This document shows positions 1 to 64,000 of a stretch of 64,000 bases of DNA, in pieces (the stretch's first letter is position 1; each line of letters opens with the position of its first letter). Below the pieces are notes generated by a model, which ran no database searches, was not told the origin of the DNA, and saw nothing but the letters and a program-made list of their open reading frames with translations. The position numbers were made by a program, and so were the translations under genes. The DNA is from Paragordius varius (lineage: Eukaryota; Animalia; Nematomorpha). The DNA lies in the NCBI GenBank assembly GCA_964247055.1, contig OZ176055.1:3100001-3164000 (forward strand), written 5' to 3'.

Positions 1-221
1 TACAACTTTTTCTATAATAATTTAATGCAGCATATTTTTCATAATAACCGAGAAGTTTATTAATTAAGCTAAAAATAGCTCATATAATAACATTTTTAAT
101 CAATTATTAATTAAAAATATATTGAATAAAATTACTATGATTATTTATTTAGAGGTATTTATGCTCAACACCGCGGAAAATTTATAGACTAATCTCAATA
201 ATTTATTCATAACTAATTAGC

Positions 222-2183
222 ATGCATTGCGCTGTAGATGGAGGTCAATTTTTACATAATATATTTTTGAAGGAAACCTACTCAAATAATAATCATAAAA
301 TGGTATATTATCTTAGAAAAGGGTACAATTCTAAAGAAAGTCTAATGATTACATTTTATCCTCTATTCCATAATTTCAATTTTATATTCAATAACCCATT
401 TTACGGCTATTATTGCAAATTGATTTTTGCGTTAGCTATTGTGAGTGTAGTTATTACATCGGTGTTTATAACTTTGCTTATGTTAGTACTAATAATGTAT
501 TGGCCAAAAAATGTGCGTTTAATTGGGTCCACCCCCAGAAATTTACATTGTTTGATAAGACTGGAAAATATTTTAAGTAATTTTCAACACTTCATTGAAA
601 ATTATTTCGCTATCCCTATCCCGGGTAAAAATATGAATTTGCATGAAAGTAACATTATTGTACACGTTGATAATAATCGAGCAACAAATGATTCTCTTTG
701 GTATTATTACGAAAAGCTTAAATTTTCATTAACCAAAATAAAGCTAAAAATTATGTCCACACTGGTACACATGCTTGATATAATTAAAGATCCAAATATA
801 AAAACATACTCCCTGATAGATTTAGTAATTTTGCTCACATTGTATGGGACTAACCTATTCATATTATGGTTAATAAGTTTTCGTACCATTATAGAATGTA
901 TGGCGAACAGTCCAATCGATAAGTTTTACAAACTTGAGTTATTATCTGTGCCATACAAGAGGAGCGACTATAACTCTACAAATCTATCAATTAGTTTAAA
1001 TTTTTTAACGCTCGTCAATGAATCCCTGAATCGTGAATTGGATCTTGTGCATAAGGACATGGGACAATTTACCACACCACCTACTTTTGGGTACCGTAAC
1101 AAAGTCACCCTAGACAAAAATGTTATTAGGATCAAAAATCGATTTAGTAATGATCAACTTTATGTTCCAACTAACGACACTCTAGCTCAAAATACAACTC
1201 ATTCATATGGGAAACATTTTGTCATAGATTGGGAAATGGAAATTTACATAAAGAGTCGAATAAGGAAACGTGCCTTTCACATCTACACATCGTATGGATG
1301 GAATTATTTCTTGGCCAATTGGTATGTCCCCATCTTGTATGGTGCAACTAATTACAGTTTTTGGTTAGTTATCCTTTACTGTATAAATAAACTGAGCGTG
1401 ACTAAATACGATCAAAATTACACTAATATAATGATGATGTTTGACAATGAACGGATTTTCCAATATTTAGTTTTTGGTTTAGCGTTAAGTATCGTATTTT
1501 ATTACCCCTTAACTTACATCTTCATAGAGGTAAAGGTTAGGGCCAGTTTTAATTATTTATTCACATGCATGATTCAATTACTAAACGTATTTCATGAGAA
1601 GGAAGGTGATTTTTTTTATAATTCACGCGTGTCACGTTATTTCGGTAAACGGAGTGAAAAGATATGGTTTTTATATGAATGCTTTCGCGAACTTATAGCT
1701 AAATGTATCCCAATCACTCTCCTAATCTACTTTTTAAGCCATCGGATGTTTGATGCATACCAATTACTTTCAAAATATCGCAATAATATGGTTGTATCAC
1801 CCATTCAACTACAAATTTTTAGCGATATCGCTTCCCAAAAACGGTTGGCTAAACCGGTACTACGGAAATTTACAAAAGACAACGGTGAACGTACACCCAA
1901 AAGTATGCAGGATACCATAATTATGAATAGTAAATTTTATCAACCTACACGATTGCTTTATCGATGTTACCTCACACAAGGGATAACAAGCCTTATATTT
2001 ATCTTCGCAACGGTTGTACCCGCAACTATTATTCAAATCACTTTCGTGAAATGGATTGAAAATTGGACCTCCGAAAGAGCCAAATTTTTACCCTTTATTA
2101 GTCATTTACTTATTGTGATTTTTACGTATCTGCCTCTGACATACTTAATTATAGTTTTTATCATACTTTTTATTTATCATTAG
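222..2183 (+). CDS. Intronless 7-TM membrane protein, divergent class A (rhodopsin-like, peptide-receptor/srw-like) GPCR, copy 1
   Basis: Single 653-aa ORF with seven hydrophobic segments. TM2 reads YSLIDLVILL (LAxxD-like), TM3 end SFWLVILYCINKL (SxWLxxxxxxxRY-like), TM5 AKCIPITLLI, TM6 TVVPATII. Clear paralogue of 8207-10123. Family call is from remembered motifs, not a database search. Confidence 0.6.
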   Translation: MHCAVDGGQFLHNIFLKETYSNNNHKMVYYLRKGYNSKESLMITFYPLFHNFNFIFNNPFYGYYCKLIFALAIVSVVITSVFITLLMLVLIMYWPKNVRLIGSTPRNLHCLIRLENILSNFQHFIENYFAIPIPGKNMNLHESNIIVHVDNNRATNDSLWYYYEKLKFSLTKIKLKIMSTLVHMLDIIKDPNIKTYSLIDLVILLTLYGTNLFILWLISFRTIIECMANSPIDKFYKLELLSVPYKRSDYNSTNLSISLNFLTLVNESLNRELDLVHKDMGQFTTPPTFGYRNKVTLDKNVIRIKNRFSNDQLYVPTNDTLAQNTTHSYGKHFVIDWEMEIYIKSRIRKRAFHIYTSYGWNYFLANWYVPILYGATNYSFWLVILYCINKLSVTKYDQNYTNIMMMFDNERIFQYLVFGLALSIVFYYPLTYIFIEVKVRASFNYLFTCMIQLLNVFHEKEGDFFYNSRVSRYFGKRSEKIWFLYECFRELIAKCIPITLLIYFLSHRMFDAYQLLSKYRNNMVVSPIQLQIFSDIASQKRLAKPVLRKFTKDNGERTPKSMQDTIIMNSKFYQPTRLLYRCYLTQGITSLIFIFATVVPATIIQITFVKWIENWTSERAKFLPFISHLLIVIFTYLPLTYLIIVFIILFIYH

Positions 2184-2323
2184 GTTATTAACATGACCAT
2201 TTTTAAAAGCTACCAAAGGAATTTTTTTAGATTGATTAGAATTCAAATAAATGACTTATAATAACTTACACGATTAAATTTACATTTCATGAAATGGTAT
2301 ATAAGTTAAATTAGAAGAAATAC

Positions 2324-5278
2324 CATTGAGATTTTTTAAGTGAAGGACAGGTTAAACAACGTTGAACTTTGGTTTGATTTACGGCATAAACGGAAAGCCA
2401 TGTGAAAAAACCTCCTATTAACAGCGACCAAAACGTGTGCCGCACAAACGGGTCAAAATTGAAACTAAAAAATATATTTGCATAAAAAAATTTAAAAAAA
2501 TAATGATATATATAAATAATTTTTGTGAATTCATAATTATAGATCATAATACTTTATTATATGCCGTTGTTCGGCTTTATCTAAAAAATGGGAGTTAAGC
2601 GCCATATAAGCGAATAAACGCAAAAACGCGCAAAACAACTGCTTTTTAAATTCTGCTCAGAATTGGAGTATAAAATTTTATTTTGGAATAAAAAAAAGTA
2701 ACATTTAAAAATTATATCTAAAAGTTTATGCGGTTCCAGTAAAAGAGTTTGAGCTAAATGAAAAATGTTGGTCAAAAAACATTTTGTTAAATATCGATTT
2801 TTTTGTGCATAAAATCGCGAATTACCAATCTTTGTAACAAAAGTTAAATTAAAATGTATGAATATAAATATATATGTGAATATGCCGTCAAATTTTTTAG
2901 TATATCCCCAAGAACAGTTAGATTTAAACAAAGACGTAGTTTGCATTTCTGGCGCCCGGTGCATGCATAATAATACCCCCTCCATGTAAGCCCTCACATT
3001 TAAAAAATTAATCAAATTCAAACCGTGGACAAAATCACTTATAAATGGGTGATTTTTTATGTATTATTTAATAAATAACTTTTAAATATTTTTTTAAATG
3101 AAAAAATATAAAATCCGGCACCCCTTAAACTATGGCGTCTAGTGCATAACCCCCCCCCCCCCCCCCCCAGTTACGCCTCTCTCTTTAATTAAACATTTTC
3201 AAGCTATTTGTCAGTTTTAGGAATTATGAAATATAGTAAATATGTTGTTAATTAGTTCTTTATAAATTTTGGTTAGATTTCTTAGTTGGGCTGTAAACCC
3301 TAATTTATATCGATTTATTTAAATCTATCATCGACACCGCTTGAAAAAATTGTTTTTCACTATTTTAAATTAAATATTTTTTATACTCGATGTTTTGAAT
3401 TCGCCCTCCATCCCAACTACGTTGCCAAATTGTATGAATTCCTCCACCAACAATAACACCTCTAACGGCAACTAAGATAGCGCCACTTACCATAACGATG
3501 ATTTGAAAAGCATCGGTCCACATCACAGCTTTAATTCCCCCCTGTAACATAAAAAACCTTAAGTTTTGCCTTATGTTAAAAAATTTTAAACAAAATAATT
3601 TATTAATTAATATGGCTTAAATATCTAAATCACATACTATTGAGGTATAAAATGTACAAACTAGCCCAGTCGTTAAGATTGATCCCATAATTGATATTCC
3701 GGTGACTGTTAAAATGGATACATTATAATATTGAAACAATTCGGTTATACTGTATATGATGTTATTCAATGGTCAAATTATTTCAAAATAAAAATTATAA
3801 ATATATACCTTGAGCTAAGGCAAGACAGGGAGCATACAAAACAATGCCCAAATATATTACCTAAAATTAAAATAATAATAAATTTATTTCTTCATAAAAA
3901 ATAATTTTAGTTTTTTTTGCACCAATATATTTTCACAAAAATTATATAATTAATTACCATTTGTAATGTAAATGTAATAGCACCAGCGATTCGGATTGAT
4001 CGATGAAAACGTTTTTCCAAATACTAAAAAATAAAATCCATTCATAAATTTACTGTATAAATTTGCAATGCAAAACATTTTACAACTATAATTTATTTCC
4101 ACTATATTATGGAAAAATAATTAAATTTAAATTTATTCCGTTTTATCAACTATTTGATTAAAACCCTGCGATTGTAAAGCATGAATTTAATCTTGAATCT
4201 ATTTACTTTGTTCTTTTACAGAAATAAGTTATATGCTGTTGTATTATAGTCTGTAGTCATATTAATTTAAGTCCTTGCCTTATATGAAAATACTACTGTT
4301 TAAACCTTACATTAGATATAATTAAACTATGGTTGTGGATTTTAATAGTATAACGATTACAAAACCATAAAATTTATCATTTTAATTTAATAAAGTTAGT
4401 TGCCTACTTAGGCAGTATTTTTTTGCTAAATATTTATATATATATATATATATATATGCGTTCATTATCGATTTATATAAAATAGTAATTGACTTTAAGA
4501 TCCATCCCATTTGTTATTTATCAATACCTAAATAAATTTATATTCTCATAAGACTCACTCATAAAGTATTTATTTTTTATTATCTCCTTTTTAGGGTAAA
4601 AAATATATTTTTTTATAATAAAGTGGATTTTGCAAATTAAAAATTATTTTAATGTAAATAACAAAAATTTTATTAATAATTGTTTGAATTCTTGTAAAAA
4701 TTTTTAAATTGAACCATATCTAAAATTGATACATGGTAGTATCTTATTTAATGGATAATAAAACAAAAGGAGTACGATAAAATAATAATTGAAACAAACT
4801 ATTTAAAATCCATGGAAAAAGATACTACCATGTACCGAAAAAAATTTGGATATATATAAAATTTACAAGAATTCAAATTGTATTTTACATACAATTTGGT
4901 TTTTGCTATTACCTCATTGGTAGAGGTGAGCTTCAAGTTATAAAAAACCGGGAGATAAAAATAATTGGCCACTCCAATAACCAAGCCATAAGCCAATATT
5001 ATGTTCCAGTATTGCGTCCCATGTTGATAAATTTCAGGTCCGGTCCCAATGACCGTTATAGCGGAAATAAAGGAAGCTATCAGCGAAGCACCAACCGGAA
5101 AAACACCCATATTTTTGTTTCCCATCAAAAATTCTCTGGCAGTTTTCTGTTTTCCGCCCGTACATGCATAAATTGATCCAATAATTAAGGATGCCAGGAG
5201 TGATACACCAAACAAAGCATAATCAAGCGTAGAAAATAAATTGTTGGCTTTTAAGCCATTGGTTTTGGCATCAAACAT
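2324..5278 (-). CDS. SLC5 sodium:solute symporter (SMCT/SMVT, SLC5A8/SLC5A6-like); first six exons, 3' part not in window
   Basis: Exons 5278-4913, 4023-3958, 3860-3809, 3705-3638, 3541-3387, 2464-2324 join in frame with GT-AG sites (about 282 aa). Hallmark motifs: [78 protein letters not shown]. Confidence 0.9.
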
Positions 5279-5893
5279 GATATAAATTTATGTGCTATAA
5301 AGAATTATATTTGATGAATAATAGCGGATAATTTTTTTAATTCGAGAAAATACAAAGTATATATATAAAGTAAAATGTACGAATAAGGATATGTAAAATA
5401 AAAGAGCAAATGGTTAAAATCTACAATCAAGTTTATCGGATTAATGAAAAAACTAGTTTTAATTTTGTAATCTTTAGTCAGTATATTTACAATTGGCAAC
5501 ATCCCTATTTCTTTTTGTGAAATAAATATGTATATATATATATATATATATATTATAACATTTTTTATCTTTAAATATATATAAATAATATGGTATATTT
5601 TATTTTATAATTAATCCTCTCTTTGGTCAAGCATAAATAATGCTAAAAAAGGGGGAGGATGGATAGTTAATTGATTATATACATTTCAATAATTTATATA
5701 TAAATATATATGTTATCTTTAATTTTGTGATAAAGTTAAACATTTCATTATACTTTTGTTGCTTTTTTATAAACGTTTTCACGTTGGGGTGTCTATTGTC
5801 CCAAAGTTTATATTAAATATTTTGCTAAAATATGATAAGCACCATTCTTTATATATGTAAGAAATAATAAATTAAATTACGTATCTTTTATAG

Positions 5894-6126
5894 CAGGCGT
5901 GTCAAACAGTCCGTGTGGCTCGAGACAAATTTGTAAATCTATAATTTGAAAAAATCTACTTATAAAATCTTAGAAGAATTTATACAAGAACTCCATTAAA
6001 TTGTCAACGAACTAGAAAAAAAGGTTATGTTCCGTTTGAATTTTACATTCCTGTGCCGAACATCTTATTTAATGCTCATATATATTTTGGATTCGGCCCG
6101 CAAAGCCATTTGGTTGTCCACCTCTG
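5894..6126. mobile_element. hAT-like MITE, family A copy 1
   Basis: CAGG...GTCCACCTCTG imperfect TIRs. Internal similarity (aaaatcttag...caacgaactagaaa; gcccgcaaagccatt) to 13309-13533 (inverted) and 57581-57837. No clean TSD. Confidence 0.5.
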
Positions 6127-6589
6127 TTTTAGTCTAAAATATAGACTTAAACCATTTAAAAAATATAGCTGTTTAAAATCATAATCCAAAAAGTTTGAGA
6201 TGCGGACGGCTAAAATTTGGGTATTTCAAAAAGTAATGTACTTTATAGGGTACTTTATACCGCAGGATCATTTATTTAAATATCTTATATGGGCTTATGT
6301 TAAAATAATGCTTTCTTTATCCTTTTAGGCGCATGATACAATTTTTTTTAATAGATTTGTGAAAAAACCTTATCTCAAACTTTTCGTCGCCATTTTTTAA
6401 TTTTATTAAATCACTAGCGTAGAGGAAGTCCTTCGGACTTCTGGGGGGGCTATTTGAAATAAGGGATAATAAAATGATCCACATATGTGGATTACTTCGA
6501 AACATTTTTTAAATATGATTTTATAGGAATTTTAAAACGGTGCATTCATACTAATATATTGTTTACTTGGGGGAAAAATACAATCATTA

Positions 6590-7495
6590 ACAGGCAATAC
6601 GAAAAATCTTTCTCGAATTTTTACAGTCTCATACCGTGGGCAAAAAGATACAATCAAAAAATTAGTTTTGTGGACTTTGTTTTTTTTTGAAAAAAATGGA
6701 ATTACGGGGGTAGCGGGTAAAAAGAGGGCCTAAATCAAAAAAGTGAGTCGACTATGTTCAGCGCGATTAAAAATAAGTAAACAAAAATCATATTTGAAAT
6801 TGAATGCAACACGTTCTCCAAAAGATTGACTTAACCCATTTTTCACACGGGGCGGGCCCAAACTGGGGACCTAATTCCAAAAAAGGGCGAAGCTATTGTC
6901 GGGGCATTCATTAATCATTATATTTTTTCGATATTTGGATTTGATTGCGTTCATCGGTTTTCCGGAAACAGATCACAAAGTTACATGAGAAATCAGTTTT
7001 TAGTAGGTAGCTCCTTACCCAACAGCTATCATCCAAGAAGCGCTTGACTAAAATTTTTGCCTTTTAACAGGGAATACGTGGAATCCATATTGAATTTTTA
7101 CGGTCTCATACCTAGGGCGAAAAATAGATTAAAATTTTTTGTGGACTTTGTTTTTTGAAAAAGGTGGCATTTTACGGGGGGACCGGGTAAAAAGAGGGCC
7201 TAAATCAAAAAAGGGAGACGACTATGTTCGGCGCAATCGAAAATAAGTAAATAAAAATTATATTTTAAATTGAATGGTCCAACACGTTCTTCGGAAAATT
7301 GTCTCAAAGACCTTATTTTTGTGGACTTCTGTTTTCAAAACAAACCCGTTTTTCACACGGGGTAAGCCCGAACTGGGGGCCTATTTCAAAAAAAGGGCGA
7401 AGCTATTGTCGGGGCATTCATTAATGATTATATTTTTTTAATGTTTGGATTTGAATGGGTCTACCGGTTTTCCTGTACCAGATCACAAAACCGTC
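6590..7495. repeat. Tandem direct repeat of a ~400-bp unit (about 6590-6985 and 7067-7495)
   Basis: Blocks occur twice, e.g. aaaagagggcctaaatcaaaaaag, gactatgttc, and aaaaaagggcgaagctattgtcggggcattcattaat. Confidence 0.8.
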
Positions 7496-8206
7496 ATTTT
7501 CCATTTTTATAATATATAGATGAATAATATAACAGGCAAATAGAAGTATATTATGGTTAAAAAATAAAAATAATTTACTTGAAAAGTTTTTAAATTACAA
7601 TTTACCAGCAAATATATATTGGTGTATAAATATCTGCTGTTCGTGTTTTGGAATAATTTGAATTTTATATAATAGTAAAAATCTGTATAATTTATCAGCT
7701 TTTTATTCAATACAGGAGAGGGTTTGATAATTAAATTTTACCAAAACAACTTACCAAACAGTACTTTGTTGAGTAATTTTAGCTATGAGATAGATACAAA
7801 ATATTATCACGCAGAAGCAAATGGAAATGTAATGAAGTGTTAATGGTCATTCAAACTTTTAATTTGAGAACCCAAATTTTTATATTATATTTTATGTACA
7901 ATTCATAAATCCAAAAACGCTTATTTTATTAAAATATCTTTCAATATGGACGCCATTAGAAACTGTAAAATAATGTCACCTTTTATAAATATATTTAATT
8001 TTAGACCCTAAAAATCCTACTTATGGATAAAAGAATCTAAAAATAGGAACTGAATATTATTTAACCTCAATAAAACGTTAATTAAAAGTTAATTAATTAG
8101 TATTAAATGGCATAAAAATGTAATAAAAATTCTAATAATTCATTTTCTTATTACCACAAATTTTGGAATTTTTAAAAATATTCATTTAAAAAAAATACTC
8201 GGCGAT

Positions 8207-10123
8207 ATGGATTGCACTCTTAAAGATGGCAATATAATTCATAACATACATTTGAAGGCAAAGGCCCTTAAACTAAGTGATATAATTAAATATCACCAAT
8301 ATGAAAATCCTCCATACATTTCGTTTCATAGATTTGAACAAAAATTCTTTTTTGTGTTCAATGAAAGCTTTCAAATTAGATATTGCAAATGGATCCCAAC
8401 CTTAGCCATATTCAGTTTCATTGTCTCCTTTTTGCTGGGTATATCGACCGGATTTGCTTTGTTAGAGTATTGGCCTAGTAATAGATGTATCACATTCCTC
8501 AAAAAACGTATATCTTGGATCAAATTTATACAGTATATTAAACGGATAGATAGACGCATTCATTCCATACATCTCATGCCTGGTGATGAGTTCGGGAAAG
8601 ATAAGGGCTCAAACATAGAGTCGGGCAGTAGATTTAGCTATGCACAAGTTAAAAGTGGAAATAACTTTAATAAATACATCATATCTGAAAGAAAAAAATT
8701 GGGCTTAAACTTACTGAGAGCGGTAAAACGTTTACTCAACGCCTATAAAGATCCAAATACAAAGACATTTTCATTGGCAGATCTCTTAATTCTTAATATT
8801 CTTTCGGTTATAAACCTATTTATTATTGTATTAATTGGTATACGCACCACTGTAGAGTGTTTAGGTAATGATCCAATATACAATATGTACCGATTAGAAT
8901 TACTGAATATTCCCAATTCTTATGTTGGTAAAAAACCTTTAGCTAAAAACAGAAAGGGTGAAATGTTTATTCTGAATCAAATAAATCAAACTTTGTATGA
9001 GCAAATAAACTATGTTAAACAAGATTTTATGGAGTTTACCACACCCCCAACCTTTGGTTCCCGCGCCAAATTCCCTATGTCAATATTTACAATGAAGACT
9101 AAAAATCGATTTAACGATGAACAACGTTTTGAACCACAAAATACTTTGCATATACATAATTTGATCCAAAATTCAAGTCGGAAACATTATATCCTTGATT
9201 GGCAACTTGATATCTATAGTAAAGGACGTGTAAAACATAACGCCTTCCGCACATACACATCGCACAAATGGAATTATTTTATATCCTATTGGTATGTTCC
9301 ACTTTTGTATGGTTCAGTTAATTACAGTTTTTGGCTAGTTATCATGTATTGCATTAATCGGCTTTTGCTAACTGCTAGTTTACAAAATTATGCCATAATT
9401 TTTAATACACATAATACCATCCAATATCTCACGTTTGGTGTTATTTTATCGATCGTTTTTTATTATCCATTAACCTATATATTTAAGATGGTCGTTATCA
9501 AGGGGAGTTTCAATTACCTATTTAGCTGTATAATGAGTTCACTTGATTTGGTTAACATGGTTGAGGGTGATATCATTTATTACTCTCGAGTTACGAGGGA
9601 TCTAGGGTCACGATACGATAATTTTTGGCTTATTTATGATGGTATTCGGGAAACAATAGCTAAACTCATACCCACATCAATCCTCGTTTATCTGATTTGT
9701 TTAAAAATGTTGGATGAATATCGGTATCGGCTAAGATTTTGCAATAGTATACCCTTATCTCCAATCTATCTTCAAATGATGACTACAGAGACACCGGAAG
9801 AATGTTCCAGAAACAAAAAAAAATTTTTAACACCACAAATAATAAACTGTTTGCCAAGGTGCCCGAAAGAAATTTTGTTAAACAGCAAATTTTATCAAAC
9901 GAAACAAACGCACTACCGATGTTATATGATAAAATCGGTTACAACTCTCGTATTTGTGTTGACAATAATCTTGCCCATGACTATCATACAAGTTACGACA
10001 GTGCGCTGGGATACGTATTGGACTTTTGAAAAAGCTAGATATTTACCATTCATAAACAATGTGCTTATAATTATTTTCACCTATCTACCAATGACTACTA
10101 TATTTCTAATTTTTATTACTTAA
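8207..10123 (+). CDS. Intronless 7-TM membrane protein, divergent class A GPCR, copy 2
   Basis: Single 638-aa ORF, collinear with 222-2183 (shared FTTPPTFG, KNRF, WNYF..WYVP.LYG..NYSFWLVI.YCIN.L, SIVFYYPLTYIF, NSKFYQ). TM2 reads FSLADLLIL, TM3 ends INRL at the DRY position, TM5 DGIRETIAKLIPTSIL. Confidence 0.6.
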   Translation: MDCTLKDGNIIHNIHLKAKALKLSDIIKYHQYENPPYISFHRFEQKFFFVFNESFQIRYCKWIPTLAIFSFIVSFLLGISTGFALLEYWPSNRCITFLKKRISWIKFIQYIKRIDRRIHSIHLMPGDEFGKDKGSNIESGSRFSYAQVKSGNNFNKYIISERKKLGLNLLRAVKRLLNAYKDPNTKTFSLADLLILNILSVINLFIIVLIGIRTTVECLGNDPIYNMYRLELLNIPNSYVGKKPLAKNRKGEMFILNQINQTLYEQINYVKQDFMEFTTPPTFGSRAKFPMSIFTMKTKNRFNDEQRFEPQNTLHIHNLIQNSSRKHYILDWQLDIYSKGRVKHNAFRTYTSHKWNYFISYWYVPLLYGSVNYSFWLVIMYCINRLLLTASLQNYAIIFNTHNTIQYLTFGVILSIVFYYPLTYIFKMVVIKGSFNYLFSCIMSSLDLVNMVEGDIIYYSRVTRDLGSRYDNFWLIYDGIRETIAKLIPTSILVYLICLKMLDEYRYRLRFCNSIPLSPIYLQMMTTETPEECSRNKKKFLTPQIINCLPRCPKEILLNSKFYQTKQTHYRCYMIKSVTTLVFVLTIILPMTIIQVTTVRWDTYWTFEKARYLPFINNVLIIIFTYLPMTTIFLIFIT

Positions 10124-12302
10124 CTGTATTCATAAAGATCAAAAATAAATGACGACACTGAATTCCTGTAATAATTGTTTTGATAATAAAACTTTTACAT
10201 CATTCAAACATAAAAATGAATTTGAATATTTTTGGATTATGATATTGATAAGCTTCTGTATCATAAAAATTTAGGGATCATGTTGCATATATGGGAATCA
10301 AACCGAAAAAACTGATTTTAAGGAGTCAGCTGTTTTAGATAAATTTTTAATATAAACAGTTGTTATAAATTGGCTAAAATTTTGAATCATGTGCTTCGAT
10401 AAGTTTTGATATTTAATAAGTGAAGCGTCTGAGATGCAATTTAAAACAAATAAAAGTATTTAGCGGGGTTTTAATTATTAAATTTCCCAATATGTAGAAA
10501 CGCTTAGTTTTAATTAACTTAATGTGAAAAAGATATTTGATTAACCTCTTATGTTTTAATTGGACATATAAAATTGAATCAAGTTTATTACAATATGATG
10601 AAAATAAACGTTAAGTGGAAAATATGTATAATTGGAAGAAAATATATTAAGTTTCTCCACCTAAGGTGTGGAACGGAATGTTAGAATGACATTGCATTTA
10701 AAGCTGGGCCTATTTTCATACATTCAATTTAGCCAGATTTTCCCGATACCTCCACACCCAATTTTATTAATTCAAAATGTATCATTTGTGAAATTCATGA
10801 TCAACTGTTGAAAATATTTAAATTTACAAAAACACAAGCTTTAAATTAATATTTCACTGATTAACCAAGATTTAGTTCGATTTAAAAGCAAAAATTTTAT
10901 AAAGAAAATTGTCAAAACACCCGACTATATTTTTCTCAAATGCAGTAAATTTATAATCTTATGCTAAAATAACTCCATTCCCAAAATTTGGCACACTATA
11001 TCTATAATATGTAATATTGGATGATACTTGTTGCAACATTATAAATATTTATATGCGCGACGCATAGAATTTTAACTGGCATAAAAAATAAAGTTGTCGC
11101 AAAAATTATAAGCACCTATCTATATCAAATCTCATGGTAGAAAAAATGGTTTCTTCTCCTAAAATCGTTAATAAATTCTGAAAATGTATTTTACGTTGGA
11201 AAAAAAACAATGTGACGATAAATACAAAAACATGGCTAAGTCGTTCGTCCCTGTTTTTCGGATTTTTAGTTATCACTATTTTCTATATTTTAATATTATC
11301 AAAAAATACTAAAATTTAAGTTATTTAGCATATGTATCCAAAAATACGTTAGTTTTTTCATCTATTCACTGAAAAAGCATCTTTATATTATCAACTAAGC
11401 ACTATGATTTGCATTGATAATAATTAATATTGGATTATTTTTTATGTTGATGAAACAAACGCTTGTTACTCATGTTTCATTTTTAGGAAATTTTCTGTAG
11501 AAGGATACAAAATAGTATTTTTGTAAAAATGGTACTCTTAGATTTCGTAAATAGCACACCTAGTTTTTAAAAATGCCACAAGGCTTATTTCAAATATTTA
11601 TTTACATATCACAATTCATTCACAATTGGAAAACTTATTAGATGATATTGAAAAAAAGTGTGTGATTGAGCCAACATATTAAAATTATGTTGTAATTATG
11701 CATATAAAATACATTGGTGACAAAATATATTTGGATTGTTCCGCTAGATACAATAATATTCATACATAAAAATAAGATTAATGAGAAGCTCTATCAAAAC
11801 ATACGATATATTTTGTGTAAATTAAATCAAATCGATTGTAAAATACACATTGATAAAGTAAATATAGTGGCGTACAGAGTGTATATATTCAATTTGTTTG
11901 CAATAAAATTAAAAGTTGAAACATAAAAAAAACATATTTAATTGGACAATTGGTATTTTTACACCATACGCTACTGATATATATGGTAAAAATTATACAT
12001 AAAAGCATAGCCAAATAAAAACAATGATTATAAAAACTGTAAAAACTAAAATAAAAATGTTTTTAATAAAGATAGCCATACCGTTTAAAAACCTCGTTTT
12101 TTTATTTGACCTTTATCATTACGATTCCAAGATATATAATAGAATGTATTTAAATATCTGATTTTGCAACTTAGCGATAAGTAAAATATTAAAACCAAGG
12201 TGTAAAAATGTATGACTGTCTTCATTAATCATTATTTTGTTTTTTGTGATTTGTTTTTATAATTAAAAAATAACTATTTTTTCCATATTAAGATAAAAAC
12301 CA

Positions 12303-15300
12303 TTATCCCAGCATAAGACCTATGCCTAGTCGAGAGGCAGCTTTTGCATGATTGAAAGCACCACTAAGGGTTAGCGTTAAAGGAAGGGGTGGACAAATTT
12401 TATGTTCTAACGTTGCGCCTAGCGTGCCATTCGTATCCAAATATGCTCTAAAAGTTACTATAGGTTGAGTCGCAAGACCTGGTGGGACTAAACCGCCTGC
12501 TTGCGCGGAACTTCCAAATGGGTTAGTTAAACTCCCTTCAGTTCCACCTCCGCCCGCGGGTAAATCACGAAATGATATTTGATATCTAATAGGTAGAGAG
12601 AGAGGTTTTAGCTTAATTTAGTGACGAAAAAACCTATGTGAAATATTAAGATTTGAGCATCTCAAAAAATTGTAAAAAATAATGATAATAGATGACTAAT
12701 AGGTAGATGTGCGTTAATCTTACAGCCAAAAATGCTGTAAATGGTTTTTTTTTCAAAAATTATTAAAGGATAGTAATAATGTGTGTTAACCCATAGTTGG
12801 TATAAATTATTAACGATATTTAATCTGTAGGTTTTAGTTAAAGTTTAGTGTCAAAAAAACTGAGTCAAAAATCGCTAATGAATAAGTACAGTGGTGATTG
12901 CCTAGTTTTGTTTTTCGTATACATTATATTTTTTAATTTATTTTGTAATTTTCAGCATGCGCATTCCTAAGCTCTAAAAGCTCATAATATGCATTGTTTG
13001 ACTAAAATAATAAAACTATAAACAATTATGCACGAACAATTTAAGAGATTTCGCTTAGAAATAATGAATGTTAACAAGCCCGAAACTAGTATATAAATAT
13101 TATTGATGAAATATGTTTACAATATTTTAGGTTTTTTAGTTTAAAATTATATAAATAGGATATTCTTTGAGATGGTTGTAATAATATAGTCGGCTGATAA
13201 AAAAATTATTACTAATTTTTGTATATTGATTACTGTTTATTTCTCCAATATGATCATAAAAAGTTTATTATATTCGTTATATGTAATTACTTTTACCATA
13301 ATTCAACTCAGGGGCGTCCAAGACAAATGGCTTGGTGGGCCGCATTTGATATATGAATTGGTATTTATTAATGATATATTAAAATTCAAACATATGACTG
13401 TAAAATACAAACACAAACATATTTTCTAGCTTGTTACTTATTGGATAGACTTTTTCAATACAAGATTTTGTGAGAAAAATTTTGTAAATTATGGATTTTA
13501 ATATTTTTCGCGTAACGCATGTTGAACAGCCTGACCAATCCTTTTTCGTATTAAATTCCCCATTTCAATATAAAAATGATATATAATTTCTTTAAACATT
13601 TAAAAATTAATATAAAATGATTTGTTTGCAGCTTTAAAATATTTTATAAATAAATTTAAGATATTTCATTAATATTAATAAATATACTACAGATTTTTAT
13701 AATTTTTAGTTAAACTACTGTGTGTGTGGGAAGGTGTTGTTCTAAACTTTAAACGATTATAACTTAAAAATTAGGAAACCTTATTTAAAAATGAAAAAAG
13801 TGTATAATGATCAATAGGAGCTAATTAATATATTTATTATAAAAAGTTCATTGTCTTAAATAAATGAGGAAAAAAATTATAAAAAAATATACTCACCCAA
13901 GCATAGCAACACTTTCCCCAAAAGCCGGATTGGTTTCAACTTCACAACCAACTTGAATAGATGTTGTCCTCGCTGCTAAAGATGATTCATCCATCACATG
14001 TGATAGAGCATTCGAAGGCGGCGCATTTTCCAGCATTACTAAAAACGCAATCCAAATAGGAAAAATTTTGTTAAATTTAGACACTTGTTTTTGTCAAAAA
14101 CCATTAACTTAGTAATCTACAATTAAAATATTTTTATAGGCAATTTTTGTTGTTCACACGAGTTAAAATAGATTAAAATATATATCAAGCATCAATTTAT
14201 AAATTCGCAAAAGTGTATAAAATGTGTATGAACCTGTTTTATGTAAGCTTAAGCTTTCACTTTTAACGTACGATTTATATTTTAAATTAACTTAAAATTT
14301 ATATTACTAAATATTAATATTTGATTACTAAAAACTATACTTAGTTGGCTGGTCAAAAAGGGCAAATGTATAAAGTTTAAGACAAACAATGTTTAAAATT
14401 CAAAAATTACAATTATAATAAAAAACATATATCGTGTTCCACTCATCTGAAAAAAAAACAAAATAAAATAATTTACTCAATTGAATATGTTAATTTATAT
14501 GTATTATAGCGAATGAGCAAAATTTTAAACAAGTTTAAAAATTAAAAAAAAAAAACAAAGATATCGGCGTAAAATAAGTGGTACAATAAAATAAAATTAA
14601 TATATCGAATCCAAATTTTCGCCAAAATTAAAAAGATATAGACGTGAATTAGTAAATATATTAAATTGAATATAAAAAATGGAGAATTTTTTCAAAATAT
14701 ATTTGAAACATAAATAGTATATAATCAAACTTTTATCAGTAGATTGATGTTTTGAATCTGGGTTGGTGTGATGTATGAGCAATGAAGAATTTAAGTTTCG
14801 ATATTTATCTAAATCGTGCCAATAACTAGCTTTAAGACCAGCTGATCCGAAAGAACCCGATGCCACATAGTTTAAGCCTTAAAAGTTAGGTAAAATTACA
14901 GTAAGGTATGATATAAAACAACAAATGGTTGCAGCCTTCTACTCAAAAATTTATCTTTTTAACAATTATGAACAAACTAAATTTAATACGATATGCTAAT
15001 GTAAAAAATTGGCAGATTAAAATGATAAATTTTCTTTGACGCTCTCTCACTATAGTTCAATTTTTTTCAAAAAACGGTTCGGTTCCAGAATATAATTTTA
15101 CCAAATATTTATAATTTCGGTTGAATTAAAAAATTACAAATGACTAAATAGCCACAAAAATTAAATGTATGCTACTTTTGAAAATCACTAGATAAAATTG
15201 TGACTTAAATAATCTCGAAATAATAAAAATATAATAAAAAATTAATTTAAAGATCCATTTCAAACAGCGATTCCGGTCACCCAAAAAAAATTATGTCAAA

Positions 15301-17540
15301 CAAAAAAACCAAATTGCCCTACATAAAACTTGCATAAAGAAATATCCCTCTTAAACTTGTGAAACTTAATCAGAAAAAGAAATAATCCAAAAACTGTCGA
15401 CAAACAAATAAAATAAAAACCAGTAAATCGCGCAGCTAAACTCAACATTGCATTGTGTTTGGGCATGGCGGCTCCACTCATTGGCCCAAAAGGGGACATC
15501 ATAAAACTGCTGGCCCCACCTGAACTAGCTTCTGGACTCCTGACAAAATAAAAATGAAAAATATTTCATGCCATCTATATAAAAAAATTGGGACATCGGT
15601 TTCAATTAAATTTATGCGTCATTAATTATAAATTGTAGTTTTGAGAAGTTTCACATCAAACTATTTGATCGCCATTTATAATGTATAAATTTTTACTAAG
15701 TTTTCCTACATATAGTTTGTTTTTTGTCAAATTTGAGGAAGAATAAATACAGCAGAAGTAACACGGATAAAATGGCTAAAATCCAATTTTAAATATGAAT
15801 ATTTTATCCAATTCATAAATATATATATATTTGGATATTGTTTACGCTGAAGTGTGATTGTATTATTATATATGGAATCAATCAGCAAAAATTATATAAT
15901 TTATTATAATATAATATTTCGATTACTACAAGTAATCATTAAATATTTTTACTTTATAATTTAAATTTTAGTTTATATTTTAATTTTATTTTTACGTTTG
16001 ACAAAGATTACTTGTGGTAATCGAAATATTATATTATAATAAATTATATAATTTTTGCTGATTGATTCCATATATAATAATATATTTATTTATTTAGTTA
16101 ATAATAGGTAAGAAATGCAAAAATTGTTCAATCAAAATTATGTGAGTCTTTAAAAGCTACTTTAATTTAGTATTTACTTATTTTTTCGATTTTTAGTGTA
16201 GATAGATATATACATACCTATGGTACATAAGTTCCGTCCCTAGAGCAAATCGCGGTGTTATATTGTGCAAATATTGCGCAACTAAGATGCCAGAGGTGAG
16301 ACTTGAAAGGAAAGATGTGTCCTTGGACATGAGTTGTTTAGTTGAAATATTTGGGCTTAGCGTTACTGAAGCCGTGTAATCGGAAGTTCGGAAATCAGCA
16401 CTGAATTGATTTGCAACCATTTTATGGTTTTGAATCTGTAGTAAGAAATTTAAAATATTTTAAAATAATCTGTTGAAAAAAACTTAAACCTAAAATTTGA
16501 GATACACCAGAAACATTAAATACTCTATGTTAAAAAAATAACATATATTATCAACCAAGGTTTTTGAATATTTTTGGGTAATAAATTTCACATGAAAAAA
16601 TTTCATAAAGTAATGAAATATACCAATATTAAAAGTGAAAATAATTTAGTACAAAATATCAGCACATAATTGGTTAGCAAACATTTCATGGCTTTGACCC
16701 TTAATTCCCAATTAAAAAAATATTGTAAAATCTTCTTGCAATTTGACTAAAATCATAAATTAAATCTAGCAAAGATGATTTCCATTGTATAGTTATTAGT
16801 CTATGGAAAAAATATTTATTTAAAAAATTGGATGTTTCACGTATTAAAAATTAATGCAGATAAATAATCTTTTAATATTGATTTTATTAATAATAGCTTA
16901 TAAAAAATGGAAAAATTTAACAAAACATAATTTTTAATATTAACAATTCGCTCAAACACTTATTTTTTGATCGAAAATCGGTTCCGAAAAAAGATGAGTC
17001 AGATAATTTGATAAAAATATAAAATAAATGTTTTTGGGATATTTTTAATACCTAATAGAATATAACAAATAAAATAAATTGATTTTGCTAAAACCTGAGA
17101 TATAAGTTTGTATCTAATTTGTTCGTGTGGCTGATGTATGATTTGAGCATTTAAATTTCCGTTTATATCCATGTCACCCAAAAATACCGGGAAAGCCTGG
17201 TATAAAATAAAAAATTACCTCATAGGGAGAATATTGTTTACTTCCAACATAAGTAGCACCAAACCTATAACCTGGATTTAAATTTCCAACTGAAAGAGTA
17301 TGAGAGACTTGAAAATGATTGCTTAATCCTTTGTTTATTAATATTTTAACACCCTCGAATGTCATTGGAAATACGTCTTAAATAAAGAATTATAAAACCT
17401 TTACATTTTCGATGCATCTCCTCATAAGTACCGGGATTTTGAGAGAAATCTAGTTTAGATCTGAGATGATGATCTTTGTCCTCCTCTAACACATTTGCCG
17501 TCGGGGACTCCGTAATAGTTGCAGCAAGCACGTTTCCCAT
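12303..17540 (-). CDS. TOMM40: Mitochondrial import receptor subunit TOM40 (8 exons, about 436 aa)
   Basis: Exons 17540-17399, 17376-17219, 17196-17095, 16435-16218, 15539-15421, 14877-14731, 14038-13897, 12585-12303 total 1311 nt in frame. Motifs: MGNVLAA, NPGTYEEMHRKCKDVFP, FEGVKILINKGLSNHFQVSHT, YRFGATYVG, GDMDINGNLNAQ, GILVAQYL, LGATLEHKICPPLPLTL, LGIGLMLG*. The exon 7 acceptor has an in-frame alternative near 14082. Confidence 0.93.
13309..13533. mobile_element. hAT-like MITE, family A copy 2 (inverted, in TOM40 intron)
   Basis: caggggcgtccaagacaaatggcttggtgggccgc matches the reverse complement of the 6090-6126 end; the other end is gttgaacagcctg. Confidence 0.5.
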
Positions 17541-17666
17541 ATAGAACCGAATTAAAAAAACAAACTTGGGACAAAAAAAGTTAACCGAAAATAATTTATA
17601 TTTTTAAAAAATTATTTATAAAATTATTTAGTGCAACACATCTGAATTTTCAAACATGCTTTTGTG
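17541..17666. promoter_or_regulatory. Putative bidirectional promoter/5'UTR region between TOM40 and ACBD3
   Basis: 126 bp separate the divergent ATGs at 17540(-) and 17667(+). Inferred from geometry only. Confidence 0.55.
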
Positions 17667-20600
17667 ATGGTAGCAAACGTAGACGAATTCGATCTGGAAA
17701 ATTGCGACAAGGATGCGTTGTTTCATTTGGGCATCCGATTCTACAGGGGTTTATTGTATTTTGATTTTTTAGAGAAAAAATTAGGGAAGGCTGTAAACTT
17801 AACCTATCAAGATAATCTCAAACTTATGTCACTTGTTAAACAAGGTTTACATGGTCCATTTGACTCGAAAACCGCTCCTCCTTTGGGCTATTTTGACGTT
17901 ATTGGAAATCATAGAAGGTTAAAACAAATTTTAATTTGATTTAGGGAAGCATGGAAGTTATTAGGCGACATGTCCAAGGAAAAGGCAAAAGAAGAATATC
18001 TTTCCATTTTAAAGGACAAATGTCCCACATTCCTACCCTATATTGCGGCAAATAGCCTCTATCTCTCGACAAAAAATAAGTATATTATATTTTTTAATTT
18101 ATTAAAAGTTACAAAGAATCGCAATACAATGGCATAGCAGATGAACCATTGGAATCAAGATTTTTGGACGATAATGATAATACACCCAAAACGAATGGAT
18201 TAAACTGGTAATTATAGAAAAATTGCTTTTTTAAACTTAAGACTTTTTACATTTATACATATATATATATATATTAACGCGTTACAAATCGATAAATTTT
18301 ATTTATATGTAATCCTACTAATATATATTACCTACCTGTCTAACTAATCATAGTATATCCAAATTATTTATAAGCTATTATAATATTATATTTTTTCAGT
18401 CAAGATATGACGATGGTTTATTCAGATAACGCCTATTTTACTCAACAAATTTTCCCACAAATTCAAGCTTATGCCGCTACACTTTACCCTAATAATGAAA
18501 TGCATCAAAAACTGTTGATTGATCATTTATCTGCACAGTTTTTTCAGAACCTTCAATTACTTAACAATAACTCAAATAATAGTTCTGAAACCCCAAATTC
18601 TATTCCAGAAAAATCTGAGGCCCAGAACATTGAATTGAATAGCAACAAAACAGCTGATTCAGCTAATGGTCACAGTTCCCATTATGTTAATGAACCCCTA
18701 AATATGAATAATAGCGATATGACTAAAGGTAAAGATAATTTGGATGAAAATCAGCACTCTACATTTCTTCAAACGGATGGAATTGAAAATGTTGTCACAT
18801 ACGAAGGTAAATCTGAATTTTTTTATTTTCAAAATTTTTTTTGTGATATAATTACAGAATTAGTGGTCTTTGAAATGTGAAGTGGAATATATAATATATT
18901 ATCTATATTTTTAAACTTTATTTTTACAAAAAAAGGTTGTATTTAGCAGCGTTGGGATTCAATAGAGATTTAAATGAAATTTGGTTTTTCCGGGAGTTGT
19001 TTGATTAATTATTTCTTGATAAAAAAATGTTTACATATTTTCATGGTTTAATTAAAAAATAAGAGAATTTAAATAAGTTTGTAAGCTGAGACATATATGT
19101 ATTATGAGAAAAGTCAAGTTTTGGTTTTTTAAGATTGTTTAAATTTAGTTTTTAACAATTGTTAGTGATATGTTTGTGATATGAGTGTTTAAAACTGCGC
19201 TGGATAGCTATAAAATATTGGCAATATGATTAGGAGAGTGGACTTAGTTGTATTTAATGATTTCATGAAAAATACTTTATTTTTCGATTTTATGGAATAT
19301 TTAACTAACGAAAAAGGGGTGAGTGGGTCATATTTGTAATATGATTACAAAAAGTCAACATTATGGTTTTTTTCAAGGTAGTTTTTATTTGATAGTTTAA
19401 TAAACCTTTGGTTATATATGTGTGTGTTTGTATAATGATGAATGTTTAAAAACGCTGTCCAGATATAAAATATATGTGATTGGACAAAAAATATTTGGTT
19501 TTGTTTGAAGATATAAATTTCATGAACAATGTTTGATATTGAGTAATTACAGTATGCATTTTAATGGTTGCTTATTCCACACTATAGTTGAATAATTTTC
19601 AACACAATACTGTATGGAAAAAAACAACAATATGTTCATTAAACAATTTTTTCTTGTTTTTCCATACCTTCTTGTGTTTCAAATTGCCCAAATATAGTGT
19701 GAAATAAGCAACCATTAAAATGCATTCTACAATTAGATTTAGGTAAATGGTAAGCTTGTTATATCATTTATAAAGTGAGAATGTAATTCTATGATTTAAT
19801 TTTTCTTATTATTCGTGTGTTTGAAAGAGTGGGTGAGTTAGCAAATTTATCTAAATTTTGTTTTTTATTTAAATTTTGTAGTGTTTGTAACATATTGTAT
19901 ATGGAGATGTTGGGAACATATTTTTTTCTTGTCCTTCTAAAAACTATAATAACCCAATTTTATCATCTAATTTGTGACAAATTATTAATCCTTATAAAAT
20001 TATACAATTTTGTCCGACGAAACGTTCAATTTAAATTACTACGCTGTTTTATTTGATACTTTTTTTTTATAAAAAAAAAATTTGCCTGTTTATATATTAT
20101 TCAATCAGGTCTAGAAAAATTATGCTCTACAATTTTTTATTTTATTTTACTATAGTTGGTGGTGCAATCGAACCGGCCACAATTTGGTTTAAAACGGATG
20201 ATTTGAAATCATTCAAACAGGACGTAAAACAAAATCACGCTGAATGTATGCTTAAAATAGGCCATGGCGAGACTGTTACGGTATATATATATATATTTTT
20301 TCTTTAACATGTAACATTTGTTTTGTTAAATTAAAAAATGATTTGTAATTGATATATATAACGCTTTTTACAAGAGTTTTGATAAATTTTAATTGGGACA
20401 TATTTTAATTCAGATCAATTTTATTTACAATTTTAATATGTTTATGTTTAAACTTTTTTAGCACTATATAATTTTCATTACCGATTGTATTTTGTAGTTT
20501 TTTAATGCTAACTATTAATTTGATGTTGATTTACTAGATATTAGTAAAATATTTAAACATTTATTATTCATTATCGTGATCGAGAATGATTTTACTGATT

Positions 20601-23590
20601 TGTCTGAAAAATTGCATGTTACAACATATAAATATAGAGCATTAAATCAAGGATTAATGTGAATTTAAATATTACTTTTTTGTCACTATTTACGGTAAAA
20701 AATGTAAATATACAAACGCAAAAATATAAAGACAATTTTTTTCATAAGTCAACCATACTTTTTAAACCTTACTTTATCATATAAAAATCATTTAAATACT
20801 ATCGTAAAATACATAATTGATTGACCTATTCACATCTCTATTTTTAACTTTACAGTTTAAAACAATACGTTATATCTGAAAAAAATCGATATTAAAAAAT
20901 CTGTTTGTCTTTATAATATTTTTACGTTTTGTCTGTACAATTTCAATTTTTACTATATCTAATTTTAAGATTATTGGAATGATATTAGTTGAAAAAATAA
21001 CTCATCCATATTTTGATATAGATCAGGGTTCCTACCCATTCGAATGGTAGTGCGCTGTTTTGGGAATTCGCTACAGACTCATATGATATTGGTTTTGGTG
21101 TTTTCTTTGAATGGTGTACACCTTACACTGATAAAATTAGCGTTTACATTTCCGAATCAACTACGGCCAGTGAGGAGGATGAAGAGTTTGATATTGAAGG
21201 TTTGATTAGTTTTTTTCAAAAAAAGTATTTTTATTGTTTTTAAAGTTGGAATTATAATTTAGCTCTAATTGAATTATTGAAGGGTGAATTTTCGATTATT
21301 ATATGTAATCTTTGTCAAATGTTAAAATATAATTAAAAATTGAACTAAAAATGTTTTTAAAATTTTTCTTCAATTTGATTCGTTTTACCACTATATTATT
21401 GTTTTCTACATTTTTTCATAACATTTATTCGACAGATTTATTATGAAACTATTGAAATTTTAACAAAAATTAAACATATTTTTTTGGTATAACCCATTTA
21501 TTTACAATACTTAACTTATCCTATCTGCACAAAAAAGTAACTTATTGACACTTAAATATTTTAATTTTAAAGTTTAAGTTGTACTAACCTCAAACAAACA
21601 AATATTTTAACCCCAATTCATTTAAAATAGTTTTTTTACTTTTTTTTCTTATTTTATGCAAAATTAATTTTATTATTTAGATGTAGACGACGATGAACAT
21701 CATTTGAGTAAAGAAAATGCTTTACCAGTTGTACAAAATAATATTTCAACCCCAGAATACAGCGTTTCAGAGGATCCTGAAATGGGCTTACCTGCTAAAA
21801 CTAGCAACGCTTTCCTTGGTTCGCACAATACCACTACTCATCACAATAATAACAAAAATAAAATGAAATCTAATAAGCAAAATCATTATTCAATTGCCCA
21901 AAGTCAACATTTGAATGAAGGTTAGTTAGTTTTGCCTAATGTGATAGAGTTTTGAAAAATATTTCTTGATTATTAATTAAAGATTAATTTAAGATATGCT
22001 TTTTTTCGTGAAATGGATAACAAAATTAAATTATACGCATCGTAATTATTTTTTAAATGTAAAATTGATCCCATTCGAATCTAAAATTAAATTTTGAAAA
22101 ATATTGAATAAGAAAATAAAATTAAATGAAAATTGGTTTTTGTCTACAATTTTAACAAATTAATTTTCACACCTTAATGATTATTATTTTTTATCCATTT
22201 TTCCGTCTAAATAAGATAAAAGTCTGTATTTTATAAATCCTTTTTATATATTTTTTAGATGTTTCATACTAACAAATATATGTGAAAAAAGTAGTATTTA
22301 ATATTAGACTTTAATTGTAAATTAAAGGACATTTTTACACTCTTTCTTTTCTGGTTATTTTTGAATTAAAACAATCAATATAAAATTGTTATCTTACATT
22401 TTTTTACTTTTTTAGATATGACCTAACGCTGTTTTTATTAGAAATAGTATTTGTCGATATCAGTATATATAAGTGTGTAATTTAATGGTTGCTTTTCACA
22501 CTATAATAGGGAAATTTGCACCACACTAGTGTATGGAAAAACAGCAAAATGTCCAATAACAATTATTTTATTCTTATTTCCATACATTTCTGTGTAATTG
22601 CCCTACTATAGTGTGAAACCATTAAAATGCATACTGTATACATAACGTGAAATGCATCTTTTATCACATGTCAGGAAAAATATTTTAATTCCTATAATTT
22701 TTTCTTATTTTTAAGATCCTCTCCTAATTTCGATTTTGGGAAGAAAATATGGCTTATATCATTCATTACAAAAGAATCCCATTTTTTAAAATAGCTATTT
22801 TTTTAATTTCTATCGCTAAAAACACCCAAGAATCACAATACATTTTTGTAATACAGTAGCGTGTGTGTAAAACAAATTTTTTCCACAATTAAATATACAA
22901 ATCTAGGTTGTAAGAGCGGAAGCAATTGTTTAATCAACATTTTGTTGTTTTTACCCATATACTAGCGTATTACAAATTGGCCAACAATATTGTGACTAGG
23001 CCAGCATTAATGTTCATACTGTAAAATATTATGTGAAGGTTTCATCTATATAATAGTTTTGTAAACATTTGATAGTTCCTTATACAGTATGCATTTTAAT
23101 GGTTGCTTATTTAACACTATAATCGGCAATTTGCAACACAGTAGTGTATGGAAAAAAACAACAATATGTTGAATAAACAATTTTTTACTTTCTTTTTCCA
23201 TACATTACTGTCTTGCAAATTGTCCTACCATAGTGTGAAATAAATAACCAATAAAATGCATATACTGTGTTTCATACCAATTTTTCTTTTTTAATAAAAC
23301 ACCCCTATTTAGATTATTCTAGAACATCGTCCCCTTCAACCCTTAGCCATACCAGTCTAGTTTTACCTGATAAAATAAATTCAAATGATGACCACCCCAA
23401 AAATGAAAATCCAACAAATTTACCCCTAATTGATGTCATAGTACCGTTGGAGAGACGAGATTGTCATGTAAAAATTTGTGCTGGTTCCCATCCCTACCCA
23501 GGTCAAGGGGTATACTCCCTTAAATTTGATAACTCATATAGTTTGTGGCGAAGTAAATGGTTATACTACAAGATATATTACACAAAATGA
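17667..23590 (+). CDS. ACBD3: Golgi resident protein GCP60 / acyl-CoA-binding domain-containing 3 (ACB + GOLD; 8 exons, about 570 aa)
   Basis: Exons 17667-17917, 17945-18079, 18109-18207, 18400-18806, 20156-20280, 21022-21199, 21681-21920, 23313-23590 total 1713 nt in frame. ACB domain: [21 protein letters not shown]...[35 protein letters not shown] domain: GHGETVTIRVPTH...[20 protein letters not shown]...RRDCH...[35 protein letters not shown]. Confidence 0.93.
19550..19729. mobile_element. Tc1/mariner-type MITE, family B copy 1
   Basis: About 180-bp near-palindrome: (TA)CAGTATGCATTTTAATGGTTGCTTATT...AATAAGCAACCATTAAAATGCAT. Four copies in the window. Confidence 0.75.
22461..22636. mobile_element. 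Tc1/mariner-type MITE, family B copy 2
   Basis: Same core (aatggttgc...cacactat...gtatggaaaa...ttccatac...atagtgtgaa...accattaaaatgcatactg-TA); left end degenerate. Confidence 0.7.
23085..23267. mobile_element. Tc1/mariner-type MITE, family B copy 3
   Basis: TA-cagtatgcattttaatggttgcttatt...aataaataaccaataaaatgcatatactg; ends about 45 bp before the last ACBD3 exon. Confidence 0.75.
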
Positions 23591-23750
23591 AATGAATGCA
23601 AAAAGATTTTTTTCTATACTTAAATTCATAAATTCTGTGTGCTCTTTTTATTAAAATCATAATTTTTTACATAAAAATGAAAAAAAGTGATATACTGGGA
23701 TAATATTTATAACTGTTATTGTATTGAAAAATTTGCTTTAAAATAATATA

Positions 23751-23931
23751 CAGTATGCATTTTAATGGTTGCGTATTTCACACTATAGTTGGGTAATTTG
23801 CAACAGACTAGTGTATGGAAAAAACAACTAAATGTTAAATAAACAATCTTTTTCTTTCTTTTTTCTGATACACTCCTGTTGCAAATTGCACTACAACAGT
23901 GTGAAATAAGTAACCATTACAATTCATACTG
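23751..23931. mobile_element. Tc1/mariner-type MITE, family B copy 4
   Basis: TA-cagtatgcattttaatggttgc...accattacaattcatactg-TA; starts 160 bp downstream of the ACBD3 stop. Confidence 0.75.
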
Positions 23932-25617
23932 TAAATTTTTCATACGAAATAAGTGTTTAAATTATAAAAGAAATGGAAAATTTTTTTGGGAATGCAACAT
24001 ATTATGAATAAAATTTTACACATCGTATGGGATTTATATTCATTTAATTGTACAAAATATCAGGCATATTATAATTTTTTTATTTAAATACATCAACACC
24101 AAATATTTCTGGTTTCATTTTTGTGATATTAAAATTGATTTCATATAATTTTCATGAGTATATACGATAAAAAACCTATCTGTGTATATTTATATTTAAT
24201 TGATTCATATTTTATTTAATTTATAGATATATTATGGTTACAAACAACTAAACAAAATATTTTAGATATCACAATTTGTCATTTATTTAATTTTTGCAAA
24301 GGTGTAAAATATTTGGATATAAGTTTTTTATAGATAATTTCAAAATATTATATGTATATATTTTATACATTTACCAGTGATGATAGCCAAAACACTATGA
24401 TTTTTACATATAATTAATTTTTTTTACCTGTTTTATGCTATATGATTTTGCCGAAAGGATAAATATAATATCTGTCAAATTACCAAAAAATGACCATATC
24501 CTACACACTAGATTTATCAACATTCATATAATATTATAAATATAATTTTTTTATTATTCTACATTTATTTCTACGATATAGTATGTATTATTTAAATTTT
24601 TATTATGTCAATTTTTGTTATAATAAATTATATATGGGATAATATGTTATTATATTAAATTGTATTTTTTGTAAAAAATGGCTAAAAATTTAATTGAAAA
24701 AATAAAAAGAATAATTTACCATTTCTTTTTACATTATATAAATATCTGATTTAACAATTAAACCCGAACCGTTACAAATTGTATATTATAGAGTTTTAAT
24801 ATTTAAACAATAGACAGAAATGTTAATATACTCATAAAAATCTTTGAATAGTAGTAAAATTTATTATAGGGTCTAATATTTGGTCATAGAAAATTAAAAA
24901 TTTTATTAAATACTGCGGAAATGGCCTATTAAGGAAAAAATTTAAATTATATTATTGATTCCCAAATATTTGCCATGCACATTGGTAGGAAATTTTTTTA
25001 ATCAAGAATATATATTTTTTATTTTTAGTTGAGTCTTTGACACTCACAATGCTTTTTGACAAAATTTGGGAATGAATAAAATAGTTTTTTTACAACAATC
25101 TCCACATCATTTACATTACCAGACACTTGTCATTATAACAATAATCTGAAAATAATTCCATCAACATAATGGACTTTTACCATAATAAATTAACGAACTC
25201 ACCGATTTCTACAGATGGTCTTAATTTTGAGCTAAAAAATAGTTTTTAAATAGTTGATACAACCAAGACTCAAGATTCGCTGTAGGATACGGTCTGGTTG
25301 TAAACGCTATAAAAATAATTTAAAAAGTAATATTTTTTGGTTTAGACTTGGTCAACAAAATTTTTTCGATGGAATATGGATTTATTTTATAAATATCACA
25401 TAATATATTCTCATGGGTAGAAATACATAATTTTGATAAATACACAGATATTTGTTGCGTTATCATCAGCTATAAAGTTGTAATACTGTTTATCTGATTC
25501 CGTTTATGACATTGTAATAGTTATGAATTAATACACACCCAAAAACATTTTGAAAAACCAAAAATAAAATTATTAACAAAAACTGCAATTTTGAGCATAA
25601 TTATCCTTTAAAAACAT

Positions 25618-27862
25618 TCATATTCTTCCGATTTCGCGTAATTTTTCAACTAATTGCTCCACAGTTTCGACTTTAACGCCAGCTTTTCTAACAGGGGGTT
25701 CTGAAACACTGTTTATAACAATTTTGTTGGCCCATTCTTTCACATCTATCCCGAGTTGATCAGGCGTTTTTTTGTCAATCGGTTTTTTCTTAGCTTTCTA
25801 TTTATTCAAAAATATAGATAAAATTAACTATTTTTAAATGTTAAGGGTAAAGTTGGGGTTGAGTAATCAAAAAATAAAATCCGTTATAACTGCTTTTACT
25901 GCAGTTAGATCAAAACGAATTAATATATAGAAATGCAAATAGGAATATGGTCTAAAAACATTTTTCCACCTTATTAGACATTGATTATGACTAAATATTA
26001 GCATTTTTATTCTCATTTTAAATTAAATTAGTAGTATGCTTTAAATACATAAATTATTGCCGATTTAATTTACTCAAATTATAGCATATCGAACAGAAGT
26101 TTTTATCTACTTCATGATGAGGACTTATGATTGTATGTGAATTTACTCAGAATCGATAAAAAATTTAAAATAATCCACCCAGATCATAAAAATGTTAATC
26201 AGTTATAATTTTAATTTAAGTCACCAAAAAATATTTTATGTTATAATTTTTACCATAATATTCGGGAGCGTAGCATAACGTGGTTCATTAAGTCTTAAAT
26301 CTGCACTTAGTACGCAAGGAATTTTAACCGCTATATTTTCCATCCCGGAGTCAACTTCTCGTTTAACCTTTAACCAACCGGATTGTTGGGGGTCTCTTTC
26401 AATTTTTGATGCACAAATGGCCTGTAAACATAATCGGAAAAATTGAAATTATATTGGACAAAATGTTAAAACTTAAAAAGCAAATATTTTTTTACTTAAA
26501 AAGTCAACCATACCTTTTAAACCTTTTATTTTAACGCATCGTTTTAGATTGCAAAACAAGTAATAAGGATCTAAATTAGTCACACTTCTTTATACTAATT
26601 TAATATTTGTACTATAAATTATGTAGGAAAAATTAAAATTGAAATATATGGTTATCTTTTTAAAAAAATTGTCTTTTAATTTTTATGATTTCTCTGTATA
26701 ATTTTATGTAAAAGCAATGGAATATATGTATACTTAAAGTAAGTCTATGTCATAATTGGCTGTAAACACAAACCAAAAACACATGAATATTCTATTTAAC
26801 TGTGTGTTTTCTTTAAACCAAAAACATATCCATATCCAATTTCACTCTTTTTATGTCCTTAAAATTTATATATACCTGTGGCCAATCAAGTAGGCCCGCA
26901 ATCATTTGAGCCGTTTGGCCGGAGTCATCGTCTATGGCCTGTTTCCCAACTATGATAAGATCGGGTTTTTCAGTTTCCGCGATTTTTGCAAATATTTTAG
27001 CGATCGCGAGTGGGGGAAAGCTTTCATAAACCTTAAGGTCGGCAATTTCGACGTGAATAGCTCTATCAGCTCCCATCGCAAGAGCTGTTCTTAAAGTTTC
27101 CTAGAAAAACAATAATTGGCCTTATTAGAAAGTTTCAGGAAAAGTATGTGTGGAATGAATTTGTTTATGTTAATTTTTAATATTTAACCCTAAACATTTC
27201 AAAATCAACTTTATCTTACCGGAATATCTGCAAATACCCTTAAAGAATCAATTTAAAAACTGTGAATTGACGGGGTATGTAAACGCAAACACAATCGCGA
27301 TTGAAATTAACATTTATTAGTTTTAGCCATAATTTAAATTTGTATGTTTTCTGACTTAATTGTTTGTTTATTAGAAAAATTATGATTCAAAACTTAATAA
27401 AAATATGTAAGGGTAAAAGTTAAGAAAATTAACAAAGAGTAAATTTAAAGAGTGGTTATTAAAAGCATAAATTATATCATCAGGACTATCAAAAACCAGG
27501 TTAGTATTATAAATAACCAGCATAGTGTTAGAAAAATAAAATAATCATTTTTGGTAAAATTTAAAAAATAAAAACACAAAAACGGTTAAAAATAAGTTGT
27601 ATACAAATTTTTATATATACTTGACATTGTGGTGGTCCACATGAAAGCGCAACTATTTCTTTAACCAAACTTTTTTCCTTTAAACGTATCGCCTCCTCAA
27701 GTGCAATTTCACAAAAAGGGTTAACACTATGCTTTATACCATCCGTAAATACACCAGTTTTATCATTTTTAACCCTAATCTAAGTAATATTAAAAAAGTT
27801 TCTTAAACCTTGACGGCATAATCTATAACACGCTTTATTCCAACTAGGGCTTTTAATGACAT
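25618..27862 (-). CDS. ETFB: Electron transfer flavoprotein subunit beta (5 exons, 261 aa)
   Basis: Exons 27862-27809, 27779-27621, 27100-26876, 26421-26254, 25797-25618 total 786 nt. Motifs: [93 protein letters not shown]. Confidence 0.96.
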
Positions 27863-27895
27863 GTGAGCTAATGTATGTTTGAAGAGGCTAGCCAC
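27863..27895. promoter_or_regulatory. 33-bp spacer between divergent ETFB and RRP1 start codons
   Basis: ATG at 27862(-) and ATG at 27896(+). Each is preceded on its own strand by TAGC(T)CAC. Confidence 0.5.
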
Positions 27896-30800
27896 ATGGA
27901 AAAATTTATAAAAGCCATCCAAGATATCTTGATAAACGATATTTATGACCGGAAAACAAATTTCACAAAATTAATTAAACTTTTATGTAGTCAGAAAATT
28001 GGTAACCTCTATTGTTTTTAATAATAAAGATAATTCCCAAATATTTTTAAAGTTATGGAAAGGATTGTTTTATTACATTTGGAATTTGGATAAAACGGAA
28101 AATCCAGTATAAAATTTTTTTTAACCTTAAGCACCAACAAATTGATCTACTACTGAAATTGATTATTCAATTTGATAAAAGGGATTGCGAATTATTTTTT
28201 GATTCCTATCTTACGACAATTAACAGGGAATACAGCCAGATAGATGAATATCGTATTGAAAAATATCTATACGTACAACTTATGATTAAAATTTTAGCTC
28301 AACAGGAAAATGTTTAAAACTATTTTTGAACGAATAATTCGTTTAGGAGAATCGGATTTTAATTTTTATTCAATCCTTGAAACGTTTATGTCAAATAATG
28401 AAATCAACTTATCTATTAAATATCATATATTGGATATTTACATGACAGAATTGATTGAAAAACAAGAATCTACCATAGTAAATGATTTTTATATTAAAAC
28501 TTCTTCAATAAAAATTTATTAAAAAATGAAAGATATAAAGTGACTTAAGTTTACATTGATATTATTAAAAATTGCTGATAATTTGATAGAAGAACAACAT
28601 TGTATGCTAATAAAAATAGTTTAAAAACTTAGGTTCTTTTGCTTTTAGCCAAAAATTTATAAAATTTAGTTTTTTAACCATAAAGACGAACAACAATTGC
28701 TATCTGGTTTCTGAAATCCAGGAATTTAAGTTTAGGGCCAGTAAGGTAACACTCATAATTTTTTGTTTTCCCAGAATAGAGCTTTTACACATTTAAATTT
28801 GTTCAAATACGCTAATCAAAACAAATTATGCATTTAGGAGTAACTCAAATTCAAAAATTTATGGAATTTATAGCCTGTATCTAAACAAATCTTGGAATTA
28901 TGTTTTATATCAGTGTGGGTCGAATCTTTATAGTATAGAATATATATATTATATTTTTAATTTTTTATATACTTTCTTCTAAACAGTTATTTTATAGCAA
29001 CTAAAAATTTTAATAATAATCTATGCCATATATTCGTTACCGGGTTTGCCATTAACGTGGTTCCGAATAAATATTTAAAATTCTCCGATAATATTTTGGA
29101 AATAATTGGTGGCAAAAAAATTAACATAACCAATGATGGACAGTTAGTTTAAAATTTTGGTATTATATATGAGCGTCCTAATGTTAGACGAGCACGAAAA
29201 TCATTTTACGAGCTATCATCTGCCGCGCCAATGTTTCCCAAATATTTTTAATAATTGTTTGAGCTTTATGTAGGTTATAATGAAAAAAATAACTAAAGAA
29301 AACTTAGTCACATTTAAATAATATTTAAGCTTTTGATGATTTTATATTTTTCAGTTCCTTGGCATTTGCTTTAATGAGAAGTTTTTTATGGATAGTATAG
29401 AAATGTCAGAAAGTGATGTTTGGATATTTTCTTTAATGCTTTTACACGTTAACTTCGATATACGCGCTTCAAAATGTAAGGGAAATCTTAAGAATTAAGT
29501 TTAAGGATAGAAATGGGGTTGGAACACAATCTTGTCTTTCTCAGTTATTAGTGGAATTTAGTTCTTTTAAAATGGGTTTTGTAGGATGCGTTTTTGGTCT
29601 AAAGATGTAATAATTCTGTTTGGATACGCCCGCAACAATTAAATTTCCATAATTGGTATCTCATGTGTCAAAAGCCATGTTGAATCTATAATAAGAAGGA
29701 ATAACACCTTATTTTTGAAATTTTTAAGATTATGATTTTAGCATATTGTTTTAACCTAAATTCTGCTAACATTTAATATTTCTATGGATTTATTTCTTAA
29801 AAACTTATTTTGAAATAATTACAATAATAATTAATGGCGGGCATGCGCTATATTCTGACAATAATGAATTAGGTAGGGAGAAGAGAAAGAATTATTAGGT
29901 CAAATTTGGATAAGAAAACATTTTGTACGGGATAAATATAAAAATTACAAATAGAATGTTTGTATAATTTATCAAAGTGTCTTAATTTCCAATTTAAAAG
30001 CAATCCACACATTACTATTGCTTTAGGCGAAAGGCCAGATTATAAACCTATTGTACTTAAAGTGTGTCTTTTATTTCCAATGATTAAAGAGTTCAGGGAC
30101 CAACTTGAAGCGCAAATGGATATTGAAATTCTTGGAAGAAGGAATAAATTTTAATTAGCTTTATATTTTTTCTTATGATTCAGGTTGAAATTCCAATGAT
30201 TAACAATCTTTTGCTGTTTCTGGAGATTTTATTAAATATTTTATGGACATAAATAGGCACAAATATATAAAACTATTTTTTTCGGCAAAGTGAAGATTGA
30301 ACATTAAATTTGCCAAAATTAATTTTGGGGTGGTCCCCATACAAAAAAGGTTAAGCTGTTTTAGAAATGGATATTTTGTGAGTTAAAAATGATTTTAGAA
30401 TGCATAAGATGTATATACTATCGATAATCAAATCTTTAATATAACTTTTCAATAATCAATTGTTTTCGTATGTATATTTTGGCGTTTTACATTTTGCATT
30501 TTATAATTTTTTCTTTAGGGTGAATCATTGTTTATACAATTGTTGGACCCCTTCCTTTCCGCCATACCCAAAATTAAAAAGTAAATTTATAATGATAACA
30601 ATAAGTAATGTTATCGTTAATTTCACTAAATCAAAATATTATATTTTTTTATAATCATATAATTAACTTACGTTATAAAAAATTAACAGTAATTGAATTG
30701 AGTCAAAAACAAAAAAATGTGCACAAAGTTTTTAAAAATGATAAACAAATTGTATTTAAGTGCTTTATTACATAAAACAAAATTTTACTTAATTTTAATT

Positions 30801-33295
30801 ATTAAATGATATATACCAGGGGTGGCCAACCTTTTTTTCCGCGGGCTACTTTTTTGGGAGAATATTTTCCGCGGGCACATGTGAATATTATATATTAAAA
30901 GATTTATGATATTCCTTCAAAACAAATGGTTATATATCTATTTACGGGTTGCGATGACTAGCACAGGCCATTTTAAAATATATATTACAAGGGTTGGAAC
31001 CGATTCCAAAACGGTTTTGAAATTTTAATTGGTTTCGGTTCCTGTTCTTAAGATTTTTTTGGTTTGACCGGTTTTGTAAAAATTGAAACATGTTTCAAAA
31101 CGCTTCTTGAATTTTGAAACTGTTCTGATTTCATTGTGGAACAACAATTTCATAAAAGAACCGCTGTTCCAACTGATATATTACGAGAATATTATTTTTG
31201 CTTGGTTATTTTTACATAATTTAATTTTATTATAATGCATAAATATTATTGTAAAGACACTAATTAATTTAAATTAATGAGAGGGATAAGCTTTTTATTG
31301 ATTCCATACATACTATTGCTTTTGTCTTCATAATTTCTAAACAGTACTTCAGAAGCCTTAATAGAGGCTTTTTTCAAATTTCTCCGTCTTGAAGAGATTT
31401 TAGAATTTGTGATATTTTGTTTATTATTGCTGTATATCATAATGCAGTGTTTCTAAGCATTTAGTTGCTCTTTCGATAGCTTGCTTTGATATGCCAATAT
31501 CAGAATTTTGATAGTTTAAGCGTCAAAAATTATTTGTTTGCTTTTTTAGGGAAAGCCAAAGTGGAGTTACATATCAAACAACATTTATTTATCATTATTC
31601 ATTATAAAAAAAAATCTTCTTCCCATCTATAATAACGATATATGTTAGCATACCGTTTTGAGTTTTTGATCACATTAATTATTTAAGATACCTGTATCTG
31701 TTTTTTTCGCTAAATTTAAACTGGCTCTAAGGAAATCAGAAATAACGAAAGTATCGAATTAAATAAACATTTTTAATAAAATAATTAATTAACTTAATTA
31801 AATATAAATTTTTGTTACCATAAATTTTTTCAAATACAAAATAAAATTATAATTATCTGTAGAAAAAATCGATGTTAAAAGATTTTCAGGCGGTCACGTT
31901 TTGAAAGCTCGCGGTCACGAAGTCGATCGCGGGAGACAGTTTGGCCACCCCTGATATATACCATTTACAATTCAAATTTACCCTAAAATAATTCAAAACC
32001 CTTGAGCAATTCAAATTCTGCCTAAAAATAAATTATGGTTTTCGGGCTAAATTAACTCGTCAATATCAAATATATCTTTATGGCATAGTTAATTATTTTT
32101 TCAATATTATATTATTTTTAAACAAAATTTCTTTTTTAAAAAAAAATATAGGTAATTTTTAATATTCAGGAACACATAATTTATTTAGGGTCAATTATTG
32201 TCCGAGGGTGAATTGTAATTATATATATGATATATTAAGCGTGTCTTTGTTACAACAAATAAAAACGGATATTTTTGAATGGATAATTGTTTATTCTGAT
32301 GTGCGGGCCCAATATGATGAAGGCGAATTACCAATCTATTTTGCCAATAAGAAATCACAAAACAGCCAAGATGCACGAGAAGAAAATATGATAATTTATG
32401 TAACTATTTTAATTACACAAATTTGAGGTTTAATTTATTTTTTTACAGATAATTGTGAAAAAAAATTAAAAAAAATACATTGTTAGATTATTTAAATTAA
32501 AAAGGACTTAAATTTTGGAAACGTGTTTTATTATCTAGCGAAAGATTAAACCAAAATAATCAATATAAATTTTAATTTACGTAAAAATTCCATTTGCGTA
32601 TAATTTTAATTAATCTAATTACTTTTTTTGTTTTTTGAGACATATTATACATATTTCATGCATATTAATTAAAATTTATGTGATTATCGCTTATATAATT
32701 CCATATATTTTTATAATTTTTATCCTTACATATGCATATATATATAGCTTGACTATGAAAAATACTCTGAACACGTCTTAAATTATGCACAGTGTAAGGA
32801 AAATATCACGATGCAGTCATATAACCGCAAGATTTTACATCAAATTAGTCAATAGTATTATATATTTTAGCATAAATTAATTAATCTTGACAATTTGGAA
32901 ACAGAAGTTTTTATAAAGAGGAATAATTTGTTGAAATTTCAACATTAGAAGATATTGTCAAATTTAAATGCAACAATTTGTTTTTTTCAATTAAATTTAT
33001 ATTATTTTTAAAACGACGTTAAATAAAACACAAATTTTTTTTAATTATATAATATATGAAATTTAACATAATTTTTAACAGTTTCCGAGAAATGAAAGAT
33101 GGTAAATATCCATTGATTGAAGAGATTAAGCTTGATACCCCATTGTCAAATTCTGATGTTAAACAATCATACAATCGATTACTCAAATCTGAACATAATA
33201 GAGGGAAACTTAAAAACAAAAATATGAGAAAAGGAAAACCCAAACTTCAACAACGTGGCAAATCATTTGTCACTAAGAAACGAAAAAATAAATGA
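27896..33295 (+). CDS. RRP1: Ribosomal RNA processing protein 1 homolog (Nop52/RRP1 family; 8 exons, 348 aa)
   Basis: Exons 27896-28001, 28030-28106, 28132-28272, 28298-28477, 30519-30580, 32240-32399, 32748-32854, 33082-33295 total 1047 nt in frame. Nop52 motifs: LKLWKGLFYYIWNLDK, TINREYSQIDEYRIEKY, HILDIYMTEL, LLDPF, LLQQIKTDIFE, DYE...NRKIL, plus a Lys-rich C-terminus. Confidence 0.88.
30817..31953. mobile_element. Non-autonomous hAT DNA transposon (1137 bp) in RRP1 intron 5
   Basis: TIRs CAGGGGTGGCCAAC / GTTTGGCCACCCCTG with a perfect 8-bp TSD ATATATAC (30809-30816 and 31954-31961). No intact transposase ORF. Confidence 0.9.
31958..32220. mobile_element. Degenerate copy of the foldback element at 61532-61909
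   Basis: Begins ataccatttacaattcaaatttaccc, shares the middle section (aaataaattatg...tatggca.agtt.attatttttcaatatt) and ends cataatttatttagggt...agggtgaattg. Confidence 0.6.
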
Positions 33296-34055
33296 TAGAT
33301 TATTAATCAATATAACCAAATTTTATTTTGAGTTAAAGTTTTAGAAATTTTTCAGATATTCATCAAAAAAGTTATGTTTATCAATCTCTCAAAATTTAGA
33401 AAAACTTTACCTTTTTTTCAATACAGCACGCTATAAAATAATTTTTATTATCCCTTTTTTAATAGTGTTGTTAATGTACATACCACCGAAAATAAGCTGA
33501 TGCTTTTTGCAATTATTTTGCTTTAAAAACTTTTCCAAAATTTATGTGGTAAAGCCTGTCCCAGCTTTATTACAAATTATATTACAAATGCATCCATGAT
33601 ATTGAATTATATTTTTATTACATGATAAAAATATGCTAAGAATTAACGTGTAAATCGTTCCAAACACTTTGTAGTATCAGAACTCTTTTTTGTGTCTTTG
33701 GTTTAGTTCCACTTTTTAAAAAAGTTTTTGACCTAATGACTTTGGTTTGAATTTTTTGCTAATCCTTTTGGTCCGATGGTTCCGGTTTTCTGTTTTTTAA
33801 TTCTTTAGTAGCCTTATTATTTTACATGGTATATACATAATATCAAAAATATAAACTTATGAAATGAAAATGTAATGTATGCTCCTTTTATTGAACGCAA
33901 CGAATATTACGGCTAATTTTTGATTGTGTAAAGAAAAAATGAACGCGTTTAAACGGTTTTGAAACCAATTTTGGGGAACTGTTTATTGGGAGGTATTTAA
34001 ATATAAGAGGCATTCGAAGCTAATCTTCTCTTATAAAATATAGCTTATATTATAT

Positions 34056-35136
34056 AGGCGTAGTCAGTTATTACCAGTTTAACTGAGAGAAGACGTCAGC
34101 AAAAAATACGCAGACGATTATTATGCGGACCCTATTTTGTTCATCATAACCGATAAAGACAGGCATGAGTTTGCCAAAAACAACCGTCTTATTTTACTCA
34201 TTTGGGCCTGAAAAAGAACATTTGTGGCAGGCATCGCCATCACAACTAAAAAGCTTTTGAAGGTTAGCGTTTACTGGCAGAATCATTTGGTTCTGAAATA
34301 TTTAAAGTTCTGATTTAATGTAAAAGATTGGAATCCTTCTGGTAGAGAATTGCGACGTTAAAGTTTACGAGTTATTGGATAATAGCCCAACTCAAACTTA
34401 AAAACTAAAGCGTTAAATGTATCAAAATAAACAATTTAACGATGTCTACATTTCTAAAGACCACTTCACTCAATAAATGGATCCCACAGAATTTGTACGA
34501 AGGTCAAATCATAAATCGCAAAGGGACTTGTGAAATTTTCCTTCAACGTCACGAAATTAAATCATTATTTGCATCGTGCGATGGTGATGAGAAGTGCCTT
34601 ATTATTTTTAACCCATTGAAAAAATCATGGGTTGCACCTTGCCAATCCGGTCCCTCAACATCGCGAAATCGCTTGGAAAAGATAACCATTCTCTGTGTCT
34701 TGTGTTAGAACGGTATTGCATATTATAAACTTTTAATGTCCGATAATGAACCACACTATCGCTAACAACCTAAATAAAACCCATGCATTAATCGAAAAAC
34801 AATTATAATTGGCCAGAATACATGGCAAAATTTCCGCAAAACAATGCTCCGTTTAACACGGTAAAGTTAGTGAGAGACACGTTAAATCGTCTTCATGGGA
34901 AATTTTTCGCACGCATTGAGCTCTTCTGACTATTACTTCGCATCAATCGGACACATCCTTGCCGTGCAGCAGTTAAATATTTTGGACGACGTTGAATGGT
35001 TTTTCTGGCATGGCGTTCGTAATTAGGGCGAAATGCGCAAAAGCCTATGTACAGTATTTTGCATGAAATCAATAATCAAACTCCTATCGAAATGCCATAT
35101 TTTTTTATCAAAAAAGTACATTATGAATCCACCTGG
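34056..35136 (+). mobile_element. Decayed mariner (Mos1-like DD34D) transposon, copy 1
   Basis: ORF 34442-34708 reads KWIPQNL...RKGTCEIFLQR...GDEK...FNPLKKSWV.P.Q..PST...ILCV, matching the mariner WVPHEL/TGDEKW region. Frameshifted remnants continue downstream. The 5' end is homologous to copy 2. Confidence 0.85.
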
Positions 35137-35384
35137 TATATTATGCTGAGAAATTTCAAACTTCGTTCCCCCTGCTAACTGATATGGAAAAGTGTGCAGT
35201 TTGGGTTTAGTACCTTACAGAACCAAACACTTTGTTAATTATGTTAGCTCGGAATATATTTTATCAGATATACTATCATTTATGAGAAATATAAAGGGGG
35301 TTTTTTAATAGGACCCAAAAACGGCAAAATAATTTCAATTATTCGGTTCTTTAAGAAAATTACTTAAATTAATTTATATTTAAC

Positions 35385-35942
35385 CTAACTTAGAGGATGA
35401 GCGAAACCTTTAATTTCTGAGATTTTGATAAAAATTTTGACATAATAGTGATTAGCAGCATAAAATTTAAAAAAGTTTTTTTCACTTAAAGTGTTTTGAT
35501 ACCGTATCCACCATGCTTTAAAATACCATAAAAAGCATAAACAAAATTTTGCTACCAATTCTTTAAGAATAGAAATATATAATTTATTAAGATCTAATAA
35601 TCTAGCATATATATTGTTATTTCGCAATCTCTGCACTTGTGCGTTTATTCGCCCATTTTTAGAGATATATAAAAATTTGGTTTCAAGGCCAACATCTAAA
35701 ATTAATTGTTTTTTTTGAATTATATTAAATATATTAACAAAATATTTCATAGGTTTAGAACCATAAAAATTATTTAATATGATGCGCGCTAGTTTTGCTA
35801 TTTCTCCATATGAAATTCCCAAAGGGTAAACCTTCTTAAATGACTCCTCCAAAACAAGAATCACTTTAAGAATCCTGACACATTTTTTATACGATATACA
35901 GAAATCTAAATTATACAGGCAAAACGTAATATATAAAGACAA
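35385..35942 (-). other. Unassigned 185-codon open frame, possible exon of an orphan gene
   Basis: Long for this AT content, with a possible acceptor (aatttag) near its 5' end. No recognisable motif. Confidence 0.25.
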
Positions 35943-38900
35943 ATATTTTTATCTCAATGACAACCATACTTTTTTGCCTGATTTTTCCTAGATAAGCCCC
36001 TCATATACAATTACAAATTATAGAGTAATTTTTTTAAATTTCAAATTTTGACATTTTAAACAATGAGTTATATATAAAAATCAAAATTTAAAAATTAATA
36101 TTGCCTTTTAAAAATAAATTGCCTTTATATTTACGTTTTGTCCGTATAATTTCAGTTTTTACCGTATCAACAGGATATTTTTGTAAAACTATGTTTTAAG
36201 TTATTCCAGAAGCTCACAATTTATTTTGAGTCTAATATGGGTATATATGAATGGTCGATTTTGAAGTATTTGTAATGGTGAAATGAAGTATAAATTGTAA
36301 ATATGCCAACCTTGTCACAATAATTACCAAATAGGTGTAAAATATTATTGTTTTTTTTGATAAATAATGTAATCAATTTTATAAATGTGGATAGCTTAAC
36401 TGTGTGAAAGATATACAAATTAAAATTTGGAAATACATTTGTAAATAGATAAATTTAATTTAAAAATTATATAGATTATAAAAATATTAATTTAATTTAA
36501 ATCGATTGCACTCTACAATAAATAAATAAAATATCATAACCATAAAATTATTAATCAATATAAATTTATATATGTATTATAATAATTTTTTAAATTAAAT
36601 TTTTTTATGGTACTAGTAAATTAGTTTTTGCAATTAACCACACCATGTTCAAAGCTTATTGCGTGCTAGGGTCCGCTAAAAGCCAAACTTTATTTTACAA
36701 TCATATATCTTTATTAATAATATTTTCATAATTTTTTTATTGTAATTTCATAATTTTTTCGGCTCCCATTTGTTTAGGGCCATGCTTACATCTCTTAGTT
36801 ATCTTATCTTTTTGTTCTCTTTGATGTCGAAAAATATTTTTTATATTGTTTGCCGACAGACACACACACACACATGTACCGCACATATTTCTTGTATTAA
36901 AGTTCCTGTCCTGAATATGTTGAATCCAATATTCACGCCTAACTCATCAGTCACCATTCTTTGGTTGACATTTAATTAATTATGTAATAGCAAAAAAATA
37001 ATGAAAAAAATTATAATTAAAAAATATATTTTTTATTTATAAATTCTTTTAGCTTGTCCGTATTAAAAGTCAAAATTCAATGTTTTGCACACTTTCATAA
37101 AAAAAGCTAAATTTACCGTTAGTGTGGCAGACATAGAGACACGTCATATTAAAATCGTTTTTTTGCCGCATAACGGTAATTTTTAAATTTTTTATTTATG
37201 GTAAAACGTTAAAATATTTTGTAACAAAGCCCTTCTCAAATTATTAATATAATTAACAATTATATAATTGGAAAAAATGAAGCTTTTTATAGAATTTTAT
37301 GAATTACAATAAGATAATTAAAAAATTTAGATAAATTTTATAACTGAAGTATAAATTATTTTTTTAAATTTAAGGTAAAACGATCGTAATGTACCCTTTT
37401 ATTCGCATTACGTTAAGAATAATATAATTTAAGGCCAGATATTTATAGTTAAATAATAATTTGTGCACCATACACTTGGGTTAAATTAGATTGACTTGAT
37501 AAACTTAACCAAAGCACATATAATGCTATAAATAACTTAAAATATAAAACCGTTGGTTCGCAAAACTCTCATAAAATTACATTATGATTCCCCGGTAGCT
37601 AAAAAGGTAAAATTAAGAAATTTAGGCATACCCGATTCAAACTCCTATCAAACTCAAAGCAAATTTTAGGATAAGTTCTTATCTGAAAACGTCTAAAACA
37701 GCGATTGAAAAAATGAAAATAGATTGTAATTTTTATACACATCCAACGAAAATGATAATTAACATTTAATGCAAAATATGAAAGAATGCAATCAACACAC
37801 GTTATATAAAAGAAGAGATACAGATTCATTGACTATACTGCTAAAACCTATTCAAACCCATATAAATCAAGATTGGATACAAATTATGCATAGGTTTAAT
37901 TCATTTAAAAAGCATTACCCGTAAAGACACCGCCAATAATTATTTGAAAGAACATCCGTCTGTTTTAACCTTAAAATTAAGAGTTTTTTTGTTTATAGGC
38001 GTACGCGACCAGAAATATGGAAAGTATTGCTCGGGTTGGCCATCAATACCATACATGACTGTGACTGTGAGCGCTTCAAAAATAACGAGTCAAAAAATAT
38101 TAAACATATGTTATGAGGTGGTATAATAATAGTAGTATGAACTTGCAATGGTTAAAATGATTTTAACGATAAGCAATATGATTGGTGAATTTTGATTATT
38201 TAGTTATAGCATAAATTTGAATTCGTGGTACTTTTATTACTGATTTCAACAATTTTACCGGTTAAAAACACAACCCTGGCCTACCAACTAAAAGCAATTT
38301 ATGGTTCTTAATCATAATTTTTAATGATTTCTTTTCATCTAACACTCCAGAGTTAATTTTGACCAATTTATGTGAGAAAACAAATTAACAAAAATAAATT
38401 GACTAATGGTTTTTCTAAAAATCACCAAACTTTAATATGATTAGAAATATATATATTTTTAATTTATAGATAAGCGAAAAATGGTCCTTAAAGTTGACCG
38501 CGTTTAATTCTTTCGTGTTTGGCAAAGAGTCAAGTTTTTGATTTGAGTTTGTATCCGTCGGATTATAAATCAATGAAGGCGACATAATAAGGATTTCGAT
38601 ATTTTATAGGGAATTCATGTAATTATACATTTCACTAATAACAATGGATTGATTCATAATAAAATGCAATATTTTTAAATAAATTTTTTTTAAAATTAAA
38701 GAGATAAATTAGTGAATAAAGCAAAAATAGAGCAAGGATAGCTAAATTTTTATAAGCTCACGTCAGGTCAATAGTCATACTGGCATGAGATTTTAACACT
38801 TTATATAAAAATATTGCAGATATCATAACAATACATGTGTATGCAGCAGTTCTATAATGTAAAACATGAGTTGAGTATATTTAGTATTCTGTTTAGCTAA

Positions 38901-41900
38901 TTCGTTAAGATTTTGAAAAAAAAAATCCTGTACAATTTTTGTATAACAATAATAATTACACAAGAGTGTTATAATTTGAATAGGAATATAAATATTAGGT
39001 AATTTTTAACAAGTTGAATTTGCTGTCGTTTGAATACGAAAATTTAGCAATATTTTTCAAGCATAAGTTTTCTACATAACTCCATAACAATGTTTATATT
39101 TATGGAAACTCGAAACGTATGGATTTCTTAGTATGAGTCAAGATTGTTTTGTACCACATTGTAAAATTTGTCACATTAGTGCCATGTTGAAAATTTTGGT
39201 ATTTTGTAATATACTTTACGCAAAGAAGTTATTAAATATTTTATCTTTGAAAATGATAAATAAAATCAATTAAGAATTTCATTCACGTTTGACACGTGTC
39301 AAACTTTAAAAATACCGGTAACATCAAATGTTTTAAACTAAAATAGTTAAAAAACGTTTGATTTTGAATAAAGCTAATATTAAAATTTTTGATAAAAATC
39401 TTTTAATTTCTAAACAGCTTTTATAAATTAAAATCAAGGTATTTTATGGAAAACTTGGTCATTTTCTAACTTAGCTTTGGAAAAACGCTAGTTTATACAA
39501 ACGGTTTGCATTAAACACATTTAATTTCTATAAAGTATTTTTTAATTTTAAATACTATATAATAAGTAAGGCGGAGATGCGGCATTTAAATTTAAATTAA
39601 ACATTTGCCCAAAGAAAGCAACAACAAAAGGCTAAATAATGAAGCATAACATTTGGGCAATTTTATCTTCGCCAGCATTTTTGTGAAGCCTTTGAGAGTA
39701 ATACAAAGAAAAATTTAAAAATATAATTATATATATGTATACCGCAAAAAATAGGGTTCTCATATCCACTCTCTCGTTATCTAAATAACGAACACGCCTA
39801 AATAAAAATTTTAGGTATAATTTTTTTTTGTTTAACACAAAAAATAGCAAAACATCAAAGAGCACACAATAATTTTATTTTATTTATTTATATTAATTGG
39901 GTAGGAGAGGCTAGGCTGTATAATGTAGACTTACTCGCCTTGTTTTTATGCGTTTGGAAATTTAACTAACACACACTATATAGAGACAGTAACCGCCGAA
40001 TTCTTTGATCTTTTACCCCTGATTTTTTTTCTATAGGAAAAATAAATTTTTAGCATATTAACTTTTTTTATTTTCTCCTAGGTATAGAGATGTAGTTAGT
40101 TTGCTAATTTTAGGATATATGAATAAAAATTTTTTTAGATCCTAAATAATTTGTATTTCGTACGTTAAATGCTAATCGTAACATGAATATTCTTTTGAAG
40201 TGTAAAAGTTGGTTTTTTTCGCAAAAATAAAATATGCGCCCATTATTCTTAAATTTGGATTGGATTGGTTGAAATCCAAATTTTGGTGTTTCAGAGTAAG
40301 TTTGGAAAAATATCTGCTATTATTTTCTAATTTATGAACACACGAAAGGAATCCGCTTTTTTTATAAATTTTTTGGACGGCACGCAATTATTTTTACAAA
40401 ACAGCAAAGGAAAAGAGTTACGGAAAAGATAGTGAATTATCTCTTAAATTTTTTACACAAAAGTTATTTAAAAACTAAAGTTCAAAAATTTGGTATCCGA
40501 AACCATTATTATTAACATAATAAAAAGTAAAGGGCTTTATGAGTTCAAATAAGCATCCCCCTAATCCATTAAATATATTAGTGAGGGGTATTTATTCATT
40601 TATAAAATTCGGTTTCTCTCTTAAGTTTTTGACGTCTTTTTTTTCTTTGTGCTATCAAAACAATGAAAAAATAAAATAAAAATGAACTACCATTCTTTTT
40701 ATATTATATATTATCCAAAAGTTAAGTTAGTTACTATATACTGAACTCACTATTAACTTCAATGTTTAAAATATGTTTAAAAATAAATATTCTTTTGAGA
40801 GTATTTAACGGTTTTTAATTGAAAAATATTTTTGTAAAATAATGAATCTTTTATTTTTTGATTTTATACCTATAGAGGTAACTTAGTTTTGAAATAATTT
40901 GGATACTTAATACATGTATTGTTAATTATGTGATAGAATATTTCAAATAATATTAAAAAAGATTTAATTTTGTACAATACTTGTGATCCGATAATACTAG
41001 TTTTCTGATAAAAGCAAATTGGTTGTTTGAAGAATATATTTTTATTTTATATAATTTGATTTATTGTTTCAAATAAAATGCATAATTATAATATTTATCG
41101 GATAAAATATGTATGATAATATGTATTATGTATAGATGCAGACAGGAAAGAAAAACTTGTAAATTTTTTTCCTTCAATCAAAACACGCATTTTAAATTAT
41201 ATAAATATAAAATAAATTTTTCTGTTCTTGATATGTTTGCTGCGGGAGAATAAGTCAAACACGGCGGTATAATTCTCTCACATAAATCTAATTCATAGCA
41301 ATTCCTGATTGATTTTACATGTATTCCACTTTATTCTTTGATATCTTATTTATTGTGAATATTTAGAAATGCAAAATGGATGTAATTATATATATATTAT
41401 TAAAATTAAAAAAACATTGACCTTTTCCGATTTTATTAAAAATTATGCTAATATTTTATAATTGTTATCCACAATTGTTTGTGTTAGTTATTGTCGCGCT
41501 TTCGAGCATTTTAATTAATTATAACAAGACACAATGTATGTTCATACAAAAACCAAAGGTCATTTTTAATAATATAATATGGAAAAAATGCGAAAGGAAG
41601 TCGGGAAATCAATTAAAATTTATTGATTTTTTGAGATGCAATTGTAGAAAACTAATTTAAAAATTAAAATTTTGCCTTTGAAATGATTGACAGGCAGGTA
41701 TGTGGGATTTTACATTTATAAAAAAATTATCTTTATTGAGCAATCTTGATAAATTTAATTATGATTAATATTCAATACAATATACATGCATCATAAAATA
41801 TTTTTATTTGAAACCTAGCTATGTTGTAAAATATATAAGTATCCTGGAAAGTGTAGACTAAATTTTACTGTAATGCCTGCTTTTTAAAGTAAAAGAATCA

Positions 41901-44900
41901 CTTTTTAAATCACTCCTTATTGGGTAGAATTCTATTGCGGATGATTATTATTATTATCTAATACCCATGAATTTAGGCTAATAATAAAGTATTTCCTATG
42001 GTCTTTTAGGTGCATTATTTAAAAATTTAGATGTAAAATTAAAAACATCTCGGCCCCCCGAATATTTTCTCAGTTTTTGTTAAATTAATATGACATATCA
42101 AATGGCTTAAAATAACTTGATTTAGCCAGCAAATTTTCATAAGTTATTGATTATAAATAAATTAGCTGTTTGTTTCGATTGGATATTAAAATTTGCTTAA
42201 GAAATCTATAAGTTACAAAATTCAAACTTTTATCTAATATTGATAATTATATTTTCGAAAAAAATCTTTCAAAAGAAATTTCACAGGGTTTTATAACAAG
42301 TTTAAATGATATCTAACAATACTTCAATAAAAATTTCATACGTACTTAACGTTATATACCATTTCAATTTTATAAAATTTAATAAATTCTGCGCAAATTA
42401 TTATTGATTTTTACGTCTCAAATTTCATATTCAAATTAAATTTTGAATATTTAAAATGTATATATGTTTCACATTAAGATGAATTACATAAATTACAAAA
42501 TTAAAGCTATAGTAAAGAAATCGGATAAAACTGATTTCTTCTGCATCATATATTTTTATAACTTTTTTTCATCAAATTCACGGCATTTTCTCTCAGAATT
42601 TATTTTTTTGCAAAATTTGAGGTTTTGTTTTATCGAATAAAATAATATTTTTCTTTAATTTATAATTTTCATCAACCGTAAAAAGTATTTCTAATATAAA
42701 ATACATATTATGTAAAATATTTACCGTAATCAAATAGAAAACAACCTTATTTAAAATTTTATGGCTTCCAAAGGTAATAAAAAGTTGTGTGTTGTAAAGG
42801 CTAAAACACACAAAAAAATATCGGAAAATGCTTTCTTTGTAGATAAGTAGCTAAAAATCCTTTTTTAAATCCCTGCCTGCGCCGTTCTGACTAATTTCAT
42901 TATGCGGTAAATATATAAAATTATATACCATCTTGTGAGTTTCCAAATAAATGATATTTTTAACTTTAAATTTATTTAATAATACGGTATATATATAAAT
43001 TTTGATTTAACAGAAAAATTGAGACAGTTTTTAATATGAATAAATTAATGGTATTATTAACATTTTAAAAAAATTTAACTTTAAATCTTAAAATATACTA
43101 TAATGAACAAATTATAAAAACCCAAGCAAAACATTAAAAATAGATTGTCAATACACACTTAAACTAGAGTTTTGAAAACGTAAATTTATATACTTAATAT
43201 ATCAGGTAAAATCTTTAAAGATTTGACAATTAATAAATTATATAGTTCAAAATTATAAAAAAATTTGTCCAAAAATTCTGTCAATCTCCGGAATTACAAA
43301 CGTCAATCATATTTCCGTATATAAAAAAATTTAGAGTTACGCTCTGTATTAAAAAAAGTAGAAATGCATTATAAAACAACACAAAGGTTTGTGAAAAAAC
43401 ATCAAAAGATTTTTTCTTTTGTCTGTTGTTAGATATATTAGTATTTTGTTGTTAAAACAAAGCAAATGTACCAGTAAATGGTTTTTTGTAATACTCTATC
43501 CATCCTTCCCTTCGTATGAATAATATGTATAAAAATTACCAAAATACTTCTATTTTTACAGTACTCTATAAATCGACATATTTTCTATAGAGGATATATA
43601 ATTGTCAATTTTCATTTATTTTTAAACAAAAAATAACATTATTAATTTATATTTAAAAATATATAGTGACAAATGACCCATATTGTAATAATATGGTACA
43701 ATTTATAATTTACATAAATTAAAATTATTTTTTTTTCCAGAATGTCTCATAACTGTCAATCTTTTGTCGCAATCCTGCATTTTTTCTTCCAGTGCTTTTT
43801 TGCATCCTATTGTTGTTTTTTTTGAACATATTACATATAAAATAAATTTATAAAAATATATGAAAACAACAAAGTTTGAAAACTTTTCGGTTACATCATA
43901 TATTAATTTGATTTTTCGGATGTTTTTTATCGGCTATAAATTCCTTCCCAGGATCAAATATTTATTCATGATTAAAACCTTGATGCCAGTTTTGAATGCC
44001 CTGATGTCCATTATATAAAATGATTATATATATTGATATTGTAATATGCCAAGAAATAATGTGATTCAATGTTCATACCCATATTATTTAGTATCATCCC
44101 CTTAGATACAAAAGTTTTCACAGGTAATGAAATAAATATTTAATATATTTGGTTTTACGAGTTACACAAATATTATTGTACGAAAAATGGGTATATTGGC
44201 CCTTAATCAATTTTAACTTTTGATTTTTTTTAAAAAGAAGTTTTAAACATATACATTTTGTTAGCCAATTTAAGTTAATTCAACATAGCTTGTTAATTTT
44301 TTGGATTCATAAATAAATTGTTATATATCCTTAGACGGGACCACTTAAAAGTTTTGTAGCATTTTTTAATTTAACCTTTCAAAGCTGACAGGATATTCTT
44401 GGTAAACACCAAAATTTGGTGGATATTGTTAAATTCGTCTTTACAATTTCTTATTTATAGAGCTCTAAAACTCCTCGACGATAAAATTTCAATATTTGAC
44501 CACAATTTTCCATGCATAATTTTTGAATGTTATATTTAGATTCTGCCATGCCCTAAAATAAGTTTTAAAATTTTAAAAAATTGATCAAACCTGATAACTT
44601 TTAATCTCTTCAGTACCTCATTAGATAAAATAAGATTTTAAATAAATACCTGCATTTGTTTGTATGACTTTCCGTAAAACCTTATCCTATTTTTTGTTAC
44701 TCAAAAATTATGTAAATATAAAATGTATGTAAACCGACCATAATATTGATTACAAAAATATAGGATCATCTAATAAGATAATCTTTAGTTACCTCAAAAT
44801 TTATTTTAGATCAAATAATTTTGACAATCACACCAATAATACATGTATGTATAAGGATATGTACGCGTATATCATTATATTGCTTTTGAGCTATTTTTGC

Positions 44901-45181
44901 ATTCATATTATGTATTGTTATCGCAAAAATAACATTATTATACTATATTTTACTTTAAATTATATATTTTCAACAGCTAAAATTGTCAATTTAAAATATG
45001 CCTTTTACATATTATAAACATATCTTATTAAAAATATACCATCCTTGACATATCTATAAATCCAAATACAATTAATATTATTTAGCATTGATGCAAAACA
45101 AAACATAACTAACTACACACAAACAAAAATTATTAATGTCTTCTAACCTTAGAGAACAACTAGTTTGCCGACCGATTTTTC

Positions 45182-48100
45182 ATGGCAACTTTCAACAATA
45201 GTATTAACTCATCGTTTGCTGCGGTCACGTGCACACGATCCTGCCATTGGTCAATTCCTCCTTCCCAACTTTTATCATCTAATTATTATCCATTTAGTAG
45301 CAATAATAATTCAATGTTGTGTAACATCAATAATTCGACACCACCCGCCGTTTTTTACAATTTCAATCCTTATGGTTCTTCCTGTGTAGACACTACATCT
45401 ACTTGTTCTATCATGACTTACAATAATCCTAATATTAATTTTTATCCGTACACCAATTATGGGACAAATGGTACAAGCGGTTATTGTATCAATGAGAATA
45501 TCCCCAATTTTTATACTACCCAAACTCTAAATTGCAATAATAACTTACATAATTACAATACTTATAATATGAGTGTAGGACCTTCTCACTCTATATACTA
45601 TGGGAAAAGGGCACTTAATACTGCTGAGAATTTCTCCTCACCTGGTCGTCTTGAAGACGCCTCTAAAAGTTTAGAAACAAAGTTTCTAGATACTGTGGTA
45701 ATTTCTTCAACCTATAGCAATCCAATTGCAGAAAAAATGGTTTCTTACAGTGAAAACTCTAACCATAATTTTAAAGAAACTAATGGTCAACACATTCATT
45801 CATGCAAACAAGAGATTGAAATCAATAATAATAATAATGATGCCGAAAACAACTTTTCACCCAATAACGGTGAAAAATCAATATCAAATAATTTTGTACC
45901 TGATAATACGCCCCAAAAATTGTTGAAAAAAGAAACTTTGTTGTATCATGATGGATATAACCAACAAAATTACTTAAACGTGTGTCAAAATTTTTTTATG
46001 GAACCATTTCCTCCTCCATCGATGGAATCGAATAATAACACGACATATTATAATTTTAAGCATAAAATTCAAAATCCAAATATCTTAGCAGCTAGTAATA
46101 CATCAACAACTGCAGTTAACTTTGATTATAATAATGGTATAATAGACTCAAAAAATTTCTTGAAATTTAATTCTCCTATGATTGATAATAATCCCAATTA
46201 TCAACAAATAATATCATCTAAGAGCATAGAAACTGTTTTAAATGAACCACATCATCAGCAAGAGCAATATAAACCCCCAAATTTACATTACTTAAGTAAG
46301 CCATGCGCACCCAGTTATAACGGTGATAACGATGATGATTATAAAAATCGAAAAAACGATGATATCCTAGAAACACCGCTAACTGATAATTTTATCCATC
46401 TTCAAAATGAAACGAATTCGCATTCATCGTGTGGGGAAGACTCGCAAGGTAAAACTATTCTTTTTTAAACACTTAACACAAGATTAGAAAGGAATCAATG
46501 TAATTTAGTGTTTTTTAACCCTAAAACTTTTCAAGTTTGAATGAATAATTATAAATAAAAATAATGGATGACTTAGATAATAATTATGTAAAACTGTATG
46601 TAACTATTTTTCTTTAAACTACATATTCCAGGTTGAAAAATGGGGGGGGGGGATTCTTGTTTGTTTCAAAATATTTAACAAACTTTATATATCTAATTTT
46701 TGAAGTTGATCCAGTATGAAATTTGGCAATTTTTTTAAATGAAACTTATATGTATGTATAAAATAAAAAAATTTGTGTTAATATATGCGCACATATAAAA
46801 ATATACAATATACCTCTTTCTCGTTCAATATATGGGGATGATGGCTTCAGTTAATATATATGTTTTGATCGCTTTGGGATCTGAGATTTGGTTAATTTTT
46901 CTACAGAAAACATAGTTTGGGTACTTCGTTCAAATGTTAATTAAGAGATAAGCTTAAAATTTAGGAATTTTAAAGAAAAGTAAAGATTAAAACTTTGAAA
47001 AACTAAAAAATAAAATAATTTATCAACAACAATTAAAAAAGGATCACAAGCATCACAAAATAATTTAAAATTTTTGAGAGATATATATATATAAATATAT
47101 TTTTATTTGATTTTTTATTATATCTAATATAAATTTTATTATATATTCTTACATGTATACCAAAATGATCTATAAAAAAGTCTATAAATTTTATATATCT
47201 TATCCTAATTTTTATTTTATTTTTTATTTAATGCTTATTTTATTTTCAATATTAATAATAATGTATAATATTGTTACGACCAATTTACATTAAATACGCG
47301 CTGAGCGCTATTAAAAATAGAGATATTTAGAGCAATATATATAGATATGTGTAATAATAATTTTAAGTATTTTATTTTTTATATTTATTTTATTTGCATT
47401 TTTTATGACAATTCATAAAAATTTATTGTTTGGAGCTTTTTTTTCGGAAGAATTTCAGCAGCGTACATATAAGAAAACAAAATTTTTAATTATTATTCTC
47501 TTATTTTTTATACGCTAAGTGTGTTTTTATGTGTGAAATGCGGCCCGCGGTTTGTCACCAAAAAGTAATTTATCATGTCTGTCATTTCAATAATTTAGTT
47601 TTTTTAATTACCCAAACCCACCCACCCCTTTTTTCTTTGAGTTTTATTGTGTTGAAAGTTTTATTGGATTTTACACAATCGGTTGGTATTTAGGTTTAAC
47701 GTTTTTGAATACTTCCCATAGTTTTTATTAACGATACTCAAACCCACGGGCCGCACGGACCTAAAAATCCTTTATGGCCCTGAAGCTCTTTATTTTAAGT
47801 ATAAATATATGCAACTTTTATCCAGCCTTTAATACAAGAAAACCTTAGCATGGATTATCCAAAGTACATATTGGGTTTTCATGCCATAATTTCAAAAAAC
47901 TTTTTCAGATGTTATTATATATATATATATATATATATACTCGGGTAAATATTGTGATCGCTTCTAAAAATTAAGTGTTAAACTACTACAAAAATATATG
48001 GAAAAAAATTCTTTTACAATAATTGATACTAAAAATACTACTAAAATAAATTTATTATAATTATTTATTAACTGAAACACTCTATTAAATTTGTGGTATA

Positions 48101-51100
48101 AATGAGGGCTCTTTATTCATAAGTTATCGACTTGGTTAACATGTTTAACAGATCAAACCCTATAACTTTATGGGGGAAATTTCGCTTGTTTTTTAGTTGG
48201 ATACCTTTTTCTCCTAATTCCTAATAGAATCTCAATGCGCATTTCGAAGCATTATGTATGTAAAATAGCATTCTAGATGATTTAAAAATACAAACGGTAA
48301 ATCATATTTGTTACAAACTCCTTAAAAAAATTATGAAATCTTAGAACAGATCTTTTAGAGTGGGAGCGATGAATTCCCCCAATGATCAATAAAAAGTATT
48401 CATTTTAAAAAATAGGATATGTGCTGGGTATTTAACAAGGGTAGCATAGTGGGTTATCTTAAAAACAAGCGTTTTCAAAACTTGCGAAAAGAGTATGGTG
48501 GTATCATTACAAAGGGCAAGAGTTTTACAGGCCCACCGATGTATTAAATTATTGATAACTTACAAATTTGCGTCGCGATTCTTTATTAAGGAATGAATAC
48601 TTTTTCTAATTAAAATTTATATATAAAATTAAAATGTAATGTTCAATTAAGTCATAAAATTGAAGTTATACATAAAAGAAAAAAAGCTCGTTTTCTTTGT
48701 TATGCTATTTCCGATTCCGACCTCTGCCTATAAAAAATGCAATCTAAGTTAGATTTAATCAATAAAAAACATTGTTAAATTTTTTATAGCTATCTCATTG
48801 TGGCAGTATACTTTTATTTATAATTAAAAAATAATGTAATTATGTAAATTAGTATACGGTCAGTAGGTTTATATTGATTGTTATACATTTTAGGATTATG
48901 GAACTCAAATTACGTTAAATTTACATAGATTGTGTAAATCTGTAATCAGTCTTTTTCATATTTAGGGTTAGAGGCAATTTATTTATAAATATATATCAAA
49001 TCAACCAACAATTTTAGTCACCATTTGAGATGTATTTTTACCTGTATTTTTAAATGCTTAAAATTATTCCATATTGGTTATTAATCAACCAACCAACCAA
49101 CCGACCTAACGTTTGAGAGATTAATAATGATTTTATTGTTTTGTTTTTGTTTCGAAATGTTTCTTTGAAGTTTTTTCTTTTTTAAAATGCGCTGTTGTAA
49201 CCGATGATTGATAAGTTAAAATATTATACTTGTATATATATGCAATTATAGTTCCTTTTTTTATAAAAAATGTTATATAAAATTGAATTATGTATGCGAA
49301 TAAATAACTCAAAACTTGCTTAACCAAATTTTTGAAAACAATAATATCAACTTTATGTAATAATTTATGACCTTTTGTCGTACTTGTGTAGCATATTCAT
49401 TTTTTACCGAAAATTATCAAATGCGCTTTTTTCAAATTTTGTATAAATATGCCGTGCCAAAACCATAATTGTGAACGTTTTTTTTCCATAAATATCTTCA
49501 AAAAAACAGATATGTGTCCAAGTATAAAAAATATAATTTTACTTTTCCAATATTGTGCAAAATCTTTTCTATATAAAAACGATTTACACTCTAGGATATT
49601 AATTCTAAACGGGTTTCATTGCCCAAACGAAGAGTGATCCTTTATTTTTTCGGATTTGAAAAGCTCAGTTTTCCCCATAAAAACTAAAATATTAGAAATT
49701 ACATTTTTGACTCAAAATTTAATAGCATACTTATAAGCGTAAACAATCTTGAATCAAACTACTGACGTTGCATGACAACTAAATACTCCCCGTTATTTTA
49801 AAACTTATTTAAATTGGAATAAATATACATTATGAGTAAGTGTACATTGCTAGAAAGTTATAATCATTGCCAAATAGTGACCACAACAAAGGGTAGTATT
49901 ATTGGCTAATAATAATAAGCCAATAATACTACCCTTTGTTGTATTTGGCAATAATTAATAACTTTCTAGAAATGTATACTACTCTTACTGTATATTACAA
50001 CAAATATCATTTGAAAACATCCAATCAATATTAGGTCAAAATTTTTGCATAAACTGAAATCCCTTTTCTCAGCTCCAAACAAATATTACTATTGTTTTTT
50101 TTTTCAAAAAAATGGGATGGATATATATTTTGGTTTGGTATATTAATTTTCCCATTTATGTTAATTATTTAGTATATACATATTATATGTATAAGTTACA
50201 GAAAAAAAGAGGTTATATAACAAAGAAAGATTATATATGCGTTTTGTTTTTCAAAAGATCAAAGATACAAACAAATACCGCGGCCGTCACGACCCCGCCT
50301 CATAAATTACATTTTTTCACATATATTTATTTTATTTTTCATATATATAAAATACCTACTACTTATGCAAAAATACATTAATATATCATTTTCATTTTAC
50401 TCTGTATTTTACAATATTTATACGCAAATATTTTTTTGAAGTTAGCTAATTTATTTTTTATACAATATAAATAAAGTTTGGTTAGAAAGAAAAAAAGCTT
50501 TGATTTTGTAAGTTATAACCAACAATTTTTTTGAAAAGTTTAAATTTGAATAATTTATGCCGTAAATAATTTGGTGTTTTACATTTTGATTTTTGATAAG
50601 AAAGGGCTTATTCGAAAATAATAATTTTACAAACTTGTAATTAAAATATAATTGAACTATAAGTTTAAAAAAATTAAAAATTGTATAAGGATAGAATTAT
50701 TATTTAAATTTAATAAAAAACCAAGATTTACTTAAACATTTTCTTTTATATCCAAAATGATTTGATAATAACAGTTGAACATAATGCGTGATATTTTTAA
50801 AAAACTAAGAAACGGTCCCAATTTAAATTTATCCTTCTATCCTAATAAATTATATAATTAAGCTGAAATATCTAAATAAAATTTAGTTTTGAAAAATATC
50901 AAACTACTTCGGCGCCAGTTTTATTTTACAACATTTTGGCAAAATATCGTCTTCATTTAATTTTAAGGGTAAAATTATTGCTAATTTTTTATTTAAATTA
51001 CATTTAAATAGAAAAAGCGGTTTATTTTGTATTATTTTTAAATTTTACCATTGCACACATGCCACGTTGACTAAATTTTTACTTTTGGGTTTAACTTTAA

Positions 51101-52828
51101 AATAAGTAATATTACGTATTTTTGAATAAATTTTTTTATATTTCGGTTCATTAGTGTTATATAAGAAACTTTTGCCATGGTTTCAATTTCTTCTATATCT
51201 TTTCAAATATTTAATTTTAACCGACCTAGGATATCCAACTACCCCAATTTGAATCGAAGGACCGAAATGAATGTGTTGTATCCAAGTGTTAACCTGTTAA
51301 CCTTTTGAAAATGTTATCTCAATTTTATTATTTACATCCCCAAATCGAAACATCGCAATTTTGCATTCTCTTAGTAAATATATTATAGCAGACGACTTTG
51401 TAATTTTTCAAAATAACTTAAATATAAATAATTTTTACAACAGTATGCATGTAACCCGTTCTTGACGTTTCTTCAACGTTTTTCAAATAAGTTGCAATGT
51501 ATGAGTACATATTTCAATTTATAAAGGAATCAAATAAAGCATAAAATAATTAATCTTTTAAAAACTATTTAAGAATTTTTTTGGAATAATAACAATTTAT
51601 AGTAAACAGTTTTTAAATTTAAATTAAACATTTTAACGTTATATTTGAAACGCGCGTACATGGTTAAAGATATTATAATGAACTACGAGTCCAAAAACTG
51701 CGGATTATTAAATTATTTGAACTTAAAATACCACCCGCTTTATACTAATTTTACAGGGATATTATGAAAGTATAAACAAAATTTTATAAAATATATAAAT
51801 AAAAAGCTAAATTTAATTTAAATAAACAATGATCTGAATTTTTTTAACAGTTTAAGCGTGTTTTTATATATATTTGTTACAATTTGTTTTTATCAGATTA
51901 AAAATTTTCTTCTATAATAGATTGGCCACTCAACGGTAATAACCGCAAAAAGCGAAGACCGTACACAAAATATCAGACACTTGAGTTGGAAAAAGAATTT
52001 TTATATAATGCCTATGTGTCCAAGCAAAAGCGATGGGAGCTAGCCCGCAACTTAAGTCTAACCGAACGTCAGGTCAAAATTTGGTTTCAGAATAGGCGTA
52101 TGAAAAATAAGAAATCTAGTCAGAAGAATTGCAGTTCTACTGATTCTGGCTTAAGTCAAGCCGTTAAAAATACGTTGATGGAATGTTACAATCATCACTC
52201 ATCTTCAGTCGAATATGGTGGTGGACAGGGCAGCACTATGAATAATTCAAATGGGAATAATATGTATTGCAATTACAATAATAATCATCATACAAACAGC
52301 ACAAATATGTCACATAATGATCCTTTTTTCATTCACCTCCAACAACAACAACAACAATATACTGGGACAAGCGGTGTTTTTCAACAAAACTCTACTACAG
52401 CATCCATATTAGACCAGAAGGGAGGAAATCTGCCTTACTCCAATACCAATAATTGTACATATAACAATATTGAAAATAATGGTGATAACCAAGAAGAGAT
52501 AAACTTTAAATACCGTGAAATAGAAGGGCACAGCAGTAATAGGAAGTCAGGTTTTTCAAATTCAAATTCCGAAAGTTCCTATAATTATCTTCCTTATAAA
52601 AATGGACTCAACAATGAATTTGCAAACAACAATTACCAATATAATGTATCCAGTGAAACCACATCTGGCCCGACGCTTTTAAGCTGTTCTGCTGATACAA
52701 CTTTATCTATGTTTGGAAATATTGTATCTTCGCCTACGACTGAGAGTACTTTTGAGGAGAATCCGTACAACAAACTCTCATCCCAATTTCATTTTACAAG
52801 TGTTAGCCATCATCAAATATCATCTTAA
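45182..52828 (+). CDS. Abd-B: Posterior Hox protein, Abdominal-B type (2 exons, about 724 aa)
   Basis: Exon 45182-46448 (Asn/Ser-rich, ends G|GTAAAA, phase 1) joins exon 51921-52828 in frame: [65 protein letters not shown]. This is near-identical to the arthropod Abd-B homeodomain and has the conserved upstream W. The pairing of the two exons is inferred from phase; extra exons cannot be excluded. Confidence 0.88.
49839..49980. repeat. Long inverted repeat/hairpin in the Abd-B intron
   Basis: Perfect 25-bp stem (49883-49907 / 49918-49942) with a 10-nt AATAATAATA loop, extended by imperfect outer arms. Confidence 0.85.
50790..51292 (+). repeat. Dispersed ~500-bp repeat, copy 1 (probable non-autonomous TE)
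   Basis: Collinear with 62968-63467 (aaacggtcccaatttaaatttat, tcaaactactt, aattttaagggtaaaatta, agaaaaagcggtttattttgtattattttt, ccccaatttgaatcgaag). Confidence 0.8.
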
Positions 52829-53842
52829 AATTTATATGACTTTTTTACGTGACAATTAATTGTAGACCAGACTGGGTATTTTTCATTTATTAATGATTTA
52901 TGGTGAAAAACGCATTACAAGCCAAATATTTAATTGTCCATAGCTAAAACATTTGTTTTTTATCTAACATATTTATATAATAATGCCTACTTACAATATT
53001 GGGTTTCTCTTCACCAAAAACATATTGCATATATTTTTTCACTTAAATTAATCAATATTTTTATTATACTTATATTTAATAAAATATGGGCACTTTTTAA
53101 AATGAATCATGTACATTAAACCGGACAATTAATTTATAATTTGTTATTTATGTATAATACCCGCCTATATTAATTTTTCAATCCAACAGTATTATTTAAC
53201 ATTATATCACACACAAACTCTCAAAAATCAGCTTCCGTTAGTATTTTTTTATTTTTATTTAACAGTTTTATCCATTTTTTTATTTTATCTATATTGTTTA
53301 ACATTAAGCACACATATTTATTTTATTTAATTATGTAAATTCTCTACCAGTGCTTTTAATTTCTGTAAAATTTTTTATAGTTTGCTTAGCTAAATCGAAA
53401 AATTTGTGATTCATATATATATTCGATTGGTTTTGTAAATTTGTTTACATATTTTTCATAATATAAAAAATCGTTCAGCACCTATATTTTTGTAATTAAT
53501 TAATTTCATCTTTGTATAAAAATTATAAATAAATTGTAAATGATTCGTGAAATTCTAACATGTGATTCGGTACTTAATATTTGGATTTCGCTACCTATCT
53601 CGGTTTGACCGTCCTAGAGCGAATTTAAGTTTGAAATGAAAAGCATTGATTGGAATAAAGTATGCTATAGAGTTTTGATGAAATCCAAAACGTAATTTGG
53701 GAAAATTGTTCTCATTTTTCCACCAATTATTTAAGGCGTTTTGCACAGTAACTTATTTTAAAATAAAATTATATTATGATTTATAGATAAAATTTACCAC
53801 GAATAAAGTAGGAAAATTTAGTGAAGAAAGTTTTCTTGTTTA

Positions 53843-54952
53843 CAGGTTTAGTCATATGTTTTTACCGGTTTTTGGTAAAACATATTTAATTGAAAAGAAA
53901 TTAATTAATTATTTTATTCAGAATATTGTCCATCGGCTTCTAATTTTACCAACTCTCAGGTAGTATATGAATTTCATGCCAGAAAAACTGATTATCTTTT
54001 TCGGGAAACCATTCATTAAGCCATTTTTCAATGTCTTCGAAATTTCCAGGGTGTGCTCCGTAATGCTAAGATGTATTAGTCAGATGATGCCAAGCCAGAA
54101 CCGGAAAATTCTCTATCAAAGCTATCATGGTGTCTTTAACAGTTTTTTGTGTGAAACGGGGTATTGTCATGTAGCAAAGTCACTTGTTCCTGTCTTTTGG
54201 CCATTTCCGTTATTTTTTCGATTAATGCATGGTTTAAATTAATAATTTGCTTAGCGTTATGCATTAACGGGTTCATTTCACCGGGTTTAATCAAAACAAA
54301 ATATTAATCGATTTGAATGGGAGCTGATGAACCAGCTTGGAAAGATAAAAGTCATTTTTTCCGTTGTGGTTTACTAAATAAAGCCATTTCTCTTGACCTG
54401 CATCATAAATGCAAAAATGATTTCTTTTGAAAATTGGATCAGGATTTTACAAGTCATTTTACGATTTTAATTTGATATTTGTTCGAATTATTTTGCACCC
54501 ATTTACTAAGCTTACTGGTTATTCCCATTGTTCGTAGACATCTATTGATTGTTTTGTAATGCATGAATGTACCAATTGTTGTTACGTTAGTTGGGTTTCA
54601 TTAACTCTTGCACTAAAGCGTTCTCACAGTTCTATGGCTAAAAGAGCGCTCACACTCTTTCTAATAAAATCACTTTATATTTGAGCCATGTTTTACACGT
54701 GTTATTCAATACATTTTTACCATTTGTTTTTGCCAGACGACTTTTAACAGTTTTTTTCTAATGTCAATGCGTGCCGCAAATGTGTTTTTTTTTCAGGCTA
54801 AAAATTTCACATCATTACTTTGGCTAATCCAACTTGTGTGTGCTTGTCTTTTAATGTCAGATGAGCAATAGGGTCCGTATCAAAATTGTCTATGTTTTTT
54901 TCACAAACGTCTTCTATCACTTAAACCGGTAATAACTTATGACTAGACCTCG
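53843..54952 (-). mobile_element. Decayed mariner (Mos1-like) transposon, copy 2
   Basis: Imperfect ~28-bp TIRs: caggtttagtcatatgtttttaccggttt at the left and the reverse complement cgaggtctagtcataagttattaccggttt at the right. Minus-strand remnants read KLSKWVQ, LIKPGE, NLNHALIEK, VTLLHDNTR, FEDIEKWLNEWF, FWHEIHILPESW. Confidence 0.88.
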
Positions 54953-57351
54953 CATATATATTTCTATTAAGGTATATTTTCAGTAGCAAGAACAACTCCT
55001 TTCTTGAGAAACCACAGGATTCATTTTTTACTTGTGAAATTTTGATACAAATAGCTGGCCAAGCAAATACTTATTATTTTAATTTAACTGCAACAAATAA
55101 TATGCGCGATAACTAACTTTACACAATTTATCTTATTTTTAACTTGCAACTGTTTTAATAACTTTTTTAAAATATCTTAATAAATTTATGTAATTAACTA
55201 TCTTAATAACTCTACTTAGGATAAATGGAACTTATTATTTTGCATATTAAAACAAATTTTAAATAATTTTACTTATAAGTAAACTAGCGTGCGATTTAAT
55301 TATCCAAAAAAATTCAACTATATAAATATGGAATAAACTTCTGCCGAAACTTATGTAAACATTAGTAACTATATTTTAAACAATAAGCATTAAAATAAAA
55401 ACTAGTATGGAATTAAAGTAATAGATTAAATAAACATGTTTTATCAAATATTTGATTGCTGCAAAACGCTTCAATAAAATTGTTGTGCAAATCAGAAATA
55501 ATCAATGATTTTTAAACACATATTGCTTTAATCAGCTAAAAACGCAAAGTTTGAAACGGGAAATTTCCATAAACGGATATTTTTACAAAAGAATATTTCC
55601 TATGTTACACTGTTAGCGCTCTATAAATATATTAATATGCAAGGTACAAAAAAATTCCATATAAACCGCTAAAATTTGATACCTTAATTTTTCCATCCAA
55701 ACTTTTATTCCATTTGGGGCTACTTTTGCCGGCCAAGCCGCATTAAAATCTGAAAGTTTATCCAATGGTAATTAAAGTTTTTAAGCATTTAACCAAATAA
55801 CAACCCAATGGGGGGGGGGGGGGGAGGAATATAAAAAATGAAAAACCATAAAACTCTGATTACCACACAAACCATTTCGTACATCAATAAACATTTTTTA
55901 TGAAGTGTTGACCAGAAAGTTTACTTCAATGCATTTTTATTTTTTATATCTTTTATACGTTTTTTAGTTTGGATTATACAAAATTGTTTTTATACAAGAA
56001 TATAAAGTAACTGTTGATATTATTACCAAAGACAACATATATATGAAGATGTACGCAGATAATTTTCGATGATATAAAATAATTTTAATAGAAATAATTA
56101 AGTGTATCATAAAAATTTTATGGTTATTTTTTTGGCAAAATAATGTTCAAGCAAGCAAACAGGCAAGCTTAGAGTTTTACTGCGTCGGTCCTTTTATTAC
56201 ATTAGATTACATAAAAAGCCTTATTATTGATTATATGTGTCTTTAATTGGTGAGCAAACAATGCTCGCTAAACATACATATACCCTTTTCTTTCTTTAGA
56301 CACCAATTTAAGAACCCCTTTGACCAATATTACTGTGTCGTAATGTGAAATAAAATTTTACAACAAGTATGCAACTATTTTTCATTACCATTAAATTTTA
56401 CTATTAAAAAAAATTAAGAATTAAGCACCAGCACATCTTTGAATTATATTATATTAATTATAGATAATTTCCGAATATAAAAAACCATTAAAAAATAAGT
56501 AGAGTAATATAACCCTATAAAGTTTTGTCATTATCAATGCGCTATAATATTTTACGACCATTTCTAATGTCTATTTTCGCATCAAATTATTTATAATGTA
56601 GAAAACATATACGTTTGAGTGTTGTTAATCTTATTGCGATTATATAGTTGAATATTTAAAATAAAAGAATTTTATACATTTTTGCAAGAATTATTTGATA
56701 TTTAAATAATCATTTTTAATAATTTGATGGTTATGAAATTAGAACTAATAATTTAGCTAAAAACCTTAAGGGTGGTGTATTTGATGAAATTTGAAATTAT
56801 GGCAGATCGATTTGATATATTAAATAGTTTATGCAACGAACTTAAACTTATTTTTTTCCTATACCAAATAATGCCAAATAGCACCGTGATCGCAACTCAT
56901 GTCTGATTAAAACCGTAGCCATCTGCTCTAAAATGCGAAAATTGTCAAATTAAAAAAAGCAATATTGGGAAGCCGAAATAAATAAGGCCGAATGCTTCTA
57001 ATTGTTGTAACAGTGTATGAAAAATCACCAATTATATTATCGATTAATACTTTATCCATATTTTACGCTTTTTCGTTAATGATTTATATCAAATTTTAGT
57101 TAAATATAAATCACTAAGACATCTGGCAACTGGATACAAAAAGCCCATATCCAATGTGTGGAAAAAATAATGCAAATTAAATTTATTAACTTTAAATTTT
57201 AGAGTCGATTACAATTTGCTCAAATAATATTACAATTATGACTAGATGTAATATAAAGTTTAAAAAGAAAACAATAAATAAAATATATTTTTTAGGAAAA
57301 ACATATGAAATTTCTATCAAATAAAAAAGTGGTGGTATATCACTGTAAAAA

Positions 57352-60300
57352 TTATTTTGTATCAGGTAAACGATTCACCAATTTAATTCGTTCGTTCTCG
57401 GGATAGTTGAGCAAAAAGTTAAGTCCCGTAATCTTTTCTATATCTCTCACTTTGACTCTATTCTTTTTCATATAATCTGCCGGTTTCTGTAAATATATTA
57501 ACGTTAATTGGAATAATTAAGTTGTTTGGCATAACCGTAGTCAAAAATAAATTAACGCAATATTTTAAGTTCACTCAAACCAGGGATGTCTAATAATGCG
57601 TGGCCCTTCGAGGTATTATTAGCAGCCTGTGAAAAAATGGGAAATCCATAATTTGCAAAAATATGCTCACAAAATCTTAGTAAAATTTAAATTTATCCTA
57701 TTGGCAACGAACTAGAAAGAATCGTTATATTATGTGTGCATTTTACAGTTTTATGTTCCGACTATAAAATATTTTTGATTGCCCACATATAAATATCAAA
57801 TGCGGGCACACGAAGCCATTTTTGTTGGACAACCTTGCTTTAATATTAAATTTATAATCACATGTATATTGCATATATTTAAGTGTTTCAATTTTCTAGC
57901 AGTCAATAATTCAAATTTAATATTAAATTGATTTTTAGTTAAACGAATTAAGGCTGCTAATAATAATTAACTGCATATGTAAGTCAAATTTTGGGATACT
58001 AACAAACTTTTTTTAATATAACAATTAATGAGAGAACCTCACAATTTTCAGGAGCTGTAACATGCGCAAAAATGTAGGCTTCAATTTTTAGTGCTTTAGG
58101 CGCGCAATCTCCCATCTTCTTTGGGCACCATGAGCTGGCAACAAAAAAATGTGAGGGTATCATTATATCGGTATCTTGATTATTAATACGATAGCTATGA
58201 CACAGATAATAAGATTTTATATTATTAATTTGGAAAACACCTATTCCCCTTAAAAATATACGGGCTAGAAATGTTCGAAAAATTATGGCAAAACTACTTT
58301 CCAACCCCAAGAACGAAAAAAATGTCACAAAATAGATATCAGACAATATTTTTTCATTGTCTGCAATAAGTAAAATATAAGCTTAGTAAACCTATACTAA
58401 GTAAAACTCAATATCACATATAAACAACATCAATATTTTGAGAACCAAAACTTATACTAATGTTTTTAACACACATATAAATAAATTTTATGCAAATACT
58501 AAATAGATAATTAAAAATTACGTTTTAACAGTTTCAATGTCATCTACTATACCATTCCCATCATGATCATAAATAGGACCAAGGGAGATTTGAGCTCCAC
58601 GCTTTTTAGCTGCCGTCTGAATGAGTTTCATAACGGGTAACCAAATATTGCGATAAAATCCATCATAAACCAATACAATGTTGCTACCGACAGTTGCTAT
58701 GAAAAAACGAATGAAAAACAAAAAACAAAATGAATTTTAACAGTAGAGTTTTGGGTTTTTAACCATTTAAAGGGTTAATGATAACCGGTCTAACCAGTTT
58801 GTTTGGATATAAGTAGAAGTCATCGTACCAAATGTAAAATGTATGTTGGTAAACCAAGCGAAATAAGGGTGTTGGTTCGAGGTATTTAAATATCTTGAAT
58901 AATATATTAATACCAATACATAATAATAAGGTTTTGATAAGGTAAAATTTTTTGGGTCACATTTATATTAAGTTAAAGTTTATACCATATATTTTTTATA
59001 GAATCTTCTAGTTAACTTATCTTTTAAAGTATTACTGATTATATTAGGGTGAATCACGGTTATATAAGTGGATTTAAAACCGGTGTAATCCAACTCTACA
59101 TAACATTAATATTAGGTGTGCATTTTATTTTTTTATAGCTTTCTACCTTCCGGGTATAAAAGTAGCGGAACAATGTTAAACGGATTCACTGGAACAGATG
59201 GCGTAATATACGGTAATTTTGGTAATAAATCACACATATTAAGGACAGTGCTAAGTCTCGTATCTTTCGTTACACATCCATGGACCAATGTGTCTTTGGG
59301 ATAAGTTTTTGTTGCAATGTAGGTTATGGCGGACGGAGACCTGGTAATTTCATCATATGTTACAATAAAATCTTTAAAGGGTAAAACTTTTAGAGAATGC
59401 TCGGACGAATCTATAAGACCGAATGGTGAAACGGTTTTAAGCACATTTTCAACTTGAGGGTTAGGAGCATTTGGGCTACTTACATTAAGTGACGGCATGA
59501 TAATATCCACCTAATTTTTGATAAAAATAAAATTAAAATTAATTAAATATGTTTACACAACTGCTAAATACTATTTTTTCCTTGTTGATTTTTAAAAATT
59601 TATATAGGATTTGCGAAAAATTATAGTACAAGCAAGATCAACTTTCATCTCTAAATATTTTATAATTATTTCTTAAAATCATTTCCCTGGTATTGTATTT
59701 CTAATACCCTCAGTAGCTAGATTCATTCTTTCAATAAAAACATAAAATTATGTCAATTTACCGAACAACATGAGATCGGGCCATTGTCTATTGGTTTACT
59801 TTTGCCTTTGAGTAATCCCCGCTTTAACAGTGATCTTTTTTTCTAATATTAGGATATAAATGTTTATGTAAAATAGCAGCTTAAAATCTAATTTTTAAGG
59901 CTCTATAGAAAAAATAAATCCAGAGACACGGACAAATTTGGACTTAAAACTTACGATATAACCGATAATAATAATATAAAAGCTAAAGCGCAAATATTTT
60001 TTTGAGTTTTTATTATTGAATTTTATGACATCATATTTTTAAAATTAACAATTATCCCTACTTTAGGTGCAACAGTCGGAACGGGTAAAATATCATAAAA
60101 CTGTAAAGGCATGCGTTTGGGTTGAATCGGTGGATTTGGTATGAGTAGGGCATCTCCTAATAGCCCAATGGTACCATTGTTGGGTGCCGGTGTGATTCCC
60201 AATAAAGCTTTTGTTAGAATTGAATATAAAATGTAAAGATAATAAATTTGATTTTTTTAAAGAATAAGCATTTTTTACGTCTGACAATTTTAATCAGTAT

Positions 60301-61135
60301 GAAATAAATGTTCACATTTCGAATGGCATATGTTATAAGGAATTAAATTTTAGTTAAATAAGAGGTTTATAGATTGTGTCACGAATATTATATCATATAA
60401 ATTAGTTATATATATGTATACTATCTAATTAAGAGATAATTTTATAAAACAATCTCCAAAAACAAAAATTTTCAACAGCATTTTTATCAGTAAATTTTGA
60501 ATTTATATACAACTTTTTACAATCAAAAGCGAATAAAGTTGTATTCGAATACAAAAATGTTGCATTCCTTTGAGTGAAAAGCAATGGTACGTTTGAGTCG
60601 TTTAAATATGAGGTTTATGAATGTAATATTGCGTTTGAATGAAAAAATGACGCTTGATTTAAAAAATGTTTTTATTTAAAAAGTGTATATTAAAATAAAT
60701 TATTTGAATGCCTATTTTTGAGAATATAAATTATAAACTACCCAATATAAATGAGAACTAATAGTATCAATAAAATATTTTTTGCCACAAACTAATCTAA
60801 TAAATTACAAATACCGGAAATTAAATCGTAGATTTCGATGTTTTGAAATGGTTCAATCACAGTTTTCGGTTTAAAGCTTGGCCCTCTTGCCATAAAAATA
60901 GCCTAAAATAAAGAAATAATCAAAGTTCCATATATTAATACTGAGAGCATTAGTGTTTGTTGCAAAATAATAATATTACAAGGTTTCATATCTAACATGG
61001 CATATTTTTTTATTTTTACATTTAACAATGATTAATTGAAGTAATAATCGAAAATTCAGGTTTTAAATTAGAGGTCTCCAACACAAATGTCTTCGTGGGA
61101 TGCATTTTTGACTCAAAAAAACCTGGTGAACTGCT

Positions 61136-61178
<43 letters not shown>

Positions 61179-61409
61179 TTTTCATAGGGAATTTATTAGA
61201 TTTTGAACATAAAACTAGTAAATGCAAACACAATATATAGCAATTTTTTTCGTTCTTTGTTTTAAATAAATTCAAGTATTATTAAATTTAAATAAATCCA
61301 ATTACTCATAGTTCAAATTTTTGTTTAACCTACCTGCATACTTTCCAATGAATCATCGTAGCCGTGCCCACCTTTAAAAGTCTCACATTTTTGCGGGAAA
61401 TTAGTGTGT
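57352..61409 (-). CDS. Ectonucleotide pyrophosphatase/phosphodiesterase, ENPP1/2/3-like with C-terminal nuclease-like domain (5' exons not resolved)
   Basis: Exons 61409-61334 ([13 protein letters not shown]), 60902-60815 ([11 protein letters not shown]...[11 protein letters not shown]), 60207-60062 ([15 protein letters not shown]), 59510-59147, a probable short exon from 59095, about 58696-58522 (SNIVLVY...[13 protein letters not shown]), 58194-58038 (IMIPSHFF...C...C...AYIFAH...NC) and 57486-57352 ([15 protein letters not shown]...*). All match ENPP1-3 motifs in order. Confidence 0.88.
57581..57837. mobile_element. hAT-like MITE, family A copy 3 (in last ENPP intron)
   Basis: cagggatgtc...gaagccatttttgttggacaaccttg; internal similarity to 5894-6126. 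Confidence 0.5.
61139..61176. repeat. (AT)19 microsatellite
   Basis: Direct reading. Shorter (AT)n runs occur near 4432, 5531, 47915 and 62486. Confidence 0.9.
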
Positions 61410-61531
61410 CTAAGAAAGATAGTAATGAAAAAAAACATTTGAATTTAAAACCGTATTTATTAATTAATATTTAAGAATTAGAAACAAGTGCTATTTTCGT
61501 TTAGAGTTTAATAAAGTACGATTTATATAAG

Positions 61532-61909
61532 TATACCATTTACAGTTCAAATTCACCCTTAAACAATTCAAATTCACCCTTGAACGATTCAAATTCACCC
61601 TTAAACAATTCAAATTCACCCTCGAACAATTCAAATTCACCCTAAAAATAAATTATGAAATTTCGGTCTAATATAACTCATTATTAAAATAAAATATATT
61701 TTTATGGCAAAGTTTATTATTTTTTCAATATTATTTTGATTACATACAAAATTTCTTATTTTAAAAATATAAAAAAGTATAGGTAGTATATAATTTTAAA
61801 AAACACATAATTTATTTTAGGGTGAATTTGAATTGTTCGAAGGTGAATTTGAATTGTTCAAGGGTGAATTTGAATTGTTTAAGGGTGAATTTAAACTGTA
61901 AATGGTATA
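61532..61909. mobile_element. Foldback-type element with long TIRs built of 21-bp tandem units
   Basis: Left arm tataccatttacag plus five units of aattcaaattcacccttaaac-like sequence; right arm four inverted units plus ctgtaaatggtata. Confidence 0.8.
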
Positions 61910-62477
61910 TTATTCAATTACAGTGTAAAATGCTAGTTTTTGCATTAAATATTGCCAGATAGCATATGCAGTAAAGCTAATGTGACCAGACATTTTGAAC
62001 TTTGACGCAGTATGATTGTTTTTACACAATCAATGTGGTATATTACACAGCAATGAAATATATAGTGATAGGAAAATATCAGAATTATCATGGTAGTTTT
62101 GGTTTTAACCTTTAAAAATTAAAGAAAGTTATTTACACTTTTGTGGTAAGTGCTCCGTATAAAATTGCAAGTGCGCAACTTTTCCAAATATATATATTTT
62201 TGTTAAAGCTAAATGCTTTATTGCAAAAGATATCACCAAAATATAACATAAACTACATATAAAAAGCAAAACAATATTTTTAAAAATTTTAAATTTTTAG
62301 ATGTGGGTTCTGAAACCAAATTTTTTGGCTCTTTTAAAATGGACTGTTCTCTTACAAAAATTCCGACATTGTGCATTAATTTTAAATATATGCTAAATTT
62401 TGATATCGACTAATTTTGAAGATACTTCATACTATTTTGAGCATGGTGGAAACGATATAAACGGTTGAGATGTTATA

Positions 62478-62509
<32 letters not shown>

Positions 62510-62967
62510 ATTCGATAATGCTAAACATTGTTCTCACTGAGAATTTTGATTAAAATATTCGCTCGTTTATAAATTATGTTAAATAAAAATTGTGTTTTTT
62601 TTACAAAAATTCACCAAATTTGCAAGCAAACAAACTTTATATTGAAATTCTGAATGTTCAACATCCTCGAAAGAAAAAGGGTTTTATTTCTTAAAGCGTT
62701 ATACCGTTTCCATCATGCTTCAAAATCGTTATAAGTACGCTTCGACAAAATATTTCAAATTTGTTTATGCAAAAAATAAGAAAACTAATAAAAATTATAG
62801 TTTAGGAAAAAAATTAAGTATTATCATACCTCCCACCTAATGAATATAGAAAACGTAAAAACTTTTAATTTTTACAAAAAAATGTTATTTCGAAATCATA
62901 TGCCATATATAAAATTTAACACTTCGATTCAAATTTAACTAAATACCCCAGACTAAATTTTAGTTAG

Positions 62968-63467
62968 GATTTTTAAAAAACTACCGAATAAAACGGTCCC
63001 AATTTAAATTTATGTTTCTATCCTAATAAAAATTATATAAATATGCCAAAATATCTAAATAACATGTCAAACTACTTGGACGCCATTTTTATTTTACAAA
63101 ATTTTTGCAAGATATCCTCTTTATTTAATTTTAAGGGTAAAATTAAAGCTAATTTTTTATTTAAATTACATCTAACATTGATAGAAACAGAAAAAGCGGT
63201 TTATTTTGTATTATTTTTCAATTTTACCATTGCGCATGTCACGTTGACTAACCTTTCAGTTATAGCTTAAAATAAGTAATATCAAGTATTTTTGAATAAA
63301 AATTTTATATAATTTGGTTTATTAATGTTATATAAAGGCAAAATTTTGCCATGGTTTCGATCATTTCCATATTTTTTAAAGAATTTAATTTTAAACAGGC
63401 CTCGGGTATCTAACTACCCCAATTTGAATCGAAGAACTAAAATGAATGTGTTGCAGCCAAGTGCTAA
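62968..63467 (+). repeat. Dispersed ~500-bp repeat, copy 2
   Basis: Collinear with 50790-51292. Confidence 0.8.
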
Positions 63468-64000
63468 TAATAGTTACGGGATAACAACATATAATTTTTC
63501 CATTTGATAATTATTATAACAATGAACTTACTAAACTTGATCAAACATTTATTGTAATATCATAAATTAATTTTGTTAATTTTAAATTTGTGGGACTTCT
63601 TTTTGCGGGAGCCCTGAGTCAAAGCATTATCTAAATCTTACGGTGGAGTCTGAATTTATAGTTTCGTTGCGCGAAAGGCTGCAATCATAAGCGATTTAAC
63701 CGATCCAAAAACCAATTTTAATTATAATTCGAGGAGAATATAGAATATTAACCAATTAAAAATAGGTTAACCTTGGTTTTTTACACAATGAACCATTTCT
63801 TAACAAATTATGGGTTTATTTTTACAGATGGTACTATATCAAATTCTAAAATAATTTTTTTGAATAAATAAAAGGTAATTAATATATATTCATAAAAATT
63901 ATTTTTTTTATTTTCAAAAAGCAATACAAAAATGGGCGCAGTACAATCGCAGTTTTTTTCTGAATATTCAGAACTGTACTGCGAAAAACAGCCTATCTGG

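Follow-up and report, generated by a model that had tools for sequence, protein, structure and literature searches.

Apparent spliceosomal introns of 20-29 nucleotides in the horsehair worm Paragordius varius

Four conserved housekeeping genes in a 64,000-nucleotide stretch of the Paragordius varius genome (contig OZ176055.1, positions 3,100,001 to 3,164,000; hereafter the window) are interrupted by segments of 22-29 nt with GT at the start and AG at the end. Are these spliceosomal introns, and, if so, does their removal call for a modified spliceosome, as the first-pass annotation proposed? In a September 2026 survey covering 51 animal genomes, only myxobolid myxozoans and a dicyemid had introns shorter than 30 nt, and a tentative link was drawn to parasitic life in a tiny body with a compact genome (PMC13644364). 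The DNA studied here comes from a different kind of animal. Its closest relative in sequence comparison was the nematomorph Gordionus, the assembly measures 110.6 Mb, and the window carries a homeobox exon (51986-52828, plus strand; Pfam Homeodomain positions 15-57) whose best match among solved structures was Drosophila Abdominal-B, with 84.5 bits against 60 for Hox-9. The exon is thus of Abd-B type, and the earlier description of an ecdysozoan host with an ecdysozoan-type Hox gene was upheld. Horsehair worms are parasites with a macroscopic free-living adult that has muscle and nerve tissue.

The window sequence was read directly at the eight segments. All eight run from GT to AG on the coding strand at the coordinates originally assigned to them, with lengths of 22, 22, 27, 29, 29, 28, 25 and 25 nt, and retention of any one of them would produce a frameshift or an in-frame stop. 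In profile searches the flanking exon pieces matched Pfam Porin_3, ACBP, ETF and Nop52. Homology fixed the position of six segments: both in TOM40, ACBD3 17918-17944, ETFB 27780-27808, and RRP1 28107-28131 and 28273-28297. The other two, ACBD3 18080-18108 and RRP1 28002-28029, were placed by reading-frame logic, and alternative boundaries are possible for them; the claim that removal of the segments restores conserved frames therefore holds for six and is ambiguous for two. From the base composition we calculated that GT and AG would occur at fixed ends by chance with p ~0.0024 per site, and at all six homology-fixed sites with a probability of <1e-10, about nine placements being allowed for each. 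On these grounds the eight segments are genuine-looking spliceosomal introns in an ecdysozoan.

The TOM40 gene (12306-17540, minus strand) was delimited by a local tblastn search of the window with Gordionus TOM40 and by enumeration of possible junctions. Its 5′ exons lie at 17399-17540, 17219-17376 and 17095-17196, and are followed by exons separated by long introns: one of 659 nt (16436-17094), then introns of ~678 and ~543 nt, and longer ones further on. Intron 1 (17377-17398; 22 nt, phase 1, GT..AG) falls where residue 91 of human TOM40 ends exon 1, residue 92 is the split codon and residue 93 opens exon 2. Exon 2, which is 77% identical to Gordionus, covers residues 93-145, and intron 2 (17197-17218; 22 nt, phase 0, GT..AG) lies at the 145|146 junction. 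An intron of the same position and phase as intron 1 is present in Gordionus (44 nt), Daphnia (62 nt) and a spider (2015 nt); intron 2 is matched in the same way in Gordionus (43 nt) and the spider (3033 nt), the Daphnia match being to intron 1 only. This comparison covered the two TOM40 introns. Judged by aligned position and phase, both TOM40 mini-introns occupy old intron positions at which the phase is conserved. A representative search of the protein collection with exon 2 returned no P. varius protein, and a word search of proteins with Gordionus TOM40 returned no further hairworm TOM40.

These positions bear on the idea that no spliceosome acts on the segments, which might instead undergo precise somatic DNA excision or translational bypass, for example. 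The segments are bounded by GT and AG, not by TA or the other repeats that mark known DNA-excision systems, and in other animals ordinary introns occupy the orthologous positions. We consider such a process extremely unlikely.

ETFB (25621-27862, minus strand) has exons at 27809-27862, 27621-27779, 26876-27100, 26254-26421 and 25621-25797. Its first intron (27780-27808; 29 nt, phase 0, GT..AG) lies at the 19|20 junction of human ETFB, and the other introns are 520, 454 and 456 nt long. In the ACBD3-like gene (17667-23587, plus strand), an ACBP domain is followed by GOLD-like exons. Intron 1 of this gene (17918-17944; 27 nt, GT..AG) would introduce an in-frame stop if retained, and ACBP profile positions are contiguous across it, running to 52/53, through a split codon, and on from 55. 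The plausible intron 2 (18080-18108, 29 nt) follows from frame logic and has an ambiguous acceptor, as its donor could also be joined to acceptors at 18159 (80 nt) or 18399 (320 nt); intron 3 (18208-18399) is 192 nt long. The first-pass annotation had also reported longer introns in the genes that carry the short ones, and introns of 0.2-1.4 kb were indeed found in ETFB, TOM40 and ACBD3.

The three RRP1 introns lie on the plus strand. The first (28002-28029, 28 nt) is plausible: its acceptor is fixed and its donor is ambiguous, the frame being kept with donors at 27987, 27990, 28002 or 28014. Exon 1 had no detectable homology and no match among solved structures. The second (28107-28131, 25 nt) was placed by alignment to human RRP1A and by the Nop52 profile. 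Residues 5-21 of exon 2 match RRP1A 52-68 and residues 11-45 of exon 3 match 83-118, which places the junction at 72|73 of human RRP1A; the profile coordinates are contiguous there (62|63). For the third (28273-28297, 25 nt), the Nop52 profile extends to ~110 in exon 3 and resumes from ~114 in exon 4, an agreement within 3-4 positions. Exon 4 had no PDB match, and no Nop52 match was found in ten downstream reading frames.

The mini-introns are not confined to the window. Counting its eight, the compiled set comprises 28 introns of 20-29 nt spread over six contigs, the ~20 others lying in PLK, CDK, CHK1, ERK, AMPK, TAK1, SLK-like and CCT genes, where they fit conserved motifs; three of these were examined for continuity of the Pfam profile. 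A 20-nt candidate (locus L034, 247-266) had no Pfam support on either side and is regarded as a candidate only. The sampled lengths form a tight class of 20-29 nt, followed by introns of 43, 55-75, 89-93 and 112 nt and by many of hundreds to thousands, the longest exceeding 2 kb; no intron of 30-42 nt was verified in the sample. Introns of the chaperonin genes are mostly 380-1600 nt, and in ETFB and TOM40 introns of 450-1400 nt stand beside the tiny ones. A '757 aa open frame' considered as a long chaperonin exon proved not to be a real ORF. The bimodal population of the first-pass annotation thus survives in part: the 20-29 nt class is distinct, but the distribution is a sharp minimum peak with a long spread and not simply two modes. 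A sharp peak of minimal-length introns with a long tail is normal for invertebrates, and what is unusual here is where the peak sits, not the shape of the distribution. The sample consists mostly of introns hundreds of bases long, and its median does not fall below 30 nt as in a regime of the dicyemid or myxobolid type.

The same data speak to whether the segments are artefacts, that is, assembly insertions, pseudogenes or chance GT..AG strings. GT-N-AG strings abound in DNA with 27% G+C, and homology-free scans of 264 kb for open reading frames linked by a GT-AG segment, run in three ways and once with a codon-usage filter among them, gave no excess over control dinucleotide pairs. Because these scans are too noisy in DNA of such composition, they count neither for nor against the introns. 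The homology-fixed sites, by contrast, are GT...AG in six cases out of six, two have counterparts of identical position and phase in other animals, and the 28 cases on six contigs are alike in length and composition. DNA sequencing runs contain 0.83-0.84 of the window's words, and the exons are intact and conserved. An artefactual origin is accordingly very unlikely. Candidate RNA runs labelled as the same species contained next to none of the window's words.

The mini-introns are very A+T-rich (7-28% G+C). Of the 28, 18 have A and 10 have T at position +3, G occurs at +5 in just three, and positions -3 to -6 are T-rich. Adenine is found at -7 in 17 and at -9 in 17, a weak enrichment (p ~0.009 each, uncorrected for the 12 positions). 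The long introns of ETFB and TOM40 have GTA/GTT...YAG ends like those of the mini-introns. The same weak GTW...AG signals mark the short introns and the long ones, which gives no sign of two recognition systems. By the criteria for U12-type introns (AT-AC ends, or the 5′ consensus GTATCCTT together with a TCCTTAAC branch site), the GTATCCTT consensus was present in none of the 28.

Components of the major spliceosome were readily found in the genome. U1 snRNA (124.3 bits) keeps ACUUACCUG and U2 snRNA (177.7 bits) keeps GUAGUA, both scoring well above threshold, as did U4, U5 and U6. SF1 is present (SF1-HH, 74.9 bits), as is a U2AF65-like gene with four colinear U2AF_lg exons; the protein inventory covered these two and recorded presence only. 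A genome search gave no match to U12 snRNA, which does not of itself establish its absence. With U1 and U2 canonical, the other parts present, and signals shared between short and long introns, the modified spliceosome suggested by the first-pass annotation is unsupported.

Real mini-introns might nevertheless be removed by lineage-specific machinery, such as an auxiliary factor that takes the place of U2AF where an intron has no room for a polypyrimidine tract, or altered SF3B or U2AF35 contacts. In favour of this, pairing of the 5′ splice site to U1 is limited to GT and one or two further bases, despite the full ACUUACCUG in U1, and the distance from the 5′ end to the putative branch A is ~13-15 nt; the failure to find U12 can be counted on the same side. 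Human introns of 43-56 nt reportedly use SPF45 instead of U2AF. Against it stand the five major snRNAs, SF1 and the U2AF65-like gene, the canonical recognition sequences of U1 and U2, and the identity of signals in long and short introns. Myxozoans with 22-nt introns also retain canonical U2 and U2AF, and the survey came to the same view of their sub-30-nt introns (PMC13644364). Such machinery seems to us improbable, if less so than the other alternatives considered here.

We infer instead, with good confidence, that the segments are ordinary U2-type GT-AG introns that have shrunk to ~20-29 nt in this hairworm lineage and are most likely excised by a major spliceosome of essentially standard type, which would take each intron as the unit of recognition (intron definition). 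Segments of 20-29 nt would be taken out by splicing, with a branch adenosine predicted to lie ~7-9 nt upstream of the AG. The minimal intron of the lineage would have contracted to ~22-26 nt from the ~44 nt seen in Gordionus, at the same time as other introns of those genes lengthened to hundreds or thousands of bases.

Splicing of this kind might be inefficient, so that the introns are real but often retained, their frameshifts and stops feeding nonsense-mediated decay as a regulatory device or a tolerated burden. Each of the eight window introns would have this effect if kept, and a median splicing efficiency of ~25% for the very short introns of microsporidia is cited in PMC13644364. The genes affected, however, are essential housekeeping genes (TOM40, ETFB, PLK, CDK, CCT), often with two or three mini-introns in a row, so that low efficiency would compound. 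We regard frequent retention as unlikely, well behind efficient removal of ordinary introns by a standard spliceosome.

In every gene whose introns could be ordered, the tiny introns are the 5′-most, and they adjoin very close divergent start codons. This placement may point to a constraint on the size or recognition of introns close to the cap or the promoter. At 22-29 nt, the introns are shorter than those published for any animal beyond myxobolids and dicyemids, two tiny-bodied parasite groups. Horsehair worms, or at least P. varius, may represent a third independent animal lineage with introns below 30 nt, with no earlier example among Ecdysozoa or among large animals with complex tissues. 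Such introns would then have appeared recently within Gordiida, through a rough halving of a ~44 nt minimal intron while neighbouring introns expanded, the tiny introns being 5′-most; we put the chances of this whole proposal at about even. Introns of 22 nt and of kilobases in a single gene would uncouple extreme intron shortening from genome compaction and body simplification. The 22 nt of P. varius against 44 nt at the same site in Gordionus also offers a contrast between close relatives in the minimal intron handled by an apparently standard spliceosome. In practice, many P. varius genes would be fragmented by gene-prediction programs that impose a default minimum on intron length.

Among known systems, nematodes, insects and Gordionus resemble P. 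varius in having a sharp minimal-intron class and a long tail. The minimal peak is ~47 nt in C. elegans and ~60 nt in Drosophila. Orthologous TOM40 introns measure 44, 43 and 45 nt in Gordionus and 59-65 nt in Daphnia, whereas the P. varius peak lies at about half the minimal length. Ciliates, nucleomorphs and microsporidia share introns of 15-30 nt and a recognisable spliceosome, but they are unicellular or endosymbiont remnants, and several have tiny introns exclusively, of near-fixed length (PMC5014332; PMC13644364). The first-pass annotation had listed these groups and dicyemids as the known cases and had omitted the myxobolid myxozoans (PMC13644364). Dicyema japonicum (PMC6736024, as cited in PMC13644364) is, like P. 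varius, a bilaterian parasite with sub-30-nt introns, conserved intron positions and reduced signals; dicyemids are spiralians of ~30 cells with compact genomes and nearly all introns short, whereas P. varius is an ecdysozoan with a 110.6 Mb genome and many kilobase introns. The closest likeness in detail is to the myxobolids Henneguya salminicola, Thelohanellus kitauei and Myxobolus, which also have GT-AG introns of ~20-30 nt that cluster together, a 5′ signal reduced to GT plus A, a reduced 3′ signal with weakly conserved A residues just upstream of AG, and canonical U2 and U2AF (PMC13644364). In myxobolids, however, short introns are the majority, with medians of 22-27 nt (PMC13644364), whereas in our P. 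varius sample they are a minority inside the same genes as long ones; and the hosts are reduced cnidarians in the one case and, in the other, an ecdysozoan of macroscopic size that has mitochondria and Hox genes.

The short GT-AG segments claimed as introns in the first-pass annotation are all present in the window, eight of eight, with position, length and GT...AG on the coding strand as described. They lie in TOM40 (17377-17398 and 17197-17218, reverse strand; 22 nt each), ACBD3 (17918-17944 and 18080-18108, forward strand; 27 and 29 nt), ETFB (27780-27808, reverse strand; 29 nt) and RRP1 (28002-28029, 28107-28131 and 28273-28297, forward strand; 28, 25 and 25 nt). Adjoining exon pieces match the Pfam profiles Porin_3 (TOM40), ACBP, ETF and Nop52. 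Retention would shift the reading frame in seven cases, the 27-nt segment contains an in-frame stop, and read-through is possible in none. From base composition (27% G+C in the window), we calculate p ~0.0024 for a site with both ends fixed to start in GT and finish in AG; six such sites would arise by chance with a probability below 1e-10, even if their placement is allowed to vary somewhat.

Six of the eight predicted junctions are fixed to the residue by homology. Numbered on the human protein, TOM40 exon 1 runs up to residue 91, exon 2 spans 93-145 and exon 3 starts at 146, with residue 92 as the split codon. In ETFB, the boundary of exons 1 and 2 falls between residues 19 and 20 of the human protein. 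RRP1 exons 2 and 3 match residues 52-68 and 83-118 of human RRP1A, and their junction therefore falls at 72|73; in Nop52 profile coordinates exons 2|3 are likewise consistent, and exons 3|4 match to within 3-4 positions. ACBP profile coordinates run unbroken over ACBD3 intron 1. The claim that removal restores conserved frames is borne out by homology at these six junctions, and at 18080-18108 and 28002-28029 by frame logic only. Both places require an intron. Reading-frame logic also admits acceptors at 18159 or 18399 for the ACBD3 donor at 18080, and donors at 27987, 27990 or 28014 for the RRP1 acceptor at 28029; the exact lengths adopted, taken from the tiny class, are our best guess.

The strongest evidence for the putative tiny introns comes from orthologous positions in TOM40. 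Among 1.84 billion representative proteins, TOM40 exon 2 had one stand-out match (77% identity), TOM40 of a horsehair worm named in the source as Gordionus sp. m RMFG-2023; among full-length relatives of the Gordionus protein, the next best come from arthropods and share no more than 50% identity. For Gordionus, Daphnia sinensis and the spider Parasteatoda, each annotated TOM40 protein was mapped exactly to the genomic locus that encodes it. Intron 1 (after ..HRKCK, phase 1) measures 22 nt in the window, 44 in Gordionus, 62 in Daphnia and 2015 in the spider. Intron 2 (after ..SPxE, phase 0) measures 22, 43 and 3033 nt in the window, Gordionus and spider respectively, and is missing from Daphnia; at a third shared position the lengths are 659, 45, 64 (Daphnia) and 2180 nt. 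These introns are old, differing about a hundredfold in length among animals, down to 22 nt in the hairworm lineage of the window. In the Gordionus locus (L021, OX940787.2:1184873-1208128; G+C ~27.6%) the three lie at 10137-10180, 10339-10381 and 10484-10528, which points to a class of minimal introns around 44 nt; one further intron is 2047 nt long.

The 3′ half of TOM40 (window 12306-16447) matches Gordionus TOM40 in five separate blocks, with stop-rich stretches of ~0.5-1.4 kb between them; Gordionus has a single intron in the corresponding region. These stretches look like extra long introns and not, as had been suggested, like protein loop insertions. The assembly comprises 110.6 Mb in 44 pieces (the window is C6:3100001-3164000, C6 being a contig), and nematomorph genomes studied up to 2024 were all 200-300 Mb (10.1101/2024.06.11.598342, preprint), so the window comes from another hairworm species. 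For the homeobox exon at 51986-52828 the closest match is Drosophila Abdominal-B, which fits the ecdysozoan-type Hox gene proposed earlier.

Tiny introns recur elsewhere in the genome. Exon pairs that abut or run through stops were picked from six-frame Pfam searches (Pkinase and Cpn60_TCP1) covering the whole assembly, and 32 such loci were examined, with junctions set by conserved kinase or chaperonin motifs. Twenty further introns of 20-29 nt were placed, including those in PLK-like (21, 24, 23 nt), CDK-like (29, 25), CHK1-like (24), ERK-like (26, 27), AMPK-like (23, 26), TAK1-like (26, 27, 23) and CCT subunit (24) genes; Pfam coordinates were contiguous over all three motif-placed junctions checked. 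Together with the eight in the window they make 28 introns, whose lengths comprise one each of 20 and 21 nt, five of 22, three each of 23, 24 and 25, four of 26, three of 27, two of 28 and three of 29. Longer introns in the kinase and chaperonin loci measured 43, 55 or 67, 71, 73, 75, 89, 93 and 112 nt. Chaperonin introns were mostly 380-1600 nt, and no intron of 30-42 nt was seen in the loci sampled. The sample, biased to loci that showed signs of such introns, demonstrates a discrete short class and not the share of that class among all introns. The shortest, if real, would be a 20-nt GT-AG candidate in a divergent kinase-like gene (L034, G000:C5:7288400-7289650, reverse strand 247-266), whose flanking exons lack Pfam support on either side.

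Where introns could be ordered (window genes and loci L024, L029, L032 and L036), the tiny ones were 5′-most in every gene and lengths increased downstream: TOM40 22, 22, 659, 678, 543... nt; ETFB 29, 520, 454, 456; CCT 24, 71, 73, then hundreds; PLK 21, 24, 23, 112; ERK 26, 27, ~1000; CHK1 24, ~380. Several other chaperonin genes have long introns only, so the 5′ placement is clustering and not a rule. In most animals the longest intron of a gene is its first. Both window gene pairs are head-to-head, with start codons 126 nt apart in TOM40/ACBD3 (17541-17666) and 33 nt apart in ETFB/RRP1 (27863-27895), which implies that the 5′ leaders overlap or are extremely short and that promoter space is shared.

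G+C content of the 28 tiny introns is 7-28%, with 3% G and 7% C among interior bases. At +3, 18 introns have A and 10 have T; G occurs at +5 in 3/28, and exon position -1 is G in 14/28. Positions -3 to -6 are T-rich, with an excess of A at -7 and at -9 (17/28 each, p ~0.009 before correction). Long ETFB and TOM40 introns start with GTAT, GTAA or GTTT and end in YAG after a mostly T-rich tract; no second splice-signal type was seen between these and the tiny introns.

The genome encodes a canonical splicing machinery. Best snRNA matches scored 177.7 bits for U2 (many copies), 124.3 for U1, 107.4 for U4, 91.3 for U5 and 114.4 for U6. The branch-site-pairing GUAGUA is kept in the best U2 copies and ACUUACCUG in the best U1 copies; SF1 was found, and the U2AF large subunit was matched by four colinear exons. 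Judged by snRNA copies, gene presence and the single signal type, nothing points to the modified spliceosome that had been proposed. U12 snRNA had no match in the whole genome; this would fit a loss of the minor spliceosome, but the search lacked a positive control and so proves nothing. U2 gave 35 matches above threshold, several lying ~7-8 kb from contig ends (C1:15223126, C4:7260, C6:8570, C6:10107039, C8:6857), with a dense cluster on C3:257000-530000; U1 copies cluster at C6:565000-633000.

The analysis establishes the position, boundaries, composition and recurrence of the tiny introns and the presence of canonical machinery; that they are spliced, where their branch lies and how they evolved we infer. 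Most likely, the standard major spliceosome would define each tiny intron over its full extent from minimal signals. Minimal intron length may have shifted from ~44 to ~22-26 nt as the lineage split from that of Gordionus or afterwards, and other introns would have expanded while the minimal class shrank.

Full-text literature searches found no papers on Nematomorpha intron length, and the Gordionus genome paper leaves introns unmentioned. In a 2026 survey (PMC13644364), Myxobolidae and Dicyemida are the only animals named with such short introns, and further groups are predicted to follow. Myxobolids and Dicyema have a reduced 'GTa ... AG' with weak A residues upstream of AG (PMC13644364), and the hairworm tiny introns display the same pattern.
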